Below, one piece after another: positions 1 to 64,000 of a stretch of 64,000 nucleotides of DNA. The notes below the pieces were generated by a model, which searched no databases, was not told where the DNA came from, and saw nothing but the letters and a program-made list of their open reading frames with translations. How positions within the stretch are numbered: the stretch's first letter is position 1; each line of letters begins with the position of its first letter. The position numbers and the translations under genes are program-made. The stretch lies in IMG/VR virus record IMGVR_UViG_3300050343_000159; one strand, given 5' to 3'. The stretch is from a virus (lineage: Duplodnaviria; Caudoviricetes).

Positions 1-206
1 AATGGACTGGTTGTGATTCCACAGGCACAGAACATTGGGTTTGCACCTTGGGCTACTGTGGTTAGTAGAGAGAAACCAGAACTCGAAGTTTCTCGCACAC
101 ATATTGTATATGTTGGTGAGGTAGAACATCTATCAGAGAGAAGTATGATTCTATCTACGGTAGTAAACTGGTAACACCTGAACCCAAGAGTTTGATTCTC
201 CAATGA
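1..206 (+). CDS. 3' part of a conserved cyanophage hypothetical protein (Sm-like fold suspected), frameshifted near 128
   Basis: Reads NGLVVIPQAQNIGFAPWATVVSREKPELEV, then in another frame SIREKYDSIYGSKLVTPEPKSLILQ*; the stop overlaps the next ATG (ATGA at 203-206). Confidence 0.45.
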
Positions 207-853
207 GTTATTTTCAATTTGCTAAGAACTACTATTCTGCCAATGGTGAGGATGGTATCACAGAACAACTATTCAAAGATCTCAATATCAATGATGGTGT
301 AGTATGTGAGTTTGGTGCATGGGATGGATTTGACAATAGTAATACTGCATACTTCTGGTTCACCAAAGACTTCTCAGCTATTTTGATTGAAGGTCTAGAG
401 AGTAGATTTAATCAACTTGTAGGTAACACAAAGGGATTTGATGTAACCTGTATCAAGAACATGATACAAGAGTCTGGTGATGATAGTATTGATAACATTC
501 TTGATCGATCTATGGTGAAGTTGAACGATGATAACTTTGCTTTGATGTCTATTGACATTGATTCATTTGACTATTATGTGTTTGGTAGTATCAAGAAGTA
601 TCGTCCTAAGGTTTGTATTGTAGAAACCAGTAGTGGATACACACCAGACCAAGACTTTGTTTCTCGTAACGCTGGTTGTTCTCTAAAGTCTGTAGCAGAA
701 CTAGGAGAGACTATTGGATATAAGTGTGTGATCCATACAGGTAATGCATACTTTGTTCGTGATGATCTAGTTCATCTTTTACCAGACTATGATTATAGTT
801 TAGATGCAATCTATAGCTCTCCATCAGACATTGATTCTAGACAAGTTGTATGA
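203..853 (+). CDS. FkbM-like SAM-dependent methyltransferase
   Basis: VCEFGAWDG SAM-binding motif, LIEG, SIDIDSFDY and RPKVCIVE motifs typical of this family. Confidence 0.7.
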   Translation: MSYFQFAKNYYSANGEDGITEQLFKDLNINDGVVCEFGAWDGFDNSNTAYFWFTKDFSAILIEGLESRFNQLVGNTKGFDVTCIKNMIQESGDDSIDNILDRSMVKLNDDNFALMSIDIDSFDYYVFGSIKKYRPKVCIVETSSGYTPDQDFVSRNAGCSLKSVAELGETIGYKCVIHTGNAYFVRDDLVHLLPDYDYSLDAIYSSPSDIDSRQVV

Positions 854-1283
854 TTTTAGACATCCTACATGATGGTGATGAGATACTGAAAAGATATCTT
901 GTTCTGTCATTTTAGATGATGAAGTTAGAGAGTTCATTGGATCTATGAAAGAAACAATGATCGATGCTAATGGTATAGGTTTAGCTGCACCTCAAGTTGG
1001 TAGAAATATCAGAGTCATTGTGGTTAAACTTCAGTATGGTGACATACAAGAGATGATTAATCCGGCTATCAAATGGTATTCGGATCACACTGTCAATATT
1101 GAGGAAGGATGTTTGAGTATTCCTGGTAAACATATTGAACTTATCAGACCCAGTAAAATCTCAATATCATTTCAAGATTTGAGTGGTAAATATAAAAGGT
1201 GGAAACTAAAATCACTTGAAGCTCGTATAGTTCAACATGAGATCGATCACTTAGATGGAGTATTGATGACGGATTATGAGTGA
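850..1283 (+). CDS. def: Peptide deformylase (one-base indel near 890; true start 850, MILDILHDGDEILK)
   Basis: All three PDF motifs present: GIGLAAPQVG, EGCLS, QHEIDHLDG. Confidence 0.92.
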
Positions 1284-1306
1284 TAAAATTATTCTGAGGA
1301 AGAGAA

Positions 1307-2320
1307 ATGAAAGCTGTTGTTCTTGAAGAACTAAATCAACCTCTTGCACTTAGAGAAGTAGGATTAACTGAACTTAAGTTCGGTCAGGTATTAGTAAAAG
1401 TATTGGTAAGTGGGTTGTGTGGAGCACAACTTCGTCAGATTAAAGGTCATGAAGGTAACGAAAAGTTTCTACCACACTTGATAGGTCATGAAGGTTGTGG
1501 TATCGTTGAGGGTGTGGGTATTGGTGTCACTACCGTAAGACCTGGAGACAAAGTTGTTATGCATTGTCACCTTGGTTCTGGTATAGAATCATCTTCCCCT
1601 TCATATACTTTGGATGGTAAGACTATCTCTAGTGGAAAGATTACTACCCTAAGTGAGTTCTCTATCGTATCTGAAAATCGTGTTACTAAGATTGATCTCA
1701 AAACCCCTTCGGTTCTCGCTGCTATGCTTGGTTGTAGTCTCACCACTGCTCTGGGTATTGTTGACAATGAATGTGAACTGAAGTTCGGTGAGTCTGTTGC
1801 TATTCTTGGTTGTGGTGGTGTAGGGTTGAACCTTATCCAAGCAGCCAAGATGAAGAATGCATCACCCATTTATGGTGTGGATATAAACCAAAGCATGTTT
1901 GATCTAGCTTCACAACTAGGAGCAGACTGTTTTGTGTATGATATTCAATATCTTCCAAATAAATGTGATATTATTATCGACACAACTGGTATTCCTGATG
2001 TTATCTCTGCAGCTTTTGAAAGATTGAAACCTGGTGGAAGATTGATCCTAACCGGACAACCCGCACCAGACCGTCTTGTATGTCTTCCTAATGTTGTATC
2101 CATGTTTGATGGTGATGGTAAGTCTATTCGTGCCATAAGAGGTGGTGGGACTGATCCTGAGAAGGATATCCCTCGTTATATTAAACTTGCCCTCAAAGGT
2201 TTATTGGATTATGAGACCATACATACTCATACATTTACACTCGATGAAATCAATGAAGCTTTTGATTTGTTGAGGAGTGGAAGTGCTGGTAAAATTATGA
2301 TAAAGATTAGCGAATCATGA
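1307..2320 (+). CDS. Zn-dependent alcohol dehydrogenase (MDR family)
   Basis: GLCGAQ catalytic Cys, GHEGCG motif, GCGGVG Rossmann motif. Confidence 0.85.
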   Translation: MKAVVLEELNQPLALREVGLTELKFGQVLVKVLVSGLCGAQLRQIKGHEGNEKFLPHLIGHEGCGIVEGVGIGVTTVRPGDKVVMHCHLGSGIESSSPSYTLDGKTISSGKITTLSEFSIVSENRVTKIDLKTPSVLAAMLGCSLTTALGIVDNECELKFGESVAILGCGGVGLNLIQAAKMKNASPIYGVDINQSMFDLASQLGADCFVYDIQYLPNKCDIIIDTTGIPDVISAAFERLKPGGRLILTGQPAPDRLVCLPNVVSMFDGDGKSIRAIRGGGTDPEKDIPRYIKLALKGLLDYETIHTHTFTLDEINEAFDLLRSGSAGKIMIKISES

Positions 2321-2472
2321 AACGACTAGACAAAGAAACAGGTAAACTCATGACACAATTGAACATCAGTAATCTGGTTCAATCTCTTGAGGCTGAAGTA
2401 ACTTATCTTACCTGTTGGGATTATAACGGTAAGAAGACAAGGAAAATTGTATTTGAGTACACTGATGAGTGA
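2317..2472 (+). CDS. Small hypothetical protein (51 aa)
   Basis: MKRLDKETGKLMTQ...KIVFEYTDE*; ATG overlaps the ADH stop, packed in the operon. Confidence 0.5.
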   Translation: MKRLDKETGKLMTQLNISNLVQSLEAEVTYLTCWDYNGKKTRKIVFEYTDE

Positions 2473-3199
2473 TGTAATCCTAGCAGCATGGCATGGAGGG
2501 TTGGGTGATAATATTCAATTCTCCACATTACCTGAAGAGTTCTACAAACAACAGGGTAGAGAAACATATCTGAAGGATGGTTCATCTTTCAGAAACGAAG
2601 GTATCTATGAATTGATTTGGAAATACAATCCTTATATCAAAGGTATCAAAGAAGGTGAATGGAATGCAGGTGATATCCCAGAGATTGAATATTCCAATGT
2701 AGCTGGAACCTGTATTGCAAACTGGGAGAAGCTTCATGGGTTAGAACCAACCAATAAGTATCCAAAGATATACTACAAACCTAAAGTATCTTCAGAATAT
2801 AGTGGTGTTTATCTGGTTGACTTCACATGTATAAGTATTGATTATGATATGGGGAAGTTAATCAATAAACTGAAACAACTTCAGAGTGAATATTCTGACA
2901 TGAAGTTTGTTGAGGTAACATTCTCTGAAGACCTGAGTGGTGATGATGGGAAGTATAATCAGTATGACATGAACTTGGAGAAACTGGTTATCAATAATAT
3001 CTTTGACTACTATGACATCATTTGTAGTTGCTCTGGTCTGGTTGCTCTCAGTAGTGGAGCCAGTCACATGTCCTCTGCAGCAAAGGAACATAACAAATCT
3101 CTAAACAGTATTTGCATTATGGAGGAATCGTGGTATAATTACCATGTGAATAAAGGAAACCTCTTCATCTTTGACAACATTGACTATCAAGTAATATGA
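2465..3199 (+). CDS. Putative glycosyltransferase (GT9/heptosyltransferase-like N-terminus)
   Basis: N-terminal GGLGDNIQFSTLP motif, C-terminal SSGASHM motif, and position beside HldE-domain genes. Confidence 0.45.
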   Translation: MSDVILAAWHGGLGDNIQFSTLPEEFYKQQGRETYLKDGSSFRNEGIYELIWKYNPYIKGIKEGEWNAGDIPEIEYSNVAGTCIANWEKLHGLEPTNKYPKIYYKPKVSSEYSGVYLVDFTCISIDYDMGKLINKLKQLQSEYSDMKFVEVTFSEDLSGDDGKYNQYDMNLEKLVINNIFDYYDIICSCSGLVALSSGASHMSSAAKEHNKSLNSICIMEESWYNYHVNKGNLFIFDNIDYQVI

Positions 3200-4173
3200 A
3201 ATTTTTAATCACAGGTATCACTGGGTTTGCTGGTCCACACCTAGCAAACCTTCTTCATGCACGAGGTCATGAGGTTTATGGTCTTATTCGTAGGACTAAT
3301 GGAATGGAGAGTGACATTCGTGATGTTGTTCCTGATGATGTGTATGAAGATATCACATTTGTATATGGAGAACTGACAAACTATCGTTCACTCGTTACTA
3401 TCTTTAAAGATACTCAGTTCGATGGTGTCTTCCACCTTGCAGCTCAATCACATCCACCCACAAGTTTCCGTGATCCTATCGGAACTATGGATACTAATGT
3501 GATGGGTAGTGCTAACCTGTTCCAAGTCATTCAAGACTTCCAGGATAACTGTAAGGTGATGTTCTGTTCTACATCTGAAGTTTATGGGAATGTTGGATCC
3601 GATGGTCGTAAGATTCGTTGGGATGATACTATTCTTCCTTCTAATCCTTATGGTGCTTCTAAGGCAGCGACTGATGTTTATCTCCAAGAGAGATTTGCAA
3701 ATGGATTCATGAAAGGTTTCATCACTCGTGCGTTCTCACACACTGGTCCACGTCGTGGTCGTATCTTCTCTATCTCCTCTGATGCTTATCAGATTGCAAG
3801 GATGATGAGAGGGTATCAAGAACCAACTCTATTGATTGGAAACCTCTCTACAACCCGTGTGGTGATGGATGTGAGGGATACAGTAAGAGCATACTACTTG
3901 GCTATGATTAATCCTGAAGTGAAGGATCAAATCTTTAATGTGTGTGGTGATACTCCTCGACAGATGCAGTATTTTACTGATAAGTTGATTGAACTATCTG
4001 GTCTAAAGGATGTGAAACAGAAGATCCATCAACCATTCTGGAGACCACATGAGATTCACTATCAACATGGTGACTCTACTAACCTTGTAGAGATGACAGG
4101 ATTTGAAGAGGAGTATAATATTGACACAACTCTGATGGATCTGTTACGATACTGGTATGACAAACTATCATGA
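3196..4173 (+). CDS. gmd: GDP-mannose 4,6-dehydratase-like NAD-dependent epimerase/dehydratase
   Basis: ITGITGFAG Rossmann motif, HLAAQSH, STSEVYG, YGASK catalytic motif. Confidence 0.75.
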   Translation: MKFLITGITGFAGPHLANLLHARGHEVYGLIRRTNGMESDIRDVVPDDVYEDITFVYGELTNYRSLVTIFKDTQFDGVFHLAAQSHPPTSFRDPIGTMDTNVMGSANLFQVIQDFQDNCKVMFCSTSEVYGNVGSDGRKIRWDDTILPSNPYGASKAATDVYLQERFANGFMKGFITRAFSHTGPRRGRIFSISSDAYQIARMMRGYQEPTLLIGNLSTTRVVMDVRDTVRAYYLAMINPEVKDQIFNVCGDTPRQMQYFTDKLIELSGLKDVKQKIHQPFWRPHEIHYQHGDSTNLVEMTGFEEEYNIDTTLMDLLRYWYDKLS

Positions 4174-4910
4174 AGAAGATTTTAATCATTGGTGATAGTT
4201 GTAAAGACATCTACACCTATTGTGATGTCAAAAGATTGTCACCTGAAAAACCTGTTCCTGTTCTTGAGGTAGATCATGTAGAGGAGATGCCCGGTATGGC
4301 TATGAATGTCTACCGGAATGTATGTCACATGATGCCAAGAAAGAAAGTAGATATTGTTACCAATAATAATTGGAAGAGTGTCACGAAGAATAGATTTGTG
4401 GACCAGAAAAGTAATCACATGTTTAGTCGTGTTGATACCCCGCAGTTTATTGATAGGGTTGATGTATTTGAATTAAAGTTAGAGGACTATGAGTATGTCA
4501 TCATTTCAGATTATGATAAGGGATTTATTTACTGGGATGATATTGAGTGGATTTGTTCTCGCCATAGTTCCGTTTTTCTTGACACGAAAAAGGAGTTGGA
4601 CACTTGGGCATTTGATGCTAAGTATATCAAGATCAATAACTTCGAAGCTGAAAGAAGTTGTATTATGGTTGAACACTTGGGCGAAAAGGTGATTCAAACC
4701 TGTGGTAGTGATGGTGTATTTTGGAATGGTGATCTGTTCCCTGTGAAAGATAAGGTAGAAACACTAGACGTTAGTGGTGCTGGAGATACCTTCTTAGCAG
4801 CACTTGTGGTAAGATACTCACAGGATAAGAAGATTGCAAGTTCTATCAAGTATGCCAATAGACAGGCAAGTAAGGTAGTATCTAAAAGAGGAACTAGTGT
4901 CCCAGACTAA
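4170..4910 (+). CDS. HldE/RfaE-like heptose-7-phosphate kinase domain (PfkB family)
   Basis: ILIIGDSCKD, RLSPEKPVPV, ISDYDKG and DVSGAGDTF motifs. Confidence 0.85.
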   Translation: MKKILIIGDSCKDIYTYCDVKRLSPEKPVPVLEVDHVEEMPGMAMNVYRNVCHMMPRKKVDIVTNNNWKSVTKNRFVDQKSNHMFSRVDTPQFIDRVDVFELKLEDYEYVIISDYDKGFIYWDDIEWICSRHSSVFLDTKKELDTWAFDAKYIKINNFEAERSCIMVEHLGEKVIQTCGSDGVFWNGDLFPVKDKVETLDVSGAGDTFLAALVVRYSQDKKIASSIKYANRQASKVVSKRGTSVPD

Positions 4911-5316
4911 AACTATTTGGTTGAATGGATGTTATGACATTCTTACTCCTGCTCACATTGAGTTATTCTCAGTAGCCAGATCCCTTGGTGGGACTGAAGG
5001 GAGAGTTATTGTTGGTCTCGATTCTGATGATAAAGTCAAGAGAAGTAAAGGAGATCTGAGACCTATCAATACATTCTCAGATCGTAAAATCATGTTAGAG
5101 TCTATTAGATACATAGATTTAGTAATAGGATTTGACGATCGTCAGGGATTAGAAAACTTGATTGAGATGTTCAAACCCGATATCATGTTACTAGGCGGAG
5201 ATTGGAGAAATGGGGATGTCGTCGGACGACAACATTGTGAAGATGTCAGATTTCTTGACAGGAGGGAAGGGTATTCCTCAACAGATATCATCGAAAGGTG
5301 CAAACGATCTAATTAA
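4897..5316 (+). CDS. HldE/RfaE-like nucleotidylyltransferase domain
   Basis: NGCYDILTPAH (variant of GxFDxxHxGH), VGLDSD, KGDLRPIN, GGDW, YSSTDII. Confidence 0.85.
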   Translation: MSQTKTIWLNGCYDILTPAHIELFSVARSLGGTEGRVIVGLDSDDKVKRSKGDLRPINTFSDRKIMLESIRYIDLVIGFDDRQGLENLIEMFKPDIMLLGGDWRNGDVVGRQHCEDVRFLDRREGYSSTDIIERCKRSN

Positions 5317-5653
5317 GTTTGTACCAAAAGGATGGGGATATGAGAAGTGGATTGTCAATTGTCCACTATATTGTGGTAAGATACTATTCATCGCTCAGGG
5401 TAAGAAGTGTTCATGGCACTATCATAAGGTAAAGGATGAGGTATTCTATGTCCAGAGTGGTGCAATAGAAGTTATCTTTTCTTATAAAGATAACCCAGAG
5501 GTTGCTGATAAAATCCTTCTAATAGAAGGAGATAAGTTTCATGTTCCTACAGGTATGAGACATCAAATGTATGCATTAAAAGATACAGAGTTGTTTGAGT
5601 TCTCGACACAACACTTTGACTATGATAGTATTCGTTTACAGAAAGGAGACTGA
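5210..5653 (+). CDS. Cupin-fold sugar isomerase-like protein (true start probably downstream of 5210)
   Basis: VPKGWGYEKW, CSWHYHKVKDEVFY and VPTGMRHQ cupin His motifs. Confidence 0.7.
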   Translation: MGMSSDDNIVKMSDFLTGGKGIPQQISSKGANDLIKFVPKGWGYEKWIVNCPLYCGKILFIAQGKKCSWHYHKVKDEVFYVQSGAIEVIFSYKDNPEVADKILLIEGDKFHVPTGMRHQMYALKDTELFEFSTQHFDYDSIRLQKGD

Positions 5654-5997
5654 TGAGGTATTGTTTTGATATTGACGGTACAATCTGTACCCCAACTATA
5701 GGAAGGGCATACGATCAGGCAATACCTTATACCTCAAGGATAGATCGTATCAATGGATTATATGATGAGGGACACTACATCATCTACTTTACAGCAAGAG
5801 CTATGGGTAGGTTTGCTGGTGACCCTGATGATAGACAGAAGGCCAAAGAAGCAATGGAAGATATTACTACCGAGCAACTCAAGAAGTGGGGATGTAAACA
5901 TCATGAACTTCTATTCGGTAAACCACACGCTGATGTGTTTATTGATGACAAGGGTGTAAGTGATTTGAATTGGTTTGATCAGGAAGGACTTCAGTAA
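5653..5997 (+). CDS. HAD-superfamily phosphatase (capsule-biosynthesis type)
   Basis: FDIDGT motif I, YFTAR motif II, GKP..DVFIDDK motifs III/IV. Confidence 0.75.
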   Translation: MRYCFDIDGTICTPTIGRAYDQAIPYTSRIDRINGLYDEGHYIIYFTARAMGRFAGDPDDRQKAKEAMEDITTEQLKKWGCKHHELLFGKPHADVFIDDKGVSDLNWFDQEGLQ

Positions 5998-6791
5998 TGG
6001 ACAAGAACAAAGCAGTATTCAAGACTAAAAACATTGGTCCTATCTACTACATCAATCTGGATGATCAACCAGAGAGGCGTGAGTTTATGGAGAACCAGTT
6101 TAAGTACTGGGAGATAGAGAACTACACCAGAGTATCTGCCTATGATGGTAGAGAAGATGATCTGAGTGATATTATCAAGGGTAGATATCCTGAGATGATG
6201 TCGTCCGGTGAGATTGGTTGTACTACATCACACCTCAAAGCTATCAAACAGTTCTATGATAGTGGAGAACCATATGCAATCATGATGGAAGATGATTGTA
6301 GTTTAGATCTAATCAAGTATTGGAACTTTACTTGGAGAGATTTCTACTGTAAGCTTCCTTATGACTGGGATGTGTGTCAGATTGCAATCATCTGTACAGG
6401 AGATGTACATATCAAGATCCATAAGAGATTTGTAAATGAGTTCTCTACTGCTTGTTATCTAATCACAAGACACCATGCAGAGAAGATGATTCGTCTTCAT
6501 TGTCGTGGTGAGAAATACAAACTGGACAATGGTGTAAGACCACGACCAGTTGCAGATGACCTTCTGTATAACTCAGGTAATACTTACGCTCTCCCTCTCC
6601 TTCTATATCACATCCCATTGGGGTCTAGTATCCACCCAGAACACGTTGATGCCTTCCATAAGGGTAACTTTGATGCTCAGTTTAACTTCTGGTCACAGAA
6701 GGGTGCACAGATGAGTATCGATGAACTGATGGATTATGATCCATATCTTGGTAGAGTGTCAGAGTCTTCACACCAACCGAACCAAGCTTGA
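5997..6791 (+). CDS. Glycosyltransferase family 25
   Basis: YYINLD..PERR, GEIGCTTSH and IMMEDDC motifs. Confidence 0.8.
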   Translation: MDKNKAVFKTKNIGPIYYINLDDQPERREFMENQFKYWEIENYTRVSAYDGREDDLSDIIKGRYPEMMSSGEIGCTTSHLKAIKQFYDSGEPYAIMMEDDCSLDLIKYWNFTWRDFYCKLPYDWDVCQIAIICTGDVHIKIHKRFVNEFSTACYLITRHHAEKMIRLHCRGEKYKLDNGVRPRPVADDLLYNSGNTYALPLLLYHIPLGSSIHPEHVDAFHKGNFDAQFNFWSQKGAQMSIDELMDYDPYLGRVSESSHQPNQA

Positions 6792-6821
6792 CGGGTTAGC
6801 AGTTTATTGATACAATAAATA
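6788..6821 (+). promoter_or_regulatory. Sigma70-type promoter overlapping a T4-late-like box
   Basis: TTGACG (6788-93), 17-nt spacer, TACAAT (6811-16); AATAAATA at 6814-21. Confidence 0.65.
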
Positions 6822-6823
6822 GA

Positions 6824-6857
6824 CTTGTGAGACGGTAATTCCTCACAAGATTTTTTT
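6824..6857 (+). terminator. Hairpin plus T-tract (intrinsic terminator or 5' leader hairpin)
   Basis: CTTGTGAG (6824-31) pairs with CTCACAAG (6842-49), followed by ATTTTTTT. Confidence 0.55.
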
Positions 6858-6859
6858 CA

Positions 6860-6960
6860 ACAGTGCCCTACCCTCGCAAACTTAGGTTAGGGGCATGTAG
6901 TTCAAACAAACAGAGACGAGTCGAGTCTCTTTCCATCCGTAGGTTAAACTCTACGAGACA
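6860..6960 (+). ncRNA. Structured leader RNA, possibly the manA RNA motif
   Basis: Successive hairpins TGCCCTACCCT/AGGTTAGGGGCA, AGAGAC/GTCTCT and CGTAG/CTACG in a non-coding 5' leader; the manA assignment is from recollection only. Confidence 0.4.
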
Positions 6961-6974
6961 AAAAGGTAAAACAA

Positions 6975-7341
6975 ATGTTTAAATCTGTATTCGCAGCAAC
7001 CGCTGCTCTGTCCATGTCCGCTGGCGCTGCCCTTGCAGGTCCCTACGTTAACGTCGAAACCAATGCTGGTTGGGTTGGCGATGATTACACCGCGGCAACG
7101 ACAGACCTCCACGTAGGTTTTGAAGGAGAAGCCGGTGCTGCTTCCTACTACATCCAGGCTGGTCCTGCAATCGTCGCTGTTGACGGCGAAGAGACTGACA
7201 CCCAGTTCTCTGGTAAGGCAGGTGTTGGCGTCCCCGTTTCCGACCCTCGGAGTATATGGTGAGCTGTCCTTCCTGACCGCTGAAGACGATGCTGATGACT
7301 TCGGTGTTGGTGGTAAGTTGGGTGTTAAGTACAACTTCTGA
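6975..7341 (+). CDS. Small outer-membrane beta-barrel-like protein with signal peptide (indel near 7247)
   Basis: Signal peptide MFKSVFAATAALSMSAGAALA, alternating hydrophobic beta-strand pattern, C-terminus GVGGKLGVKYNF. Confidence 0.6.
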
Positions 7342-7350
7342 TTGTTCATA

Positions 7351-7379
7351 TAGACAAATAAATATCTAGATGTTATACT
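7351..7379 (+). promoter_or_regulatory. Sigma70-type promoter with an embedded late-like box
   Basis: TAGACA, 17-nt spacer, TATACT; AATAAATA directly after the -35. Confidence 0.5.
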
Positions 7380-7407
7380 GGGGGTGCTACGGCATCCCCC
7401 TTTTTTT
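7380..7407 (+). terminator. Rho-independent terminator
   Basis: GGGGGTGC-TACG-GCATCCCCC followed by T7. Confidence 0.8.
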
Positions 7408-7601
7408 ATGAAAAATTATTTTATAAAGATCATCACTCATCCTGCTACACACTTTAATCTGATTTCTATTGGAGTATTGATTACGATAGGGGAATGCTTC
7501 ATAACCATGCTCACTATTCTATGGAAGTAGATGCTGATTCGTATGTCAGGCAATGGTGCAGTAAGCATCCAAAGAAATGCACGTATAATAGAGATTGGTA
7601 G
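7408..7601 (+). CDS. Small cyanophage hypothetical protein (frameshifted)
   Basis: MKNYFIKIITHPATHFNLISIGVLITIG continues in another frame as MLHNHAHYSMEVDADSYVRQWCSKHPKKC. Confidence 0.45.
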
Positions 7602-7613
7602 TAGAAACCCTAT

Positions 7614-7652
7614 GTTACAAATGTTGACAAATGTTAAGAAAACATATATAAT
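7614..7652 (+). promoter_or_regulatory. hli promoter with an HLR1-like (RpaB) direct repeat
   Basis: TTGACA (7624-29), 17-nt spacer, TATAAT (7647-52); GTTACAAA-TG-TTGACAAA repeat at 7614-31. Confidence 0.6.
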
Positions 7653-7679
7653 ATAACATAACTTAACATAAAAGAATTT

Positions 7680-7890
7680 ATGACTGTAACTACTAATGAA
7701 AGAGGACAACAAAATTTGTTCGCCAAGGAACCTACAATGTATGTTTCTCAGACTGATGCTGAAAGATACGGTTATGAAATCCTATGCAGAAAAGGCAGAG
7801 AAGCTCAATGGTCGTGCCGCGATGGTTGGATTCTTCTTTGCTATTTTCTCATACTCATTGACCGGTAACATTTTCTTCGGTCTTATCTGA
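7680..7890 (+). CDS. hli: High-light-inducible protein (indel near 7775)
   Basis: N-terminus MTVTTNERGQQNLFAKEP and chlorophyll-binding motif AEKLNGRAAMVGF in adjacent frames. Confidence 0.9.
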
Positions 7891-7973
7891 TGACATTACT
7901 GGCATTATCTGGTATACTATTTGCGTCCTTCGTGGGCGCATCACTAATCACACAAACAGGAGAGGAATCATGA
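7890..7973 (+). CDS. 27-aa hydrophobic peptide
   Basis: MTLLALSGILFASFVGASLITQTGEES*, translationally coupled between two hli genes. Confidence 0.45.
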   Translation: MTLLALSGILFASFVGASLITQTGEES

Positions 7974-8077
7974 ACGAAAACGCAGAACGCATCAACGGTT
8001 GGGCAGCAATGCTCGGAATCATTGCAGCCATCGGCGCATATGCTACAACTGGTCAAATCATTCCAGGCTTATGGTAA
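7970..8077 (+). CDS. hli: High-light-inducible protein (35 aa; missed by the ORF track)
   Basis: MNENAERINGWAAMLGIIAAIGAYATTGQIIPGLW*; purine-rich RBS-like sequence upstream. Confidence 0.9.
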   Translation: MNENAERINGWAAMLGIIAAIGAYATTGQIIPGLW

Positions 8078-8202
8078 TCGAACAAACAATATTATTTTGT
8101 TTGGTTCCTCTAATCTTCATGTTATTGTTGGTAGAAGAGGAAGATGATGATAACGATATGGACGGGGGCATGATGGTTCCCGCATACCAAGGATCCCAAT
8201 AA
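8071..8202 (+). CDS. Small membrane peptide with an acidic DDD-x-GGM tail
   Basis: MVIEQTILFCLVPLIFMLLLVEEEDDDNDMDGGMMVPAYQGSQ. Confidence 0.55.
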   Translation: MVIEQTILFCLVPLIFMLLLVEEEDDDNDMDGGMMVPAYQGSQ

Positions 8203-8246
8203 GGGGTCCTTTTTTTCTAAATACTGGTGCCACACCAGAACCAATA

Positions 8247-8701
8247 ATGGAAAATAATCCAGAAGAAATTAAGAAGGAAGATCCAAAAAAGAAAGGTATC
8301 CTCGGTAAACTAAAAGAGGCAGCAGATGACAAAGAAGAACAACTTGCTATTCTGTCTACTTTTGTTAGGCTTGGGATCCTTGTTTGGAGTGGCGGAATAC
8401 TCACGTTGGCTTATATACAACTCCCCCCAGCTCTTGGTATTCCCGAACAAAAACTAGATCCAACTTTTATTGCATCTGTATTCACTGGAGTGCTTGCAAC
8501 CTTTGGTGTTCAGGCAGCTAAGAAGAATGGAGATGGAACCTACAAAGCACAAGCTGCAGTGCTGCTGGTGGTATCACTAAAGCTGATTTGAAAGAACTCA
8601 TTGATGCTGCCAAAGAGACAGCACCAGCACAGGTGATTAGAGTAGAACAAGCTCCACTAGTTATTTCTGCAATTGATCCTAAAAAAGACTTGAAATCCTA
8701 A
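8247..8701 (+). CDS. Conserved two-TM hypothetical protein (frameshift near 8555)
   Basis: LSTFVRLGILVWSGGILTLAY and DPTFIASVFTGVLATFGV hydrophobic segments; continues in another frame. Confidence 0.6.
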
Positions 8702-8761
8702 CAAATAGTTGTCTTAAACACACTCCATATCTAATATAGATTATAGAGTTTTAAGAGAAAA

Positions 8762-8902
8762 ATGATCTCTTCACTAATGAACAATGGCCTCTTCTTAGGA
8801 GGTCTTTGTTATGCCTTAATAGTTGTGCCAGTAATAGGAATGCAACTAATCCATGAACATGGATGGCAACACTGGCAACCCTTTGATAAGGGGCACAAGT
8901 GA
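8762..8902 (+). CDS. Small membrane hypothetical protein (46 aa)
   Basis: MISSLMNNGLFLGGLCYALIVVPVIGMQLIHEHGWQHWQPFDKGHK*. Confidence 0.45.
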   Translation: MISSLMNNGLFLGGLCYALIVVPVIGMQLIHEHGWQHWQPFDKGHK

Positions 8903-9108
8903 ATCTAATACTAAGAACACATGAGAACTTCAACGATCCAGTATGGAGTGTGATATGGTGTATTATTATACTTTTGTTAGGAATTGGTTACTACATCTTA
9001 TACATAATGAGAACTGCATTTTACGAGTTAGAACATGGGAGCCATGACACCACCCAGCAGAAAAAGCTGCTACAACTTTCGAGTCACGGAGATCAACCGT
9101 GTTCTTGA
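8899..9108 (+). CDS. Small membrane hypothetical protein
   Basis: One TM segment (PVWSVIWCIIILLLGIGYYILY); start overlaps the previous stop. Confidence 0.5.
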   Translation: MNLILRTHENFNDPVWSVIWCIIILLLGIGYYILYIMRTAFYELEHGSHDTTQQKKLLQLSSHGDQPCS

Positions 9109-9493
9109 TGGCGATACTATCGATGTCACCATTGATCTTGGGTTTGATCTATACAAGAAAGAAAGAGTTAGAGTTGCAGGAGTTGATACGCCAGAAAAGA
9201 GAACGAAGAACTTAGAGGAGAAGGCTCTTGGAATCGAAGCAACCAACTGGCTCAAAGAGAAACTGGAGAGTACTATCGCTGGTGATGATGAGTTGTCTGT
9301 TAGGACTGAACTTGTTGGTGGCGTCGGTAAATATGGCCGTCTTCTTGGTTGGCTTTACATTGGGGACGACAGTGTGTCCCTCAACGAACAAATGATTGAG
9401 GAAGGTTATGCTCACGCATACGACGGAGGAACAAAAGACATGGATCTCGAAGCACTCAGAGAGATCAGAAGGGCGCACGGCACGTTGGTGTAG
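9035..9493 (+). CDS. Thermonuclease (SNase-like) family nuclease
   Basis: RVLDGDTID, RVRVAGVDTPE, GKYGRLLG and LNEQMIEEGYA motifs. Confidence 0.88.
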   Translation: MGAMTPPSRKSCYNFRVTEINRVLDGDTIDVTIDLGFDLYKKERVRVAGVDTPEKRTKNLEEKALGIEATNWLKEKLESTIAGDDELSVRTELVGGVGKYGRLLGWLYIGDDSVSLNEQMIEEGYAHAYDGGTKDMDLEALREIRRAHGTLV

Positions 9494-9620
9494 AAGTGTT
9501 GTCTGTGGATCTACACCTTTTATCCCAGACTCCGAATTTGGAGGGGAAAACTGCGAACTAACTTGTAGTATTGCTAAAGATTAATTCTAAACTATATACT
9601 TTTAATTAGGAAAAGTAAAA

Positions 9621-9866
9621 ATGCAAAAAGTAATTAATGTTTTAGCAGTCCTGTCGTTTGTGGGAACTGCGGGTATCATTGGAGGTGGTACTGCAGTGTA
9701 TCTCAATAAGGATTCTATTATTGAGAATGCAAAGAACCAAATTGCAGCAGCTGCAGGAGAAGCAATTGCTGGACAACTTCCTGGAATGATGGATGCTGGT
9801 ATGCCAGAACTTCCTAGTGCTACTGGTGGAGCTGTTCCTATGGGTGGAAGTGCACTTCCTTTCTGA
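9621..9866 (+). CDS. Hypothetical membrane-anchored protein
   Basis: 81-aa ORF with an N-terminal hydrophobic helix. Confidence 0.6.
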   Translation: MQKVINVLAVLSFVGTAGIIGGGTAVYLNKDSIIENAKNQIAAAAGEAIAGQLPGMMDAGMPELPSATGGAVPMGGSALPF

Positions 9867-10676
9867 TGGATATCCCTGAAATCGTTATCCCTAATACGAG
9901 TGTCAATATTAGTGACATTCGTAATTTGAATATCGATGTAATGCCTGATTGGATGAGAGATCCTCCTCAGGCATTACCAATTTACCCACCCGTGTCTACA
10001 CAGGTGGGTGTTCCTATTGTTAATATACCTGGATGTGTTGAGTCACATAGAGATAGTAGTGAGAATCAAACACTCAAAGAAGAGGATAGGGATGGTGTCC
10101 AGGTATTTTGTGATGCAGGAACACCTAGTTATAGTCCATTAGATTATGATCCACGTAGATTAGAAGATAACAACAACATCTCCACCACCTCCACCATATA
10201 AAGCACCTGATACAAAACCACCACCAACTCCTGATGCACCAGTCACCTCCACCAACTCCACCTGCAAAAGCAGAGTGTCCGAGTAGAGCACAAGAATTAA
10301 AAAACCCTGTAGGAAAAGTATCCTAGAGGGTAATAAAAAGATTACTGGGTATGAGACAGTAGGAAAAGAATGTCTCCCCGTATTTGAAAATTTAAATATA
10401 CCAGATCAGATTGTCCAGAACATACCATCAGCAGGTATGATAACTGTCACTGCATCTATCGCTGTGGTGGCAACGACCTCGGCACTGCTTGCAAAACCTC
10501 TTGCTGACCTTTTGTTAAAAGTGGTGAAACCTGTGACGAAGAAGGTTGTGAAGAAGATTGCTGCCTTACGGGGTAAGAAACCCCCGGTATTGTCTGCGAC
10601 TGAGAGGAAGGCGGAGCAACGGGATAGGAACCGGGCGATAAAGATCCTACGTTCGGCACTGAAGCCGAAGGGATAG
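9866..10676 (+). CDS. Conserved cyanophage hypothetical protein (fragmented)
   Basis: ORF fragments 9866-10201 and 10437-10676 are joined by a Pro-rich linker with frame changes. Confidence 0.5.
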
Positions 10677-11470
10677 AGTGACGATGTTGCTTAACAGTAT
10701 TAACATTATTAACTACCACGTCCGCACATATTTTTCTATAAGGGCTGCGTGGATGAAAAGAAATTCCTTGCTGCATTAACTGACCACAATTCTTAAGTCT
10801 AGCCAATTCAAAGTCTAATCTTTTATTAGCAAGCATCTGTCCTTGTAAAGCAATCTGAGTATCTGCTGCTTGCTTACAACGTTCTTGTAGTCCACCATCA
10901 AGTGGGAAAGATATTGTTGCAGATAATCCAAGACTGGTGCTGTAATTTTTAGTGTCACCAGTTCTTACTGGTTTCTCCCAAAGTTCTGCTCCAGGATTAT
11001 CAGGCACACCATCACCCATCATTTCCATAACTGTGATGGGCATGTCTGCACCATCTTCATAGGCACGAACAGTTTCACCTTCTGAGTTTGTATATGTCCT
11101 ATCATCATAATGTTCAGACCAAGGCCAGTTCTTCACATTCTTCTGAACTTCTACTAACTGACCTTCAAAATCTCTTCCATCATATTGAGGTTCCATATAG
11201 TGTGTTTCAAATGGATCCTTCTCATTACGAGCATGAGTAATGAATGGTGTGATGTTAGCAGTCGGTCCTTGACATGCAATACCCCCACCATATTGATTAG
11301 TGATGTATGGTCCTTGTAAGACCTGAATAGCTTGGTTGGTAACTGAGCCTGAACTATTTGCGATTGGGTTTGCTGTTGCAGAAACACCTCCCACATCAGC
11401 AGCACTGACAGGGGAGGCGATAAGAAGTGATATTACTGGGTAAAGATACTTGTGGTATCTGTGATGCTTG
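10456..11470 (-). CDS. Secreted-type hypothetical protein (3rd gene of a reverse-strand trio; both ends approximate)
   Basis: Signal-like YLYPVISLLIASPVSAA, then DVGGVSATANPIANSSGSVTNQA; Cys pairs near the C-terminus. Confidence 0.55.
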
Positions 11471-11903
11471 TAACCTCTGTGGTTCTTTGGATCACAGTTT
11501 GATTCGTTACACCCGGTCCCATGTAGGTCTGAGAGAACTGAAATGCTGCTCCTGGATCTGCGATTGTAAAACTCTGTCCACTTAAATTTAGACCAGAGTT
11601 GGCGCTTGTTACTTGCCCCTCTGTTCCTCCTAATGGATTCACGATCACTGAGTTTGTCGTTGGGTTCGGACTGAGGGATTGTCCCCCGTTGGTCACGTTT
11701 GAACCCGATACTGAATATTGCCATCCTGTTGCATAATCTATAGAGTTGATAGTTTCAGTCACCTTGGAGGTTGTCTCTGTGTGACTCGTCATGCTTCCCT
11801 GAGTGAAGTTTGGCACTACAGGGACCGCCAGGGCAGCGGCAGGAATAAGACTTACTCCCACCGCAGACATCACAATATATATGATTGTCTTTCCAGAAGT
11901 CAT
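11433..11903 (-). CDS. Secreted-type hypothetical protein (2nd of trio)
   Basis: Signal peptide ending AALA-VPVVPNFTQG; Ser/Thr-rich. Confidence 0.7.
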   Translation of the reverse strand: MTSGKTIIYIVMSAVGVSLIPAAALAVPVVPNFTQGSMTSHTETTSKVTETINSIDYATGWQYSVSGSNVTNGGQSLSPNPTTNSVIVNPLGGTEGQVTSANSGLNLSGQSFTIADPGAAFQFSQTYMGPGVTNQTVIQRTTEVTSITDTTSIFTQ

Positions 11904-11924
11904 GTTTTCTGACCTCCATTTATT

Positions 11925-12420
11925 TAGTGTAGAATCGTGAGCTCACTGACAAATTGACCAGTAGCATTTGTACCAGCACCACCAGCCGTCAAAGTAATTA
12001 CACCAGCAGTTGTAGAGTACCACCATCAGAGATCGCCAACAACACCAGCAGCAGTGGATGTAATGTTTCCAAAGTTTGCTACATCACCAACAGTGGTGCA
12101 GAAGTTGGGATTGCATCTGCCTGTGTATAAGACTGAGAGAAACTAAAAGCACTACCAGGATTATCCTGAGTGGCAGCGATTGTGCCTGGGGCATAAATTC
12201 CACTGGTAATTGCACCAGTAGAAATTGTATTAACTGTTGTTCCGTCAGTAGTATCTACACCGCTACCTGAAATTGAGAAGTTACTACCAAGTCTTGTGAC
12301 ATTAGTAGCAGCTGCATCAACGGTTAATTGAACACTAGAAGATAACTTATGAGTAAGAGCACCTGCATTTGCTGCTGGTGCGGTCATCAATAACATTATG
12401 AAAGGTAAAAACCGTTTCAT
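11925..12420 (-). CDS. Secreted-type hypothetical protein (1st of trio; frameshift near 12080, end approximate)
   Basis: Signal peptide MKRFLPFIMLLMTAPAANA; AFSFSQSY motif resembles AFQFSQTY in the 2nd gene. Confidence 0.6.
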
Positions 12421-12553
12421 AGTAAACCGAGAAGGGTATGTGTGCTATTTAGAAACTAAATTTTTTGATACAATGTTAAAGTATCACTACAAACATTTCA
12501 CATAATCAATTAAATAGATTAAATAGTTATTCACCAAAAACAAATTAAATAAA

Positions 12554-12820
12554 ATGTATTCCAAGGAAACATCTGACTTATTTGTCAGTCGAAAGGAATG
12601 TCCAAAATGTGGAGCAGTGTGGTTAAATGGTCAACACATATGGAGCACTGGTCGTAAAGGTGATGAAGAAACTCTAAGTAACCTTGTGTGTAGTATCAAA
12701 AATGATCCACAATGTATTAACTCAAAACATAAGGTAGGTCATGTCTATGGTGAAAAAGACACTTGGGAAAAAAGAAGTAAATTTGTTAAACAAAAATTGA
12801 AGGAGATTGACGATGCCTAG
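12554..12820 (+). CDS. Zn-ribbon hypothetical protein
   Basis: CPKC...W.NGQH.W...C...C pattern. Confidence 0.6.
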   Translation: MYSKETSDLFVSRKECPKCGAVWLNGQHIWSTGRKGDEETLSNLVCSIKNDPQCINSKHKVGHVYGEKDTWEKRSKFVKQKLKEIDDA

Positions 12821-12969
12821 AGGTAAAATGTTGAAGTATGAAATGGAATCTCATCTTTATAGGTTAAAGAATGAACTACACAGTAGGTCAGGAGTTGTGT
12901 GAATCTAAAGGTCTAGCTGATGAGTATCTCAATAGGGTCTTAGATAAACTTCAAGAGTTTAGATACTAA
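12813..12969 (+). CDS. Small hypothetical protein (frameshifted)
   Basis: MPRGKMLKYEMESHLYRLKNEL...KGLADEYLNRVLDKLQEFRY. Confidence 0.45.
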
Positions 12970-13015
12970 GCTAAGCCCAACCTTTATCGGTAACAAACCT
13001 ATTGTAGTCAAAACC

Positions 13016-13071
13016 AATACCCTTGTTAAGTACCAGTTCTCTAAGTGGAACACCAACTTAACAGGGGTATT
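13016..13071. repeat. 16-bp inverted repeat with a 24-nt loop
   Basis: AATACCCTTGTTAAGT (13016-31) and ACTTAACAGGGGTATT (13056-71), one G-T mismatch. Confidence 0.85.
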
Positions 13072-13111
13072 TCTTTGTGGTATGATAACAGGGTAAACAA
13101 AACTTTACATA
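13058..13111 (+). promoter_or_regulatory. Putative psbA sigma70 promoter with a downstream HLR1-like site and late-like box
   Basis: TTAACA (13058-63), 17-nt spacer, TATGAT (13081-86); TAAACAAA-AC-TTTACATA at 13094-13111. Confidence 0.5.
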
Positions 13112-13164
13112 AATAAACCAGTTACTTGTGTTGGTTTCAACATAAGTGTTTATACTTACTCCCC

Positions 13165-13270
13165 TTAAACCAAGACCTATAGGGAGTCTAAAAACGTCTT
13201 TAATACCTGTATCTAAGGGTGATACAGGAATAGTAAAACCATCATTTCCCTGATGATCTTACTTTTAAGT
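13165..13270 (+). ncRNA. Structured psbA leader, probably the PhotoRC-II RNA motif
   Basis: AAGAC/GTCTT, CCTGTATC/GATACAGG, AGTAA/TTACT and ATCA/TGAT helices directly 5' of a phage psbA; family name is from recollection. Confidence 0.6.
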
Positions 13271-13278
13271 ACATTACA

Positions 13279-14361
13279 ATGGCTTCAACACTTTCAAGAC
13301 AACAACAATCACAATCCACATGGAATGACTTCTGTGACTGGGTGACCTCCACCAACAATCGTCTGTATGTCGGTTGGTTCGGTGTACTGATGATCCCAAC
13401 TCTGTTGGCGGCTACCATCTGTTTCATTATTGCATTCGTAGGTGCTCCTCCTGTGGACATCGACGGTATCCGTGAACCCGTTGCTGGTTCACTCATGTAT
13501 GGCAACAACATCATCTCTGGTGCTGTCGTTCCTTCCTCCAATGCAATCGGTCTACATTTCTACCCCATCTGGGAAGCAGCCTCACTCGATGAGTGGCTTT
13601 ACAATGGCGGTCCTTTCCAACTGGTAGTCTTCCACTTCCTTATCGGCATCTACGCTTATATGGGACGTGAGTGGGAACTTTCTTATCGTTTGGGTATGAG
13701 ACCCTGGATCTGTGTGGCATATTCCGCACCTGTAGCTGCAGCGAGTGCAGTATTCCTGGTCTATCCTTTCGGTCAAGGTTCTTTCTCCGACGCGATGCCC
13801 CTGGGTATCTCTGGTACATTCAACTACATGTTGGTCTTCCAAGCAGAACATAACATCCTGATGCACCCCTTCCACATGTTGGGAGTTGCTGGTGTCTTCG
13901 GTGGTTCACTCTTCTCGGCAATGCATGGTTCACTGGTTACTTCTTCTTTGGTTCGTGAAACGACCGAGCAAGAGTCACAGAACTATGGTTATAAGTTCGG
14001 ACAAGAGGAAGAGACCTATAACATCGTCGCAGCTCATGGCTACTTCGGTCGTCTCATCTTCCAATACGCTTCTTTCAACAACTCTAGAAGTCTTCACTTC
14101 TTCTTGGCAGCCTGGCCTGTTGTAGGTATCTGGTTCACCGCACTTGGTGTTTCCACGATGGCCTTCAACCTGAACGGTTTCAACTTCAACCAGTCCATCG
14201 TTGATGGTCAGTCCCGTGTTATCAACACCTGGGCCGACGTTCTCAACAGAGCTGGACTTGGTATGGAAGTTATGCATGAGAGAAACGCTCACAACTTCCC
14301 ACTCGACCTGGCAGCAGCTGAGTCTACTCCTGTAGCACTCACCGCTCCTTCTATCGGTTGA
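13279..14361 (+). CDS. psbA: Photosystem II D1 protein, intact, no intron
   Basis: [50 protein letters not shown]; 360 aa. Confidence 0.99.
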
Positions 14362-14386
14362 TATAACACCTGATACGTGTTACAAT

Positions 14387-14411
14387 AAGAGGGACTTCGG
14401 TCCCTCTTTTT
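14387..14411 (+). terminator. psbA terminator
   Basis: AGAGGGAC-TTCG-GTCCCTCT followed by a T-run. Confidence 0.85.
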
Positions 14412-14438
14412 CTTTATTCTTTAATGTGAAGTTTTATT

Positions 14439-14645
14439 ATGATTGAACTTTTAACTTACTATGTTATTGGTGGAGCACTACTAGTTGGAGCTCCTGCTGT
14501 GTTCTTCCTTATCGCTTTTATGCCAGCCCTTCAAAATACGAAAGGTCGTATGGTTGGATATAAGGATCGGAAAGCATATGGTGACATCTCTTCTTACGAG
14601 AACTCACCCACAGATCAAACTAAATTCTTTTTAGAACTGAACTAA
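14439..14645 (+). CDS. Small membrane hypothetical protein
   Basis: 68 aa with a TM segment (YYVIGGALLVGAPAVFFLIAF). Confidence 0.6.
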   Translation: MIELLTYYVIGGALLVGAPAVFFLIAFMPALQNTKGRMVGYKDRKAYGDISSYENSPTDQTKFFLELN

Positions 14646-14647
14646 TC

Positions 14648-14881
14648 ATGTCCTGTAAAACTTTAAGAACAGATATTCTCTCTGCACTTAGAAGTGCAGC
14701 AGAAGGAAATATTCAAAAGGCAAGGATCAACATTGAGGTTTACTTGCACAACCCTGTTGGTATCGGTGAACACCCAGATGTGTTAGGTGCCATTCAGGAT
14801 CAACTCGATGTTATTGCACACGAAGAGGAACGTATTCAAGTAATTGAAAAGCACTTCTCTTCACATACTCACTCAGAATAA
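14648..14881 (+). CDS. Conserved phage hypothetical protein
   Basis: NIEVYLHNPVGIGEHPD motif. Confidence 0.65.
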   Translation: MSCKTLRTDILSALRSAAEGNIQKARINIEVYLHNPVGIGEHPDVLGAIQDQLDVIAHEEERIQVIEKHFSSHTHSE

Positions 14882-15937
14882 ATGGCAACATCTACACTTG
14901 CACCTCCCACTAGGGGGTGGTTCGATCTTTTAGACGACTGGTTAAAACGAGACAGATTTGTATTCATAGGATGGTCCGGTGTTCTTCTTCTACCTACTGC
15001 TTACCTTGCAATTGGGGGCTGGCTTACTGGCACAACTTTCGTTACGAGCTGGTATACCCATGGTCTCGCTAGTTCCTATCTTGAGGGTTCTAACTTTCTT
15101 ACGGCAGCTGTTAGTACTCCAGCTGATGCTATGGGTCATTCTCTTCTTCTCCTCTGGGGTCCAGAGGCTCAGGGGGATTTCGTCCGATGGTGTCAACTTG
15201 GGGGACTCTGGAATTTTGTGGCACTCCACGGAGCCTTTGCTCTCATTGGTTTCATGCTTCGACAGTTTGAAATCTCTCGTCTCGTAGGAATTAGACCATA
15301 CAATGCTATTGCGTTCTCTGGGCCTATCGCTGTTTTTGTCAGTGTGTTTCCTCATCTATCCACTCGGTCAGTCCAGTTGGTTCTTTCGCACCGTCGTTTG
15401 GTGTTGCAGCGATCTTTAGGTTCCTACTCTTCCTACAGGGTTTCCACAACTGGACGCTCAACCCATTCCATATGATGGGAGTTGCAGGTATCCTAGGTGG
15501 AGCACTACTCAGCTATCCACGGTGTCACAGTAGAGAATACATTGTATGAAGATGGTGAACAGGCAAACACATTCAAAGCCTTTGACTCTACACAAGAGGA
15601 AGAGACTTACTCTATGGTTACGGCCAACAGATTCTGGTCTCAAATTTTTGGTATCGCTTTTAGTAACAAGCGCTGGCTTCATTTCTTTATGTTATTTGTT
15701 CCAGTTATGGGGCTCTGGACTAGTAGTATTGGGATTATTGGGCTTGCTCTTAATCTTCGTGCTTACGACTTTGTAAGTCAAGAGATCAGAGCAGCAGAAG
15801 ATCCTGAGTTTGAAACCTTCTACACAAAGAACATTCTCTTGAATGAAGGACTACGTGCATGGTTGGCACCAGTTGATCAACCACATGAGTCATTTGTATT
15901 CCCAGAAGAAGTATTACCTAGAGGTAACGCACTATGA
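14882..15937 (+). CDS. psbD: Photosystem II D2 protein (indels near 15350, 15385 and 15505, probably sequence errors)
   Basis: [51 protein letters not shown]...[10 protein letters not shown]. Confidence 0.95.
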
Positions 15938-16179
15938 TTAAATCTCTATTCAGTTTGGTATTTGCAGCTCTAATGTGGGTTCAAGTACCTCAGTGGAAAG
16001 ATGATTGGTCTAAGTGTGCTGTTGATGTACCTGACACAGCATGTCACTGGTACATCGTGGCACCAGATAGCACCATGGGAGAGGGGTTCGATTGGGCCAC
16101 CGCTCCCTGGTTCTCAGTCGAAGGATTGAGAGACATTGGTGAACTCAAAAACACAGTCCAGTCTCTACAGGAGGCATAA
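15934..16179 (+). CDS. Conserved cyanophage hypothetical protein
   Basis: 81-aa ORF coupled to the psbD stop; [16 protein letters not shown]. Confidence 0.6.
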
Positions 16180-16385
16180 TGAATAACTTCGAAGTCATTT
16201 TATACTTCGTCTGCTTCGCTGCTATTGGTGGCGGTGCCTTTGCTATGATGTGGTCTAACATCCAATCTATTAACATAGAGATGGCAAAACCTAAACCACG
16301 TCACCCTGAAGCACCACAAGCAGGTGAAGAACTGATGTATGTGGATTTAAGTAGAGAAAAACTAGAGGATTTGTATAATGATTAA
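16179..16385 (+). CDS. Small membrane protein (DUF2973-like)
   Basis: TM segment followed by RHPEAP..GEELMYV. Confidence 0.5.
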   Translation: MNNFEVILYFVCFAAIGGGAFAMMWSNIQSINIEMAKPKPRHPEAPQAGEELMYVDLSREKLEDLYND

Positions 16386-16776
16386 GTCATTAGGATTCTT
16401 ACTACTCCGTTTATCGATAGGCATCATGCTTATCCATCATGGATACGAGAAACTAGATAACATTGAAAACTTTGCGGATGCATTTGTAAGACCATTACAT
16501 CTTCCGTTTCCAATCTTCTTCTCATACGTTGCAGCTTTCTCTGAGATTGTAGGAAGTTGGTTGGTTATCTTTGGACTTGTTACTAGGTTGGGTGCCTTAG
16601 CAATCTTAGGCACTGTATCATTTGGAATCTATCACGCTTTAGTTACAGCTGGATTCAACATCTATCTGTTAGAACTCTTAGTTCTTTACTGGGGAGGTGC
16701 AGCTTGTATCGTTCTCGGTGGTGGTGGTAACTTCTCAATAGATCATTTGATACTAAGAAGACTTAAAGGAGTATAA
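16378..16776 (+). CDS. DoxX-family membrane protein
   Basis: LLLRLSIG.MLIHHGYEK, EIVGSWLVIFGL.TRLGA, GGGNFSID. Confidence 0.8.
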   Translation: MIKSLGFLLLRLSIGIMLIHHGYEKLDNIENFADAFVRPLHLPFPIFFSYVAAFSEIVGSWLVIFGLVTRLGALAILGTVSFGIYHALVTAGFNIYLLELLVLYWGGAACIVLGGGGNFSIDHLILRRLKGV

Positions 16777-16806
16777 ATTTATACCCTAATAACAGGAAAT
16801 ACACAC

Positions 16807-16840
16807 GGAGGGTTGACCCTCCTTTTTTTGTGTGTATAAT
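16807..16840 (+). terminator. Terminator whose loop doubles as a -35 (TTGACC) for a promoter driving petF
   Basis: GGAGGG-TTGA-CCCTCC followed by T7; TATAAT at 16835-40. Confidence 0.65.
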
Positions 16841-16864
16841 TAGTGTATGTAATTTTGTTTTTAC

Positions 16865-17158
16865 ATGGATCATTCAGTAACACTACAATATCCTGACGGT
16901 CGTGAGGAGAAGTTCACTTGTCCAGAGGACGAGTACATCCTAGACGTGGCAGAAGAACAAGGATATGACCTTCCATATTCATGTAGGGCAGGTGCTTGTT
17001 CCTCATGTTGTGGAAAGATTGTTTCTGGAACTCTGGATCAAAGCGATCAATCCTTCCTAGATGATGAACAAGTGGAAGCAGGGTTCGCTATGTTGTGTGT
17101 ATCCTATCCAAGTTCTGATCTGGTAATTAAGGCAGAGGCAGAAGAGGAACTATACTAA
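16865..17158 (+). CDS. petF: Plant-type [2Fe-2S] ferredoxin
   Basis: [13 protein letters not shown]...LCV motif. Confidence 0.95.
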
Positions 17159-17160
17159 AA

Positions 17161-17454
17161 GTGAAAACTCTTTATATTCATCCCTTAGGTGACACAAGTT
17201 GTCTAACACATGATGGATACATTCAAATAGGAGTATTCAATCATTCACTAGAGAAACACCTTGAACTTAATCCGACTATAAACTGGATTGAAACCTATTG
17301 GTATCCTGATGTATTTTCAAACAGATACAAGAGAGCAAACTTTCAACAAACAGAAAAAGCTAATGAAGGAAGTCCTAGGACTGACAATGCATTAGATAGT
17401 CGCCCAAGAGACTTTCCTGATCAAGCACAAACTAGACTAGACAGAACGTTATGA
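17161..17454 (+). CDS. Conserved cyanophage hypothetical protein
   Basis: 97-aa ORF in the operon, GTG start. Confidence 0.55.
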   Translation: MKTLYIHPLGDTSCLTHDGYIQIGVFNHSLEKHLELNPTINWIETYWYPDVFSNRYKRANFQQTEKANEGSPRTDNALDSRPRDFPDQAQTRLDRTL

Positions 17455-17778
17455 AATTTCTATTCACACTACTCGCATCAAGTTCTATTTTTGGCTCTCC
17501 CAGCATGGGCAGTTGATGTAACTATGGGTTCAAATGGTAACCTAGTATTTGCACCCAATGACATCACTATCTCAGCAGGAGATACTGTTCACTTTATTAA
17601 TGAAGCACTACCTCCTCACAATATCATTGTAGAAGGTCGTGCAGACCTTTCCAGAGAAGCACTATTGTTTGCTCCTGGTGAATCACAAGACGTTGTGTTT
17701 GCTGATGTAGGAGATTATAATTTCTTCTGTGGTCCCCATCAAGGTGCTGGTATGACTGGAGTCATTCACGTTCAATGA
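17451..17778 (+). CDS. petE: Plastocyanin (indel in the signal peptide near 17481)
   Basis: Copper ligands PPHNI and FFCGPHQGAGM; signal-peptide end LPAWA-V. Confidence 0.92.
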
Positions 17779-17951
17779 TCGATTCTCCAGAAGCACCTAT
17801 CGAAGGTGAAGTTGATAAGTGGGGGTTTACAATTAAACCCTCTATTACTGACGATGAGTTGATCCTCATGTGTCTTAAGAATGCTCCTTGTGGGGCAGAT
17901 CGTAAACAAGCAATTGCTCTTATTAAAAAGTACGAAGACAAAGTAAAATGA
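17775..17951 (+). CDS. Small hypothetical protein (58 aa)
   Basis: MIDSPEAPIEGEVDKWGFTIKP..., coupled to petE and talC. Confidence 0.55.
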   Translation: MIDSPEAPIEGEVDKWGFTIKPSITDDELILMCLKNAPCGADRKQAIALIKKYEDKVK

Positions 17952-18595
17952 AAATCTTCTTAGACACCGCGGACACATACGCTATTAAAGATTACTTTGA
18001 TACAGGTCTCATCGATGGTGTCACAACTAATCCCACTCTGATTATGAAGAGTGGTCGTAACCCTGATGATGTGTATCAGAAGATCAAAGATATTGGTGTC
18101 AAGGATATCAGTATGGAAGTGATGGGTAACTTTGTTGAGATGTATACAGAGGCATCACGACTCTCTCAGAAGTTTGGTGATGTGGCAACTATCAAAGTTC
18201 CTATGACCCGTGATGGTTTGAAAGTATGTTATCAACTTTCTCAGGTTGATAAAGTGAGAGTGAATGTAACTCTTATCTTCTCAGCAGCTCAAGCAGTCCT
18301 AGCAGCTAAGGCTGGTGCCACCTATGTGTCACCCTTCGTTGGTCGTTTGGATGACCAGTCTGTGGCTGGTCTGGAGGTGGTTCGTTCTATCTCTGAACTG
18401 TATCGTATTCATCGTATCCCTACACAGGTACTATCAGCCTCCATTCGTTCGGTACAGAGGGCTGTACGGTCCTGGTATAACGGAGCAGAGGTGGTTACGA
18501 TGCCTCCTAGTATCTTTGAACAGATGTATGATCACATCTTGACTGATAAGGGTCTGGAGATCTTTGAGAAAGATGCAGCTAATATCAAACAATGA
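17948..18595 (+). CDS. talC: Transaldolase (TalC/FSA family)
   Basis: FLDTAD, GVTTNPTL, IKVPMT, NVTLIFS, YVSPFVGRLDD. Confidence 0.95.
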   Translation: MKIFLDTADTYAIKDYFDTGLIDGVTTNPTLIMKSGRNPDDVYQKIKDIGVKDISMEVMGNFVEMYTEASRLSQKFGDVATIKVPMTRDGLKVCYQLSQVDKVRVNVTLIFSAAQAVLAAKAGATYVSPFVGRLDDQSVAGLEVVRSISELYRIHRIPTQVLSASIRSVQRAVRSWYNGAEVVTMPPSIFEQMYDHILTDKGLEIFEKDAANIKQ

Positions 18596-18834
18596 ACAGA
18601 TATTACTACCGAGTTTATTCTGGTAGACCAGAAGAACTAGAAGCCGGGTATTATCCACATCTTGAAGCAGTCTTTAAAACCAAAGAAGAGAGCATTGAGT
18701 TTGTAAATACTTGGTTGGACTTATATCCAAAAGGTGATGTGACCTTTTGGTATGAAAATCCAGATTAAAAATTGTCATAACCCTGTTGATCTCATAGGTC
18801 AATGGGGTTATACTATGTGTATCGGAAAACAACT

Positions 18835-19177
18835 ATGAACGGATCACTGGACCCAGAAGAAAGAGTTATGGAACCACCTCACTGTAAACGAACAGGTTGC
18901 CTTTATCGCTCAAAAATATGGGTGGGAAGAAGGTGACGAAATTGTAGTTGAAATGGCAGGTACTCAAGTATCTGGCATCGATGTTGGTGAAGTGTATAAC
19001 AAGAAGTGGCAGTCACCTATTGGTACTCGAAAGTACAACAAAGATGCGTTTATCATTATTAGTAATCAATCCCGTAGAGATTTGACTAGATCTCAACCTA
19101 TGGATAGGGAACATAAACCCCAACACCCATACACTCCCCCATCTCTAAATATTTCTGAAGAAAAGAAAACAAAATGA
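18835..19177 (+). CDS. Conserved hypothetical protein (indel near 18885)
   Basis: MNGSLDPEERVM...VEMAGTQVSGIDVGEVYNKKWQSPIGTRKYNKDAFI. Confidence 0.5.
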
Positions 19178-19368
19178 GTTTCCCATTCAATCATGTTGTT
19201 CTTGAGGATCGTAAAGAAGTTTGGATCAAAGGTGGGTATCCTGGGTGTATGGCAGTACCAAGGTTGATGGAAAAGTTTTATCCTGGATATGAAGCCAAGT
19301 TGGCTAAGAATGAATTTATTGAGAAACTCAAAAAAGATTACACATTGAGGGCTACATTAGATGCCTGA
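19174..19368 (+). CDS. Small hypothetical protein
   Basis: 64-aa ORF, coupled start/stop. Confidence 0.5.
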   Translation: MSFPFNHVVLEDRKEVWIKGGYPGCMAVPRLMEKFYPGYEAKLAKNEFIEKLKKDYTLRATLDA

Positions 19369-19458
19369 TCACAGTATTCGCCCTCTACTTGAACAGGTAG
19401 GGGGTTTTACTATTACAATATTGATGTTTCTAGTTCCTATTTTAATTTTAATTTTACT

Positions 19459-19710
19459 ATGACTTTCCTTGTATTCTCTAAAGACGGTTGCCCTTACTGT
19501 ACTAAAGTTGCACAGGCACTTAAGCTCGCTGAAATGAAGCATGTCATATATAAACTTAACCAAGACTACACTCGACAAGAATTTTACAAAACATTTGGAG
19601 ATGGTTCTACCTTCCCACAGGTTAGAGTATTCACTGAAGAAGAAGGTGAAAGAACTATTGGTGGTTGTAGTGAAACGGTTAAGTATCTACGAGAAAACAA
19701 ACTGATCTAA
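19459..19710 (+). CDS. nrdC: Glutaredoxin
   Basis: CPYC active site, STFPQV, IGGC. Confidence 0.9.
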   Translation: MTFLVFSKDGCPYCTKVAQALKLAEMKHVIYKLNQDYTRQEFYKTFGDGSTFPQVRVFTEEEGERTIGGCSETVKYLRENKLI

Positions 19711-20067
19711 TGGACAACACCTGGGAACTTCTAAACATTGTTGAGAGGACAATTGATAGTGCATTCCAAGGCAAACAGATGCTCAACATGTATGAGTATC
19801 TGAAAGTCTATCAAAGCAACTAAGAGAGATGCTACTGAATTTATTGATAGTTCTGTAGCCAGAGAGATTCAACTTCTTGTTATGGATCTTGAGGATTATC
19901 TTGAAGGTGGTAATGATGAACAACACAAACAACTGAGAGAAGGTTATGGTCATCTGGGCAAACCCGAAGCCAGAAAGATAAAAGATTATCTCTATTCTAT
20001 ACTAGAGGATGCATGGAAATATGAGCAAGAAAAAAGACCAGGAAGAAGGAGGAAAGCTTCTAAATAA
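19710..20067 (+). CDS. Conserved cyanophage hypothetical protein (indel near 19810)
   Basis: MDNTWELLNIVERTID...LREGYGHLGKPEARKIKDYL...RPGRRRK. Confidence 0.55.
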
Positions 20068-20254
20068 CAAAACAAGTAACCTACCATCAGAGATAGATAG
20101 AGGTGTTGAGTTACTATTAAGAAATAAAAAAGGGAGGGTTGGATCAAAAACTTTTCAGATTAAATTTGATAAGATGATTTCTCTCTTCAAAAGAGAGTTC
20201 CACTTGAATATCGATTTTAGTTTCGATATAAAGAAGAAACCCTAGGAGGTTAAG

Positions 20255-20479
20255 ATGTTAGCAGTTACTCTCACGTTCTCAGCATTGTTTTCAGTCATGT
20301 TCCTTGTGTTAGGAACAGTACTTGGTTGGTTAGCTAAAGACTATGTACTACAAAGAGACTCTAAGTACATTCCACTTCACCCTGAGATGTTTGATGAGAA
20401 TGGACAAGTTATCCCTGATGAAGTATTGGCAGTAAGGTTTGAGAATGATATGCTTGATCCCGATGATCCTTTGAACTAA
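20255..20479 (+). CDS. DUF2973-like membrane protein
   Basis: TM segment followed by HPEMFDENGQVIPDEVLAVRF. Confidence 0.55.
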   Translation: MLAVTLTFSALFSVMFLVLGTVLGWLAKDYVLQRDSKYIPLHPEMFDENGQVIPDEVLAVRFENDMLDPDDPLN

Positions 20480-20520
20480 CTCAATAAATACGATATACTG
20501 AAACGAGAAAGAAAATTACT

Positions 20521-20979
20521 ATGGCTACATCAACAAAACTCCCACCTAATGCTTTTGTGCATGAGATTCTTGCACATGTATCTAAACAAAAAAGTGTTGC
20601 AAAGAAAGTAGAAGCACTGCAAGAGTATCGTAATGATGCTCTTACTGCAGTTTTGATTTGGAACTTTGACGATACTGTTTATAGTCTTCTCCCTGAAGGT
20701 GAGGTTCCCTTTAACAAGAATGAAGTACCTGTAGGGACTGACCACACCTCCCTGAGAAGGGAGTGGAAGAACCTCTACCACTTTATCAAGGGTGGTAACG
20801 ACAAACTCTCCAAGACCCGTAGAGAGTCCATGTTCATTCAGATGTTGGAAGGTCTTCACCCAGAAGAGGCAGGTGTCATTTGTCTGGTGAAGGATAAGAA
20901 CCTTGGGACAAAATACAAACTGACCAAAGACCACGTAGCTAAAGCCTTTCCTGATATAGTATGGGGAGGTAGATCGTAA
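20521..20979 (+). CDS. Conserved T4-like hypothetical protein
   Basis: LPEGEVPF, FIKGGND, RRESMFIQMLEGLHPEEA. Confidence 0.65.
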   Translation: MATSTKLPPNAFVHEILAHVSKQKSVAKKVEALQEYRNDALTAVLIWNFDDTVYSLLPEGEVPFNKNEVPVGTDHTSLRREWKNLYHFIKGGNDKLSKTRRESMFIQMLEGLHPEEAGVICLVKDKNLGTKYKLTKDHVAKAFPDIVWGGRS

Positions 20980-20984
20980 ATCCT

Positions 20985-21236
20985 ATGAAAATCGTTCACG
21001 AAAACTGTGATCTTGAAAAGTGTAACAACATCAAGTTACCAAACACTGCTTATGTTGTGACTTACAAGGTCGATGGTAAAGAGTGTAATGACATTACCAT
21101 CTCACAGAAACAGGTTGAGATCTTTGACCAGTATTATGACAAGTATAAGAAAGATCTAATTAAAATTGTTCAATCAAAAGGAACAGCAAATCCAAAACTA
21201 TGGAAAGGAGTGGAGAAAGATGTCAAAGGGGTTTGA
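20985..21236 (+). CDS. Hypothetical protein
   Basis: 83-aa ORF in the operon. Confidence 0.55.
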   Translation: MKIVHENCDLEKCNNIKLPNTAYVVTYKVDGKECNDITISQKQVEIFDQYYDKYKKDLIKIVQSKGTANPKLWKGVEKDVKGV

Positions 21237-21725
21237 TATTAACTTCGAAGGTCTTGATATGAGCCAAGAGGTGTTCAAGAACTTGTCAAGAAGTATAAGA
21301 AGATCAAGAAGTATCAGAAGTCTTCACTGTTTGCGGTGAAGACTATGGATGGTACAGAAGAGATCGTTTCTAAGATGGTAGAGGAAGCCCGTGAAGGAGG
21401 GTTCTAATCCTGTTGATGTCCTCAGGTTGATATCAGAACTTGAGGGTAGTTCACAAATGCTCAATACTATTGGAATGTTATGATGACAAAGAAACGATCG
21501 ACGAAATCAAAAAGAGGTTTTACAGAATTTACTTCGACCTCAAACGATCCCTACGACAGACACAAGTATAGGATGAGGTTTGTTGATACGGATAAAGCTA
21601 TTATCTTTGATGACTATGAAACTATGAGAGTATTTTGGTTTCAACACGCTGGTATGAAAAGACCTTGTGTTGTTGATGTAATCGATTAAACTTTGTTAAA
21701 TAAATATTCGAAAGGTTAGTAGAAT

Positions 21726-22040
21726 ATGCTATCGACCAAGTATCGGCTTCGGCTTGAATTTATCTGTAAGTGTATTGCTAGTGGTGAGGAAGTAAAACTA
21801 GATGATATGGTTTGGGCACAGAAACTTGCTAAAGCAAATACATCTGCTAATGAGATGTTAAAGAAAGCAAGACGACAATCTTCTCAAGATATTGAAGAAG
21901 GTAGTACCGACGATTTTCTGAATAGGATGGGTTTAGGAGACCCCGATCCATCCAATCATAAAACGGGGTTTAGTAGTGCTGATGATATCAAGGACTGGTT
22001 TAAACAAGACAAACCTAAGGATTGGAGACAGAGGGACTAA
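21726..22040 (+). CDS. Conserved hypothetical protein
   Basis: MLSTKYRLRLEFICKCIA...FKQDKPKDWRQRD; late-like box AATAAATA upstream. Confidence 0.6.
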   Translation: MLSTKYRLRLEFICKCIASGEEVKLDDMVWAQKLAKANTSANEMLKKARRQSSQDIEEGSTDDFLNRMGLGDPDPSNHKTGFSSADDIKDWFKQDKPKDWRQRD

Positions 22041-22273
22041 TGCAATCAGTAATCTATTCGAATAAAAGTCAAGAGTGTGAGAGAGCTATCATGCTTCTTT
22101 CAAATGTCCATGAAGATTTTCATGAGTATATTCTAGATGAAGACTTTACTGACAAACAATTTCATGCAGAGTTCGGTGATACAGCAGAGTATCCACAGAT
22201 TTCTATTGGGCTGAAACACAGAGGTGGATTGAAAGAAACCCTTCAGTTCATGAAAGATAACAATATGTTCTAA
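22040..22273 (+). CDS. Degenerate glutaredoxin-like protein
   Basis: YPQISIG..HRGGLKET thioredoxin-fold tail; only one Cys (SQEC). Confidence 0.5.
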   Translation: MQSVIYSNKSQECERAIMLLSNVHEDFHEYILDEDFTDKQFHAEFGDTAEYPQISIGLKHRGGLKETLQFMKDNNMF

Positions 22274-22275
22274 CC

Positions 22276-22305
22276 TTGACATAAATAGTGTAGAAGTGTT
22301 ATAAT
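22276..22305 (+). promoter_or_regulatory. Sigma70 promoter with an embedded late box, driving the riboswitch locus
   Basis: TTGACA (22276-81), 18-nt spacer, TATAAT (22300-05); CATAAATA at 22280-87. Confidence 0.75.
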
Positions 22306-22312
22306 AACACTG

Positions 22313-22543
22313 TCGTTCATCAGAGGTAACTCTGACGCAAGTAAGTTGACTCGGAACGGAGCGTTCATCCTATGGTTGATTTCTTTTTATATACAACACT
22401 CAGTTGTTCTGATGCCGATAGCATTATGCTACGGATGAGGAGTAATGATGATCTTAACGCTCAAGTTAGGATTGAATTGGTGGAGGTTCTAAAAGAATCT
22501 ACACCAGAGTGTCCATGGGACGCAAAAGGCAACTGAAGGAACG
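22313..22543 (+). ncRNA. glnA-type glutamine riboswitch element (tandem or nested architecture)
   Basis: CGTTC/GAACG P1 strands and GACGCAA junction each occur twice; P2 TCAGAG-GTAA-CTCTGA; AGTA...GAAGGAACG E-loop halves. Confidence 0.7.
22372..22536 (+). CDS. 54-aa ORF nested inside the riboswitch
   Basis: MVDFFLYTTLSCSDADSIMLRMRSNDDLNAQVRIELVEVLKESTPECPWDAKGN*; GGAG RBS at 22358-61. Confidence 0.65.
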   Translation: MVDFFLYTTLSCSDADSIMLRMRSNDDLNAQVRIELVEVLKESTPECPWDAKGN

Positions 22544-22577
22544 GGGCCTAAAAATCCAACTACTTCAGGAGTATCAA

Positions 22578-22712
22578 ATGAAAGTCACGTATCGTGGTGT
22601 GTCGTATGACACAGTTGAGTATCAGAACAGACCCCAAGTTACCAAAAAAGTAACTGAAGTCTATCGTGGTATCAATCACACCGAAACTGTAAAAGTGGAG
22701 GTATCAAAATGA
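22578..22712 (+). CDS. DUF4278-family small protein (GifB/IF17-related motif)
   Basis: MKVTYRGVSYD and a second YRGINH repeat; AGGAG RBS at 22567-71. Confidence 0.75.
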   Translation: MKVTYRGVSYDTVEYQNRPQVTKKVTEVYRGINHTETVKVEVSK

Positions 22713-22816
22713 ATATACTTGCCATCGAGCAAAGAAAGATTCTCAAGAAAAAAGCTATCAAGGTAGCTCAACTTGAGTTGACTAAGAAAACACTTGTTTG
22801 TTCTAACAACAAGTGA
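22709..22816 (+). CDS. 35-aa basic peptide
   Basis: MNILAIEQRKILKKKAIKVAQLELTKKTLVCSNNK*; GGAGG RBS, ATGA overlap with the DUF4278 gene. Confidence 0.55.
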   Translation: MNILAIEQRKILKKKAIKVAQLELTKKTLVCSNNK

Positions 22817-22823
22817 TATAATT

Positions 22824-22848
22824 AAGGGAGGTAATACTCCCTTTTTTT
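22824..22848 (+). terminator. Terminator closing the riboswitch operon
   Basis: AAGGGAG-GTAATA-CTCCCTT followed by a T-run. Confidence 0.8.
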
Positions 22849-22849
22849 A

Positions 22850-23011
22850 ATGGAAAAAGATAAACTCAAACTAATAACCAGAAACCTAAGACTGTTGGTA
22901 GATGCGCTGGAGTCTGAAGTTTATTCTGATGTAAAGGCTTATACTGAACGAATGGAAGAGACACTTCCTCCTCTCCCAGATTATGATGAGGTATTTGAAG
23001 ATGATGAATGA
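22850..23011 (+). CDS. Small conserved hypothetical protein
   Basis: MEKDKLKLITRNLRLLVDALESEVYSDV...DYDEVFEDDE*. Confidence 0.6.
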   Translation: MEKDKLKLITRNLRLLVDALESEVYSDVKAYTERMEETLPPLPDYDEVFEDDE

Positions 23012-23216
23012 TTGGAGATACACCGATGAAAGAATGAAACTAAGGGGTGTTTGCTTATCGATTCTTCTAAATAAGTATGGTGGAGCAAGGATTGAAGAAG
23101 CCTCCTACTCAACCAAAGATATTTACGAATGCGTTGATACCTGGGTCAGTCAAGGGAATAAAATCTCTCATGGTATCGAACCTTACTTTAAGACTTATTT
23201 TTCTAACACCACTTAA
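23004..23216 (+). CDS. Small hypothetical protein
   Basis: MNDWRYTDERMKLR...IYECVDTWV. Confidence 0.55.
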   Translation: MNDWRYTDERMKLRGVCLSILLNKYGGARIEEASYSTKDIYECVDTWVSQGNKISHGIEPYFKTYFSNTT

Positions 23217-23392
23217 TGTATACATTTACTAATTACGAAAGAGCTTTAAGACAATTTAGTATTCAAGTTGAATACATATGTGCAGCGGAGATGGCTGGTA
23301 AGATTGATTCTGAGGAAGCATACCAACGAATCAAGACCCAACTTAAGACAGTCAAGAAAGTTAGAAAGTCTGTTAGAACAGGCGTACAATAA
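23216..23392 (+). CDS. Small hypothetical protein (58 aa)
   Basis: MYTFTNYERAL...ICAAEMAGKIDSEEAYQRIK. Confidence 0.55.
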   Translation: MYTFTNYERALRQFSIQVEYICAAEMAGKIDSEEAYQRIKTQLKTVKKVRKSVRTGVQ

Positions 23393-23456
23393 GAGTCATT
23401 CTGAATATCCAAACTCGATATTCTTTGTTTAATACCGTGAGTGGAAAGAAACCCTA

Positions 23457-24110
23457 ATGGATCAATCAGAACAGATGAAACCCGGAGCTAAACTGGTATC
23501 AGTTACACCTGATGCTGAAAAACATATAGCATTCTGTGCTAGGGTGAGTAATCCAAACAACCAGGACAACGAAAAGTTTTCTGGCCTACTAAAGTATTGT
23601 ATCAAGAATCAACACTGGAGTATTTTTGAACAGGCGTTCATGACTCTAGAGATCACAACCAACAGGGGTATCGCAGCTCAAATCCTGCGCCACCGTTCGT
23701 TCACTTTCCAGGAGTTCTCACAGAGGTATGCCTCTACAGATTTCCTAGGTGAGATTGAACTGCCTGAACTTCGTCGTCAGGATGATAAGAATAGACAGAA
23801 TAGTATTGATGATCTTGATCCTGAACTCATTGATAAACTTGAGAGACAGATGGTAACTCTCTTTAGTTCTGCCAACTCTCTGTATCAACAGATGTTGTCA
23901 GCAGGTGTTGCTAAGGAGTGTGCACGCTTTGTGTTACCTCTCGCAACACCAACTAAAATCTACATGACAGGCTCAATTCGCAGTTGGTTACATTATATTG
24001 ATCTGAGATCTTCCAATGGAACTCAGAAAGAACATATGGATATTGCCAACAACTGTAAAGAGATCTTTGTAGAACAGTTCCCATCTATTGCAGAAGCTAT
24101 GGAATGGTGA
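23457..24110 (+). CDS. thyX: Flavin-dependent thymidylate synthase
   Basis: HWSIFEQA, RHRSFTFQEFSQRY ThyX motif, ECARFVLP. Confidence 0.95.
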   Translation: MDQSEQMKPGAKLVSVTPDAEKHIAFCARVSNPNNQDNEKFSGLLKYCIKNQHWSIFEQAFMTLEITTNRGIAAQILRHRSFTFQEFSQRYASTDFLGEIELPELRRQDDKNRQNSIDDLDPELIDKLERQMVTLFSSANSLYQQMLSAGVAKECARFVLPLATPTKIYMTGSIRSWLHYIDLRSSNGTQKEHMDIANNCKEIFVEQFPSIAEAMEW

Positions 24111-24141
24111 TACATAAATATACACACTGAAAACGGATATT

Positions 24142-24387
24142 ATGGCAAAGTATGATGTGGTAAACACAGATACTGGGGAAACTAAGATCATTGACGTTAG
24201 TGTTCATGAGATTACCCAGTGGTATGAAGACAACCCTGAGTGGAGAAGGGATTGGTCTCAAGGAGCAGCACCATCGATTGGTATGGTTGGAGAAGTTTAT
24301 GATAAACTTAAGAAGACTCATCCAGGTTGGAATGATGTTCTTCATAAAGCATCTAAAGCTCCCAAGTCAATTGTCAAACCTATTTGA
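24142..24387 (+). CDS. Conserved T4-like hypothetical protein
   Basis: MAKYDVVNTDTGE...PGWNDVLHKASKAP. Confidence 0.6.
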   Translation: MAKYDVVNTDTGETKIIDVSVHEITQWYEDNPEWRRDWSQGAAPSIGMVGEVYDKLKKTHPGWNDVLHKASKAPKSIVKPI

Positions 24388-24392
24388 ATCAC

Positions 24393-25152
24393 ATGCCTAG
24401 AAAGAGTAAGTCCGGTATTGGTACGAACCCTGTCCCCTTTGGTACAAGTAATAGGGCAATGAAAAGAAAGAAACCAATCAATTTAGATTACATTAAAAAG
24501 ATTGAACCTCTCACTGAGAACCAACAAAAGTTCTTTGAAGAGTACAAAAGATCAGAACTTGGTTGCATATGGTGTAGCTGGTACAGGTAAAACCTTTATC
24601 ACCCTTTACAACGCTCTTCTGGATGTCCTAGATCCTAAGACACCCTATGACAAGATCTACATCGTCAGGTCTCTTGTGGCTACCCGAGAGATTGGGTTCC
24701 TTCCTGGCGATCATGAAGATAAATCATCTTTGTATCAGATTCCATACAAGAACATGGTAAAATACATGTTCGAGATGCCAGATGACAACTCCTTTGAAAT
24801 GTTGTATGCTAACCTCAAGGCACAAGGAACTATTAGTTTCTGGAGTACATCATTCATTCGTGGTACCACGTTTGATAATGCCATCTTGATTATTGACGAG
24901 TTCCAGAACTTGAATTTTCACGAACTTGACAGTATCATTACTAGGGTAGGTGAGAGTTCTAAGATCTTCTTCTGTGGAGATGCCACTCAGTCTGACTTGA
25001 CTAAGACAGCTGAGAAGAATGGTATTGTTGACTTCATGTCTATCATCAAGAACATGCCTTCGTTTGCTACGATTGAGTTCCAGGCAGAGGACATCTGTAG
25101 AAGTGGATTGGTTAAGGAATACATCATTGCAAAACTTGAATTAGGTCTTTAA
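24393..25152 (+). CDS. phoH: PhoH-family ATPase (indel near 24555)
   Basis: GVAGTGKT Walker A, IGFLPG, IIDEFQN, GDATQSD. Confidence 0.92.
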
Positions 25153-25829
25153 TGTTTACACATAGTGATGTACCTTTCGTTCCCATTGAACGAGAGACGA
25201 TTGATGGAGTTCGTTACTACAAAGTATTCGGAACAGAAGAACTAGTAAAGATGCCTTCGATCACTTCTGTGATTAGTTGGAGAAATCGTAACAAGTTTAA
25301 AGCCTGGAGAAAGAAAGTTGGTGAGACTGTTGCCAACAACATCACTCGTAAGGCCACACATCGTGGTACTGATGCTCACACATTGATTGAAGAGTATCTG
25401 AATAACTCAGAGACCTTCTCTGATGTTCTTCCTCTATCTCAGTTCCTATTCAAACAGGCTAAACCTGAACTGAATAAGATTGATAACATTCTTTGTCAAG
25501 AGACGGCACTTTACAGTACCCAACTTGGTATTGCTGGTAGTGTTGATTGTATTGCTGAGTTTGATGGTGAGTTGGCAGTGATTGACTTTAAAACATCAGC
25601 TAAACCCAAACCACGGGAGTGGATTGAAGACTACTTTGTCCAGTGTGCAGCATACGCTTGTATGTTGTATGAGATGAAGGGTATAATGGTTAAGAAGTTT
25701 GTCATTATCATGACATGTGAAGACGGTGAATGTGTAGTCTATGAAGAACGAGACAAGAAAAAGTACATCAACCTTCTCTCCGAGTATATTAGAGAGTTTG
25801 TTGAATCTAAATTACAGGAATATGCTTAA
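25152..25829 (+). CDS. PD-(D/E)XK exonuclease (Cas4-like phage exonuclease)
   Basis: PSITSVI, RGT..H, AGSVDC, IDFKTS, YFVQ..AYA. Confidence 0.85.
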   Translation: MFTHSDVPFVPIERETIDGVRYYKVFGTEELVKMPSITSVISWRNRNKFKAWRKKVGETVANNITRKATHRGTDAHTLIEEYLNNSETFSDVLPLSQFLFKQAKPELNKIDNILCQETALYSTQLGIAGSVDCIAEFDGELAVIDFKTSAKPKPREWIEDYFVQCAAYACMLYEMKGIMVKKFVIIMTCEDGECVVYEERDKKKYINLLSEYIREFVESKLQEYA

Positions 25830-26091
25830 TCCTGAAGAGAAGAAACTAAACGAAATCTTTGAGAGCAAGTTCTATTGTCCTCAGAGATTTGCCGAAGAGA
25901 TCGAGAAGTTAGTTCACAACTCAAAGGAGATGAAGTATGTTGATGCTATCATTCACTTTTGTGAAGAGAACAACTTGGATGTAGAATCAGTTCCCAAACT
26001 GATATCCAAACCATTGAAAGAGAAGATCAAGGTGGAAGCCATGGAAAACAATCTTCTCAAGCGTACATCACATGCTAAACTCCCATTATGA
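25822..26091 (+). CDS. gp33 late-transcription coactivator
   Basis: YVDAIIHFCEENNLDVESVPKLISKPLKEKI; synteny before gp59. Confidence 0.85.
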   Translation: MLNPEEKKLNEIFESKFYCPQRFAEEIEKLVHNSKEMKYVDAIIHFCEENNLDVESVPKLISKPLKEKIKVEAMENNLLKRTSHAKLPL

Positions 26092-26693
26092 TTCCTAAAG
26101 TGACAGACTACGAAGTTTATAAAACATACCTTGGTATATCAAGACACTTTACAAGTGAGTCTTATGACTATCAAAAGTATCAAGGTAAAGTGAGATGTAG
26201 TCTGAATAGCTTTTACAAAAACAAACAGAGGTTCTGGTTCGAGAAACTCTCTAGGAAGTATGATGATCAGGAGATAAAAGAATTATTCATCTCCAACTAT
26301 GCCTTGTCTGATGATAACTCTAAGATTTGGATTGGTAACTTGGTAAGAGAAGGTGAGACTCTCTATCAAGAGTGGAAGAAGCAACAACAAAGTATGAGTT
26401 ATCTTTTCAGAGAGGAGTGTGAAAAGATATTTGATGACAATAAGATTGATGATGTATTTGATTGTGCCAAGGGACATCCTATCATCCTGAAGAAACACCT
26501 TAGTAAGGAAGTCTCTCTTGAAACTTTGATCATCTGTGATAGAATACTCTCATATAAGAACAGGTTTGATGGTTCTCTCAAAGATCCTGTATGGGAATCA
26601 GTGAGTATGAAGATGAAAAAGTACTCACCATTTATGAATATAGATACATTTAAGTACAAAAAGATTTTAAAAGAAGTTGTATTAGGAAGATGA
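26088..26693 (+). CDS. gp59 helicase loader
   Basis: YKTYLGISRHFT...YDY.KY.GK; VSLETL; synteny. Confidence 0.88.
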   Translation: MIPKVTDYEVYKTYLGISRHFTSESYDYQKYQGKVRCSLNSFYKNKQRFWFEKLSRKYDDQEIKELFISNYALSDDNSKIWIGNLVREGETLYQEWKKQQQSMSYLFREECEKIFDDNKIDDVFDCAKGHPIILKKHLSKEVSLETLIICDRILSYKNRFDGSLKDPVWESVSMKMKKYSPFMNIDTFKYKKILKEVVLGR

Positions 26694-27022
26694 GTTTTTT
26701 CAATTCAGAGTTTGTTCAGGAAGAATTAAAAGAGATCTCTACCCTACAAGAAGAGATCTATGAGAAGATGTATGCCTTCTCTGATATGAATAAGGAAGAT
26801 AAACTCTATCATGTTGAAGTATTGGAAAAACTTCTGACTAAACAAAGGATCCTATATACTAGGATGAGTTTGTCTGATGATCCTGATGCAAAGAGCATGA
26901 AGGAAACTATCATGAGTCAAGCAGTAATGTTGGGGTTCCCACCTAACACAGACATTTCATATGTGTTTGCTAACATGACAGGTATTATTACCAACATGAA
27001 GAAGGCAATCGCTGAAAGTTAG
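26690..27022 (+). CDS. DUF1825-like conserved cyanophage protein
   Basis: MSFFNSEFVQEEL...YTRMSLSDDP. Confidence 0.6.
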   Translation: MSFFNSEFVQEELKEISTLQEEIYEKMYAFSDMNKEDKLYHVEVLEKLLTKQRILYTRMSLSDDPDAKSMKETIMSQAVMLGFPPNTDISYVFANMTGIITNMKKAIAES

Positions 27023-27096
27023 ACTATAATAATACTGGGCTGGACGATCCCTAAGCTAAGTCACACAAGCCAAATACAAAACATACGAGGTACAAA

Positions 27097-28044
27097 ATGG
27101 GTTTCGGAGACCTGAAGAAGCAGTCTTCTCTTGGTAGTCTTACTGCCAAACTTGTTAAAGAAGTAGAGAAGCAAAATGGAGGTGGCCAAGGCGGAGCTGA
27201 TGAACGCCTATGGAAACCAGTCATGGATAAGAGTGGTAACGGTTACGCCGTCATTCGATTCCTCCCAGCACCTGATGGAGAAGATCTCCCTTGGGCAAAG
27301 ATGTTCTCTCATGCCTTCCAAGGAAACGGTGGATGGTATATCGAGAACTCACTCACCACTATCGGACAGAAAGACCCTCTGGGTGAACTGAACCGTGAAC
27401 TGTGGAACAGTGGTAATGATTCTGATAAGGACACAGTTCGTAAACAGAAACGTAAACTCTCCTTCTACGCCAACATTTATGTTGTCAAAGATCCTGCTAA
27501 TCCTCAGAATGAGGGTGGAGTATTCCTCTACAAGTTCGGTAAGAAGATCTTTGATAAGATCATGGAAGCAATGCAACCTGAGTTTGAAGATGAAGAGGCA
27601 ATCAATCCCTTCGACTTCTGGCAAGGAGCAAACTTCAAACTGAAACTGAAGAAGGTTGCTGGTTATTGGAACTATGATTCCAGTGAGTTCGCAAACGTTG
27701 GTCCACTCTTGGACGACGATGATGCTATGGAAGCCATCTGGAAGAAAGAGTATTCACTTTCTGCCTTGGTTGCACCAGATCAATTTAAATCCTATGATGA
27801 TCTGAAGAAGCGTCTTGATAATGTATTAGGTACAACATCAACACGTCAAGCAGCACAAGAAACACAGTATGATAACTACCAAGCAACAGAACAGAAGCGA
27901 GTCACAGAAGAGGAGGTCATGCAGAAGCTTGAAGACTCTTATCAGGCAGCCAAGTCAACACCCACTGCTAGTGTCAGCAATACTAGTGACGGAGATGACG
28001 AGGAAGATCCTATGAGCTACTTCTCTAAGTTGGCTGATAGTTAA
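27097..28044 (+). CDS. gp32 single-stranded DNA-binding protein
   Basis: DERLWKP..DKSGNGYAVIRFLP, YKFGKKIFDKI, acidic C-terminal tail. Confidence 0.95.
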   Translation: MGFGDLKKQSSLGSLTAKLVKEVEKQNGGGQGGADERLWKPVMDKSGNGYAVIRFLPAPDGEDLPWAKMFSHAFQGNGGWYIENSLTTIGQKDPLGELNRELWNSGNDSDKDTVRKQKRKLSFYANIYVVKDPANPQNEGGVFLYKFGKKIFDKIMEAMQPEFEDEEAINPFDFWQGANFKLKLKKVAGYWNYDSSEFANVGPLLDDDDAMEAIWKKEYSLSALVAPDQFKSYDDLKKRLDNVLGTTSTRQAAQETQYDNYQATEQKRVTEEEVMQKLEDSYQAAKSTPTASVSNTSDGDDEEDPMSYFSKLADS

Positions 28045-28069
28045 ACCAAAATCAACTATTGATTTCATT

Positions 28070-28101
28070 TACCTAGGATAAAAAATCCTGGGTATTTTTT
28101 T
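28070..28101. terminator. Terminator between the convergent gp32 and gp53
   Basis: TACCTAGGAT-AAAAA-ATCCTGGGTA followed by a T-run. Confidence 0.7.
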
Positions 28102-28114
28102 GCCCTATTACTTT

Positions 28115-28782
28115 TTATTGATACAATCTGATGTTGTCACCACGGACAAGTGATCTACCAATGTATTGAGTACTACCTTCTTTATATGGCATCAGTTGTT
28201 CGATCTCATTGAGAATCAAGGAAGATGTAATCTGATCTGAGTAGATAGATATTCTTTTCTTTTCTTGTATCTATCTTCATATACAAGATTGGATACCTCA
28301 CCTGTAACATTAGTTGCAATTTTTTCAACACCATTATCAAAGTAAGTGATTGAAAAATCTTGTGGTACTTCTAATCCTTTAGGAAGAATTACATTCTTAT
28401 TTGTATCAAGAACCTCTATTGTTTCATAGTGATGAACACCATACATGTTTTCATAAGAACCATACTTATTCATCAGATAATTGTTGTATGAGATCTGATC
28501 CATAGGCCACTCTGTCTGTAGATTGATAATATTATTGGAAAGCATTACCAACCAATCAAGATTAGAGTCTTCATATACCTTATAAGCTACAGAGTCAGGT
28601 CTCTCTTGATTTTTAATGGTATACTTATTGAAGAATGTGAGATCACCAAAGATTTCATCAGACAGTTTTACTCTCTTGAAGAGGTTCTTTGTCTTAACAT
28701 AATCATTAATAAGTTTTGAATTAGGAAGACGACTTACATAGTCGAAGTCTGGTACATGTTTGAAATAAGTTTTGCTAGCCAT
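28115..28782 (-). CDS. gp53 baseplate wedge subunit (indel near 28250)
   Basis: YFKHVPDFDY, ERPDSVAYKVYEDSNLDWLVMLSNNI, C-terminus LVRGDNIRLYQ. Confidence 0.85.
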
Positions 28783-30144
28783 TAGAATCCAGTGCCTCCT
28801 GCATTTTGTTGTTCGTCTGCGTAGATAGGAACGATTTCTTGGAACGTCATAGTTACATCGTATCCAGTCATACCACCATCTTGATATGTCATGTAACTAT
28901 TATCTGGAGTGTATAGTTAACATTGAACCCTGATAACATACAAGGTTTCATCCTATTCATAAATGGGTGATCTTCTCCACTATTGTGGATGTATTTGATA
29001 GTGAAGATGTTTGGAGTGAGTAGGAACATCTCTGTAGCTGATCTTTGAACAGCCATATTTCTTTTAAAGATTCTAATAATCTCTTTAACTGCTACTGATT
29101 CATCTTCAAATCTAGGTCTAAACTGAAAAGCGAAATTAAAAGTTCTCAGGTTTGGACCTTTGAATAACAACTCCATATTTGGATTGAGAACAGAACCTGT
29201 GGCTCTAGTAAGAAGACCTGGAGCCTGTGCTGCTTGTCCAGCAAAATAAGCTATAATAGCAGACTTGTTTTCTCCTGTCTGCTTTTAGAAGTTTATCTAA
29301 TTCTTCTTTACTTTGACTAGCAAATGTTTAAGTGACCAGCAACCATTCCTTCACCACTAGTACATTCAGAGTATCAAGTGCAATTCTTCCAGCAGCTGCT
29401 TGAATTGCATTCATACTATCAGCACCAAAACCAACAGAGTTAGATTCTTCTCTTCCAGGTAACATTGGGAGACTGATAGTTTCCAATGCTCCACCTACTC
29501 TTTCTGTCCACTTGAAGTAGTTAATTGATCAATATTTCCAGCAGCTTTATATTCATGAGCTGTGAATGTAACAAAATCATATCCAAGATTTGGAATTTGT
29601 CCCAGTGGATATCTTAGATTCTGTCCAGCGACAGAACCAATAGGTTTTTCTGATATCGGTCTTAATTCAAAACTATTACTACCACCTTCATCTTCTCCTT
29701 GATTTTTATCAGGATCTCTACACTACTACCCTGACTATTATTCTTCTCACCTGTTTCTGGATTCTTTACACCTGGTATTCCATTCTCAGAAAAAGATACT
29801 TGATTTCTTACAGCTCCTGATATGCCACTATAGTTTTCATCGTTGTTTAGAACAGCAGCTCTGTCATTATTGAATAACTTTGTTCCTTCTGTAAAAAACT
29901 TTTTATTAAAATCTTCTTGTGTAAGAGCAGGTTTGCCCTGAGTTCTTTGTTTGTTATTATATCTGCGACGAAATCCTGCTTGATCATTGTAAGACCACTT
30001 TCCTTTTGCATCACCAGTCGCTAAAAGATCTCCCTGAATTCCAAGAAAGGAACCAGATCTAAGTTCGATAACACCAGTGTCGGTATCAGTGGTTTCTTCT
30101 ACTGGTAGACCATTCCAAACTCTAGTGGTCTTAACTTTGGCCAT
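28782..30144 (-). CDS. gp48 baseplate tail-tube cap (several indels)
   Basis: NPNMELLFKGPNLRTFNFAFQF.PR, MKPCMLSGFNVNY. Confidence 0.75.
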
Positions 30145-30156
30145 TTGGATTATACC

Positions 30157-30552
30157 TTACGAGTTATTTATCTTGTAGTTTTGATATGGAATACTTCTCA
30201 GGTCTTCCAACTCTGATGGATACACTAGGTATGGGTTAGTAACTAGTTCTTCCCAAGTATAATTACGATAGTCTCCCCAGTGATAATTGATACCTGAGAA
30301 CCCCCACTGATATACACCAGTACAAGCTATGAGAGGATTTGAATCATATTCAATCCTAGGTGTCTTTGGTTTATAGGAGAAGGTGTAGTATGCACCAACC
30401 TGTGGTATTGGTGCAGGTGTATCAGTAAGAAGAGTGAGGATGGCTTCCATCATTCTGTCAGATTCTCTTAAAATTCTGACATCATCTACGAGGCCGTTTA
30501 TTCGACTGTCTTCTCCGTTGTACTCCTCCAGATCCAGTGCGTCTACTATCAT
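30157..30552 (-). CDS. Hypothetical protein, possibly gp2-like DNA end protector
   Basis: YYTFSYKPKTP..YDSNPLI...GINYHW resembles the gp2 core; adjacent to gp4. Confidence 0.4.
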   Translation of the reverse strand: MIVDALDLEEYNGEDSRINGLVDDVRILRESDRMMEAILTLLTDTPAPIPQVGAYYTFSYKPKTPRIEYDSNPLIACTGVYQWGFSGINYHWGDYRNYTWEELVTNPYLVYPSELEDLRSIPYQNYKINNS

Positions 30553-30997
30553 GTTGTTTGATACCTAACTCATCCTCTGTGATGATTCTAAATTCAATAC
30601 CATTATCTTTAGCAAACTCTGTAGCTGCTGCCCACTTAGCCATATTCTTTTCATACATTGAAGCTTCATAAAGAAATGATTTGGTAACACGAACACCTGG
30701 TTTGGGTGGTTGTGTTTGTTTCTTTGGTTTAACTTCTATAATTTGTTTCTTTACCTTACCAGATGAATCACGAAATTCAATCAGATAGTCTGGATAATAT
30801 CTATGTAATCTATTATCTACTGGTGAGATATAGGGGATACTAAACTCTTCTGAAGCCCACCTAAGTATGTTGGGATTGGTATCACACCACTTACAAAACA
30901 CCCTTTCCCATGAGGAACGACAGATGATGTTATTGGGATTGCCTTGATACTTCTCAGGGTGAGAAGGTTTATACTTTGACTTTACGAATTGTCCCAA
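30482..30997 (-). CDS. gp4 head-completion nuclease
   Basis: YKPSHPEKYQGNPNNIICRSSWER, WASEE..IPY, YYPD, IEVKP. Confidence 0.9.
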   Translation of the reverse strand: MGQFVKSKYKPSHPEKYQGNPNNIICRSSWERVFCKWCDTNPNILRWASEEFSIPYISPVDNRLHRYYPDYLIEFRDSSGKVKKQIIEVKPKKQTQPPKPGVRVTKSFLYEASMYEKNMAKWAAATEFAKDNGIEFRIITEDELGIKQHDSRRTGSGGVQRRRQSNKRPRR

Positions 30998-31028
30998 AAC
31001 TCATATACATAGTAATAGTAATCAAGTA

Positions 31029-31036
31029 TATTTATA
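31029..31036 (-). promoter_or_regulatory. T4-type late promoter
   Basis: TATAAATA on the minus strand upstream of gp4. Confidence 0.7.
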
Positions 31037-31037
31037 G

Positions 31038-31702
31038 ATGGCTATCGGACCCATCAAAACATCAGAACTGAAGAGTCGTATACTTCAGTCTTGCTCAGAC
31101 ATCCGTATATCAAATCAAGTTATCACCTCCTGATGCTGTCCTAAGACTCACCTTAACTTGAATGGATTTAATTATGATAATGATGGTGAGGATATAGAAC
31201 TGTTATGTAATAGTGCTGTGTTACCTGGAACTAGTTTGTCAACACATGAAGTGATTGGTGATTACCAAGGTGTTCGTGAGAGGATGGCCTATCGCCGTCA
31301 GTATGATGATACAGTTGATCTAACATTCTATGTTGATCATGACTACAAGGTTGTAGATTTCTTTGATGGTTGGATTGATTATATTTCTGGACAAGGGAAT
31401 GGTCAGAGACTAAGTAATACTAATGCAAGGAAGTTTGGAGCAAACTACAGGATGAATTATCCTGCTAGTTATAAAACTAATATGTATATTGTCAAGTTTG
31501 AAAAAGATGTATCGACAGTTCGAGAGTATTTGAATCTGATGATGACATCATATCAACTGACATATACACTAGTCAATGCCTTTCCCTCAACATTATTAGT
31601 ACTCCTATTTCATATGAGGGAAGTCAGATTCTTAAGTATTCAGTATCAATGAGTATGCAGAGATATACAATTGATAAATCTCAAATTGTCGCTCTAGTTT
31701 GA
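31038..31702 (+). CDS. gp54/tail-tube-initiator-like protein (indels)
   Basis: LLCNSAVLPG..L.T, R.YDDTVDLTFYVD, FFDGWIDYI, YTLVNAFP. Confidence 0.65.
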
Positions 31703-31737
31703 CCGATAAATATACACACTGAGGTTTTTAGAATATT

Positions 31738-32457
31738 ATGCCTTTACCAAAAATTGCAACACCTACCTATGAGTTGGTGTTACCTTCTACAAAGAAGACT
31801 ATTAGCTATCGTCCTTTCCTTGTGAAGGAAGAGAAACTTCTTGTTCTTGCTTTAGAAAGTGAAGATAGTAAACAGATCACAACTGCAGTTAAGGCTGTAA
31901 TTAAAAATTGTGTGACAACAAGAGGTGTCAAAGTAGAACAACTACCTACATTTGATATTGAGTATCTGTTCCTCAACATTCGTGGTAAGTCTGTTGGTGA
32001 AGAAGTAGAAGTCAACATCACTGCCCCTGATGATGGTGAGACACAGATCCCTGTAACTATTTCTCTTGATGAGATTAAAGTTGTAGAGAGTGAAGATCAC
32101 AACAAACAGATCAAACTTGATGATGAGTTGATGATGGAGATGAGGTATCCTTCATTGGATCAGTTCATTAAGAACAACTTCTCTGATACTGATGAGTTGA
32201 ATATTGAGAAATCATTTGAACTGGTGGCAAGTTGTATTGATAAGATCTACAATGAAGATGAAGTATGGTCTACTTCTGACTGTACTAAGAAAGAAGTTGT
32301 TGAATTCCTTGAGGGTATGAACTCAATTCAATTTAAACAGATTGAGAAGTTCTTTGAGACAATGCCTAAACTTTCACATACAGTTGAGGTAGTCAATCCT
32401 AAAACTAAAGAGAAGAGTACTATCGTATTAGAAGGTCTCTCAAGTTTTTTCGCGTAG
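31738..32457 (+). CDS. Baseplate hub subunit/chaperone (usually annotated gp26 in cyanophages)
   Basis: MPLPKIATPTYEL, YRPFLVKEEK.L, FDIEYLFLNIRGKSVGE, FFETMPKL. Confidence 0.88.
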   Translation: MPLPKIATPTYELVLPSTKKTISYRPFLVKEEKLLVLALESEDSKQITTAVKAVIKNCVTTRGVKVEQLPTFDIEYLFLNIRGKSVGEEVEVNITAPDDGETQIPVTISLDEIKVVESEDHNKQIKLDDELMMEMRYPSLDQFIKNNFSDTDELNIEKSFELVASCIDKIYNEDEVWSTSDCTKKEVVEFLEGMNSIQFKQIEKFFETMPKLSHTVEVVNPKTKEKSTIVLEGLSSFFA

Positions 32458-32459
32458 CC

Positions 32460-32633
32460 ATGATCCACATGGATCTTGAGGCTTATTTTAAACTCAACTT
32501 CGCTTTGATGCAGTACCATAAATACTCATTGACAGAGATTGAAAATATGATGCCTTGGGAGCGTGATGTTTATGTCGCACTTCTCCAACAACACCTTGAG
32601 GAAGAAGAAGAAAAGGCTAAACAGAGGAGTTAA
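32460..32633 (+). CDS. gp51-like baseplate hub assembly protein (57 aa; missed by the ORF track)
   Basis: YFKLNFALMQYHKYSLTEIENMMPWERDVYVALL. Confidence 0.8.
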   Translation: MIHMDLEAYFKLNFALMQYHKYSLTEIENMMPWERDVYVALLQQHLEEEEEKAKQRS

Positions 32634-35336
32634 TGGCTTTAACAATCTACGAAGGAATTAAAGATGATCAACAAGTCGATGAGAATATCGATGAGGAGAT
32701 CCTTCGCCTTCTTGGATTGGAAGATGTAAGTGACTTAGATTATGATGAATATAAAACTCTTCTGAAGGAGAGGATGGCTGCCGGTAGAATGCCAGGTAAT
32801 GATATCCCTACAGAAGATACAGAAAGACTTACGGAAGAATTCAAAAGAGTAAAGAAAGAGACTGGTAAATTTAAGGTAAAGAATAATAAGATCAAGTTTA
32901 ATTCTGTAGTTAAAGCAACAGAAAAAATCAAGACCAGTATCTAATCCTACCAAGACATTGATGGGTAGTGATGTAGAACCTGAAGAAAAAGAAACTGAAG
33001 TTGAAGGTGAACCACAAGAAATGATGGGGTTTCTCACTGCAGTGGTGGCTCCTAGTCTCTCAAAGATTGAAACAAGTCTTTTTAATATTCTTTCAAATCT
33101 AAGTAGTCAGCAACAAGCAGAAGATAAAGCCTCAGAAAAGGGTAGAGTTGCTGGTCAGAAGGCAAAGAAAAGAGATAAGGAAGAGAAACAAGAGTCAGGA
33201 AAAGGTCTCTTAGATGGTTTGGGAAATATAGGCAAGAAAGTTTTATCACCTCTGTCTGGTCTTTTTAGTTCTATCTTTAAGTTTCTTTATAATATTGTTC
33301 TTGGTATGTTGGCACTTGGGGTGCTTGAGTTCCTGAAAGATCCTGGTAAGATATTCAGAGATATTGGTAATTCAATTATTGATTTCTTCAATGGGTTTAT
33401 AAAAAGTATATTTGATATTATATTTTTCCCCTATGAATACTTTTATCAACTTATTAAATGGTTCTATCAATGAATTTGAGTTTGCTATAAACAATACTAT
33501 AGGTAAGATACCTGGTATTCCTGATCTCAAACTTCCAGACATTCCAAATATAGAAGCCCCACAGATACCAAGGATTGAACCTCCCCAGAGAAGACTGAAA
33601 AACCAAAAGATCCTGCATCAAAAGTACCTATTCCTGCAACTGCCATGGCAGGTGGTGGCGAAGTTACTAATGTCACCAATAATAATACTACCAATAATAA
33701 TATTATTGATGGTAATACCAATAAGTATTACCAACTTATGGAAGGTGGTGGTAAAGTTAGAACTGATAGTGGAGAGAAGGTTACAGGTGCTGGTCCTGAT
33801 ACACAACTGGTAGCACTCCAACCTGGTGAATTGTGATGCAGGTAGATGCTTATGGAAAGACAGATAGACTCTACTGGGTATGAACGCAGCTGCTGGTGGA
33901 ACTAATGCCAATCACCTAAGATGGCAAAGGTTCAGAGTGCCTCTGGTGGAGGGTTGATTCCTGCTATGTCTGGTGGTGGTTATGTTGGAGCGAGTAATGT
34001 TGTTGACACTGGATATCAAGACTACAAAGGTAGGCCAGTTATGTTGGCACCACCTGCAGCATCTGCATTCAAACAGATGGTTAGTGATGGAATGCCATAC
34101 AATCCTGCTGATGTCGCAAATGTTTATAGAGACAAAGCTGAGTACAATAGATTAAAAAGTCAAGGATATAGTCCAGCTTCAAATAGTTTCCACAACCATG
34201 GTGAAGCTGCTGATATTCATGGTGCAATGAACACCTGGATTAGAAAAAATGGTGCTAAGTATGGGTGGAGAGCTAATGATTATAGTGGATCACATGGTGG
34301 TCACTTTGAATACAAAGGTGGTGGTAGTGGTAAAACTCAAGTAGATCCTCAAGAGACTGTAACAGGTAAACCTAAATCATCTAGTGGTGGAGGAGGAAGT
34401 AGTAAAGGAAGATGGGGTCCTATTCTTGACCTAATCGCTGAAGGGGAATCAGATACATCTGGTGGATATGATGCTATGAATCCTGGTAGAAATACAAAAG
34501 CTGAGGGTAAACCAATCACTCAGATGACTATGAAACAGGTCAGAGATATGGCTATGAGTTCTACCAAGGGAACAGGTGCAGCTGGTAGGTATCAAATTAT
34601 GCCAGTATATAATGGTGTGAATGTATTCAAACAATTAGTAGAGTCTGTTGGTCTAAACTATGAGACAGATTTATTCTCACCTGCAAATCAGGACAAGATG
34701 GGAATCTATCGTTTAGCAGTGACCAGAGGAGGAAATGATTGGTTATCTGGTAAGATGTCAGATGAAGCTTTTGGTAAAGGAATATCTTATGAGTGGGCAG
34801 CACTCAAGAGTAAGTCTGGTGGTGCCTATGATGGTGATGGTAGAAATAAATCTACCATTGGATATAATAGAGTACTCAAAGCAATGGGTGATGTAAAGAG
34901 TGGTAAGGGTGTTAGTACAGAAGATTTGAGAACTCCAAATCAGACACCTGGATCTTCTGGACTACCTCAAGTAGACACTTCAACACCTTTGCGCCCGCAT
35001 GGACATTCTCACCCATTGCTGAGATGGCAGGAACACCTGGTGCTAATAATCAATCATCAGGACCAAGTACCTCAGACTCTGGCTGTTCCAAGTATGACAC
35101 CTGGTAGTTCTTCACTACCAATAGTATCACCTAAAGTAAAACCATCATCAAGATCTAACATACAACCACCCAAGTCTCGAACTGGATCAGGTGGTATTGT
35201 TCCTATACCTATACCAGGACAAAAACAACCAACTTCTAGTTCTGGTGGAAACCAAACAGATGCACCTATGTTCCCATCAACAGATCAGAATAATCCAGAG
35301 TTGTTGGTCATCAAATCCATTTATAATATCGTATAA
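32633..35336 (+). CDS. Large tail-associated protein with M15-type peptidase and lysozyme-like domains (fragmented by indels)
   Basis: SNSFHNHGEAADI..WIRKNGAKYGW...GGHFEY (M15); ILDLIAEGES..GGYDAMN...AAGRYQIMP (lysozyme-like); repeated MAGGG motifs. Confidence 0.7.
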
Positions 35337-38300
35337 TGGCTGTAATATCAGGATCTATAGCGGCAATCGCAGCCGCATCTAAAGTCTTGGCCGGAACGAT
35401 GACCAAGAAGGCAGTGATGGATGGTGCCAAGAAGTTTATAAAAGGTAAGGCTAAGAATGCTGTAAAGAATAGAGTTACTGGTAAGGGTAGAAAGAAAAAG
35501 AAAGGAAAGGGTGGAGAAGGTGGAACTGATGAACCTGGTGCAATCACAAAGGTTGGTCCATCTGATATCATACCAACATCACCTATGTTTGGTGGGTTGG
35601 CTCTTCCTGATCCTGTAGAACCAAAAGTTCAAACAGTAAAACCAGTAGGTAAGGTTTCATTCACATCCATCACTAATCAGTTGGATAGTATTGTATCTCT
35701 CACTGGATCAATTGAATCTGTTACTGGAAAAGGTATTGCGTCCAAGAAGAAGAGGGCAGCTACTGCAAGAAAGGATAGAGAGAAGGCAAAGAAGAGAGAG
35801 AAGGAGAATAAGAGAGAGGGTATTCTGGCTGGTGTTGGTGGTTTCTTATTGAACCAAGGTAAAAAAGCTGGTGAAGGGTTAGGTATCTTTAACTTCTTTA
35901 CACAGTTATTCTTAGGGTTTGTTGCACTCTCATTACTCAAGTTTGCCAGACCAATCATGTCTGGTATTGAGTTTGCAACTAAAAATCTTCACCTAACATT
36001 CTTAGGATTTAAAGGTCTGAATGAAACATTCAAACTACTTGGACCTAAGGTATCTAAGTTCTTCAAAGATGGTCTTACTAAGTTAAAGAACTTCAAACCA
36101 AATATCTGGGGTAAGATTGGGAATGGTATTAAGGCTACCTTTAAAGCTCTAAGTAAAGTTCTTCCTGGTTTTATTACTAGGGGAGTAGAGAAGATTGCTG
36201 ATATATCCAAGGCAATCGGTAATGCAGCAAAGGCAGCAGGTAGAGCTGCTACATTCAATACAAGAACACAACAACTAGGAAGAACATCAGGAGCATTAGA
36301 TAGACTTACTAATAGAGGTGGTGCTGGTGCTGGTCGTAACCTTGGTATTGGTGAAGGATTTAGAAGACTTCCTGGTGGTTCTGGAAAAATAACCAATACT
36401 CTGAGTAATAAAACCTTACAGATAAGAGCACAGTATGGTGATGAAGCTGCCAGAATGTTCCAAGGCCTGCTTGATAATGGTTTAGATTCTAAAAGAGCAC
36501 TAACAAATGTTAACAAGGCAATAAGTTCAGGCAAACTAACATCTGCCCCTATGAAGGGATCTCTTGGTGGTGGGATAAAAGGAAGCCAACTCTTTAAGGG
36601 TGGTGCTAATAGATCTCTGAACAGAGGTTTGATTAAAACCTTTGGAAAGAATAAGGCCACGAGTTTTATTACCAAACAGGGTGGATTACTGGCAACCAAG
36701 TCAGGTATGTCTAGAATACCTATCATTGGTCCTCTGATTGTTGCTGTCACTACTTACTTTGAAGATGCTGATGGTGATGGTAAACCAGATAAGAACCTTG
36801 ATAAAGCTTTGTTTAAAGCTGGTGGTACCCTGTTGGGTGGTTTCTTAGGAACCTTCCTTCCTATTCCTATTATTGGAACCATCCTTGGTGAGTTGATTGG
36901 TGAGTATGTTGGTGAGTTGTTTTATATACTTACTTAAAGGTGGTGGAATTAGTGAGGTTGGTAACAAGTTAAAAGAAGATATTGCGGCTGTTCTTCAAAC
37001 AGGACAAAAGGTTCTTGGTTGGGCTGGTGATGGTTTTAAGAGAATGTATGAGGGATTGCCAAAGTTGAATATTCCTTTTGTGGATTATGGAATTGTTAAT
37101 TTCCCTGCATTGATGATCAATCCACTACAGATTGCCCCTATTATGATGAAGGCGTTCTTCAGTAGAGATCCAATGTTACCTGGTGACGAAGAGAAAGTAG
37201 AGAAAGTAGATCAAGGAGATCTAACCAATGCCTCTGGACAGACTGGTGTTATGTCAGAACAGGCTAAAGAGATATCCGAAGGTAAATACTATCTTCAACC
37301 GGGAGTTGGATACTTTAGAACTGGTGGAGATGGTGGTTTCGTAGGTAATACTGAAGAGGAAGCCATCAGTAATACTTCTCCTGATAGTCCACCTGCTTCA
37401 ACAGAAAGTAGTTCAACAGATCAGAGTGGTAGTCCCACTATGCAGGGAGATAGACCTGGATCTGATACTGCTGGATTGAAAGCTGTTGCTCCAAGTTCTA
37501 GTCAATCAGTCACACCATACAATGCATCTGGTGGTGATAAGAATAGAAAGATGTTCCTTCACTGGACAGCTGGAGGTCACAATACACCTTACTCTTACTA
37601 TCATACTACCTTCCTTGGTAGTGGTAAGGCTGTGAGATATACACCTTATGGTAAGGATAAAAACTCACACACAGCAGGTGCTAATACTGGTTCTATTGGT
37701 TTGAGTGTCGCTGCTATGTACGGACCAGACAATCAAGACAGAGCATCAACATGGCCTACACCACCCACATCTGCACAGATGGATGCTATGGTTACTGAGG
37801 CGGCACAGATTGCTTTGGATTGGGGTTGGGATGCATCAACTGTTGATAAGAATGTAAGAACTCATGGTGAGTGGGAAAGAGAAGCTACATCTACTGGACG
37901 TATTGTCAGGTGGCCCACAGAGATGGGATCTTGATAAACTAAAACCATCTGATCCTAACATCAATGTTTCTAGAGTATTGAGCCATGGTGGTAATACTAT
38001 GAGATCTAGGATTAAAGCCAAGATGGCCTCACTGAAAGGTGGAGCGGATCCAGAACAGAAGGAAGAGAAAGGATCACCTAATCCCCCACCAACTGTTGCT
38101 AAAGTATCACCAGTTGATCCATCTGAAGAGATGAAGAAACCCGAAAGGTCTGAATACACAGGTAGATCTGGTGCAGCTCAATATGAAAAAGATCTTAAGA
38201 AGTATGAGGCCAGACAGGGTACTCCGGTAAAAGCAGAAGTTACTCCTACAGAAACTATGACTGGTCAAGATGTAAAACCAGTTGATCCTCCTGAGATGAA

Positions 38301-38685
38301 GAAACCTGAAAGATCTGATTACACAGGTAGATCTGGTGCAGCCAAATATGAAGAGGATATGAAAGAGTATAACTCACAACAGAAGGAAGAACCAAAGATC
38401 ACTCCAACTGATACACCAGAAGCTCCAGGTCAAACACCAGAACCATCAACACCTACAATCACACCACAAAAGGCACCAACTCAGAATATTGGTAGTGTTG
38501 AGAAACAAGCTTCATATGAAAACCCTGGCGAAGGGTCACCAACTATTGTTCCATTACCACCCCCACAACAATCATCAGGAGGTGGTGGAGGTGGTAAATC
38601 CTCTACTGGATCAACAGGTTCTGGAAACCTGTTAAATAGTTATTATGAAGCACAACTCTTAGGGTCCTTGTATAAAGTAGGTTAA
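35336..38685 (+). CDS. Large tail-associated protein (tape-measure-like) with an Amidase_2 domain (indels near 36930 and 37900)
   Basis: Long helical/hydrophobic N-terminal half; FLHWTAG...YH...HTAGANTGSIGLSV...HGE amidase Zn ligands; C-terminus YEAQLLGSLYKVG. Confidence 0.7.
38111..38352 (+). repeat. Two-copy coding direct repeat (PVDP.E.MKKPERS.YTGRSGAA.YE)
   Basis: GATGAAGAAACCCGAAAGGTCTGAATACACAGGTAGATCTGGTGCAGC near 38130 and GATGAAGAAACCTGAAAGATCTGATTACACAGGTAGATCTGGTGCAGC near 38296. Confidence 0.9.
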
Positions 38686-39984
38686 TGTCAGAAAAAGATC
38701 TTATCACAACCAGGTAATATTGAACAATTTCAGATCAACTCCAATACTGGAGGTGGATCTGTAGATTTGTCTGCTGGTGTGGTAGATTATAATTATTATG
38801 AGAGTGTTCTTTCAAATACAATATCTGCCAGTGCAACTATTGTTGAAACAGGCAATGAAGCCGATGGTCCTGGTAGAGGATCTTTGGATGGTCTACCCAT
38901 CAGAGGTGGTGAGAGAGCACAGATTAAGATAAGTGATAATCAGGGTGGAACACTAGAGGTTCCTTTGTATGTGAACAGAGCAAGAGATGCTATCCCTGGA
39001 ACACAACAGGACTTGTATGTTCTTGACTTCGCCTCTCAAGAATACTTTGCTAATACACAGACCAGAGTTACTAAAAGATATGAAGGTAAGATATCTGATC
39101 ACATCAGTTCTATTCTAGGTGATGTTCTTCCTGTGTCTGGTGAGGTTGATGTAGATGAAACATCACTGGAGTATAACTTTATTGGTAATGATAGAAAACC
39201 ATTTTATGTTTGCACTTGGTTAGCATCAAAATCTGTTCCTGCACAGGGTGTAGGTGGTGCAGCTGGTTTCTTATTCTTTCAAACCAGAGATGGATTTCAC
39301 TTTAAATCTATTGATAATTTCTTCAGTGGGATCATCAGTAAAGAAGTTTAATTTAACAATAACACTGGTAATAAAGTTAAAGGTAATGATAACAACATTC
39401 TAAACTATACTATTGAAAGTGATACTGAGTTACATCAGAACCTAACACTGGGAACTTATAATAACAAATCAATCTTCTTTGACTTCTTATAATATGAACT
39501 TACAGGAGAAGGTTTCATATAGTATTGAAGCAACAACGAGTGATGTTGAAGGTTGCTGGTCAGAAGGGTGACAAGCTTTAACTTTGTGGCAAAGGAATTC
39601 ACAAGAACACCATCTAGATTTATGACTCACATTCTAGACATTGGTGTGGACCCAAAAGGAACTGGTGATAAACAACTTGATAATCAGAAAGCCAATCCTG
39701 AAGAACCAAATTTCCAAGCTGAAGATACAATGGTTCAGAGTATCATGAGATACAATCACTTGTTCAGTGTAAAGGCACAGATAACTATCGCTGGTGACTT
39801 CAGTATCAAAGCAGGTGACCTAGTTGAATGTGAGTTTTCCTGAGTTGTCCGGTGCTCAATTAACTAATACTAAATGATCAAAGTGGAGGCATATATATGG
39901 TAGCACATGTGTGTCATAGGAATTACACCTGAAAGTTGTTTTACTAGTCTTGGTTTGGTAAGAGATTCTTATGGTAAGAGGTAA
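38685..39984 (+). CDS. Baseplate hub protein, gp27-like (fragmented)
   Basis: YYESVLSNTISA, LPIRGGE, FIGNDRKPFYVCTWLA, FLFFQTRDGFHFKSID; position before gp5. Confidence 0.65.
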
Positions 39985-39993
39985 GCATTTTTA

Positions 39994-42769
39994 ATGATTG
40001 ATCGAAACTTTATTCAAAAAACATTTCGTAGGTAGAGATGGTTTCCAATGGTGGATAGGACAGATCCCACCTGAGGAATCATGGCGAGAAAATATAACTG
40101 GAACAGAGACAAGTAATAACAATCGGGCAGCAAAAGGTTTTGGTGAGAGATACCGTGTTCGTATCATGGGGTATCACACTGCCAACGCAGATGATATTCC
40201 TGATGATGAACTGCCATGGGCATATGTGATGTATCCTGTCACTGCCGGTGGTGGTGGTAGAGGTTCATCTCAGAGTGCAAACCTAACACAAGGAACATTT
40301 GTGTTTGGTTGGTTCATGGATGGTGATGATGCACAACTTCCTATCATCATGGGTGTTCTAGGATACAATGATTATACTGCAGTGATGAAGAACATTACTC
40401 CAACTAGGTTTATTCCTTTTGATGGATATCCAGCACAAGATCCAGTGTTTGGTTCAGAAAGATCTACACTTCAAATAAGAAAAGAGTGGTGGTGACTAAT
40501 GATCATTACTCACAGGATAATGCTACTGGAAGCTTTACCAATAATCAATAACATCTAGTGCTCAATGGCAATACATCTGTTACTAAGATGTAGCAGATGC
40601 AAAACCAGAACCAAAAGAACCACTTCCAGTAACATCTGAATGTGATAAGGCACCAACAAATGCCATGATTTCAGTTGAAACTAAGAATGTGATGAAGGAG
40701 ATTCAACGATCAATCAAATGATATATGATGCACAGAGCAGCAATTACAGCTGGTCTTGCAGATGCTCAGGCATATATTGAAAACTTAATTAAAAAGGCAA
40801 CTAATGCAGTTAGTGGAGTGATGAAGTGGATCTTCACTGAGATACAGAAGTTTGTTCTAATAAACTAAACTTTGTTATAAGAAATACATTCTCTATTATT
40901 CCTCCAGATCTAAAAGAGACTCTTAGATTGGCTGTTGAACCGTCAAATGACGTTATGGCTTGTCTTTTCAAAAGACTTATTAATGAACTACCTGGTATGA
41001 TTGGTGGGTTCCTTGGTGATTTGTTTGGTTTACTCTCTAGTGGTGGTAGTATTGATATTGGTCTTGGTATTCCAACTAAGGCTGTAAATCTTCCTCAGTG
41101 TTTCTTAGAAAACTTTATTGGAACAACTATTGGTAATATGCGAGTGTCCTTACAAATGCTGGTCAATGTTGCATTTGATGCTGTTACTGGTATTGTTGGA
41201 GAAGTTGCTGGTATTCACTTGGTGATGTGTATCGGTTTCATAGACAGTATTATTGCATTCCTACAGTGTTTAAAAAACCCCAAATGTCCTACAGTTAAGG
41301 AGTGGAGTATACAAGTTCTGGTGCTAGATAATGGTGGTTCTTTTGATATTGATAGTATCAGCAGTAGGGCTGAGAGTGTAACTGGTTCAGTCACTCAACT
41401 AGGGAAGGTCACTTGATGATATTGATTTCTCTGGTGTATTTGATGAAGTTCAGCATGTGATCTTGGACCAAGGTCTTGTGGTCCTCCAACAATTCAGGTT
41501 ATATTGGTGACTGGAGAAGGTGCAAAATTAATCTAATCATATCTGGTGGTGGTGAGATTATGGGCGCAGATATTATCAGTTCTGGTTTGGTTTCAGTGAT
41601 AGGAAACTTCTTCTCTCAATGTATATGATGATTGTGGATATAGGACAAGGTGGTGTTATTGAACCTGTATTTGGTCCTGTTGATTTCAAACTACAACATT
41701 CTTGGTGGTGATCTTCCTGATGATATCATTGTGAGACCTGAATATGGTACTGTACCTGTTCCTGAAGGTTTTGATAGTTCATTCTCCGCTAACTTTATTG
41801 GTGATCTTGTTTCTGGTTCAAATGTAATTACAAATATACAACCTGGATCTGTTCTTGAAGGTTTAGTACCAGGACTTTCTATAAAATTGATTGGTAATGG
41901 AGGAAGTGTCACACTCTCTGGTACTGCTACAATTACTTCTATTGGATCTATTGTTTTGGATAGACCATTTGAAGGAACTGGTGAAGCTCTTGGTGCTTCC
42001 CTTAATGCTAGTGGTACATCAGTACAAACTGGTATTATAGATGTAATTGTTGTCAATCCTGGTTATGGTTATCTACCATCACCTGATGGATCAAGTGGTG
42101 GAGATGGTAGTATATGGAAACCTGCAGATAATACTATTATAATTGGTGATGGTAGTTTTAATCCTGGAAATGGTTCAAGTAGTGGAGATGATGATGGAAG
42201 ATTTGGTACTGATTATTATCCACCAATTCCACCAGGAAATACTGTACCTATTCCACCAGGAGCAACAGTAACCACACCACCTAACTCAAATCTGACTGAG
42301 GGTTCTGATAATGAAGGAAACGGTGTTGAAATATTACCCGGTTCACCACTGTTCTTCCCTAATGGTGGTAGTATGACTTCACCAACAATTATGGAGGACA
42401 TTGATAAACTTATTGTTCTTTATCCATCAACTTCTTCTTATCCAGTTATCATGTATCTGTGTGAGTTGATTGTTGATAAATCTGGTGTGGATTATCAACC
42501 AACTGATGAGGTTGTAATTGAACCTGATATGGGAGCAACAGCTACACCTAAGTTTGATAGAGTTTGGTAGATTACTTTCTATTAAAGTAACTGCTGGTGG
42601 TGAAGGTTTCAAACAAATCCCTGAGGTTTATATCAAAACTAAAACTGGATTTGGTTCTAAGATTACACCTAAGTTCTGTATAGATAGACTAGGAGAAAAT
42701 GATCTTGAAAGGGAACCAGGTTTGCAGGACAAAGTTATATCTGTTGTTGATTGTGTAGGTGCTGTCTAA
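39994..42769 (+). CDS. gp5-like baseplate hub/spike protein (heavily fragmented)
   Basis: FVGRDGFQWWIGQ, RYRVRIMGYH...DELPWA, FVFGWFMDGDDAQLP OB-fold motifs. Confidence 0.8.
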
Positions 42770-43281
42770 TGTCAGAAACGGAAAAATTATCATACAATTA
42801 GATACGGAACCGCTGAGGGTGAGATCAAGTTTGGACATGTCCATACTGATAATGTAAGACTCAGCAGTGATGTTGAGGAGTGGTCACACCTTACGAACAT
42901 TACATGACCATGGATGGTCCTGGTGGAAAGAAGTTTAGAACACATAGCACAAATTTCAGAGGACCAGGATCTTTCCAAGTTAAACATGGTGAAGGTGTTC
43001 CTGATGAACAACCAGGAATCTACTTGGATGCAGAGAATGGTGATATTGTAATCAGAGCAGCCAATGGTCGTATCAGGATGGAAGCTCTTGATATTGACAT
43101 TAGAGCCACTGGTGGTGATGATAGAGGAAACATTGTCCTTGATGCAAACGATAAAGGTTATTACAATGCTCAAATATTCTTGAATGCAAAAGTGACCGCG
43201 GCTAGGTTTTTCTCTGACAAAACTGTTGAAGTTGTTGGAAATAATGTGTTAAATATGTATGGTGGTTCACCGATGGGCTGA
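42769..43281 (+). CDS. Baseplate spike-associated protein (indels; may extend to about 43410)
   Basis: IRYGTAEGEIKFGH, DAENGDIVIRAANGRIRMEALDIDI beta-helix-like repeats. Confidence 0.55.
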
Positions 43282-43437
43282 TGGTTCTACTGCTGTTGTA
43301 AAGGTTCTAAGAATACAAGTCAAGTACCTGCTACAGGACTATTGCTTGGACTGTTTGGAACAAGTTGGGAACAACAAATGAAACTAGGATGGAGCTCCAG
43401 GTGGTCTTAGTGAGTTATTTACTTTCTTATAATTATC

Positions 43438-43773
43438 ATGAGAATTAATCATCCCGTAGAAGAAGGAAAGAGTTTAGTTTATGGTTCACTAGATGGACCT
43501 GAGAACTCTGTATATTGTAGAGGAAGACTGAAAGGTGGTAAGAAGGTTATCAATCTACCTATTGAGTGGGTTGAACTTGTGAGACCTGGTTCAGTCACAG
43601 TTAGTATTACACCTGTTGGAGCCTTTCAGGATATAATTATCAAAGGTGTAAGTGACAATCAAGTGAAACTAGAGGCTAGACCTGGTGTTCCTATTGATTG
43701 TCATTACTTTATTATTGGCGAAAGACAAGATGTTCCTAGATTGGAGGTAATACAAGATGGCATCGTTACCTGA
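43438..43773 (+). CDS. Stand-alone tail-fibre C-terminal/chaperone-like domain protein
   Basis: HP...LVYGSLDGPENSVYCRG...INLP..W..LV...TVSITP motif. Confidence 0.55.
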   Translation: MRINHPVEEGKSLVYGSLDGPENSVYCRGRLKGGKKVINLPIEWVELVRPGSVTVSITPVGAFQDIIIKGVSDNQVKLEARPGVPIDCHYFIIGERQDVPRLEVIQDGIVT

Positions 43774-44741
43774 CGTATAGGTGTTGGTAAAAGATTATTT
43801 GTTGGTATAGCAGTCCCCCCTGCTGCCAACTTAGGAATTGGACCTGCTGAGATTAGAGGTAGTGCCTTCATTGAAGGACCATTAGATGTTGGTAGTCCTA
43901 TCTTTGCTCCTGGTGAAAGTAATGTGTGTATCAGTAGGTGTATCAATCCTGATGCCATTCCACTACCAATCTCATTGGTTAAGATAAGAAATACTCCACT
44001 AGTTCCAGCACTACCAACTGATGTGATCATTGGTGATCCTGCTGGTCCTGTTGGTGTGACTGTATTCTGTGGTCCTTCATTCTTTACAGTTCAAGCAACA
44101 GCAATAACTTTGTTGGAGGCAGCATATACCAACACGAGTATTTAAAAGACGACATCGCAGCTCTCTATACAGATATTTCAAACAAAGTCTTCGCACTTTT
44201 TAAGTCTGAGATTGGTGTTAATAAAAACATTGCTCTTGACTTAAAGGACTCTCCAGTTATAGGTGCAGCTCCTATGTATGCACCTGATTTTATAACAACA
44301 GGTGCTGCGTCCTTGAATGCACTTTTGCTATGGCCGTCGCGGCGTTAGCTAAGAAGGGATTTGATATTCCACACCCAACCAAGGAAAATCATAGACTGAG
44401 ACATATTTGTCTTGAAGGTCCAGACGCTGAGGTATTCTATCGTGGTAGAATGGAGAATACTACAACCATCAACCTACCAGATTACTGGAGAGAGTTAGTT
44501 GATCCTGATAGTATTGGTGTTCATCTGACACCCATGGGTTCTTATCAAGAACTATATGTTGAGAAGATTGAATGGGGAACTAAAGTGACTGTGAAGAATG
44601 CATCAGGTGGTCCTATCAAGTGTAGTTATGTTGTATTTGGTGAGAGAACTGATGTTGAAAAAATATTCCTGAGTATGAGGCTTAGACAACTAATGACTAT
44701 CCAGGTGATAATAGTGAGTATAGATTGAATGATAATGGATG
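43757..44741 (+). CDS. Virion protein ending in the same GPE/RG domain (fragmented)
   Basis: GKRLFVG..EIRGSAFIEGP N-terminus; FDIPHPTKENHRLRHICLEGPDAEVFYRG C-terminus. Confidence 0.55.
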
Positions 44742-45411
44742 AGTAAAGTTCATGAGATATTTCCTCTGGTTGTTTATCAGGGGAATATTGATTGTCATAG
44801 CGAGTTCAAACAATATACTGATGAACTGAAACAATATTGGTTCAATGGTTATGAGAATGAAAGTCCTGAGTATTCAGGTCGTATCTTCTTACATACAGAA
44901 GAAAAGTATGAACCTTTCTTTGATGATCTAAAAAAGAATATTGATGACTATATGACTCACTTGAATGTGGATCATGAGAAGTTGAGTTACTTTGTATCTA
45001 AATCATGGGTTGGATATCACAATAAAGAAGTGCCTGCACTGAATGTTCATAGTCACAATGAGGCAAATATAAGTTTTGTTTACTACCTCAAGTCAAGTGA
45101 CAACTCAGATAAATTTCTGTGTGTCACAATCTAAAAATGTAAATGAGAATACTGGTGGATTATTTGAGACTAGTAAGCAAAGAAATATAATCAAAGGATT
45201 TAACAAATACAACTGTAACAACTATACTATTACACCACATGAAGGTAGTGTTCTTATCTTTCCAAGTAATGTTCTTCATTCTACTCTGAAGGTGTCAGAA
45301 CAAGAGAATGAAAGAATTGTAATTGCTGGTGATGTAAGAGTGACTTTGAAACCAGAGTATCAAAATTATCATCAAGGGTGCACTCATCCCACAAAGTGGT
45401 TAGAACTGTAA
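44739..45411 (+). CDS. 2OG-Fe(II) oxygenase superfamily protein (indel near 45120)
   Basis: KSWV, HSHNEANISFVYYL, EGSVLIFPSNVLHS, RIVIAG. Confidence 0.8.
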
Positions 45412-45432
45412 ATAAATAACTAAAAACTTATA

Positions 45433-47015
45433 ATGGATGAATTATATACAGATCAAATGTCCAGTGGTGTTTCTGGTATCAGTACAACTGCTAGAAATAC
45501 TGTTGAGCAGGCAAAATTGAAGATTACTGTTAAGTGATAATGAAAAGATTCCATTTGATGAAGCTATCAAGAATGTAGATAGGAACCTGCAAAATATTAT
45601 TGTTGAAACAAACAATACTCTTGAGAAAGTAAGAGATGAATATCAAAAGAGGATTGATGTTCAGAATTGTAGAAGTGATCTCTTCTGGAGAGTAACTGGT
45701 ATTTCTAGTGAATGTTACTAGTGGTGAATTGTCTATCATCTGTGTATGTGTCAAACTATCTCCAACCTATCCTAAGTACTTGAGAATAGTGGCACTAATC
45801 CTCCTATGAGAGATACAGGTGAAGTTGATGATAGTGATGACCCCATACTAGAACCTGCCATTGGATTTTCTACTTCAGCTTTGATGTGGTATACAGGACC
45901 AGTTTCAGTTGGAGGTGGAGTTACTGCAGGAATTACTTCAGTTGCTATGGGTGGTGATGAAACACTAGTCAGTGCTGGTTCTGCATTTGATACTTATCTA
46001 GAACCCGACAACCTCCATGGTCTTCTATTGTATAATGAGCCATATGCTAGAGATATCGGTGATTTATTCGTAGCTACTGGTATTGGAACTATTTCTGCAG
46101 GGTTTAATACACTCACATTATTAACACCTAATCTTAATCTTGGAATTAAACCTGGCATGGTTGTAACACCAAGTAGATTTGGTATTTTTGCAGAAGCTGG
46201 TAATGTTGTTGTTGGTGTAAGTTCTACCACCATGGATCTTAGACCTTATAGTGATGTTATTAGTGTGGGAACTACATCAATATATACTGTTCCACTAATT
46301 ACACTACAAGATCCGTCTGTTTCTGCTGTAACTGCACCAGGCAGTGATGGTAATTATACATATTTTGATTTTAGTAAAGATCCAAACTTAATTAGTGATA
46401 ACCTAGCGGTTGAAATAACTGATCAGGCTTATGTTCCTCAAGTGATCAGTTTAATGGTTTGGTAGTGGTCGTAATTTTGGTAAAGGTGTTAAGATTAAGT
46501 ATATCAATAATGGTGCAAGTTCGGCTCTCAAGAGTGGAATAAGTTTATGGAGGGTGTACCAGATCCTGATCTGTTACCTGATGATATTGTAAATGTTGAG
46601 GAACCAAAGGTTGGTGCTGATAAGATCTATTATCCTGTTGGATTTGGACAGAAACCAATTCTAGCCTTGGTGGAGCTAATGCATCAGAAGGTGATGTCAG
46701 AACATTCCAAGGAACCGCAGGATTTGCTCAACAAGCATACGCATCTCTATCTGCTTGTAATGATAGTGCATCTGAATGCCGCTATTAGTGCTAGAAATAC
46801 TGCAGAAGCTGCATTATCAGGTAGTAACTCATTTCCTGAGAAAGTATCATTGGTTAATTCATCAGGTCAAAGAGAAATGAATCTCAACATTACAATCTGG
46901 GCATATAGAACACATGATTGGTAACTCAGAAAATGAATTCACTGCAAACAATAGTTTTATGAATGAAATTAATAGCTCCCCATATAAAAATCTGATGAAC
47001 ACAGGGACCGAATAG
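45433..47015 (+). CDS. Virion structural protein (fragmented; end approximate)
   Basis: Collinear fragments 45806-46465 and 46547-46924; late-like box AATAAATA upstream. Confidence 0.5.
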
Positions 47016-47084
47016 GAAACTGTCACAAGACCCTCACCACAGGGGTCTGAGTGTGTTATAATACTAAGGTATCAAAAGAACTCT

Positions 47085-47336
47085 ATGACGGACTACAACC
47101 CAGAAGACTTTGAACTTGAAAACGAAGACGATGAGTATCTAACAGATGTCATGGTCAATGTTGGTGCAAGAACCTTTGTTATGTTCTCTAATGAAGGAAC
47201 AGAACGTAAGGTAGAGTGTGATACGGTTGATGAGTTTATGGAAGTCCTGGAGATGGTCAGGGTTCTTGTTGATGATGAGATTGTTAGATACATATCACCA
47301 GTAGTATCAGAACCCACAGGGAAATTGGACTTTTAG
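47085..47336 (+). CDS. Acidic hypothetical protein
   Basis: VNVGARTFVMFSNEG..RKVECDTVDEFM; hairpin and TATAAT upstream. Confidence 0.6.
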   Translation: MTDYNPEDFELENEDDEYLTDVMVNVGARTFVMFSNEGTERKVECDTVDEFMEVLEMVRVLVDDEIVRYISPVVSEPTGKLDF

Positions 47337-47391
47337 TTTCAAAAAAGTCGAATAAAAAATCCCTGGTATTTTTTGACCCCTTTACTTTTTT

Positions 47392-47529
47392 TAAATGAGA
47401 AAAGCAACTAGAGAAGCCATGGAAAACCTTTTCATCGCAAGATGGAATGTTCCTAAAGCTGCCAAACATTGTGGTTTGACAGTAAAAGAACTTAAGATCT
47501 GTTTCCACAACTACGTCGAAACTCATGAT
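47392..47529 (+). CDS. Small HTH-like protein (possible indel at the start)
   Basis: EAMENLFIARWNVPKAAKHCGLTVKELKICF. Confidence 0.45.
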
Positions 47530-47834
47530 GTAACATACATAGAGGAAACTAACACCCAGTTACATCTTTTCTAATGGTAGTAAACCTATGGTATTCGAAA
47601 GACTTAGAATTGTGGAGATGGACACTTACCTCGAATGAAGATAGTTATCTATGCAGGAGAGTGGTAGTCAGAGAGATTTGAGAGATGCTATGGACGATAT
47701 TGCTAACACAATTGAATACCTTCTAAATATATGAAGTGTGAAGGAAGTGCCACTCTGTGGTAATCAAAACCACCTTATAGGTGGTTTCTTTATGCATACT
47801 AAATAAGGTTAATAGAAGTAATTGTGCGAGTAAG

Positions 47835-50800
47835 ATGCCACTCAGTCGCTTAGATAATTTCCTAAAGAACGTTCGTGGTAACATTCTTTATGTAAACCCA
47901 AATGACCTGGATGCCACTGATAGTATTGAGAATCAGGGCAACTCGATGGGTCGCCCGTTCCTTACAATTCAGAGAGCACTTGTAGAAGCAGCTAGATTCT
48001 CATATCAGGTTGGATTAGACAATGATCGTTTTGCAAAGACGACGATCATGTTGTATCCTGCAGAACATGTTATTGATAACAGACCAGGATGGATTCCTGA
48101 TGGCACAAATAACTATCAGTTGAGGGATGGCACTACCTCTTCTGATTTTTCACCTTTTAACTCCACATCAAACTTTGATCTTACTACCACTGATAATGCA
48201 CTCTACAAACTGAACTCTATTCACGGTGGTGTCATTGTTCCCCGTGGTGTTTCGATTGTTGGACAAGATCTGAGAAAGACAAAGATTCGTCCTCTATATG
48301 TTCCCAACCCTGAGAACGATAGTATTGAAAGAACTTCTCTATTCAGACTGACAGGTGGTTGTTACCTGTGGCAGTTCTCGATGTTTGATGCTGATCCAAA
48401 TGGATTAGCATATAAGGACTATACAACTGCTCAGTTTGTTCCTAACTTCTCACACCACAAACTCACTTGTTTTGAGTATGCTGATGGTGCAAATGGTGTC
48501 AATATTGCTGATGACTTTGTAACCTACTCATCTGCCAGAACTGATCTGGATATGTATTATGAGAAGGTTGGTTTGGCCTATGGTTCTGCATCTGGTAGAG
48601 CAATCGAACCTGATTATCCTTCAGGAACACTTGATATTCAAACCAAGGTTGATGAATTCCGTATTGTCGGACCAACTGGTGGTGAAGTTGGTATTACAAG
48701 TATCAAGGCTGGTGATGGTTCTACATCTACTGCTATTGTTACTGCAACAATGTCATCTGGTGTTGCTGGTTTGGATGTAGATACCACATTCATTGTAAAT
48801 GGTGTTGCAGATAGTGATTATAATGGTAGTTATTCTGTTCAGGAAGTTCTGACTAGTAATTCTGATGGTGAAACACTATCATTTACTTATCAAATTCCTG
48901 ATATTCCTGTCGATGCACTTCCTGCTGTAACTGGTGCTACTGTTGCATTGGATACTGATACAGTTACCTCTGCATCTCCATACATCTTTAATATCTCACT
49001 GAGATCAGTGTATGGTATGTGTGGTATGCACGCTGATGGATCAAAAGCCACTGGATTTAAATCCATGGTTGTTGCTCAATTCACTGGTGTATCTCTCCAG
49101 AAGGATGACAATGCATTCCTGAAGTTCAACCAAAGCACAGGTGGATTTGATGATTCCACCACTGTAGATAACCTCCATAGTGATCCTAACGCTATCTACA
49201 AGCCTTCATATTATAACTTCCATATGAAGACATCGAACAACTCTGTAACTCAGCAAGTTTCGATCTTCGCTATTGGTTTTGCACAACAGTTCATCAACGA
49301 ATCTGGTGGTGATACCAGTATTACAAACTCCAACTCTAACTTTGGTCAGAACTCACTGATTTCGAAAGGATTTAGAGAAGAAGCATTTACAAGAGACGAT
49401 GTTGGTTATATTTCACACATTATTCCACCAAGGGAGAGTGTAACACAGAATGTCAATCTAGAATTTAATTCTATTGATGTAGCAAAGACTGTTGGTGTTG
49501 CATCCACTGGTCATCTTTATCTGTATCAGGAGACAAACGAGTCTTCTATTCCTGAAACTGTTATTCAGGGTTACAGAGTTGGTGCTAAAGTAGAATGATA
49601 AGTTGAATGTTATCATCTCACAAGGTGGAACTCCAACTAACTACTTTGCTCGTATCGTGATGCCTGATACAGACAAGAGTTCTGTAAAGGCATACAATAT
49701 TGGTAGAAATGTAGGAACAGGTAATAGTATTGCATCTTCTACTATCACCTTCACTGAGAATCATGGATTTATTAATGGTGAAAGTGTTAGAATTCTGAGT
49801 GATAATGCTAGACTACCTGATGGTCTGGATAACAATAGACTATATTTCGCTATTACTGATGGTGTTGCTGCTAACCAGATTCAACTGGCAACCACACTCA
49901 ATGATTCTCTAGATGGTTCGGAAACCAGTTTCAACAACGCTGGTGGTAACCTGGTAATTGAATCTAGAGTATCTGATAAGATCGCTGGTGATATTGGACA
50001 CCCTGTTCAGTATGACAATACTCAGAATCAGTGGTTTGTTAATGTATCTACTGCTACCACAGAGAATACCATCTATGGAACAGTAGCTTCTCTTGGTGTG
50101 GCTGGTCTTGGAGATGCAACACCAAGAACATTCATCACTAGAAAACCTGATACCAGAAAGAATAACGAGAAGATTTATACATTCAGATATGTAGTTCCTG
50201 CTGGTAGTGGTATTACCTCTGCTCGTGCTCCTAGAGTCAATTATGTTCTTCAGGAATCAAACAAAGTAACTGGTGACAGTAATGTTGAGGTTGCACTTCA
50301 GTATAACCCAAGTTTGGTCACCATGACCAACGAAACTGAGATGAGAAACTTCAGTTTCTTGAGAGAAGCTAATTGGGCTGGTGGTACTTCATATTTCACT
50401 TCTGAACAACCACATGGTTTGATTGAAGGAACACAAATTAGAATCAAGAATGTTCAGTCTAGCAATAATACAACTGGTGTTGCTAACTCAGCATTCAATA
50501 ATAAATTCACAGTTTCTGGTATCTCAAGTGCTAACACCTTCTTTGTAAGTGGTCCTGTAGCTGATCCTGGTTCATTCCAGAACAACACATCACTGAGAAC
50601 CACATCTCTACCTACATTCCAGAGAACACAATCTAAGGATACTTTCTTCATCTATGATGTTAATACTCTAAGAGAGTATGTGACTGGAGAACAAGATGGT
50701 ATCTACTATCTGACTGTTATTGATTCTTCTAACACTCCTGTTGTATCACCATTCAATGATAAGGAACAATTCTCATTCCCATCACCTATCAGAGATCTGT

Positions 50801-53674
50801 ATCCACAGTATGATAGAGATAATCCTCAGTTTGATCCTAATGGTTCTAAGACATATGCCAAACCAACTCCTCTTGGTGAAGTTGTAGTTGATGATCCTAG
50901 AAACAGTATCACCAAAAAGACTATTGATACCGCTTTACTTGACTTTGGTGTGGGTCTTGGTGTTACTGATATTATCTCCAACCCAACAGGAACAGCTCAT
51001 ACCATCTTCACTCAACATGATCATGGATTGAATAGAGCTTCTGTTGTTAGTGTTGCTAGTAGTGGTGCTGGATATGGTAATGGTACTGGATCTATTGAGA
51101 ACCTTTATAACGCAATCCTCGTTAATACAGGAAGTGCAAGAGGAGTAAGTGCTACGGCAAGAATCACAGTAGATGGTTCTGGTAGTATCTCAGGTGTTGA
51201 GGTCATGAACAGTGGTTCTGACTATCAAGTTGGAGATGTTCTGAATATAACTGGAACGGCTACAACTACAGGATTCTCACAAGCAACTGTAACTGTAACA
51301 CAAATCAGTAGTAATGTTGGTGATACAGTTCGTATTTCTGGTATTCAATCTACTTCATATGAAGGATATAACTCACTCTATCGTATTACTGGTATTACTA
51401 CCAATAATGCCTTTGAAGCTTCATCCGTTGTAGCTATCAGTGGAGCTAGTGTAACTGGTGTTGGTGTAACACTTTCTACAAACGCGTTCACTCATGTAAC
51501 TGGTAAGACACTGGATGTTTCATCTATTGTTTATGACAATGTAAGTGGATTTGCAACTGTTGTTACATCTCAAAATCATGGTTTGAGACCTAATAATAAG
51601 ATTGTGTTTGGTGGAGCTGATACTGAACTGGCTAATGGTGATTTCTTGGTTACAGAGATTACCAACCTCACAACATTCACAGCAAATATTGGTATTAGTA
51701 CCCTATCACCAACCATTGGTGGAACTATCAAGGCATATCTTCCTGGATTGACTTCACAAGAAGGTCCAGCTGTCCTATATGGTGAGAACTTTGGTGGTAG
51801 AGTTCAGGATATCTACGCTGGTATTACAACTACACTTTCTTCAGCTGTTTCTTCTTCGTCTGATGATGAAGTTGAAATCCTCAATATTGAAAATCTAGAT
51901 ATTAACATTGGTGATTATCTGAGAATTGATGATGAGGTTCTTAGAGTTAAGAGAACTGTAACTGGAAACCCAGTTCGTGTATTCAGAGGATTGTTTGGAA
52001 CAAGAGCTTCTATACATGACGCTGGTTCTGTTGTAAGAAGAATTAAAGTCAATAGTGTTGAGTTTAGAAGACCTTCTATTGTTAGAGCTTCTGGTCACAC
52101 CTTTGAGTATCAAGGTTATGGACCTGGTAACTACTCAACTGCACTTCCTGACAGACAGGATACTTCACCTACACTGACTGAACAGACACTATCCCAGTCC
52201 TTCAGGTCTGATGGTGGTCTCAGTGTTTACACTGGTATGAATGATAAGGGTGACTACTTTGTTGGTAACAGAAGACTTTCTTCTACTACTGGTAAGGCTG
52301 ACATCTATAATACACCTGTACCAACGGTTACTGGTGAGGATGTTGCATCTGTAGATAGAGATGTAAGTGTTGATATTGTTGAGACATCAGCAGCTGACAT
52401 CACTGGTTCTATCAAGGTTAGTGGTGGTATCAATAATAACTTTGTATCAGAGTTTGATGGTCCTGTTGTACTGAACAAGAAGGTAACTTCTACTTCTGAA
52501 GATGGTTTGGAAGCTGTAAGTCTCTTCCTTCAGGGTGATGCCACTGTTTCTAGAAAATATACAGTTGGTATTTCTACTCCAGTGAACGCTGGAAACCCTG
52601 GTGATGTAGTTTATAACGCTAATCCAACACCTGGTGGTATTCTTGGTTGGAGTTACACCACTGATAATAATTGGAATACCTTCGGTGCTGTATCACTTGA
52701 CCAGTATGGTCAGAGTGTTCTGTTTGATAAGGTTGGTATTGCAACTGATGCACTCGGTGAGATGACCGTATTGGTTGGTTCTGGTTCTACACAGGTATCC
52801 ATTGATGGAACAGGTGGTGTAGGTATTGGAACCACAGCTAATGGATTCAAACTTCATGTCTTTGGTGGAAACATCAGAGGTACATTTGAGGGTGATGGTT
52901 CACAACTTTCTAACCTTGATAGTATCTGGACTAATAACTCCACCAATGAGTGGGCATATACCAAGGACAATCCTGACCTTAAAGTTGGTATTGGAACATC
53001 ACTGGGTGTTACTTCACAACTGAAGATCGCAGGTACAGCTACTACTTCACTGTGGGTCGCCAATGAATCACAATTTGATGGTAAAGTATACTGAACAAAT
53101 GTTGTAATTGGTTCTGGTGTCACACTATCTGTTGGTGATATTGAAACAACTGGTGGTTCATTGAATGTTGGTCTGATGACCGTTCAACTCAACTACATGT
53201 TGGAACTGGTGGAACGATTCTTTCTCCACCGCGTAAATGGTGAGTTTGTTGGTGTTGGTATTGGAACCACAGCAGCTAGAGCATCACTTGACATTGAAGG
53301 ACAACTAGATTTAAATCATATCATGAAATAGCAAAAACTGTTACTAGTGATAGTGGTGTTGTAACTCTGAATCTCTCAGAGGCTCAATCATTCCTTCTCA
53401 CTACTTCTGAAAACATTACTTCCTTCACTCTCACAGGCGGCAGTGATAACTCTACTACAGCATTTACAGTGAAGATTCTTCAAGGTCTACAGCTCGTGGA
53501 GTTGGTATAGATACATTCAGAACAAGTGGTGGTAGTGCAATTCCGGTATATTGGCCAGGTGGTGTTACACCTCCTGTAACACCAACAGCAGCTAAAACTG
53601 ATATCTACTCGTTTATGACTTTTGATGGTGGTGATTCGTTGTTCGGTGTTGTTGGAGGTCAGAACTTCTCATGA
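47835..53674 (+). CDS. Giant virion structural/tail-fibre-like protein (~1900 aa; indels near 49597, 53090 and later)
   Basis: MPLSRLDNFLKN..GNILYV.P...PF.TIQRAL N-terminus; continuous Thr/Ser/Gly-rich fragments; C-terminus DIYSFMTFDGG...GGQNFS. Confidence 0.8.
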
Positions 53675-56343
53675 TAGGGTTTCACTATAATAGGTCCATT
53701 CCTACAACTCTTAAGTTGAATGGACCTTCACCTTAGCATACTCTAACACAACCAGTTGATACATCAGAATCAATCACTGGTGTTGCAACTTTTACTGGAA
53801 TTGCAACTGCAACATATCCATCATCTCCTGGTGATATTATTGAGGGTACCTTTGATTTCATTGGTTTCTTGATAACACTGAGATCTTTCAACTCTTCTGG
53901 TATTACTATTGTAAGTAGTGGTAATATTTCCACATGCACATTCTCAAATATTCCATCAACTAGTGATGGAAAAATTAGTAAAGATGGTTACAGATTATAT
54001 TCCTGGAACAAGTGAATCAAATGCTATTAATGATGATCTCAGATCAAATTCAGCTACACTCACATTGATTCCTGGTATTCAGATTATTACACAACCACAA
54101 TCTGTTGAAGTTGCTTGCAGGAAGTGTTGATGCAATATTCTCTGTTGATGCTCAACTTGATCAATGGAACAACTGATGGTAAGGATCTTATCCTATCAAT
54201 GGTATTTCTGATAATCAACCAATCACTGATGCCGGTGATAATCAATGGATATACTTATAGTGGATCTGGAACTTATACTCTTACTGTGCTGATGTTGGTA
54301 ATGATGTTTCTGGTGGTGGTAGATCTATTGTAAGAGGTGTAAATGGTGGTAGTGGTGGTTCTGCACAAGGTATCACAACATTCTATTCAGGAGAAACATA
54401 TATCCTGAGAATTGGTGGTGCTGGTCAGAATGGAGGATCTGGTGGGTTTTCTGGTGGTGGCAATGGTGGAGGCGGTCACGGAAGAGGTGGTGGCGGTGGT
54501 GGATTCACTGGCCTTTTCAAGGGATCTGTATCACAATCTAATGCTATTATCATTGCTGGTGGCGGTGGTGGTGGTTCCAATGACCCAGCTACTGGTGGCA
54601 CTGGTGGCGGAGAATCAGGAGGTAGAGGATCTAATGGTGGTCGTGCCGGTGGTGGTGGAACACAATCTGGTGGAGGATCTGGGTCTGGTGGAGGACAATC
54701 AGGATCTGCACTTCAAGGTGGAACAGGTGCCGCAGGTGGCGGTGGTGGATACTTCGGTGGTGGAGGAGGCCAGTATGTTGGTGGATGTTGCGCTGATGGT
54801 GCAGGTGGTGGTGGATCGGGTTTCCTATCTCCTACACTACTTAAGGAATCAAGTTTTAGTTCATCAAACAGTGCAGGTGGAGGAAGCCCAAGCAATGATG
54901 GAACATTTAAGATTGATAGAGTTTCCATTGTTAAACAGATTGTTGTTGATGCATCTGGTGTAAACTCACCAAATCTCACTCTTACTACAGATGATTCAAA
55001 CTTTGGTGGTGTGGCCAGATGTGTGATGAGTGCATCAAATGTACAAAATTCTCCATTAGAATCTAACCCAGTATCTTATGAAGTTGTAGATCCTAGAAAC
55101 ATTATCAACTTTGAATCATATACGTTTGACAATCAATATAAGACATCAATTGTAAACTTTGATAGTACATCCAACTATACAATTGATAGTAGTACCTTTG
55201 GAACTGATTATTCTATTCTCCAATTCCACTCTACGGAACAGAGTGTTCCTGTAACTCTAGAGATGTATTCATCTAAAGGTGCAGATAATGGATCTTATAT
55301 TGGAGGAGAAGGTGGTGTATCTACTATTGAGTTTACTATAGACCGTAATGTTGAGCACACACTGATCGGTATTGCTAATAACTCCGCATTGTTCCTCTAT
55401 CGTGGATCTAACTTGATCGCAGTGGTTGGTGAAGGTGGAGACGCTGGTACATCAGGCGATGGTGGTGCTGGTGGTGGTATCAATATTCCTGGTGAAGATG
55501 GTGGTGGTAGATTGGGTGGATCTGGTGGATATAAAGTTAACTCTGGAACCCTATCACTGAGTGGATCATATGGTTCAGTATATGAAACCTCTGGTATTAC
55601 ACTTTATCCTGGAGATTCAGTAGCACAATCACCTGATGGTGGTAAAACAATTAGTTGTACTAAGGGTTCTTATTGGATCGATCAAGGTATTGCTGCTTGT
55701 AGTGATAACAGTTCTTCAGAGATTAAATTTGTGAATGTTGATGGTACTACCATGATAGTAGCTCCAGTATTATTAGAGGGTTTAAACCTGGATACACTAT
55801 GAGCAACACCTCAGGTTTAGAAATCAACAATGGTGGTAGAGGTGGCAGTGGTGCAACTGGTGGAGGTGGAGGTACTTCCGGTTCAGGTGGTGGTGGTGGA
55901 TCAGGATATACTGATGGGTCTGTTACTGTAACTACATCTGTTCTTGGTAGCAGTGTTGGTAATTCGAAAGTAATCTTTATGCCCTTTAGTAAGATTGTTA
56001 CCTTTACTCAGTCTAAAAATTCAACAGAGAACATTTACGCTGTAATGACATTAATATCGGGTAGTGGTCCATCACAAATTGCCTTTGGTTCACAAACTGG
56101 TAACATTGATGGATCGGCATATCCCCTTAGATGACATTGTGGTATCAATTTCACAGGGCTCAATTTACAGGATCAATACTTCCTTAACAAGGAATGTTGA
56201 TACATGACCTTTCTGGGTCTCATCCTAATAACCAAACGGTAAACTTTAGTGATCAAGATAGCAACCCTGTAACACTAGAGGTAATAGTAGATAGAGGTAA
56301 ATTCTCAACATTCACAAAGACTGGACTTACCTACACTTTCTAA
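53671..56343 (+). CDS. Glycine-rich virion protein (fragmented)
   Basis: IITQPQS Ig-like segment, GGGGGFTG/GGGGGYFGG glycine-rich domains, fragments 55011-55802 and 55799-56134. Confidence 0.6.
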
Positions 56344-56344
56344 C

Positions 56345-56352
56345 TATAAATA
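56345..56352 (+). promoter_or_regulatory. T4-type late promoter
   Basis: TATAAATA 38 nt before the ATG at 56390. Confidence 0.75.
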
Positions 56353-56389
56353 AGTATAAGGTGGATAGTGAAACCTTTATAGGAGAAAA

Positions 56390-57322
56390 ATGGCTGTCAA
56401 CAAGAATTTTGTAGTCAAAAATGGGATTGAAGTTGCAGAGGATTTAATCTTTGCAAATTCAGACCTAGGTAAAGTCGGTATTGGTTCCACTATCCCAACC
56501 ACTACCCTTGACGTTAAAGGTCAGGGTATTGCAGCTGAAGATGGTCTGTTTACTGGAATTGTAACCGCAATATCTGAACTCAATGTGGGTTCAGGTGGAA
56601 CAGTTATTACTGCATTGCCATCAGGTCTAATTGGACTTGGTACTGCATCTCCTCAATATAATGTACATATTGTAAGACCAAGACCCTGAAGCATCAGGTG
56701 AGATTTCAACCTCACTTTATGTGTCGGGTGATGTTACTGTAACTGGTCGTGTTCAATCAAACGCGATTACAAATAGTTCAGAAGTAACGACTAGTAACTT
56801 AAATGTTACTGGTATTGCTACTGTCAGCAGTCTTGAGGCATCACAGAAGGAAATCTTCACTCAGTTTGATGTAGTTAATAGTGGTAGTGGAGCCTATCAG
56901 TTCAATGCAACTGGTATTGGTTTCACACAGAACACTAATAACCCTACTCTATATCTAACAAGAGGTCAGAACTATCGTTTCAATGTAAACGCATCTGGTC
57001 ATCCATTCCTATATTAAGACCTCACCTGGAACTGGTACTGGTAATCAGTATAATCAATGGTGTTGAGAATAATGGTGCAGCAGTTGGAATTGTAACCTTT
57101 AAGGTTCCATTCGACGCACCTAATACACTATATTATCAGTCTTCAATGCACAAAATCAGGTGCTGGCGTAGGTGTTGGTTCTGAAGGAACTTTCATTGGT
57201 GCTGGTGTTACGATGTGATTTTAAATCATCAAATGGATACACCGTTGATATTTCATCAGGAATTGCATCAGTCACGTAACACCGGTATCTCAATTGGTCT
57301 AGCCATTGCACTTGGCGGCTAA
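56390..57322 (+). CDS. Tail-fibre-like protein (fragmented, with an internal junction near 57150)
   Basis: MAVNKNFVVKNGIEV, KVGIGSTIP, NPTLYLTRGQNYRFNVNASGHPF, C-terminus ISIGLAIALGG. Confidence 0.6.
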
Positions 57323-57349
57323 TAAATATCACTAACACCCCGTAAAACA

Positions 57350-57883
57350 ATGGCAGAATTATTTGTAAATGCGTTAGCTAAATCGGCAGGTATTGTTACG
57401 ACCAGTTCCAATGGTACTATTGGAGCTAATGCTATCACAATCACCGGTATCTCAACTGTAGGAGTAAGTGTCGGTTATCTTGTTGATACCCAACACTTCA
57501 GAGGTGGTGCAAAAGTAAAAGCTCTTGGAGCAAGTCAAGTCACTGTAGATAAAACATCTACAAACACTGCTTCTGCCGCCAATCAGAGTGTTAAGTTCCT
57601 AGGACCAACAACCTCATACGCATCACCATCTTCAACTAAGAGTATTTTGATTGGTGGTACATTCTCAAACCTCACAGGCAATAATGTGAATATTACAGTT
57701 GAGGTTGTGACTGGTGTAACATCTACAACTATTGCAAATAACATCCCTGTCCCTAGTGGAAGTTCTTTTGTTATTAGTGATGCTGGTAAGACAGTATTGG
57801 CTGGAGGAGATGTAGTGAATATCTATTGTGATACAGAAAATGCTATTGATGTAACACTAGGTGTTCTTCAGGGGGTCAGCTAA
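57350..57883 (+). CDS. Virion structural protein
   Basis: MAELFVNALAKSAGIV...IPVPSGSSFVI.DAGKTVL..GD; late-like box upstream. Confidence 0.65.
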   Translation: MAELFVNALAKSAGIVTTSSNGTIGANAITITGISTVGVSVGYLVDTQHFRGGAKVKALGASQVTVDKTSTNTASAANQSVKFLGPTTSYASPSSTKSILIGGTFSNLTGNNVNITVEVVTGVTSTTIANNIPVPSGSSFVISDAGKTVLAGGDVVNIYCDTENAIDVTLGVLQGVS

Positions 57884-58311
57884 TGGCAGATAGAAGCGGT
57901 TATATCGGAAGAGCTCCAAGTGATAGTAGTATCACGGTTGCTCGTCAAACAAATCAACCTACTGGGGTTACTACAACTTTTGTATTCAACTCTGGATATG
58001 ATGTAGGTTACCTTGACGTATATGTCAATGGTTCTAAACTTATTAACGTTGTTGGTGATGGTAGTGAATTAACTGGCGTCAGTGGATTTGCTACTGCACT
58101 TTCTAGTGATCAAACATCACCATTAAATGTATTCTTTAAAACACCACAACAGGTGAATATTGGTGCAGGAACATCTGTGACTGTAGAATCTGATGCAACT
58201 TCAGGTAATATTGCATTTATTAGAGAGAGTATTGTTCATGTAGCAACTGGTGCTACTTTCCATGTTAAGACAAGCACTACGTTAGTTACTAACGTGCTTA
58301 GTGTATTTTGA
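57883..58311 (+). CDS. Short tail-fibre-like protein (apparent internal deletion near 58045)
   Basis: MADRSGYIGRAP, GYLDVYVNG.KL directly followed by GDGSELTG. Confidence 0.55.
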   Translation: MADRSGYIGRAPSDSSITVARQTNQPTGVTTTFVFNSGYDVGYLDVYVNGSKLINVVGDGSELTGVSGFATALSSDQTSPLNVFFKTPQQVNIGAGTSVTVESDATSGNIAFIRESIVHVATGATFHVKTSTTLVTNVLSVF

Positions 58312-58345
58312 TAAATAAAACATAGCAAAAGGATTTTAGAAAACG

Positions 58346-60334
58346 ATGTCTGAAATTAGGGTAAATAAACTTATTGATGAAGCGGGAACAGGTGCAGTTG
58401 AGCTGACTCAAGGTGCAACCCTCCCTAGTGGAAAGACAATCAGTGGTGGAGGATTAACTGGAACACCAAATATTGTAGTTGGTTCAGTAACAGGAACCAC
58501 AGGATCATTTAGTGGTAATGTATCAGTTGGTGGGACATTAACTTATGAAGATGTAACCTAATGTTAGATTCTGTTGGACATTGGTAGATAATGAAAGAGG
58601 AATTAGATATCATTTAGCTTCCGATGAACAAAACTTGGCAAGAGACCGTAATTGGTTTAACTCATTTAATTCAGACGGATACACATTTAGTACTAATGAT
58701 ACAGAGTTGAACTACTCGGACAAGGATTACGTCTCCTGGACATTTCGTAAAGCGCCTGGTTTCTTTGATGTAGTTACATATACGGGCACAGGTAGTGTGA
58801 GAACAGTTGCACATTCACTCGGCAGTGTGCCTGGAATGATACTTATCAAATGCACTACTCATGATTCCGATTGGTCGGTTTATCACCGATCAATGGGTGC
58901 AACCAAGAATATGCATTTGAATAACACTTCTGCAGCAGATACACAGGCTGGACCCTTTAACGATACTGAGCCAACATCCACCCATTTCACGGTCAACTAC
59001 GACGGTGACGTAAACGGTAGTGGTAAAGGCTACGTTGCCTACGTCTTTGCTCATAACGATGCATCAGTTTGGCACGGGTGGTGATGAAAGCATTATTACA
59101 TGTGGAACTTATACGGGTAATAATGGTACTCAAGACATTGGTGTTGGATTTTGAACCTCAGTTTGTATTAATAAAGAATACTAATGGTACCAGTAACTGG
59201 ACTATGTTAGATGTGACAAGAGGAGCTGCAAACAATGATACAAACCAAGCCTTTCTGTATTCGAATGCCCCCGACGTAGAAACTTACCCTTACAGAGCGT
59301 ATGCAACACACACTGGATTTGGATTCAAAACCGAATCTTCTTCTGAAATAAACAGTAGTAGTAACACCTATATCTACATGGCAATCCGCCGTCCAAATAA
59401 GCCACCTGAAACTGGGACGGATGTATTCCACGCATATTATGGAACACCATCAAGTGGTTCATTTATCACTAATGGATTTCCTTTTGACTTGCAAATTGCA
59501 AAAGAAGCCAGCGCTAACGGGAACAACTGGTTTTTCACAAGACAGCTAGGAATTAACACTTGGAAGACTACGTCTCAATATACAAGACAACTTATTTCTA
59601 ATGCTACTGACGCAAAGGCGGCTAGTAGTAACACCAAAAGTGTTTACACCACAAAGTATGGAATAGCCAGTGCATGGGCAAACAATTTGATGATATTTTA
59701 CACTTTCAAACGTGCCCCAGGTTTTTTTGATGTAGTTAACTATTTTGGAAACAACAGTCCTAGGACAATTTTGCATAATTTGGGGGCGGTGCCCGAATTG
59801 ATGATTGTCAAAGATACTAGTAGAGCTGAAGAATGGATGGTTTATCACGCAGCAAGTGGTGCAAACAAGTGGTTAAAATTAAATTCTAATGATTCTCAAT
59901 CCAATGATAGTGGAGGAGATATGTGGGGTGGAACAACCCCAACATCTTCAGTATTCAGTCTTGGAAACTCATCAAATACAAATCACAATGGTAGTATTAT
60001 TATTGCTTACCTATTCGCAACCCTACCTGGTATATCAAAAGTAGGTAGTTATTCTGGAACTGGTAACGCAATTAATGTTGACTGCGGATTTACAAATGGT
60101 GCCAGGTTTGTACTAATTAAACGAACTGATGTCGGTGGCGATTGGGACGTTATGGACTCAGTTCGTGGCATTACTTCTGGCAATGATAAGCACTTTGCTT
60201 TAAATACCAATACGGCAGAAGGCACAAGTAGTGATTTCATCGACCCACTTAATACAGGATTTACAGTTAGTGCATCAGCCCCTAATGATATAAATCAATC
60301 CGGCGGCACCTACATTTTCCTTGCCATTGCATAA
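58346..60334 (+). CDS. Tail-fibre protein with two GFFDVV repeat domains (indels near 58560 and 59070)
   Basis: MSEIRVNKL N-terminus; TFRKAPGFFDVVTYTG and TFKRAPGFFDVVNYFG; C-terminus GGTYIFLAIA. Confidence 0.7.
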
Positions 60335-60337
60335 TAT

Positions 60338-60814
60338 ATGGAACTAAGGGTTAGAGAAACTGGTGAAGTCATTAGTGAAAGAGATTTATATTATAAGTAT
60401 CCAAATATTTCTTTCCCTAAACCATTGACACCATATGTTATAGACACATATGGTCTTGAGGTTATTCTTGAAGGACCACAACCACAAACTACTTCACCAT
60501 ATGAAACTGTTGTAAGACAGGGTATTGAGGAGATTAAAGGTAAGTGGTTTACTAAGTATGTGATTGGTCCTATCTTCAATAATCAAGAAGATGAGGATTC
60601 ATATAGATTGAATATTGATACTCAAGCATCTGAGAGTATTAGAAGCAATAGAAATAGTTTGATATCAAAATCTGATTGGATGGGTTGTTCTGATGTTATA
60701 ATGAGTGATGAGTGGAGACAGTATCGTCAAGAACTGAGAGATATTACAACTCAAGAAGGTTTTCCTCACAATGTAGAGTGGCCTGAAGAACCAACCGGTT
60801 TTAAATCTTTTTGA
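60338..60814 (+). CDS. Tail-fibre assembly chaperone-like protein
   Basis: RSNRNSLISKSDW...WRQYRQELRDITTQEGFP.NVEWP motif. Confidence 0.75.
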   Translation: MELRVRETGEVISERDLYYKYPNISFPKPLTPYVIDTYGLEVILEGPQPQTTSPYETVVRQGIEEIKGKWFTKYVIGPIFNNQEDEDSYRLNIDTQASESIRSNRNSLISKSDWMGCSDVIMSDEWRQYRQELRDITTQEGFPHNVEWPEEPTGFKSF

Positions 60815-60818
60815 TTGA

Positions 60819-60826
60819 TATAAATA
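60819..60826 (+). promoter_or_regulatory. T4-type late promoter
   Basis: TATAAATA before the ATG at 60847. Confidence 0.75.
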
Positions 60827-60846
60827 ACTAAAAAGTAATAGCTGAG

Positions 60847-62922
60847 ATGACTAGGGCTAGAGAACTTGCAAAATTAGCTAACCCAGAAGTTTTTAGCGTT
60901 GACTCCAGTAACAATGTTGGTGTCAATAGTTTAACTCCTGATGCCAAACTTGATGTTGTTGGTGTTGTCAGTGCTACTCAATACTTTGGTGATGGTTCAA
61001 ATCTCACTGGTATTGTAGCTGGAGCTACACTAAACGCCTCAAGTGGAACACAGAGACTTGTAGTCACCAGTCAAACTTCTGGGAGTATGACCCAAGCAGC
61101 GACCAACGCTGATATTGCATACAATACATCAACTAACACACTGAGTGCTACAAACTTCTCTGGAACCCTCTTAGGGAACGCTACAGGACTGCAGGGCACA
61201 CCAAGTATCACCGTACAGGATGTTGCAGCAGAAAAGGTATCAATCGCTGGTACGATCTCATATGAGGATGTTACCAATGTAAACTCTGTTGGTATCATTA
61301 CAGCAAATAAAGGTATTAAAGTTCCTAATTATGGAATGACTGTAACTGGTGTTGTTACAGCTACTTCGTATCAAGGAGATGGTTCATCACTTACTGGTGT
61401 TGAGTCTGGTGTATCTAACTTCGTTGCAAGTGGTACTATTCCTAATGGGTGCAAACAGTAGTCATCAAAGCAGATGGAAAGGCTGGTATTGTCACCATAT
61501 CCGTTACTGCTCCTACTTCTGCTGGTTCTCCAGTAACGTTTGAATACCCAAACTTGTCAAGTGGATTTCAGCAAGCATTTGACTCTACTAATTCAAATAA
61601 AGTAGTTGTTGCTTATGGGAAGATCAATGGTAATAGTAACTATGGAACAGCAATTGTTGGAACTGTAGATCCTAGTGCACAATTCAATTAGTTTTGGATC
61701 AGCTGCTGTTGTTTATGCTTCTGTTGATTCTAATTACAACTCTATCGTCAACATTGATAGTTCTAATAATAAAGTAGTTATTGCTTATCAATGATACTAC
61801 AAATACTGAGAGGTCAAGCGATCAATAGTCGGAGACAGTAGATCCTGGCAATAAGTCAATTACTTTTGGTTCACCCACTACTTACATAAACACTTAATGC
61901 TAACCCCCATAGAATGACATATACCGAATAGTAAGGTAAAGTAGTCATTGTCTTATAGAGATGCTAGTAATAGTTACCATAGGATGCTGCAATTGTTGGA
62001 ACAGTAAAATGTGGGAATACAGTCAATTAGTTTTGGTAGTCAGACACGATTCTAATGATTCTAATACTTTCTGATCTTGACGTTACATATGGGACTCTAC
62101 TAACGCTGTTAAAGTAGTTGTTATATATCAAGATAATGGAAACAATAACTATCCATCAGCAATTATAGGTTGCATCATCTGGAGACATCAATCAGTTTTG
62201 GTACTGAAGTTGCTATTGCTAATGTACCGATCAAGCTTACGATACTCTCTGGAGAGTTTGACTCTACTAATAACAAAATAGTAGCTGCATATGTTGATGG
62301 GGTACTAACGGTAATGCTATGGAAAAGCTGCTGTTGGTACCGTAAGTGGGACCAGTATTAGTTTTGGTACTCCAGTTGAATCTGATACTGATGTTAACTA
62401 TATTTCAATGGCTATATAACTACTCTTCAACACAGTAGAATGCATATAAATTATAGCAGATAATGATAACTAGTGGAAGTGGAACAGCAGTTGACGGAGC
62501 TGTTAGTGGCACAACAATCAGTTTTGGTACTCATACTGTTCTTGTGTGATCAAATTTCATCAGCATCATGACTCTACTATGGTGAAGAAGGTAGTACATT
62601 TGACTTAGCAGATGCTGGTAAAGTAGTTCATGCTTACAGGGCTGCGGCAACTGGAGAATCAGTTGTTATTACAGATCAACATCATCAACAAACTAACTTA
62701 ACAACAGAGAACTACATTGGAATAGCAGCAGAAGCAATTGCTAATGGAGCAACTGGTAAGATAACTACTGTTGGTGGAATCAACTCTGGTCAAACTGGTC
62801 TTACTACAGCACAAACCTATTATGTTCAGAATAATGGTACTCTTGCCACTTCTGCTGGTAATCCATCAGTAGTTGCTGGAACTGCTGTATCTAATACAAA
62901 GGTATTAGTGTGGAAATCATAA
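60847..62922 (+). CDS. Tail-fibre/receptor-binding protein with beta-propeller-like repeats, copy 1 (many indels after 61440)
   Basis: MTRARELAKLAN, GDGSNLTG, YEDVTNVNSVG, repeated FDS.NNKVV.AY...G.A.VGTV.G.SISFG. Confidence 0.7.
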
Positions 62923-62935
62923 TTCTCTATATCAA

Positions 62936-62943
62936 TATAAATA
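62936..62943 (+). promoter_or_regulatory. T4-type late promoter
   Basis: TATAAATA before the ATG at 62964. Confidence 0.75.
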
Positions 62944-62963
62944 TCTAAAAAGTAGTAGCTAAA

Positions 62964-64000
62964 ATGACTAGGGCTAGAGAACTTGCAAAATTAGCTAACT
63001 CAAACGTTTTTTAGTGTTGACGCCAATAATAACGTTGGTGTCAATAGTTCAACTCCTGATACCAAACTTGATGTGGTTGGTGTCATTAGTGCAACATCAT
63101 TTAGTGGTGATGGTTCAAACCTTACCGGTATTGTAGCTGGAGCCACACTAAACGCCTCAAGTGGAACACAAAGATTAGTTGTTACCAGTCAAACTTCTGG
63201 TAGTATGACTCAGGCTGCTACCAATTCTAATATCACTTACAATACTAGCACATCTACATTAAGTGCCACTCAGTACTCTGGTAATCTGTCAGGGAACGCT
63301 ACAGGATTACAAGGCACACCAAGCATTACAGTTCAAGATATTACAGCTGAACAGATTTCAGCGGCAGGCACTGTTACATATGCAAGAGTTGAGAATGTAA
63401 ACTCTGTTGGTATCATTACAGCTAATAAAGGTATCAAAGTTCCTAATTATGGTGTTGTTGTAACTGGTGTTGTCACAGCTACATCATTTCAAGGTGATGG
63501 TTCTGGCTTAACTGGTGTTGAGAGTGGAACACAAAGTTTTGTTGCAAGTGGTACTATTCCTAATGGTGCAACAGTAATCATTAAAACAGATGGAACTGTT
63601 GGTATTATTACTCAAACAGGTTCTGCAAATCCATCTGTTGGTTCTGTAGTAACATTTAATTCAACAAACTCATCTCCATCAGCCGCATATGATGCTAGTA
63701 GTGGTAAAGTAGTTATTGCTTATAGTCAATATGATTCTGGTAGTGGTTATGATGGTAAAGCAATTGTTGGAACTGTAAATCCTAGTAATAATTCAATTAC
63801 TTTTGGTTCTGCAGTTACAGTTAATAGTGGACAAAGTTCCTACCAGAGTGTCACATATGTTGGAAGTGGTAAAGTAGTTGTTGCATATACTGACAGCAAT
63901 CAATTCACAGGCAGAGCAAAAGTTGGAACTGTGTCTGGTACTAGTATTAGTTTTGGTAGTGCAGGAACATTTAATAATAGAACTACTGATTTGAAGTCGG
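62964..64000 (+). CDS. Paralogous tail-fibre protein, copy 2 (partial; runs off the window)
   Basis: First 36 nt identical to the 60847 gene and collinear for about 600 nt; one extra T near 63010. Confidence 0.75.

Follow-up and report, generated by a model that had tools for sequence, protein, structure and literature searches.

A probable interlaced glutamine riboswitch with two nested cores and an enclosed gene in the leader of a cyanophage DUF4278 operon

The locus and its operon

The window, by which we mean the whole stretch of 64,000 nucleotides analysed here (IMG/VR virus record IMGVR_UViG_3300050343_000159), derives from a T4-like cyanophage. In it, a promoter and an intrinsic terminator flank a small operon made up of a leader with a nested ORF, a gene of the DUF4278 family and an ORF for a lysine-rich product of 35 residues (Table 1). 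A TATAAT hexamer is found at an equal distance in homologues of the window leader, and transcription should start a few bases upstream of the first P1 strand. The assignment of the regulated gene to DUF4278 (PF14105) is by a Pfam score of 28.7 bits for 22578-22709, past the curated cutoff of 25.3. No family match to the 35-residue ORF was found among Pfam and PHROG profiles, and in other phages its position is taken by different genes or by none. The upstream ORF (22022-22273) is thioredoxin/glutaredoxin-like (phrog_22, E 1e-12, with a weak match to Pfam Glutaredoxin), and in other phages the doublet of riboswitch-like units described below is located after nrdB or nrdC-type genes. At 13147-13241 the window also contains a PhotoRC-II RNA, a full-length match of 71.1 bits (gathering score 39). 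Marine metatranscriptome contigs from three studies extend over the operon (window 22189-23200, one contig corresponding to 22241-22866), such contigs revealing no RNA ends and DNA carry-over being possible.

Table 1. Features of the operon and of its leader, with positions in the window and leader elements in RNA letters
Feature	Position	Strand	Remarks
Sigma-70-type promoter, TTGACA-18-TATAAT, TG before the -10 hexamer	22276..22305	+	12/12 hexamer matches
Outer P1 5' strand CGUUC, unit 1 core positions 1-5	22314..22318	+	partner 22539-43
P2a hairpin UCAGAG-GUAA-CUCUGA, outer core	22320..22335	+	many compensatory changes
CGC linking strand, then AAGUA, the 5' E-loop half	22336..22343	+	last C of CGC pairs with G 22544
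P3 5' strand AGUUG (+ACU)	22344..22351	+	pairs with 22527-34, 175-181 nt away
Inner P1 hairpin G-GAACG / GAG / CGUUC	22353..22366	+	22354-58 with 22362-66
P2b 5' strand UCCUAUGG	22368..22375	+	holds nested-ORF start AUG 22372-74
Nested ORF, 54 aa, phrog_504	22372..22536	+	ATG 22372 to TGA 22534-36
P2b 3' strand CCAUGGGA, then CGC, the inner-core linking strand	22513..22523	+	codes for Pro-Trp-Asp-Ala
P3 3' strand (AGG)CAACU	22527..22534	+	overlaps last codons and U of stop
Alternative anti-Shine-Dalgarno (anti-SD) helix, CUGAAG 22533-38 with CUUCAG 22563-68	22533..22568	+	overlaps SD AGGAG 22567-71
GAA 3' E-loop half, G, outer P1 3' strand GAACG 22539-43, G 22544	22535..22544	+	covariation
DUF4278 gene, 44 aa, IF17-like, two YRG motifs	22578..22712	+	PF14105, regulated gene
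Lys-rich ORF, 35 aa	22709..22816	+	overlaps DUF4278 stop (ATGA); same operon
Intrinsic terminator, end of operon	22824..22850	+	from the sequence

RNA elements of the leader

A preliminary description of this DNA, made from the letters of the window alone, had listed the motifs of two riboswitch-like units in the leader, and all of them are present, correct to the base. Unit 1 includes GACGCAAGTA, which has its end at 22343. In DNA letters, unit 2 opens with CGTTC (22362-66) and TCCTATGG (22368-75), the latter having its partner CCATGGGA at 22513-20, and ends with the 3' strands CAACT (22530-34) and GAAGGAACG (22535-43). The GAA at 22535-37 consists of the second and third bases of the stop codon and the A following it, and the inner P1 hairpin is composed of the 3' P1-type strand of unit 1 and the 5' P1-type strand of unit 2.

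It had been claimed that each half of the element is incomplete on its own, and this agrees with the outcome of the Rfam search that the preliminary description had proposed as a check, which recovered the first unit but neither reached threshold nor extended to the second. At the gathering threshold no riboswitch match is obtained in the region. At a relaxed threshold only the first unit appears: the Rfam Glutamine model matches 22312-22362 and nothing else, with 29.4 bits (gathering score 35) and an E value of 2e-4, missing the GAA, and there is no Rfam match to the 3' half of the element. The Glutamine-II model (RF01704) has no match in the window at E<=10. Among the homologues, either unit reaches 25-31 bits with the Rfam Glutamine (cutoff 35) and Glutamine-II models alike, below threshold, indicating that each has the core common to both classes, without the peripheral helix of either.

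Homologous loci

About 250 unique homologous cyanophage loci were compared, in three sets. The first consists of 80 loci retrieved from IMG/VR with the ORF protein as sole query, blind to the RNA, and in all 80 the ORF is flanked by the same set of RNA elements. Addition of loci found by RNA pattern gave the second set of 219 unique ORF-bearing loci, 183 of which are parsable at every element, and the third comprises 66 unique doublets without the ORF. The RNA patterns used for part of the collection fix some of the core bases, so that the unbiased loci are the 80 found by protein only. With region 22022-22850 as query, blastn yields matches in 357 GenBank records of Synechococcus and Prochlorococcus phages; taken with the RNA elements present around the ORF in 80/80 protein-found loci, these matches place the arrangement far beyond chance.

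ORF-less forms of the nested doublet are common. They comprise L146 (892-980), L183 and some 60 further IMG/VR loci (L086-L528), measure 82-100 nt and all lie directly upstream of YRG / DUF4278 genes; these doublets are the best material for biochemistry. A three-unit arrangement is seen in L194 (6503-6850): units 1 and 2 both belong to the 5' type, the second carrying a 67-codon ORF within its hairpin, and they are followed by a unit of the 3' type (unit 3), whose UGACU pairs with AGUCA of unit 2. One near-invariant hairpin, UUCGCUAUUCGCAAAUAGCGA, serves as P2b of many ORF-less doublets (L101, L143 and L446, for example) and is also present inside P2a of some ORF-bearing loci (L096, L191 and L197), its conservation far exceeding the needs of a stem.

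Partners of the P1-type strands

The window has all four P1-type strands alike, and their pairing is therefore decidable from homologues only. The preliminary description had envisaged two mutually exclusive folds, one with both units paired side by side as imperfect aptamers, the other with P1 closed across the ORF around a long-range P3, the inner hairpin and P2b, giving one complete aptamer. In the order outer 5', inner 3'-type, inner 5'-type and outer 3', the strands of the 183 parsable ORF-bearing homologues occur in three states: CGUUC/GAACG/CGUUC/GAACG (108 homologues), CGUUC/CAACG/CGUUG/GAACG (67) and CGUUU/CAACG/CGUUG/AAACG (8). The nested assignment is Watson-Crick at both informative pairs in 183/183. 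At the outer pair, position 5 versus 36, C:G is present in 175 and U:A in 8, with no mismatches; at the inner pair there are 108 C:G and 75 G:C, as GAACG/CGUUC or CAACG/CGUUG and in no case mixed. The side-by-side assignment, in contrast, leaves both helices mismatched in 75 of the 183: the first helix then contains C.C or U.C and the second G.G or G.A. No match was found when IMG/VR was scanned for an altered inner CGUUD accompanying the canonical inner GGAACG, and the reciprocal scan for an altered GHAACG always gave GCAACG with CGUUG among the 120 matches listed.

The long-range pairs may be followed in the 66 ORF-less doublets. Position 19 of unit 1 and position 41 of unit 2 form C:G in 49 and G:C in 17, without a single mismatch; the equivalent pair in the window, which closes P1, is C 22338 with G 22544, and it likewise exchanges C:G for G:C in homologues. 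Position 19 of unit 2 and position 41 of unit 1 form C:G in 64, the other two cases being parsing errors. This position 19 stays C, facing the invariant first G of the inner hairpin loop (22359 in the window), and the remainder of that loop is variable (GAG, GAGC, GTTC, GAAC, GAT and others). Side-by-side pairing would give G.G and C.C at the long-range pairs in 17 of the 66. Given 48 ORF-less doublets as structure-free input, RNAalifold returned the nested outer P1, P2a, inner P1 and P2b, and in the same set 12-19 sequences per pair of P2a are altered on both sides. Comparison shows all the nested helices and both long-range pairs, and the nested fold of the preliminary description is the one preserved by covariation.

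These data bear on another reading of the locus, that of an ordinary pseudo-cooperative tandem in which two independent glutamine riboswitches stand side by side. Precedents exist: 157 glutamine doublets have been counted as pseudo-cooperative tandems (PMC9481103), and the cellular doublets L384 and L392 consist of two complete aptamers in series, joined by a linker. The phage units, unlike these, have no P3 of their own and only half of an E-loop each, the linker between them is just 3-4 nt, and all the partner-specific covariation contradicts side-by-side pairing. The reading is highly improbable, being contradicted by the mismatches in 75/183 and 17/66 homologues. The three exchanges in P1 and the long-range pairs probably represent few evolutionary events passed on to many sequences.

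In the preliminary description, side-by-side pairing was one state of a toggle, glutamine or ribosomes choosing between two imperfect aptamers and one complete one and hence between two peptides. The identity of the four P1 strands in the window would permit such an exchange of strands. Neither of the side-by-side P1 helices is supported by covariation, however, and the 75 ORF-bearing homologues that mismatch both of them stay paired in the nested fold, just as both side-by-side long-range pairs are broken in the 17 ORF-less doublets; the side-by-side units, without P3 or a complete E-loop, also fall below threshold in both Rfam models. The toggle was further thought to hide a GGAG ribosome-binding site under the inner hairpin of the nested fold, a claim that the homologues do not support, for GGAG is not conserved and only the first loop G is kept. 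We regard this toggle as unlikely, and a second conserved fold with side-by-side pairing found no support in the comparison.

P3 and P2b

P3 is AGUCG/CGACU in the main clade and AGUUG/CAACU in the clade of the window, a compensatory change at pair 4, which is C-G or U-A in the homologues. Compensatory or wobble changes affect pairs 1, 2, 4, 5 and 8 in all. Within the ORF-bearing set, where the evidence on P3 comes from few independent events, pair 2 occurs as G-C or G.U and pair 5 as either of these or as A-U, and in some clades a three-base insertion on both strands makes a longer helix with U-A or A-U at pair 8. In the ORF-less set, the 3' strand being free of coding constraint, pair 8 may also be G-C, and wholly different P3 helices are encountered (GGCUAACG/CGUU-G-AGCU and AAACGAC/GUUGUUU). 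Duplex energies calculated for 33 distinct strand pairs average -4.68 kcal/mol for cognate and -2.74 kcal/mol for non-cognate strands (permutation p<=5e-4). A mismatch at pair 3 is kept in some clades, as C.A in 18 ORF-bearing loci and as A.C or A.A in some ORF-less clades. The GAA half of the E-loop becomes AAA in most homologues with a UAA stop, and the E-loop is non-canonical in that part of the family.

For P2b, pairing of the core UCCC(A)/(U)GGGA is maintained in nearly all of 201 sequences; exchanges of U-A to C-G and of C-G to U-A, and G.U intermediates, occur across the ORF. The start codon of the nested ORF directly follows this core, its A forming the fifth P2b pair. Covariation of the long-range P3 and of the P2b pair had been named in the preliminary description as checks, and both came out in favour of the nested fold, with compensatory changes and more stable cognate strands in the former and the U-A/C-G exchanges in the latter.

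Two further pairings were considered and rejected. Local P3 hairpins of two base pairs (AG-UUGA-CU and AG-GCAA-CU) can be drawn for the clade of the window, but they are impossible in the main clade, and the covariation of pair 8 is seen under long-range pairing only. A P2 of the glutamine-II type with the 3' tail (AGGC/GCCU in the window) is, by inspection, not conserved in other clades. The segment after CGC pairs with unit 1 and not with the 3' tail, and there is no conserved complementarity to the tail, so that the H-type pseudoknot of glutamine-II is absent.

The nested gene

The nested ORF matches the phrog_504 profile over residues 1-52 of 54 (E 1.2e-24). Some 200 diverged homologues, 49-67 codons long and with identity down to 13%, keep the frame open; two Cys residues are invariant, and the lengths of indels are multiples of three. 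Over codons 2-48, pS is 0.65 and pN 0.25. It could be argued that the frame is no gene, but merely a long, variable P2b loop that is open by chance: it has no Pfam family and no named homologue, and its Shine-Dalgarno sequence is not conserved. Against this stand the frame open at such divergence, the invariant Cys pair, the indel lengths, synonymous change far above non-synonymous and the phrog_504 membership, which together make the chance reading scarcely credible. By these signatures of its sequence, the nested ORF is a real gene.

Codons 49-53 behave differently, pS dropping there to 0.06. Near the end of the ORF, GAC is used in 104/105 and GCA in 105/105 sequences, whereas GAU and GCU are the preferred codons elsewhere in the ORF, and GAC GCA AAC GAC is fixed at synonymous sites. 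The statement in the preliminary description that the 3' codons overlap an aptamer strand is thereby reinforced. Since these last codons are at the same time the P2b 3' strand, the CGC and the P3 strand, it is the RNA that dictates the C-terminal (W)DAxD, and the synonymous constraint on GACGCA shows the inner core to be important at the RNA level.

An AlphaFold model of the protein is a two-helix hairpin with a pLDDT of 77, for which Foldseek found nothing in the PDB below E 4.7. Pfam has no family for it, protein searches led to unnamed hypothetical proteins only, and a search of cellular genomes found no such protein.

Two nested cores

From 5' to 3', the order of elements is CGUUC-A-P2a-CGC-AAGUA-P3(5')-C-G-GAACG-G+2-3 nt-CGUUC-A-P2b[ORF]-CGC-AAA(AGG)-P3(3')-GAA-G-GAACG-G. 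We propose that 22314-22544 is probably one interlaced RNA, in which two nested sensor cores share P3, a gene is accommodated in P2b and the DUF4278 gene is switched by glutamine. The outer part would be a glutamine-I-like three-way junction of P1, the P2a hairpin and the E-loop with P3. The latter, without a terminal loop, would lead into a second three-way junction formed by the inner P1 hairpin, A 22367, P2b and CGC 22521-23. All elements of glutamine-I are present in the outer junction. The inner junction has the same conserved core elements in the same cyclic order, but its opening is on the P3 side and its closure at the P1 end, a circular permutation. Neither this complete, permuted inner core nor the ORF-less doublets had featured in the preliminary description, whose assignment of the RNA to the glutamine-riboswitch type is itself upheld by the conserved core nucleotides.

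In both solved glutamine riboswitch classes the ligand is contacted by C1:G40, by the triple of G2:C39 with G18 and by the long-range pair C19:G41 (PMC6698751). The equivalents of C1:G40, of the triple and of the long-range pair are present in both junctions of the phage element, invariant as core elements. This points to two putative ligand sites sharing P3, and glutamine is put forward as the probable ligand solely from the identity of these conserved core nucleotides.

Alternatively, the outer junction might be the single functional aptamer, with the inner hairpin, P2b and CGC acting as a ligand-free scaffold or as an element of translation control. Every glutamine-I element is to be found in the outer junction alone; the inner junction has AAA opposite C and no E-loop, and its long-range G would pair from within a hairpin loop of 3-4 nt, which may be strained. 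The inner junction nonetheless keeps its core nucleotides A6, CGC and first loop G invariant, and GAC GCA is frozen at synonymous sites where, with a single aptamer, it would be merely part of an insert in P3. The inner core is kept in the ORF-less doublets too, which means that the ORF is not the reason for its presence. A single functional site seems to us doubtful.

Expression platform and translation of the nested gene

When glutamine is absent, the anti-SD helix would hide the Shine-Dalgarno sequence of the DUF4278 gene. Comparison supports this predicted pairing, the covariation being situated at the second base of the stop codon: in UAA it always faces U (79 sequences), in UGA it faces C (45) or U (46), and A.C never occurs. 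In the clade with outer U:A (L213, L250, L260 and five more) the anti-SD helix has 9 bp, CUGAAGAAA/UUUCUUUAG, and extends into the outer P1 strand, making P1 and anti-SD pairing plainly exclusive in that clade.

For the window leader 22312-22585, the computed minimum free energy structure (-79.4 kcal/mol) includes the anti-SD helix and a local 5' P1 (22314-18/22354-58). The nested fold, at -73.4 kcal/mol, lies 6 kcal/mol above it in the nearest-neighbour calculation, a difference for which tertiary and ligand energy must pay; this is the pattern expected if the ligand and tertiary contacts drive an ON switch. The computed structure also lends the toggle considered above some substance, a first half resembling the side-by-side fold being a reasonable ligand-free state, and in the window's own sequence such a first half may indeed form part of that state.

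Both classes of glutamine riboswitch have been found by experiment to be ON switches, and DUF4278 genes are their usual targets (PMC6212724). In the phage leader, glutamine would lock the nested fold and so remove GAAG-GAACG from the anti-SD helix, turning translation of the DUF4278 gene on. The product would be an IF17-like protein, a candidate inhibitor of glutamine synthetase.

The gene enclosed by P2b would add a second level of control. Its start codon belongs to the P2b 5' strand, and its last five codons and stop would double as the P2b 3' strand, the inner linking strand, the P3 3' strand and the E-loop. A ribosome on the nested gene would melt P2b at initiation and P3, the outer P1 and the anti-SD helix at termination. 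Given the size of the ribosome and the helices to be melted, a single molecule would be unable to fold as the sensor while its nested gene is being translated. The placement of the start codon in P2b and that of the stop codon in P3, the E-loop and the anti-SD helix are both conserved. Translation of the ORF could affect DUF4278 expression in either direction, since the anti-SD helix, too, would be opened by a ribosome that terminates there. Only tentatively, as a possibility with rather less than even prospects, do we suggest the complete scheme, in which both cores bind glutamine, phrog_504 is translated only while the sensor is unfolded, and glutamine switches between production of phrog_504 and of the IF17-like protein.

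Comparison with known systems

Of the known RNAs, glutamine-I (RF01739, the glnA RNA, exemplified by the Synechocystis gifB leader; PMC6212724) resembles the element in its CGUUC/GAACG P1, the A and P2 hairpin closed by GA-CG, the AAGUA and GAA halves of an E-loop around P3 and the long-range pair ending P1. It shares, too, the position upstream of a DUF4278/IF17-like gene and the alternative helix occluding the SD of an ON switch. (The glutamine-I structure of Ren et al. 2015 is taken here as summarised in PMC6698751.) In glutamine-I, however, P3 is a local hairpin, whereas in the phage element it is long-range, over 175-181 nt, and leads into a second junction. The long-range pair of the phage element is C:G, the polarity of glutamine-II, and not the G:C of glutamine-I; its score is 29.4 against a required 35 bits; and a protein gene lies inside the fold.

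Glutamine-II (RF01704, the Downstream-peptide motif; PMC6698751) has in common with the phage element the pocket nucleotides C1-C5, G18, C19:G41 and G36-G40, the C:G polarity and the setting, namely marine picocyanobacteria and phages with YRG/DUF4278 peptides downstream. The phage element differs in having no P2 helix to the 3' tail, and hence no H-type pseudoknot, and in scoring 25-30 bits in homologues against a threshold of 33, with no RF01704 match in the window.

With tandem riboswitches (those for glycine and the glutamine doublets of PMC9481103) the element shares two cores for the same ligand before one gene, and a sharper response is plausible; unlike theirs, its cores are nested, share a helix and include a circularly permuted one. 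A further parallel is the group I intron that carries a homing-endonuclease ORF within a peripheral loop, where a structured RNA likewise tolerates a gene and translation competes with folding. The phage element, in contrast, has neither catalysis nor mobility, and the ends of its ORF overlap conserved sequence of the putative ligand pocket.

In the literature accessible to us, which did not extend to Ames & Breaker 2011 or Ren et al. 2015, we found no description of a nested doublet or of a gene inside an aptamer. Judged by its conserved core and pairing, this element constitutes a new structural variant among glutamine riboswitches, widespread in cyanomyoviruses and with a fold strongly supported by comparison.

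Implications

Three properties of the proposed RNA would be new for riboswitches: aptamer cores interlaced through a shared helix, one of them circularly permuted; a conserved protein gene within an aptamer helix; and codons of that gene doubling as nucleotides of a ligand pocket. The nested architecture accounts for the failure of standard covariance models to detect such elements in hundreds of cyanophage genomes, and suggests that the phage 'tandem' glutamine riboswitches of surveys are single nested structures. If the two-site reading is true, the element would be a natural sensor in which a normal aptamer and a circularly permuted one have a helix in common, and one short transcript would yield phrog_504 or the IF17-like protein according to glutamine. 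A candidate glutamine synthetase inhibitor and a small protein would be put under the direct control of nitrogen status during infection of marine Synechococcus and Prochlorococcus.
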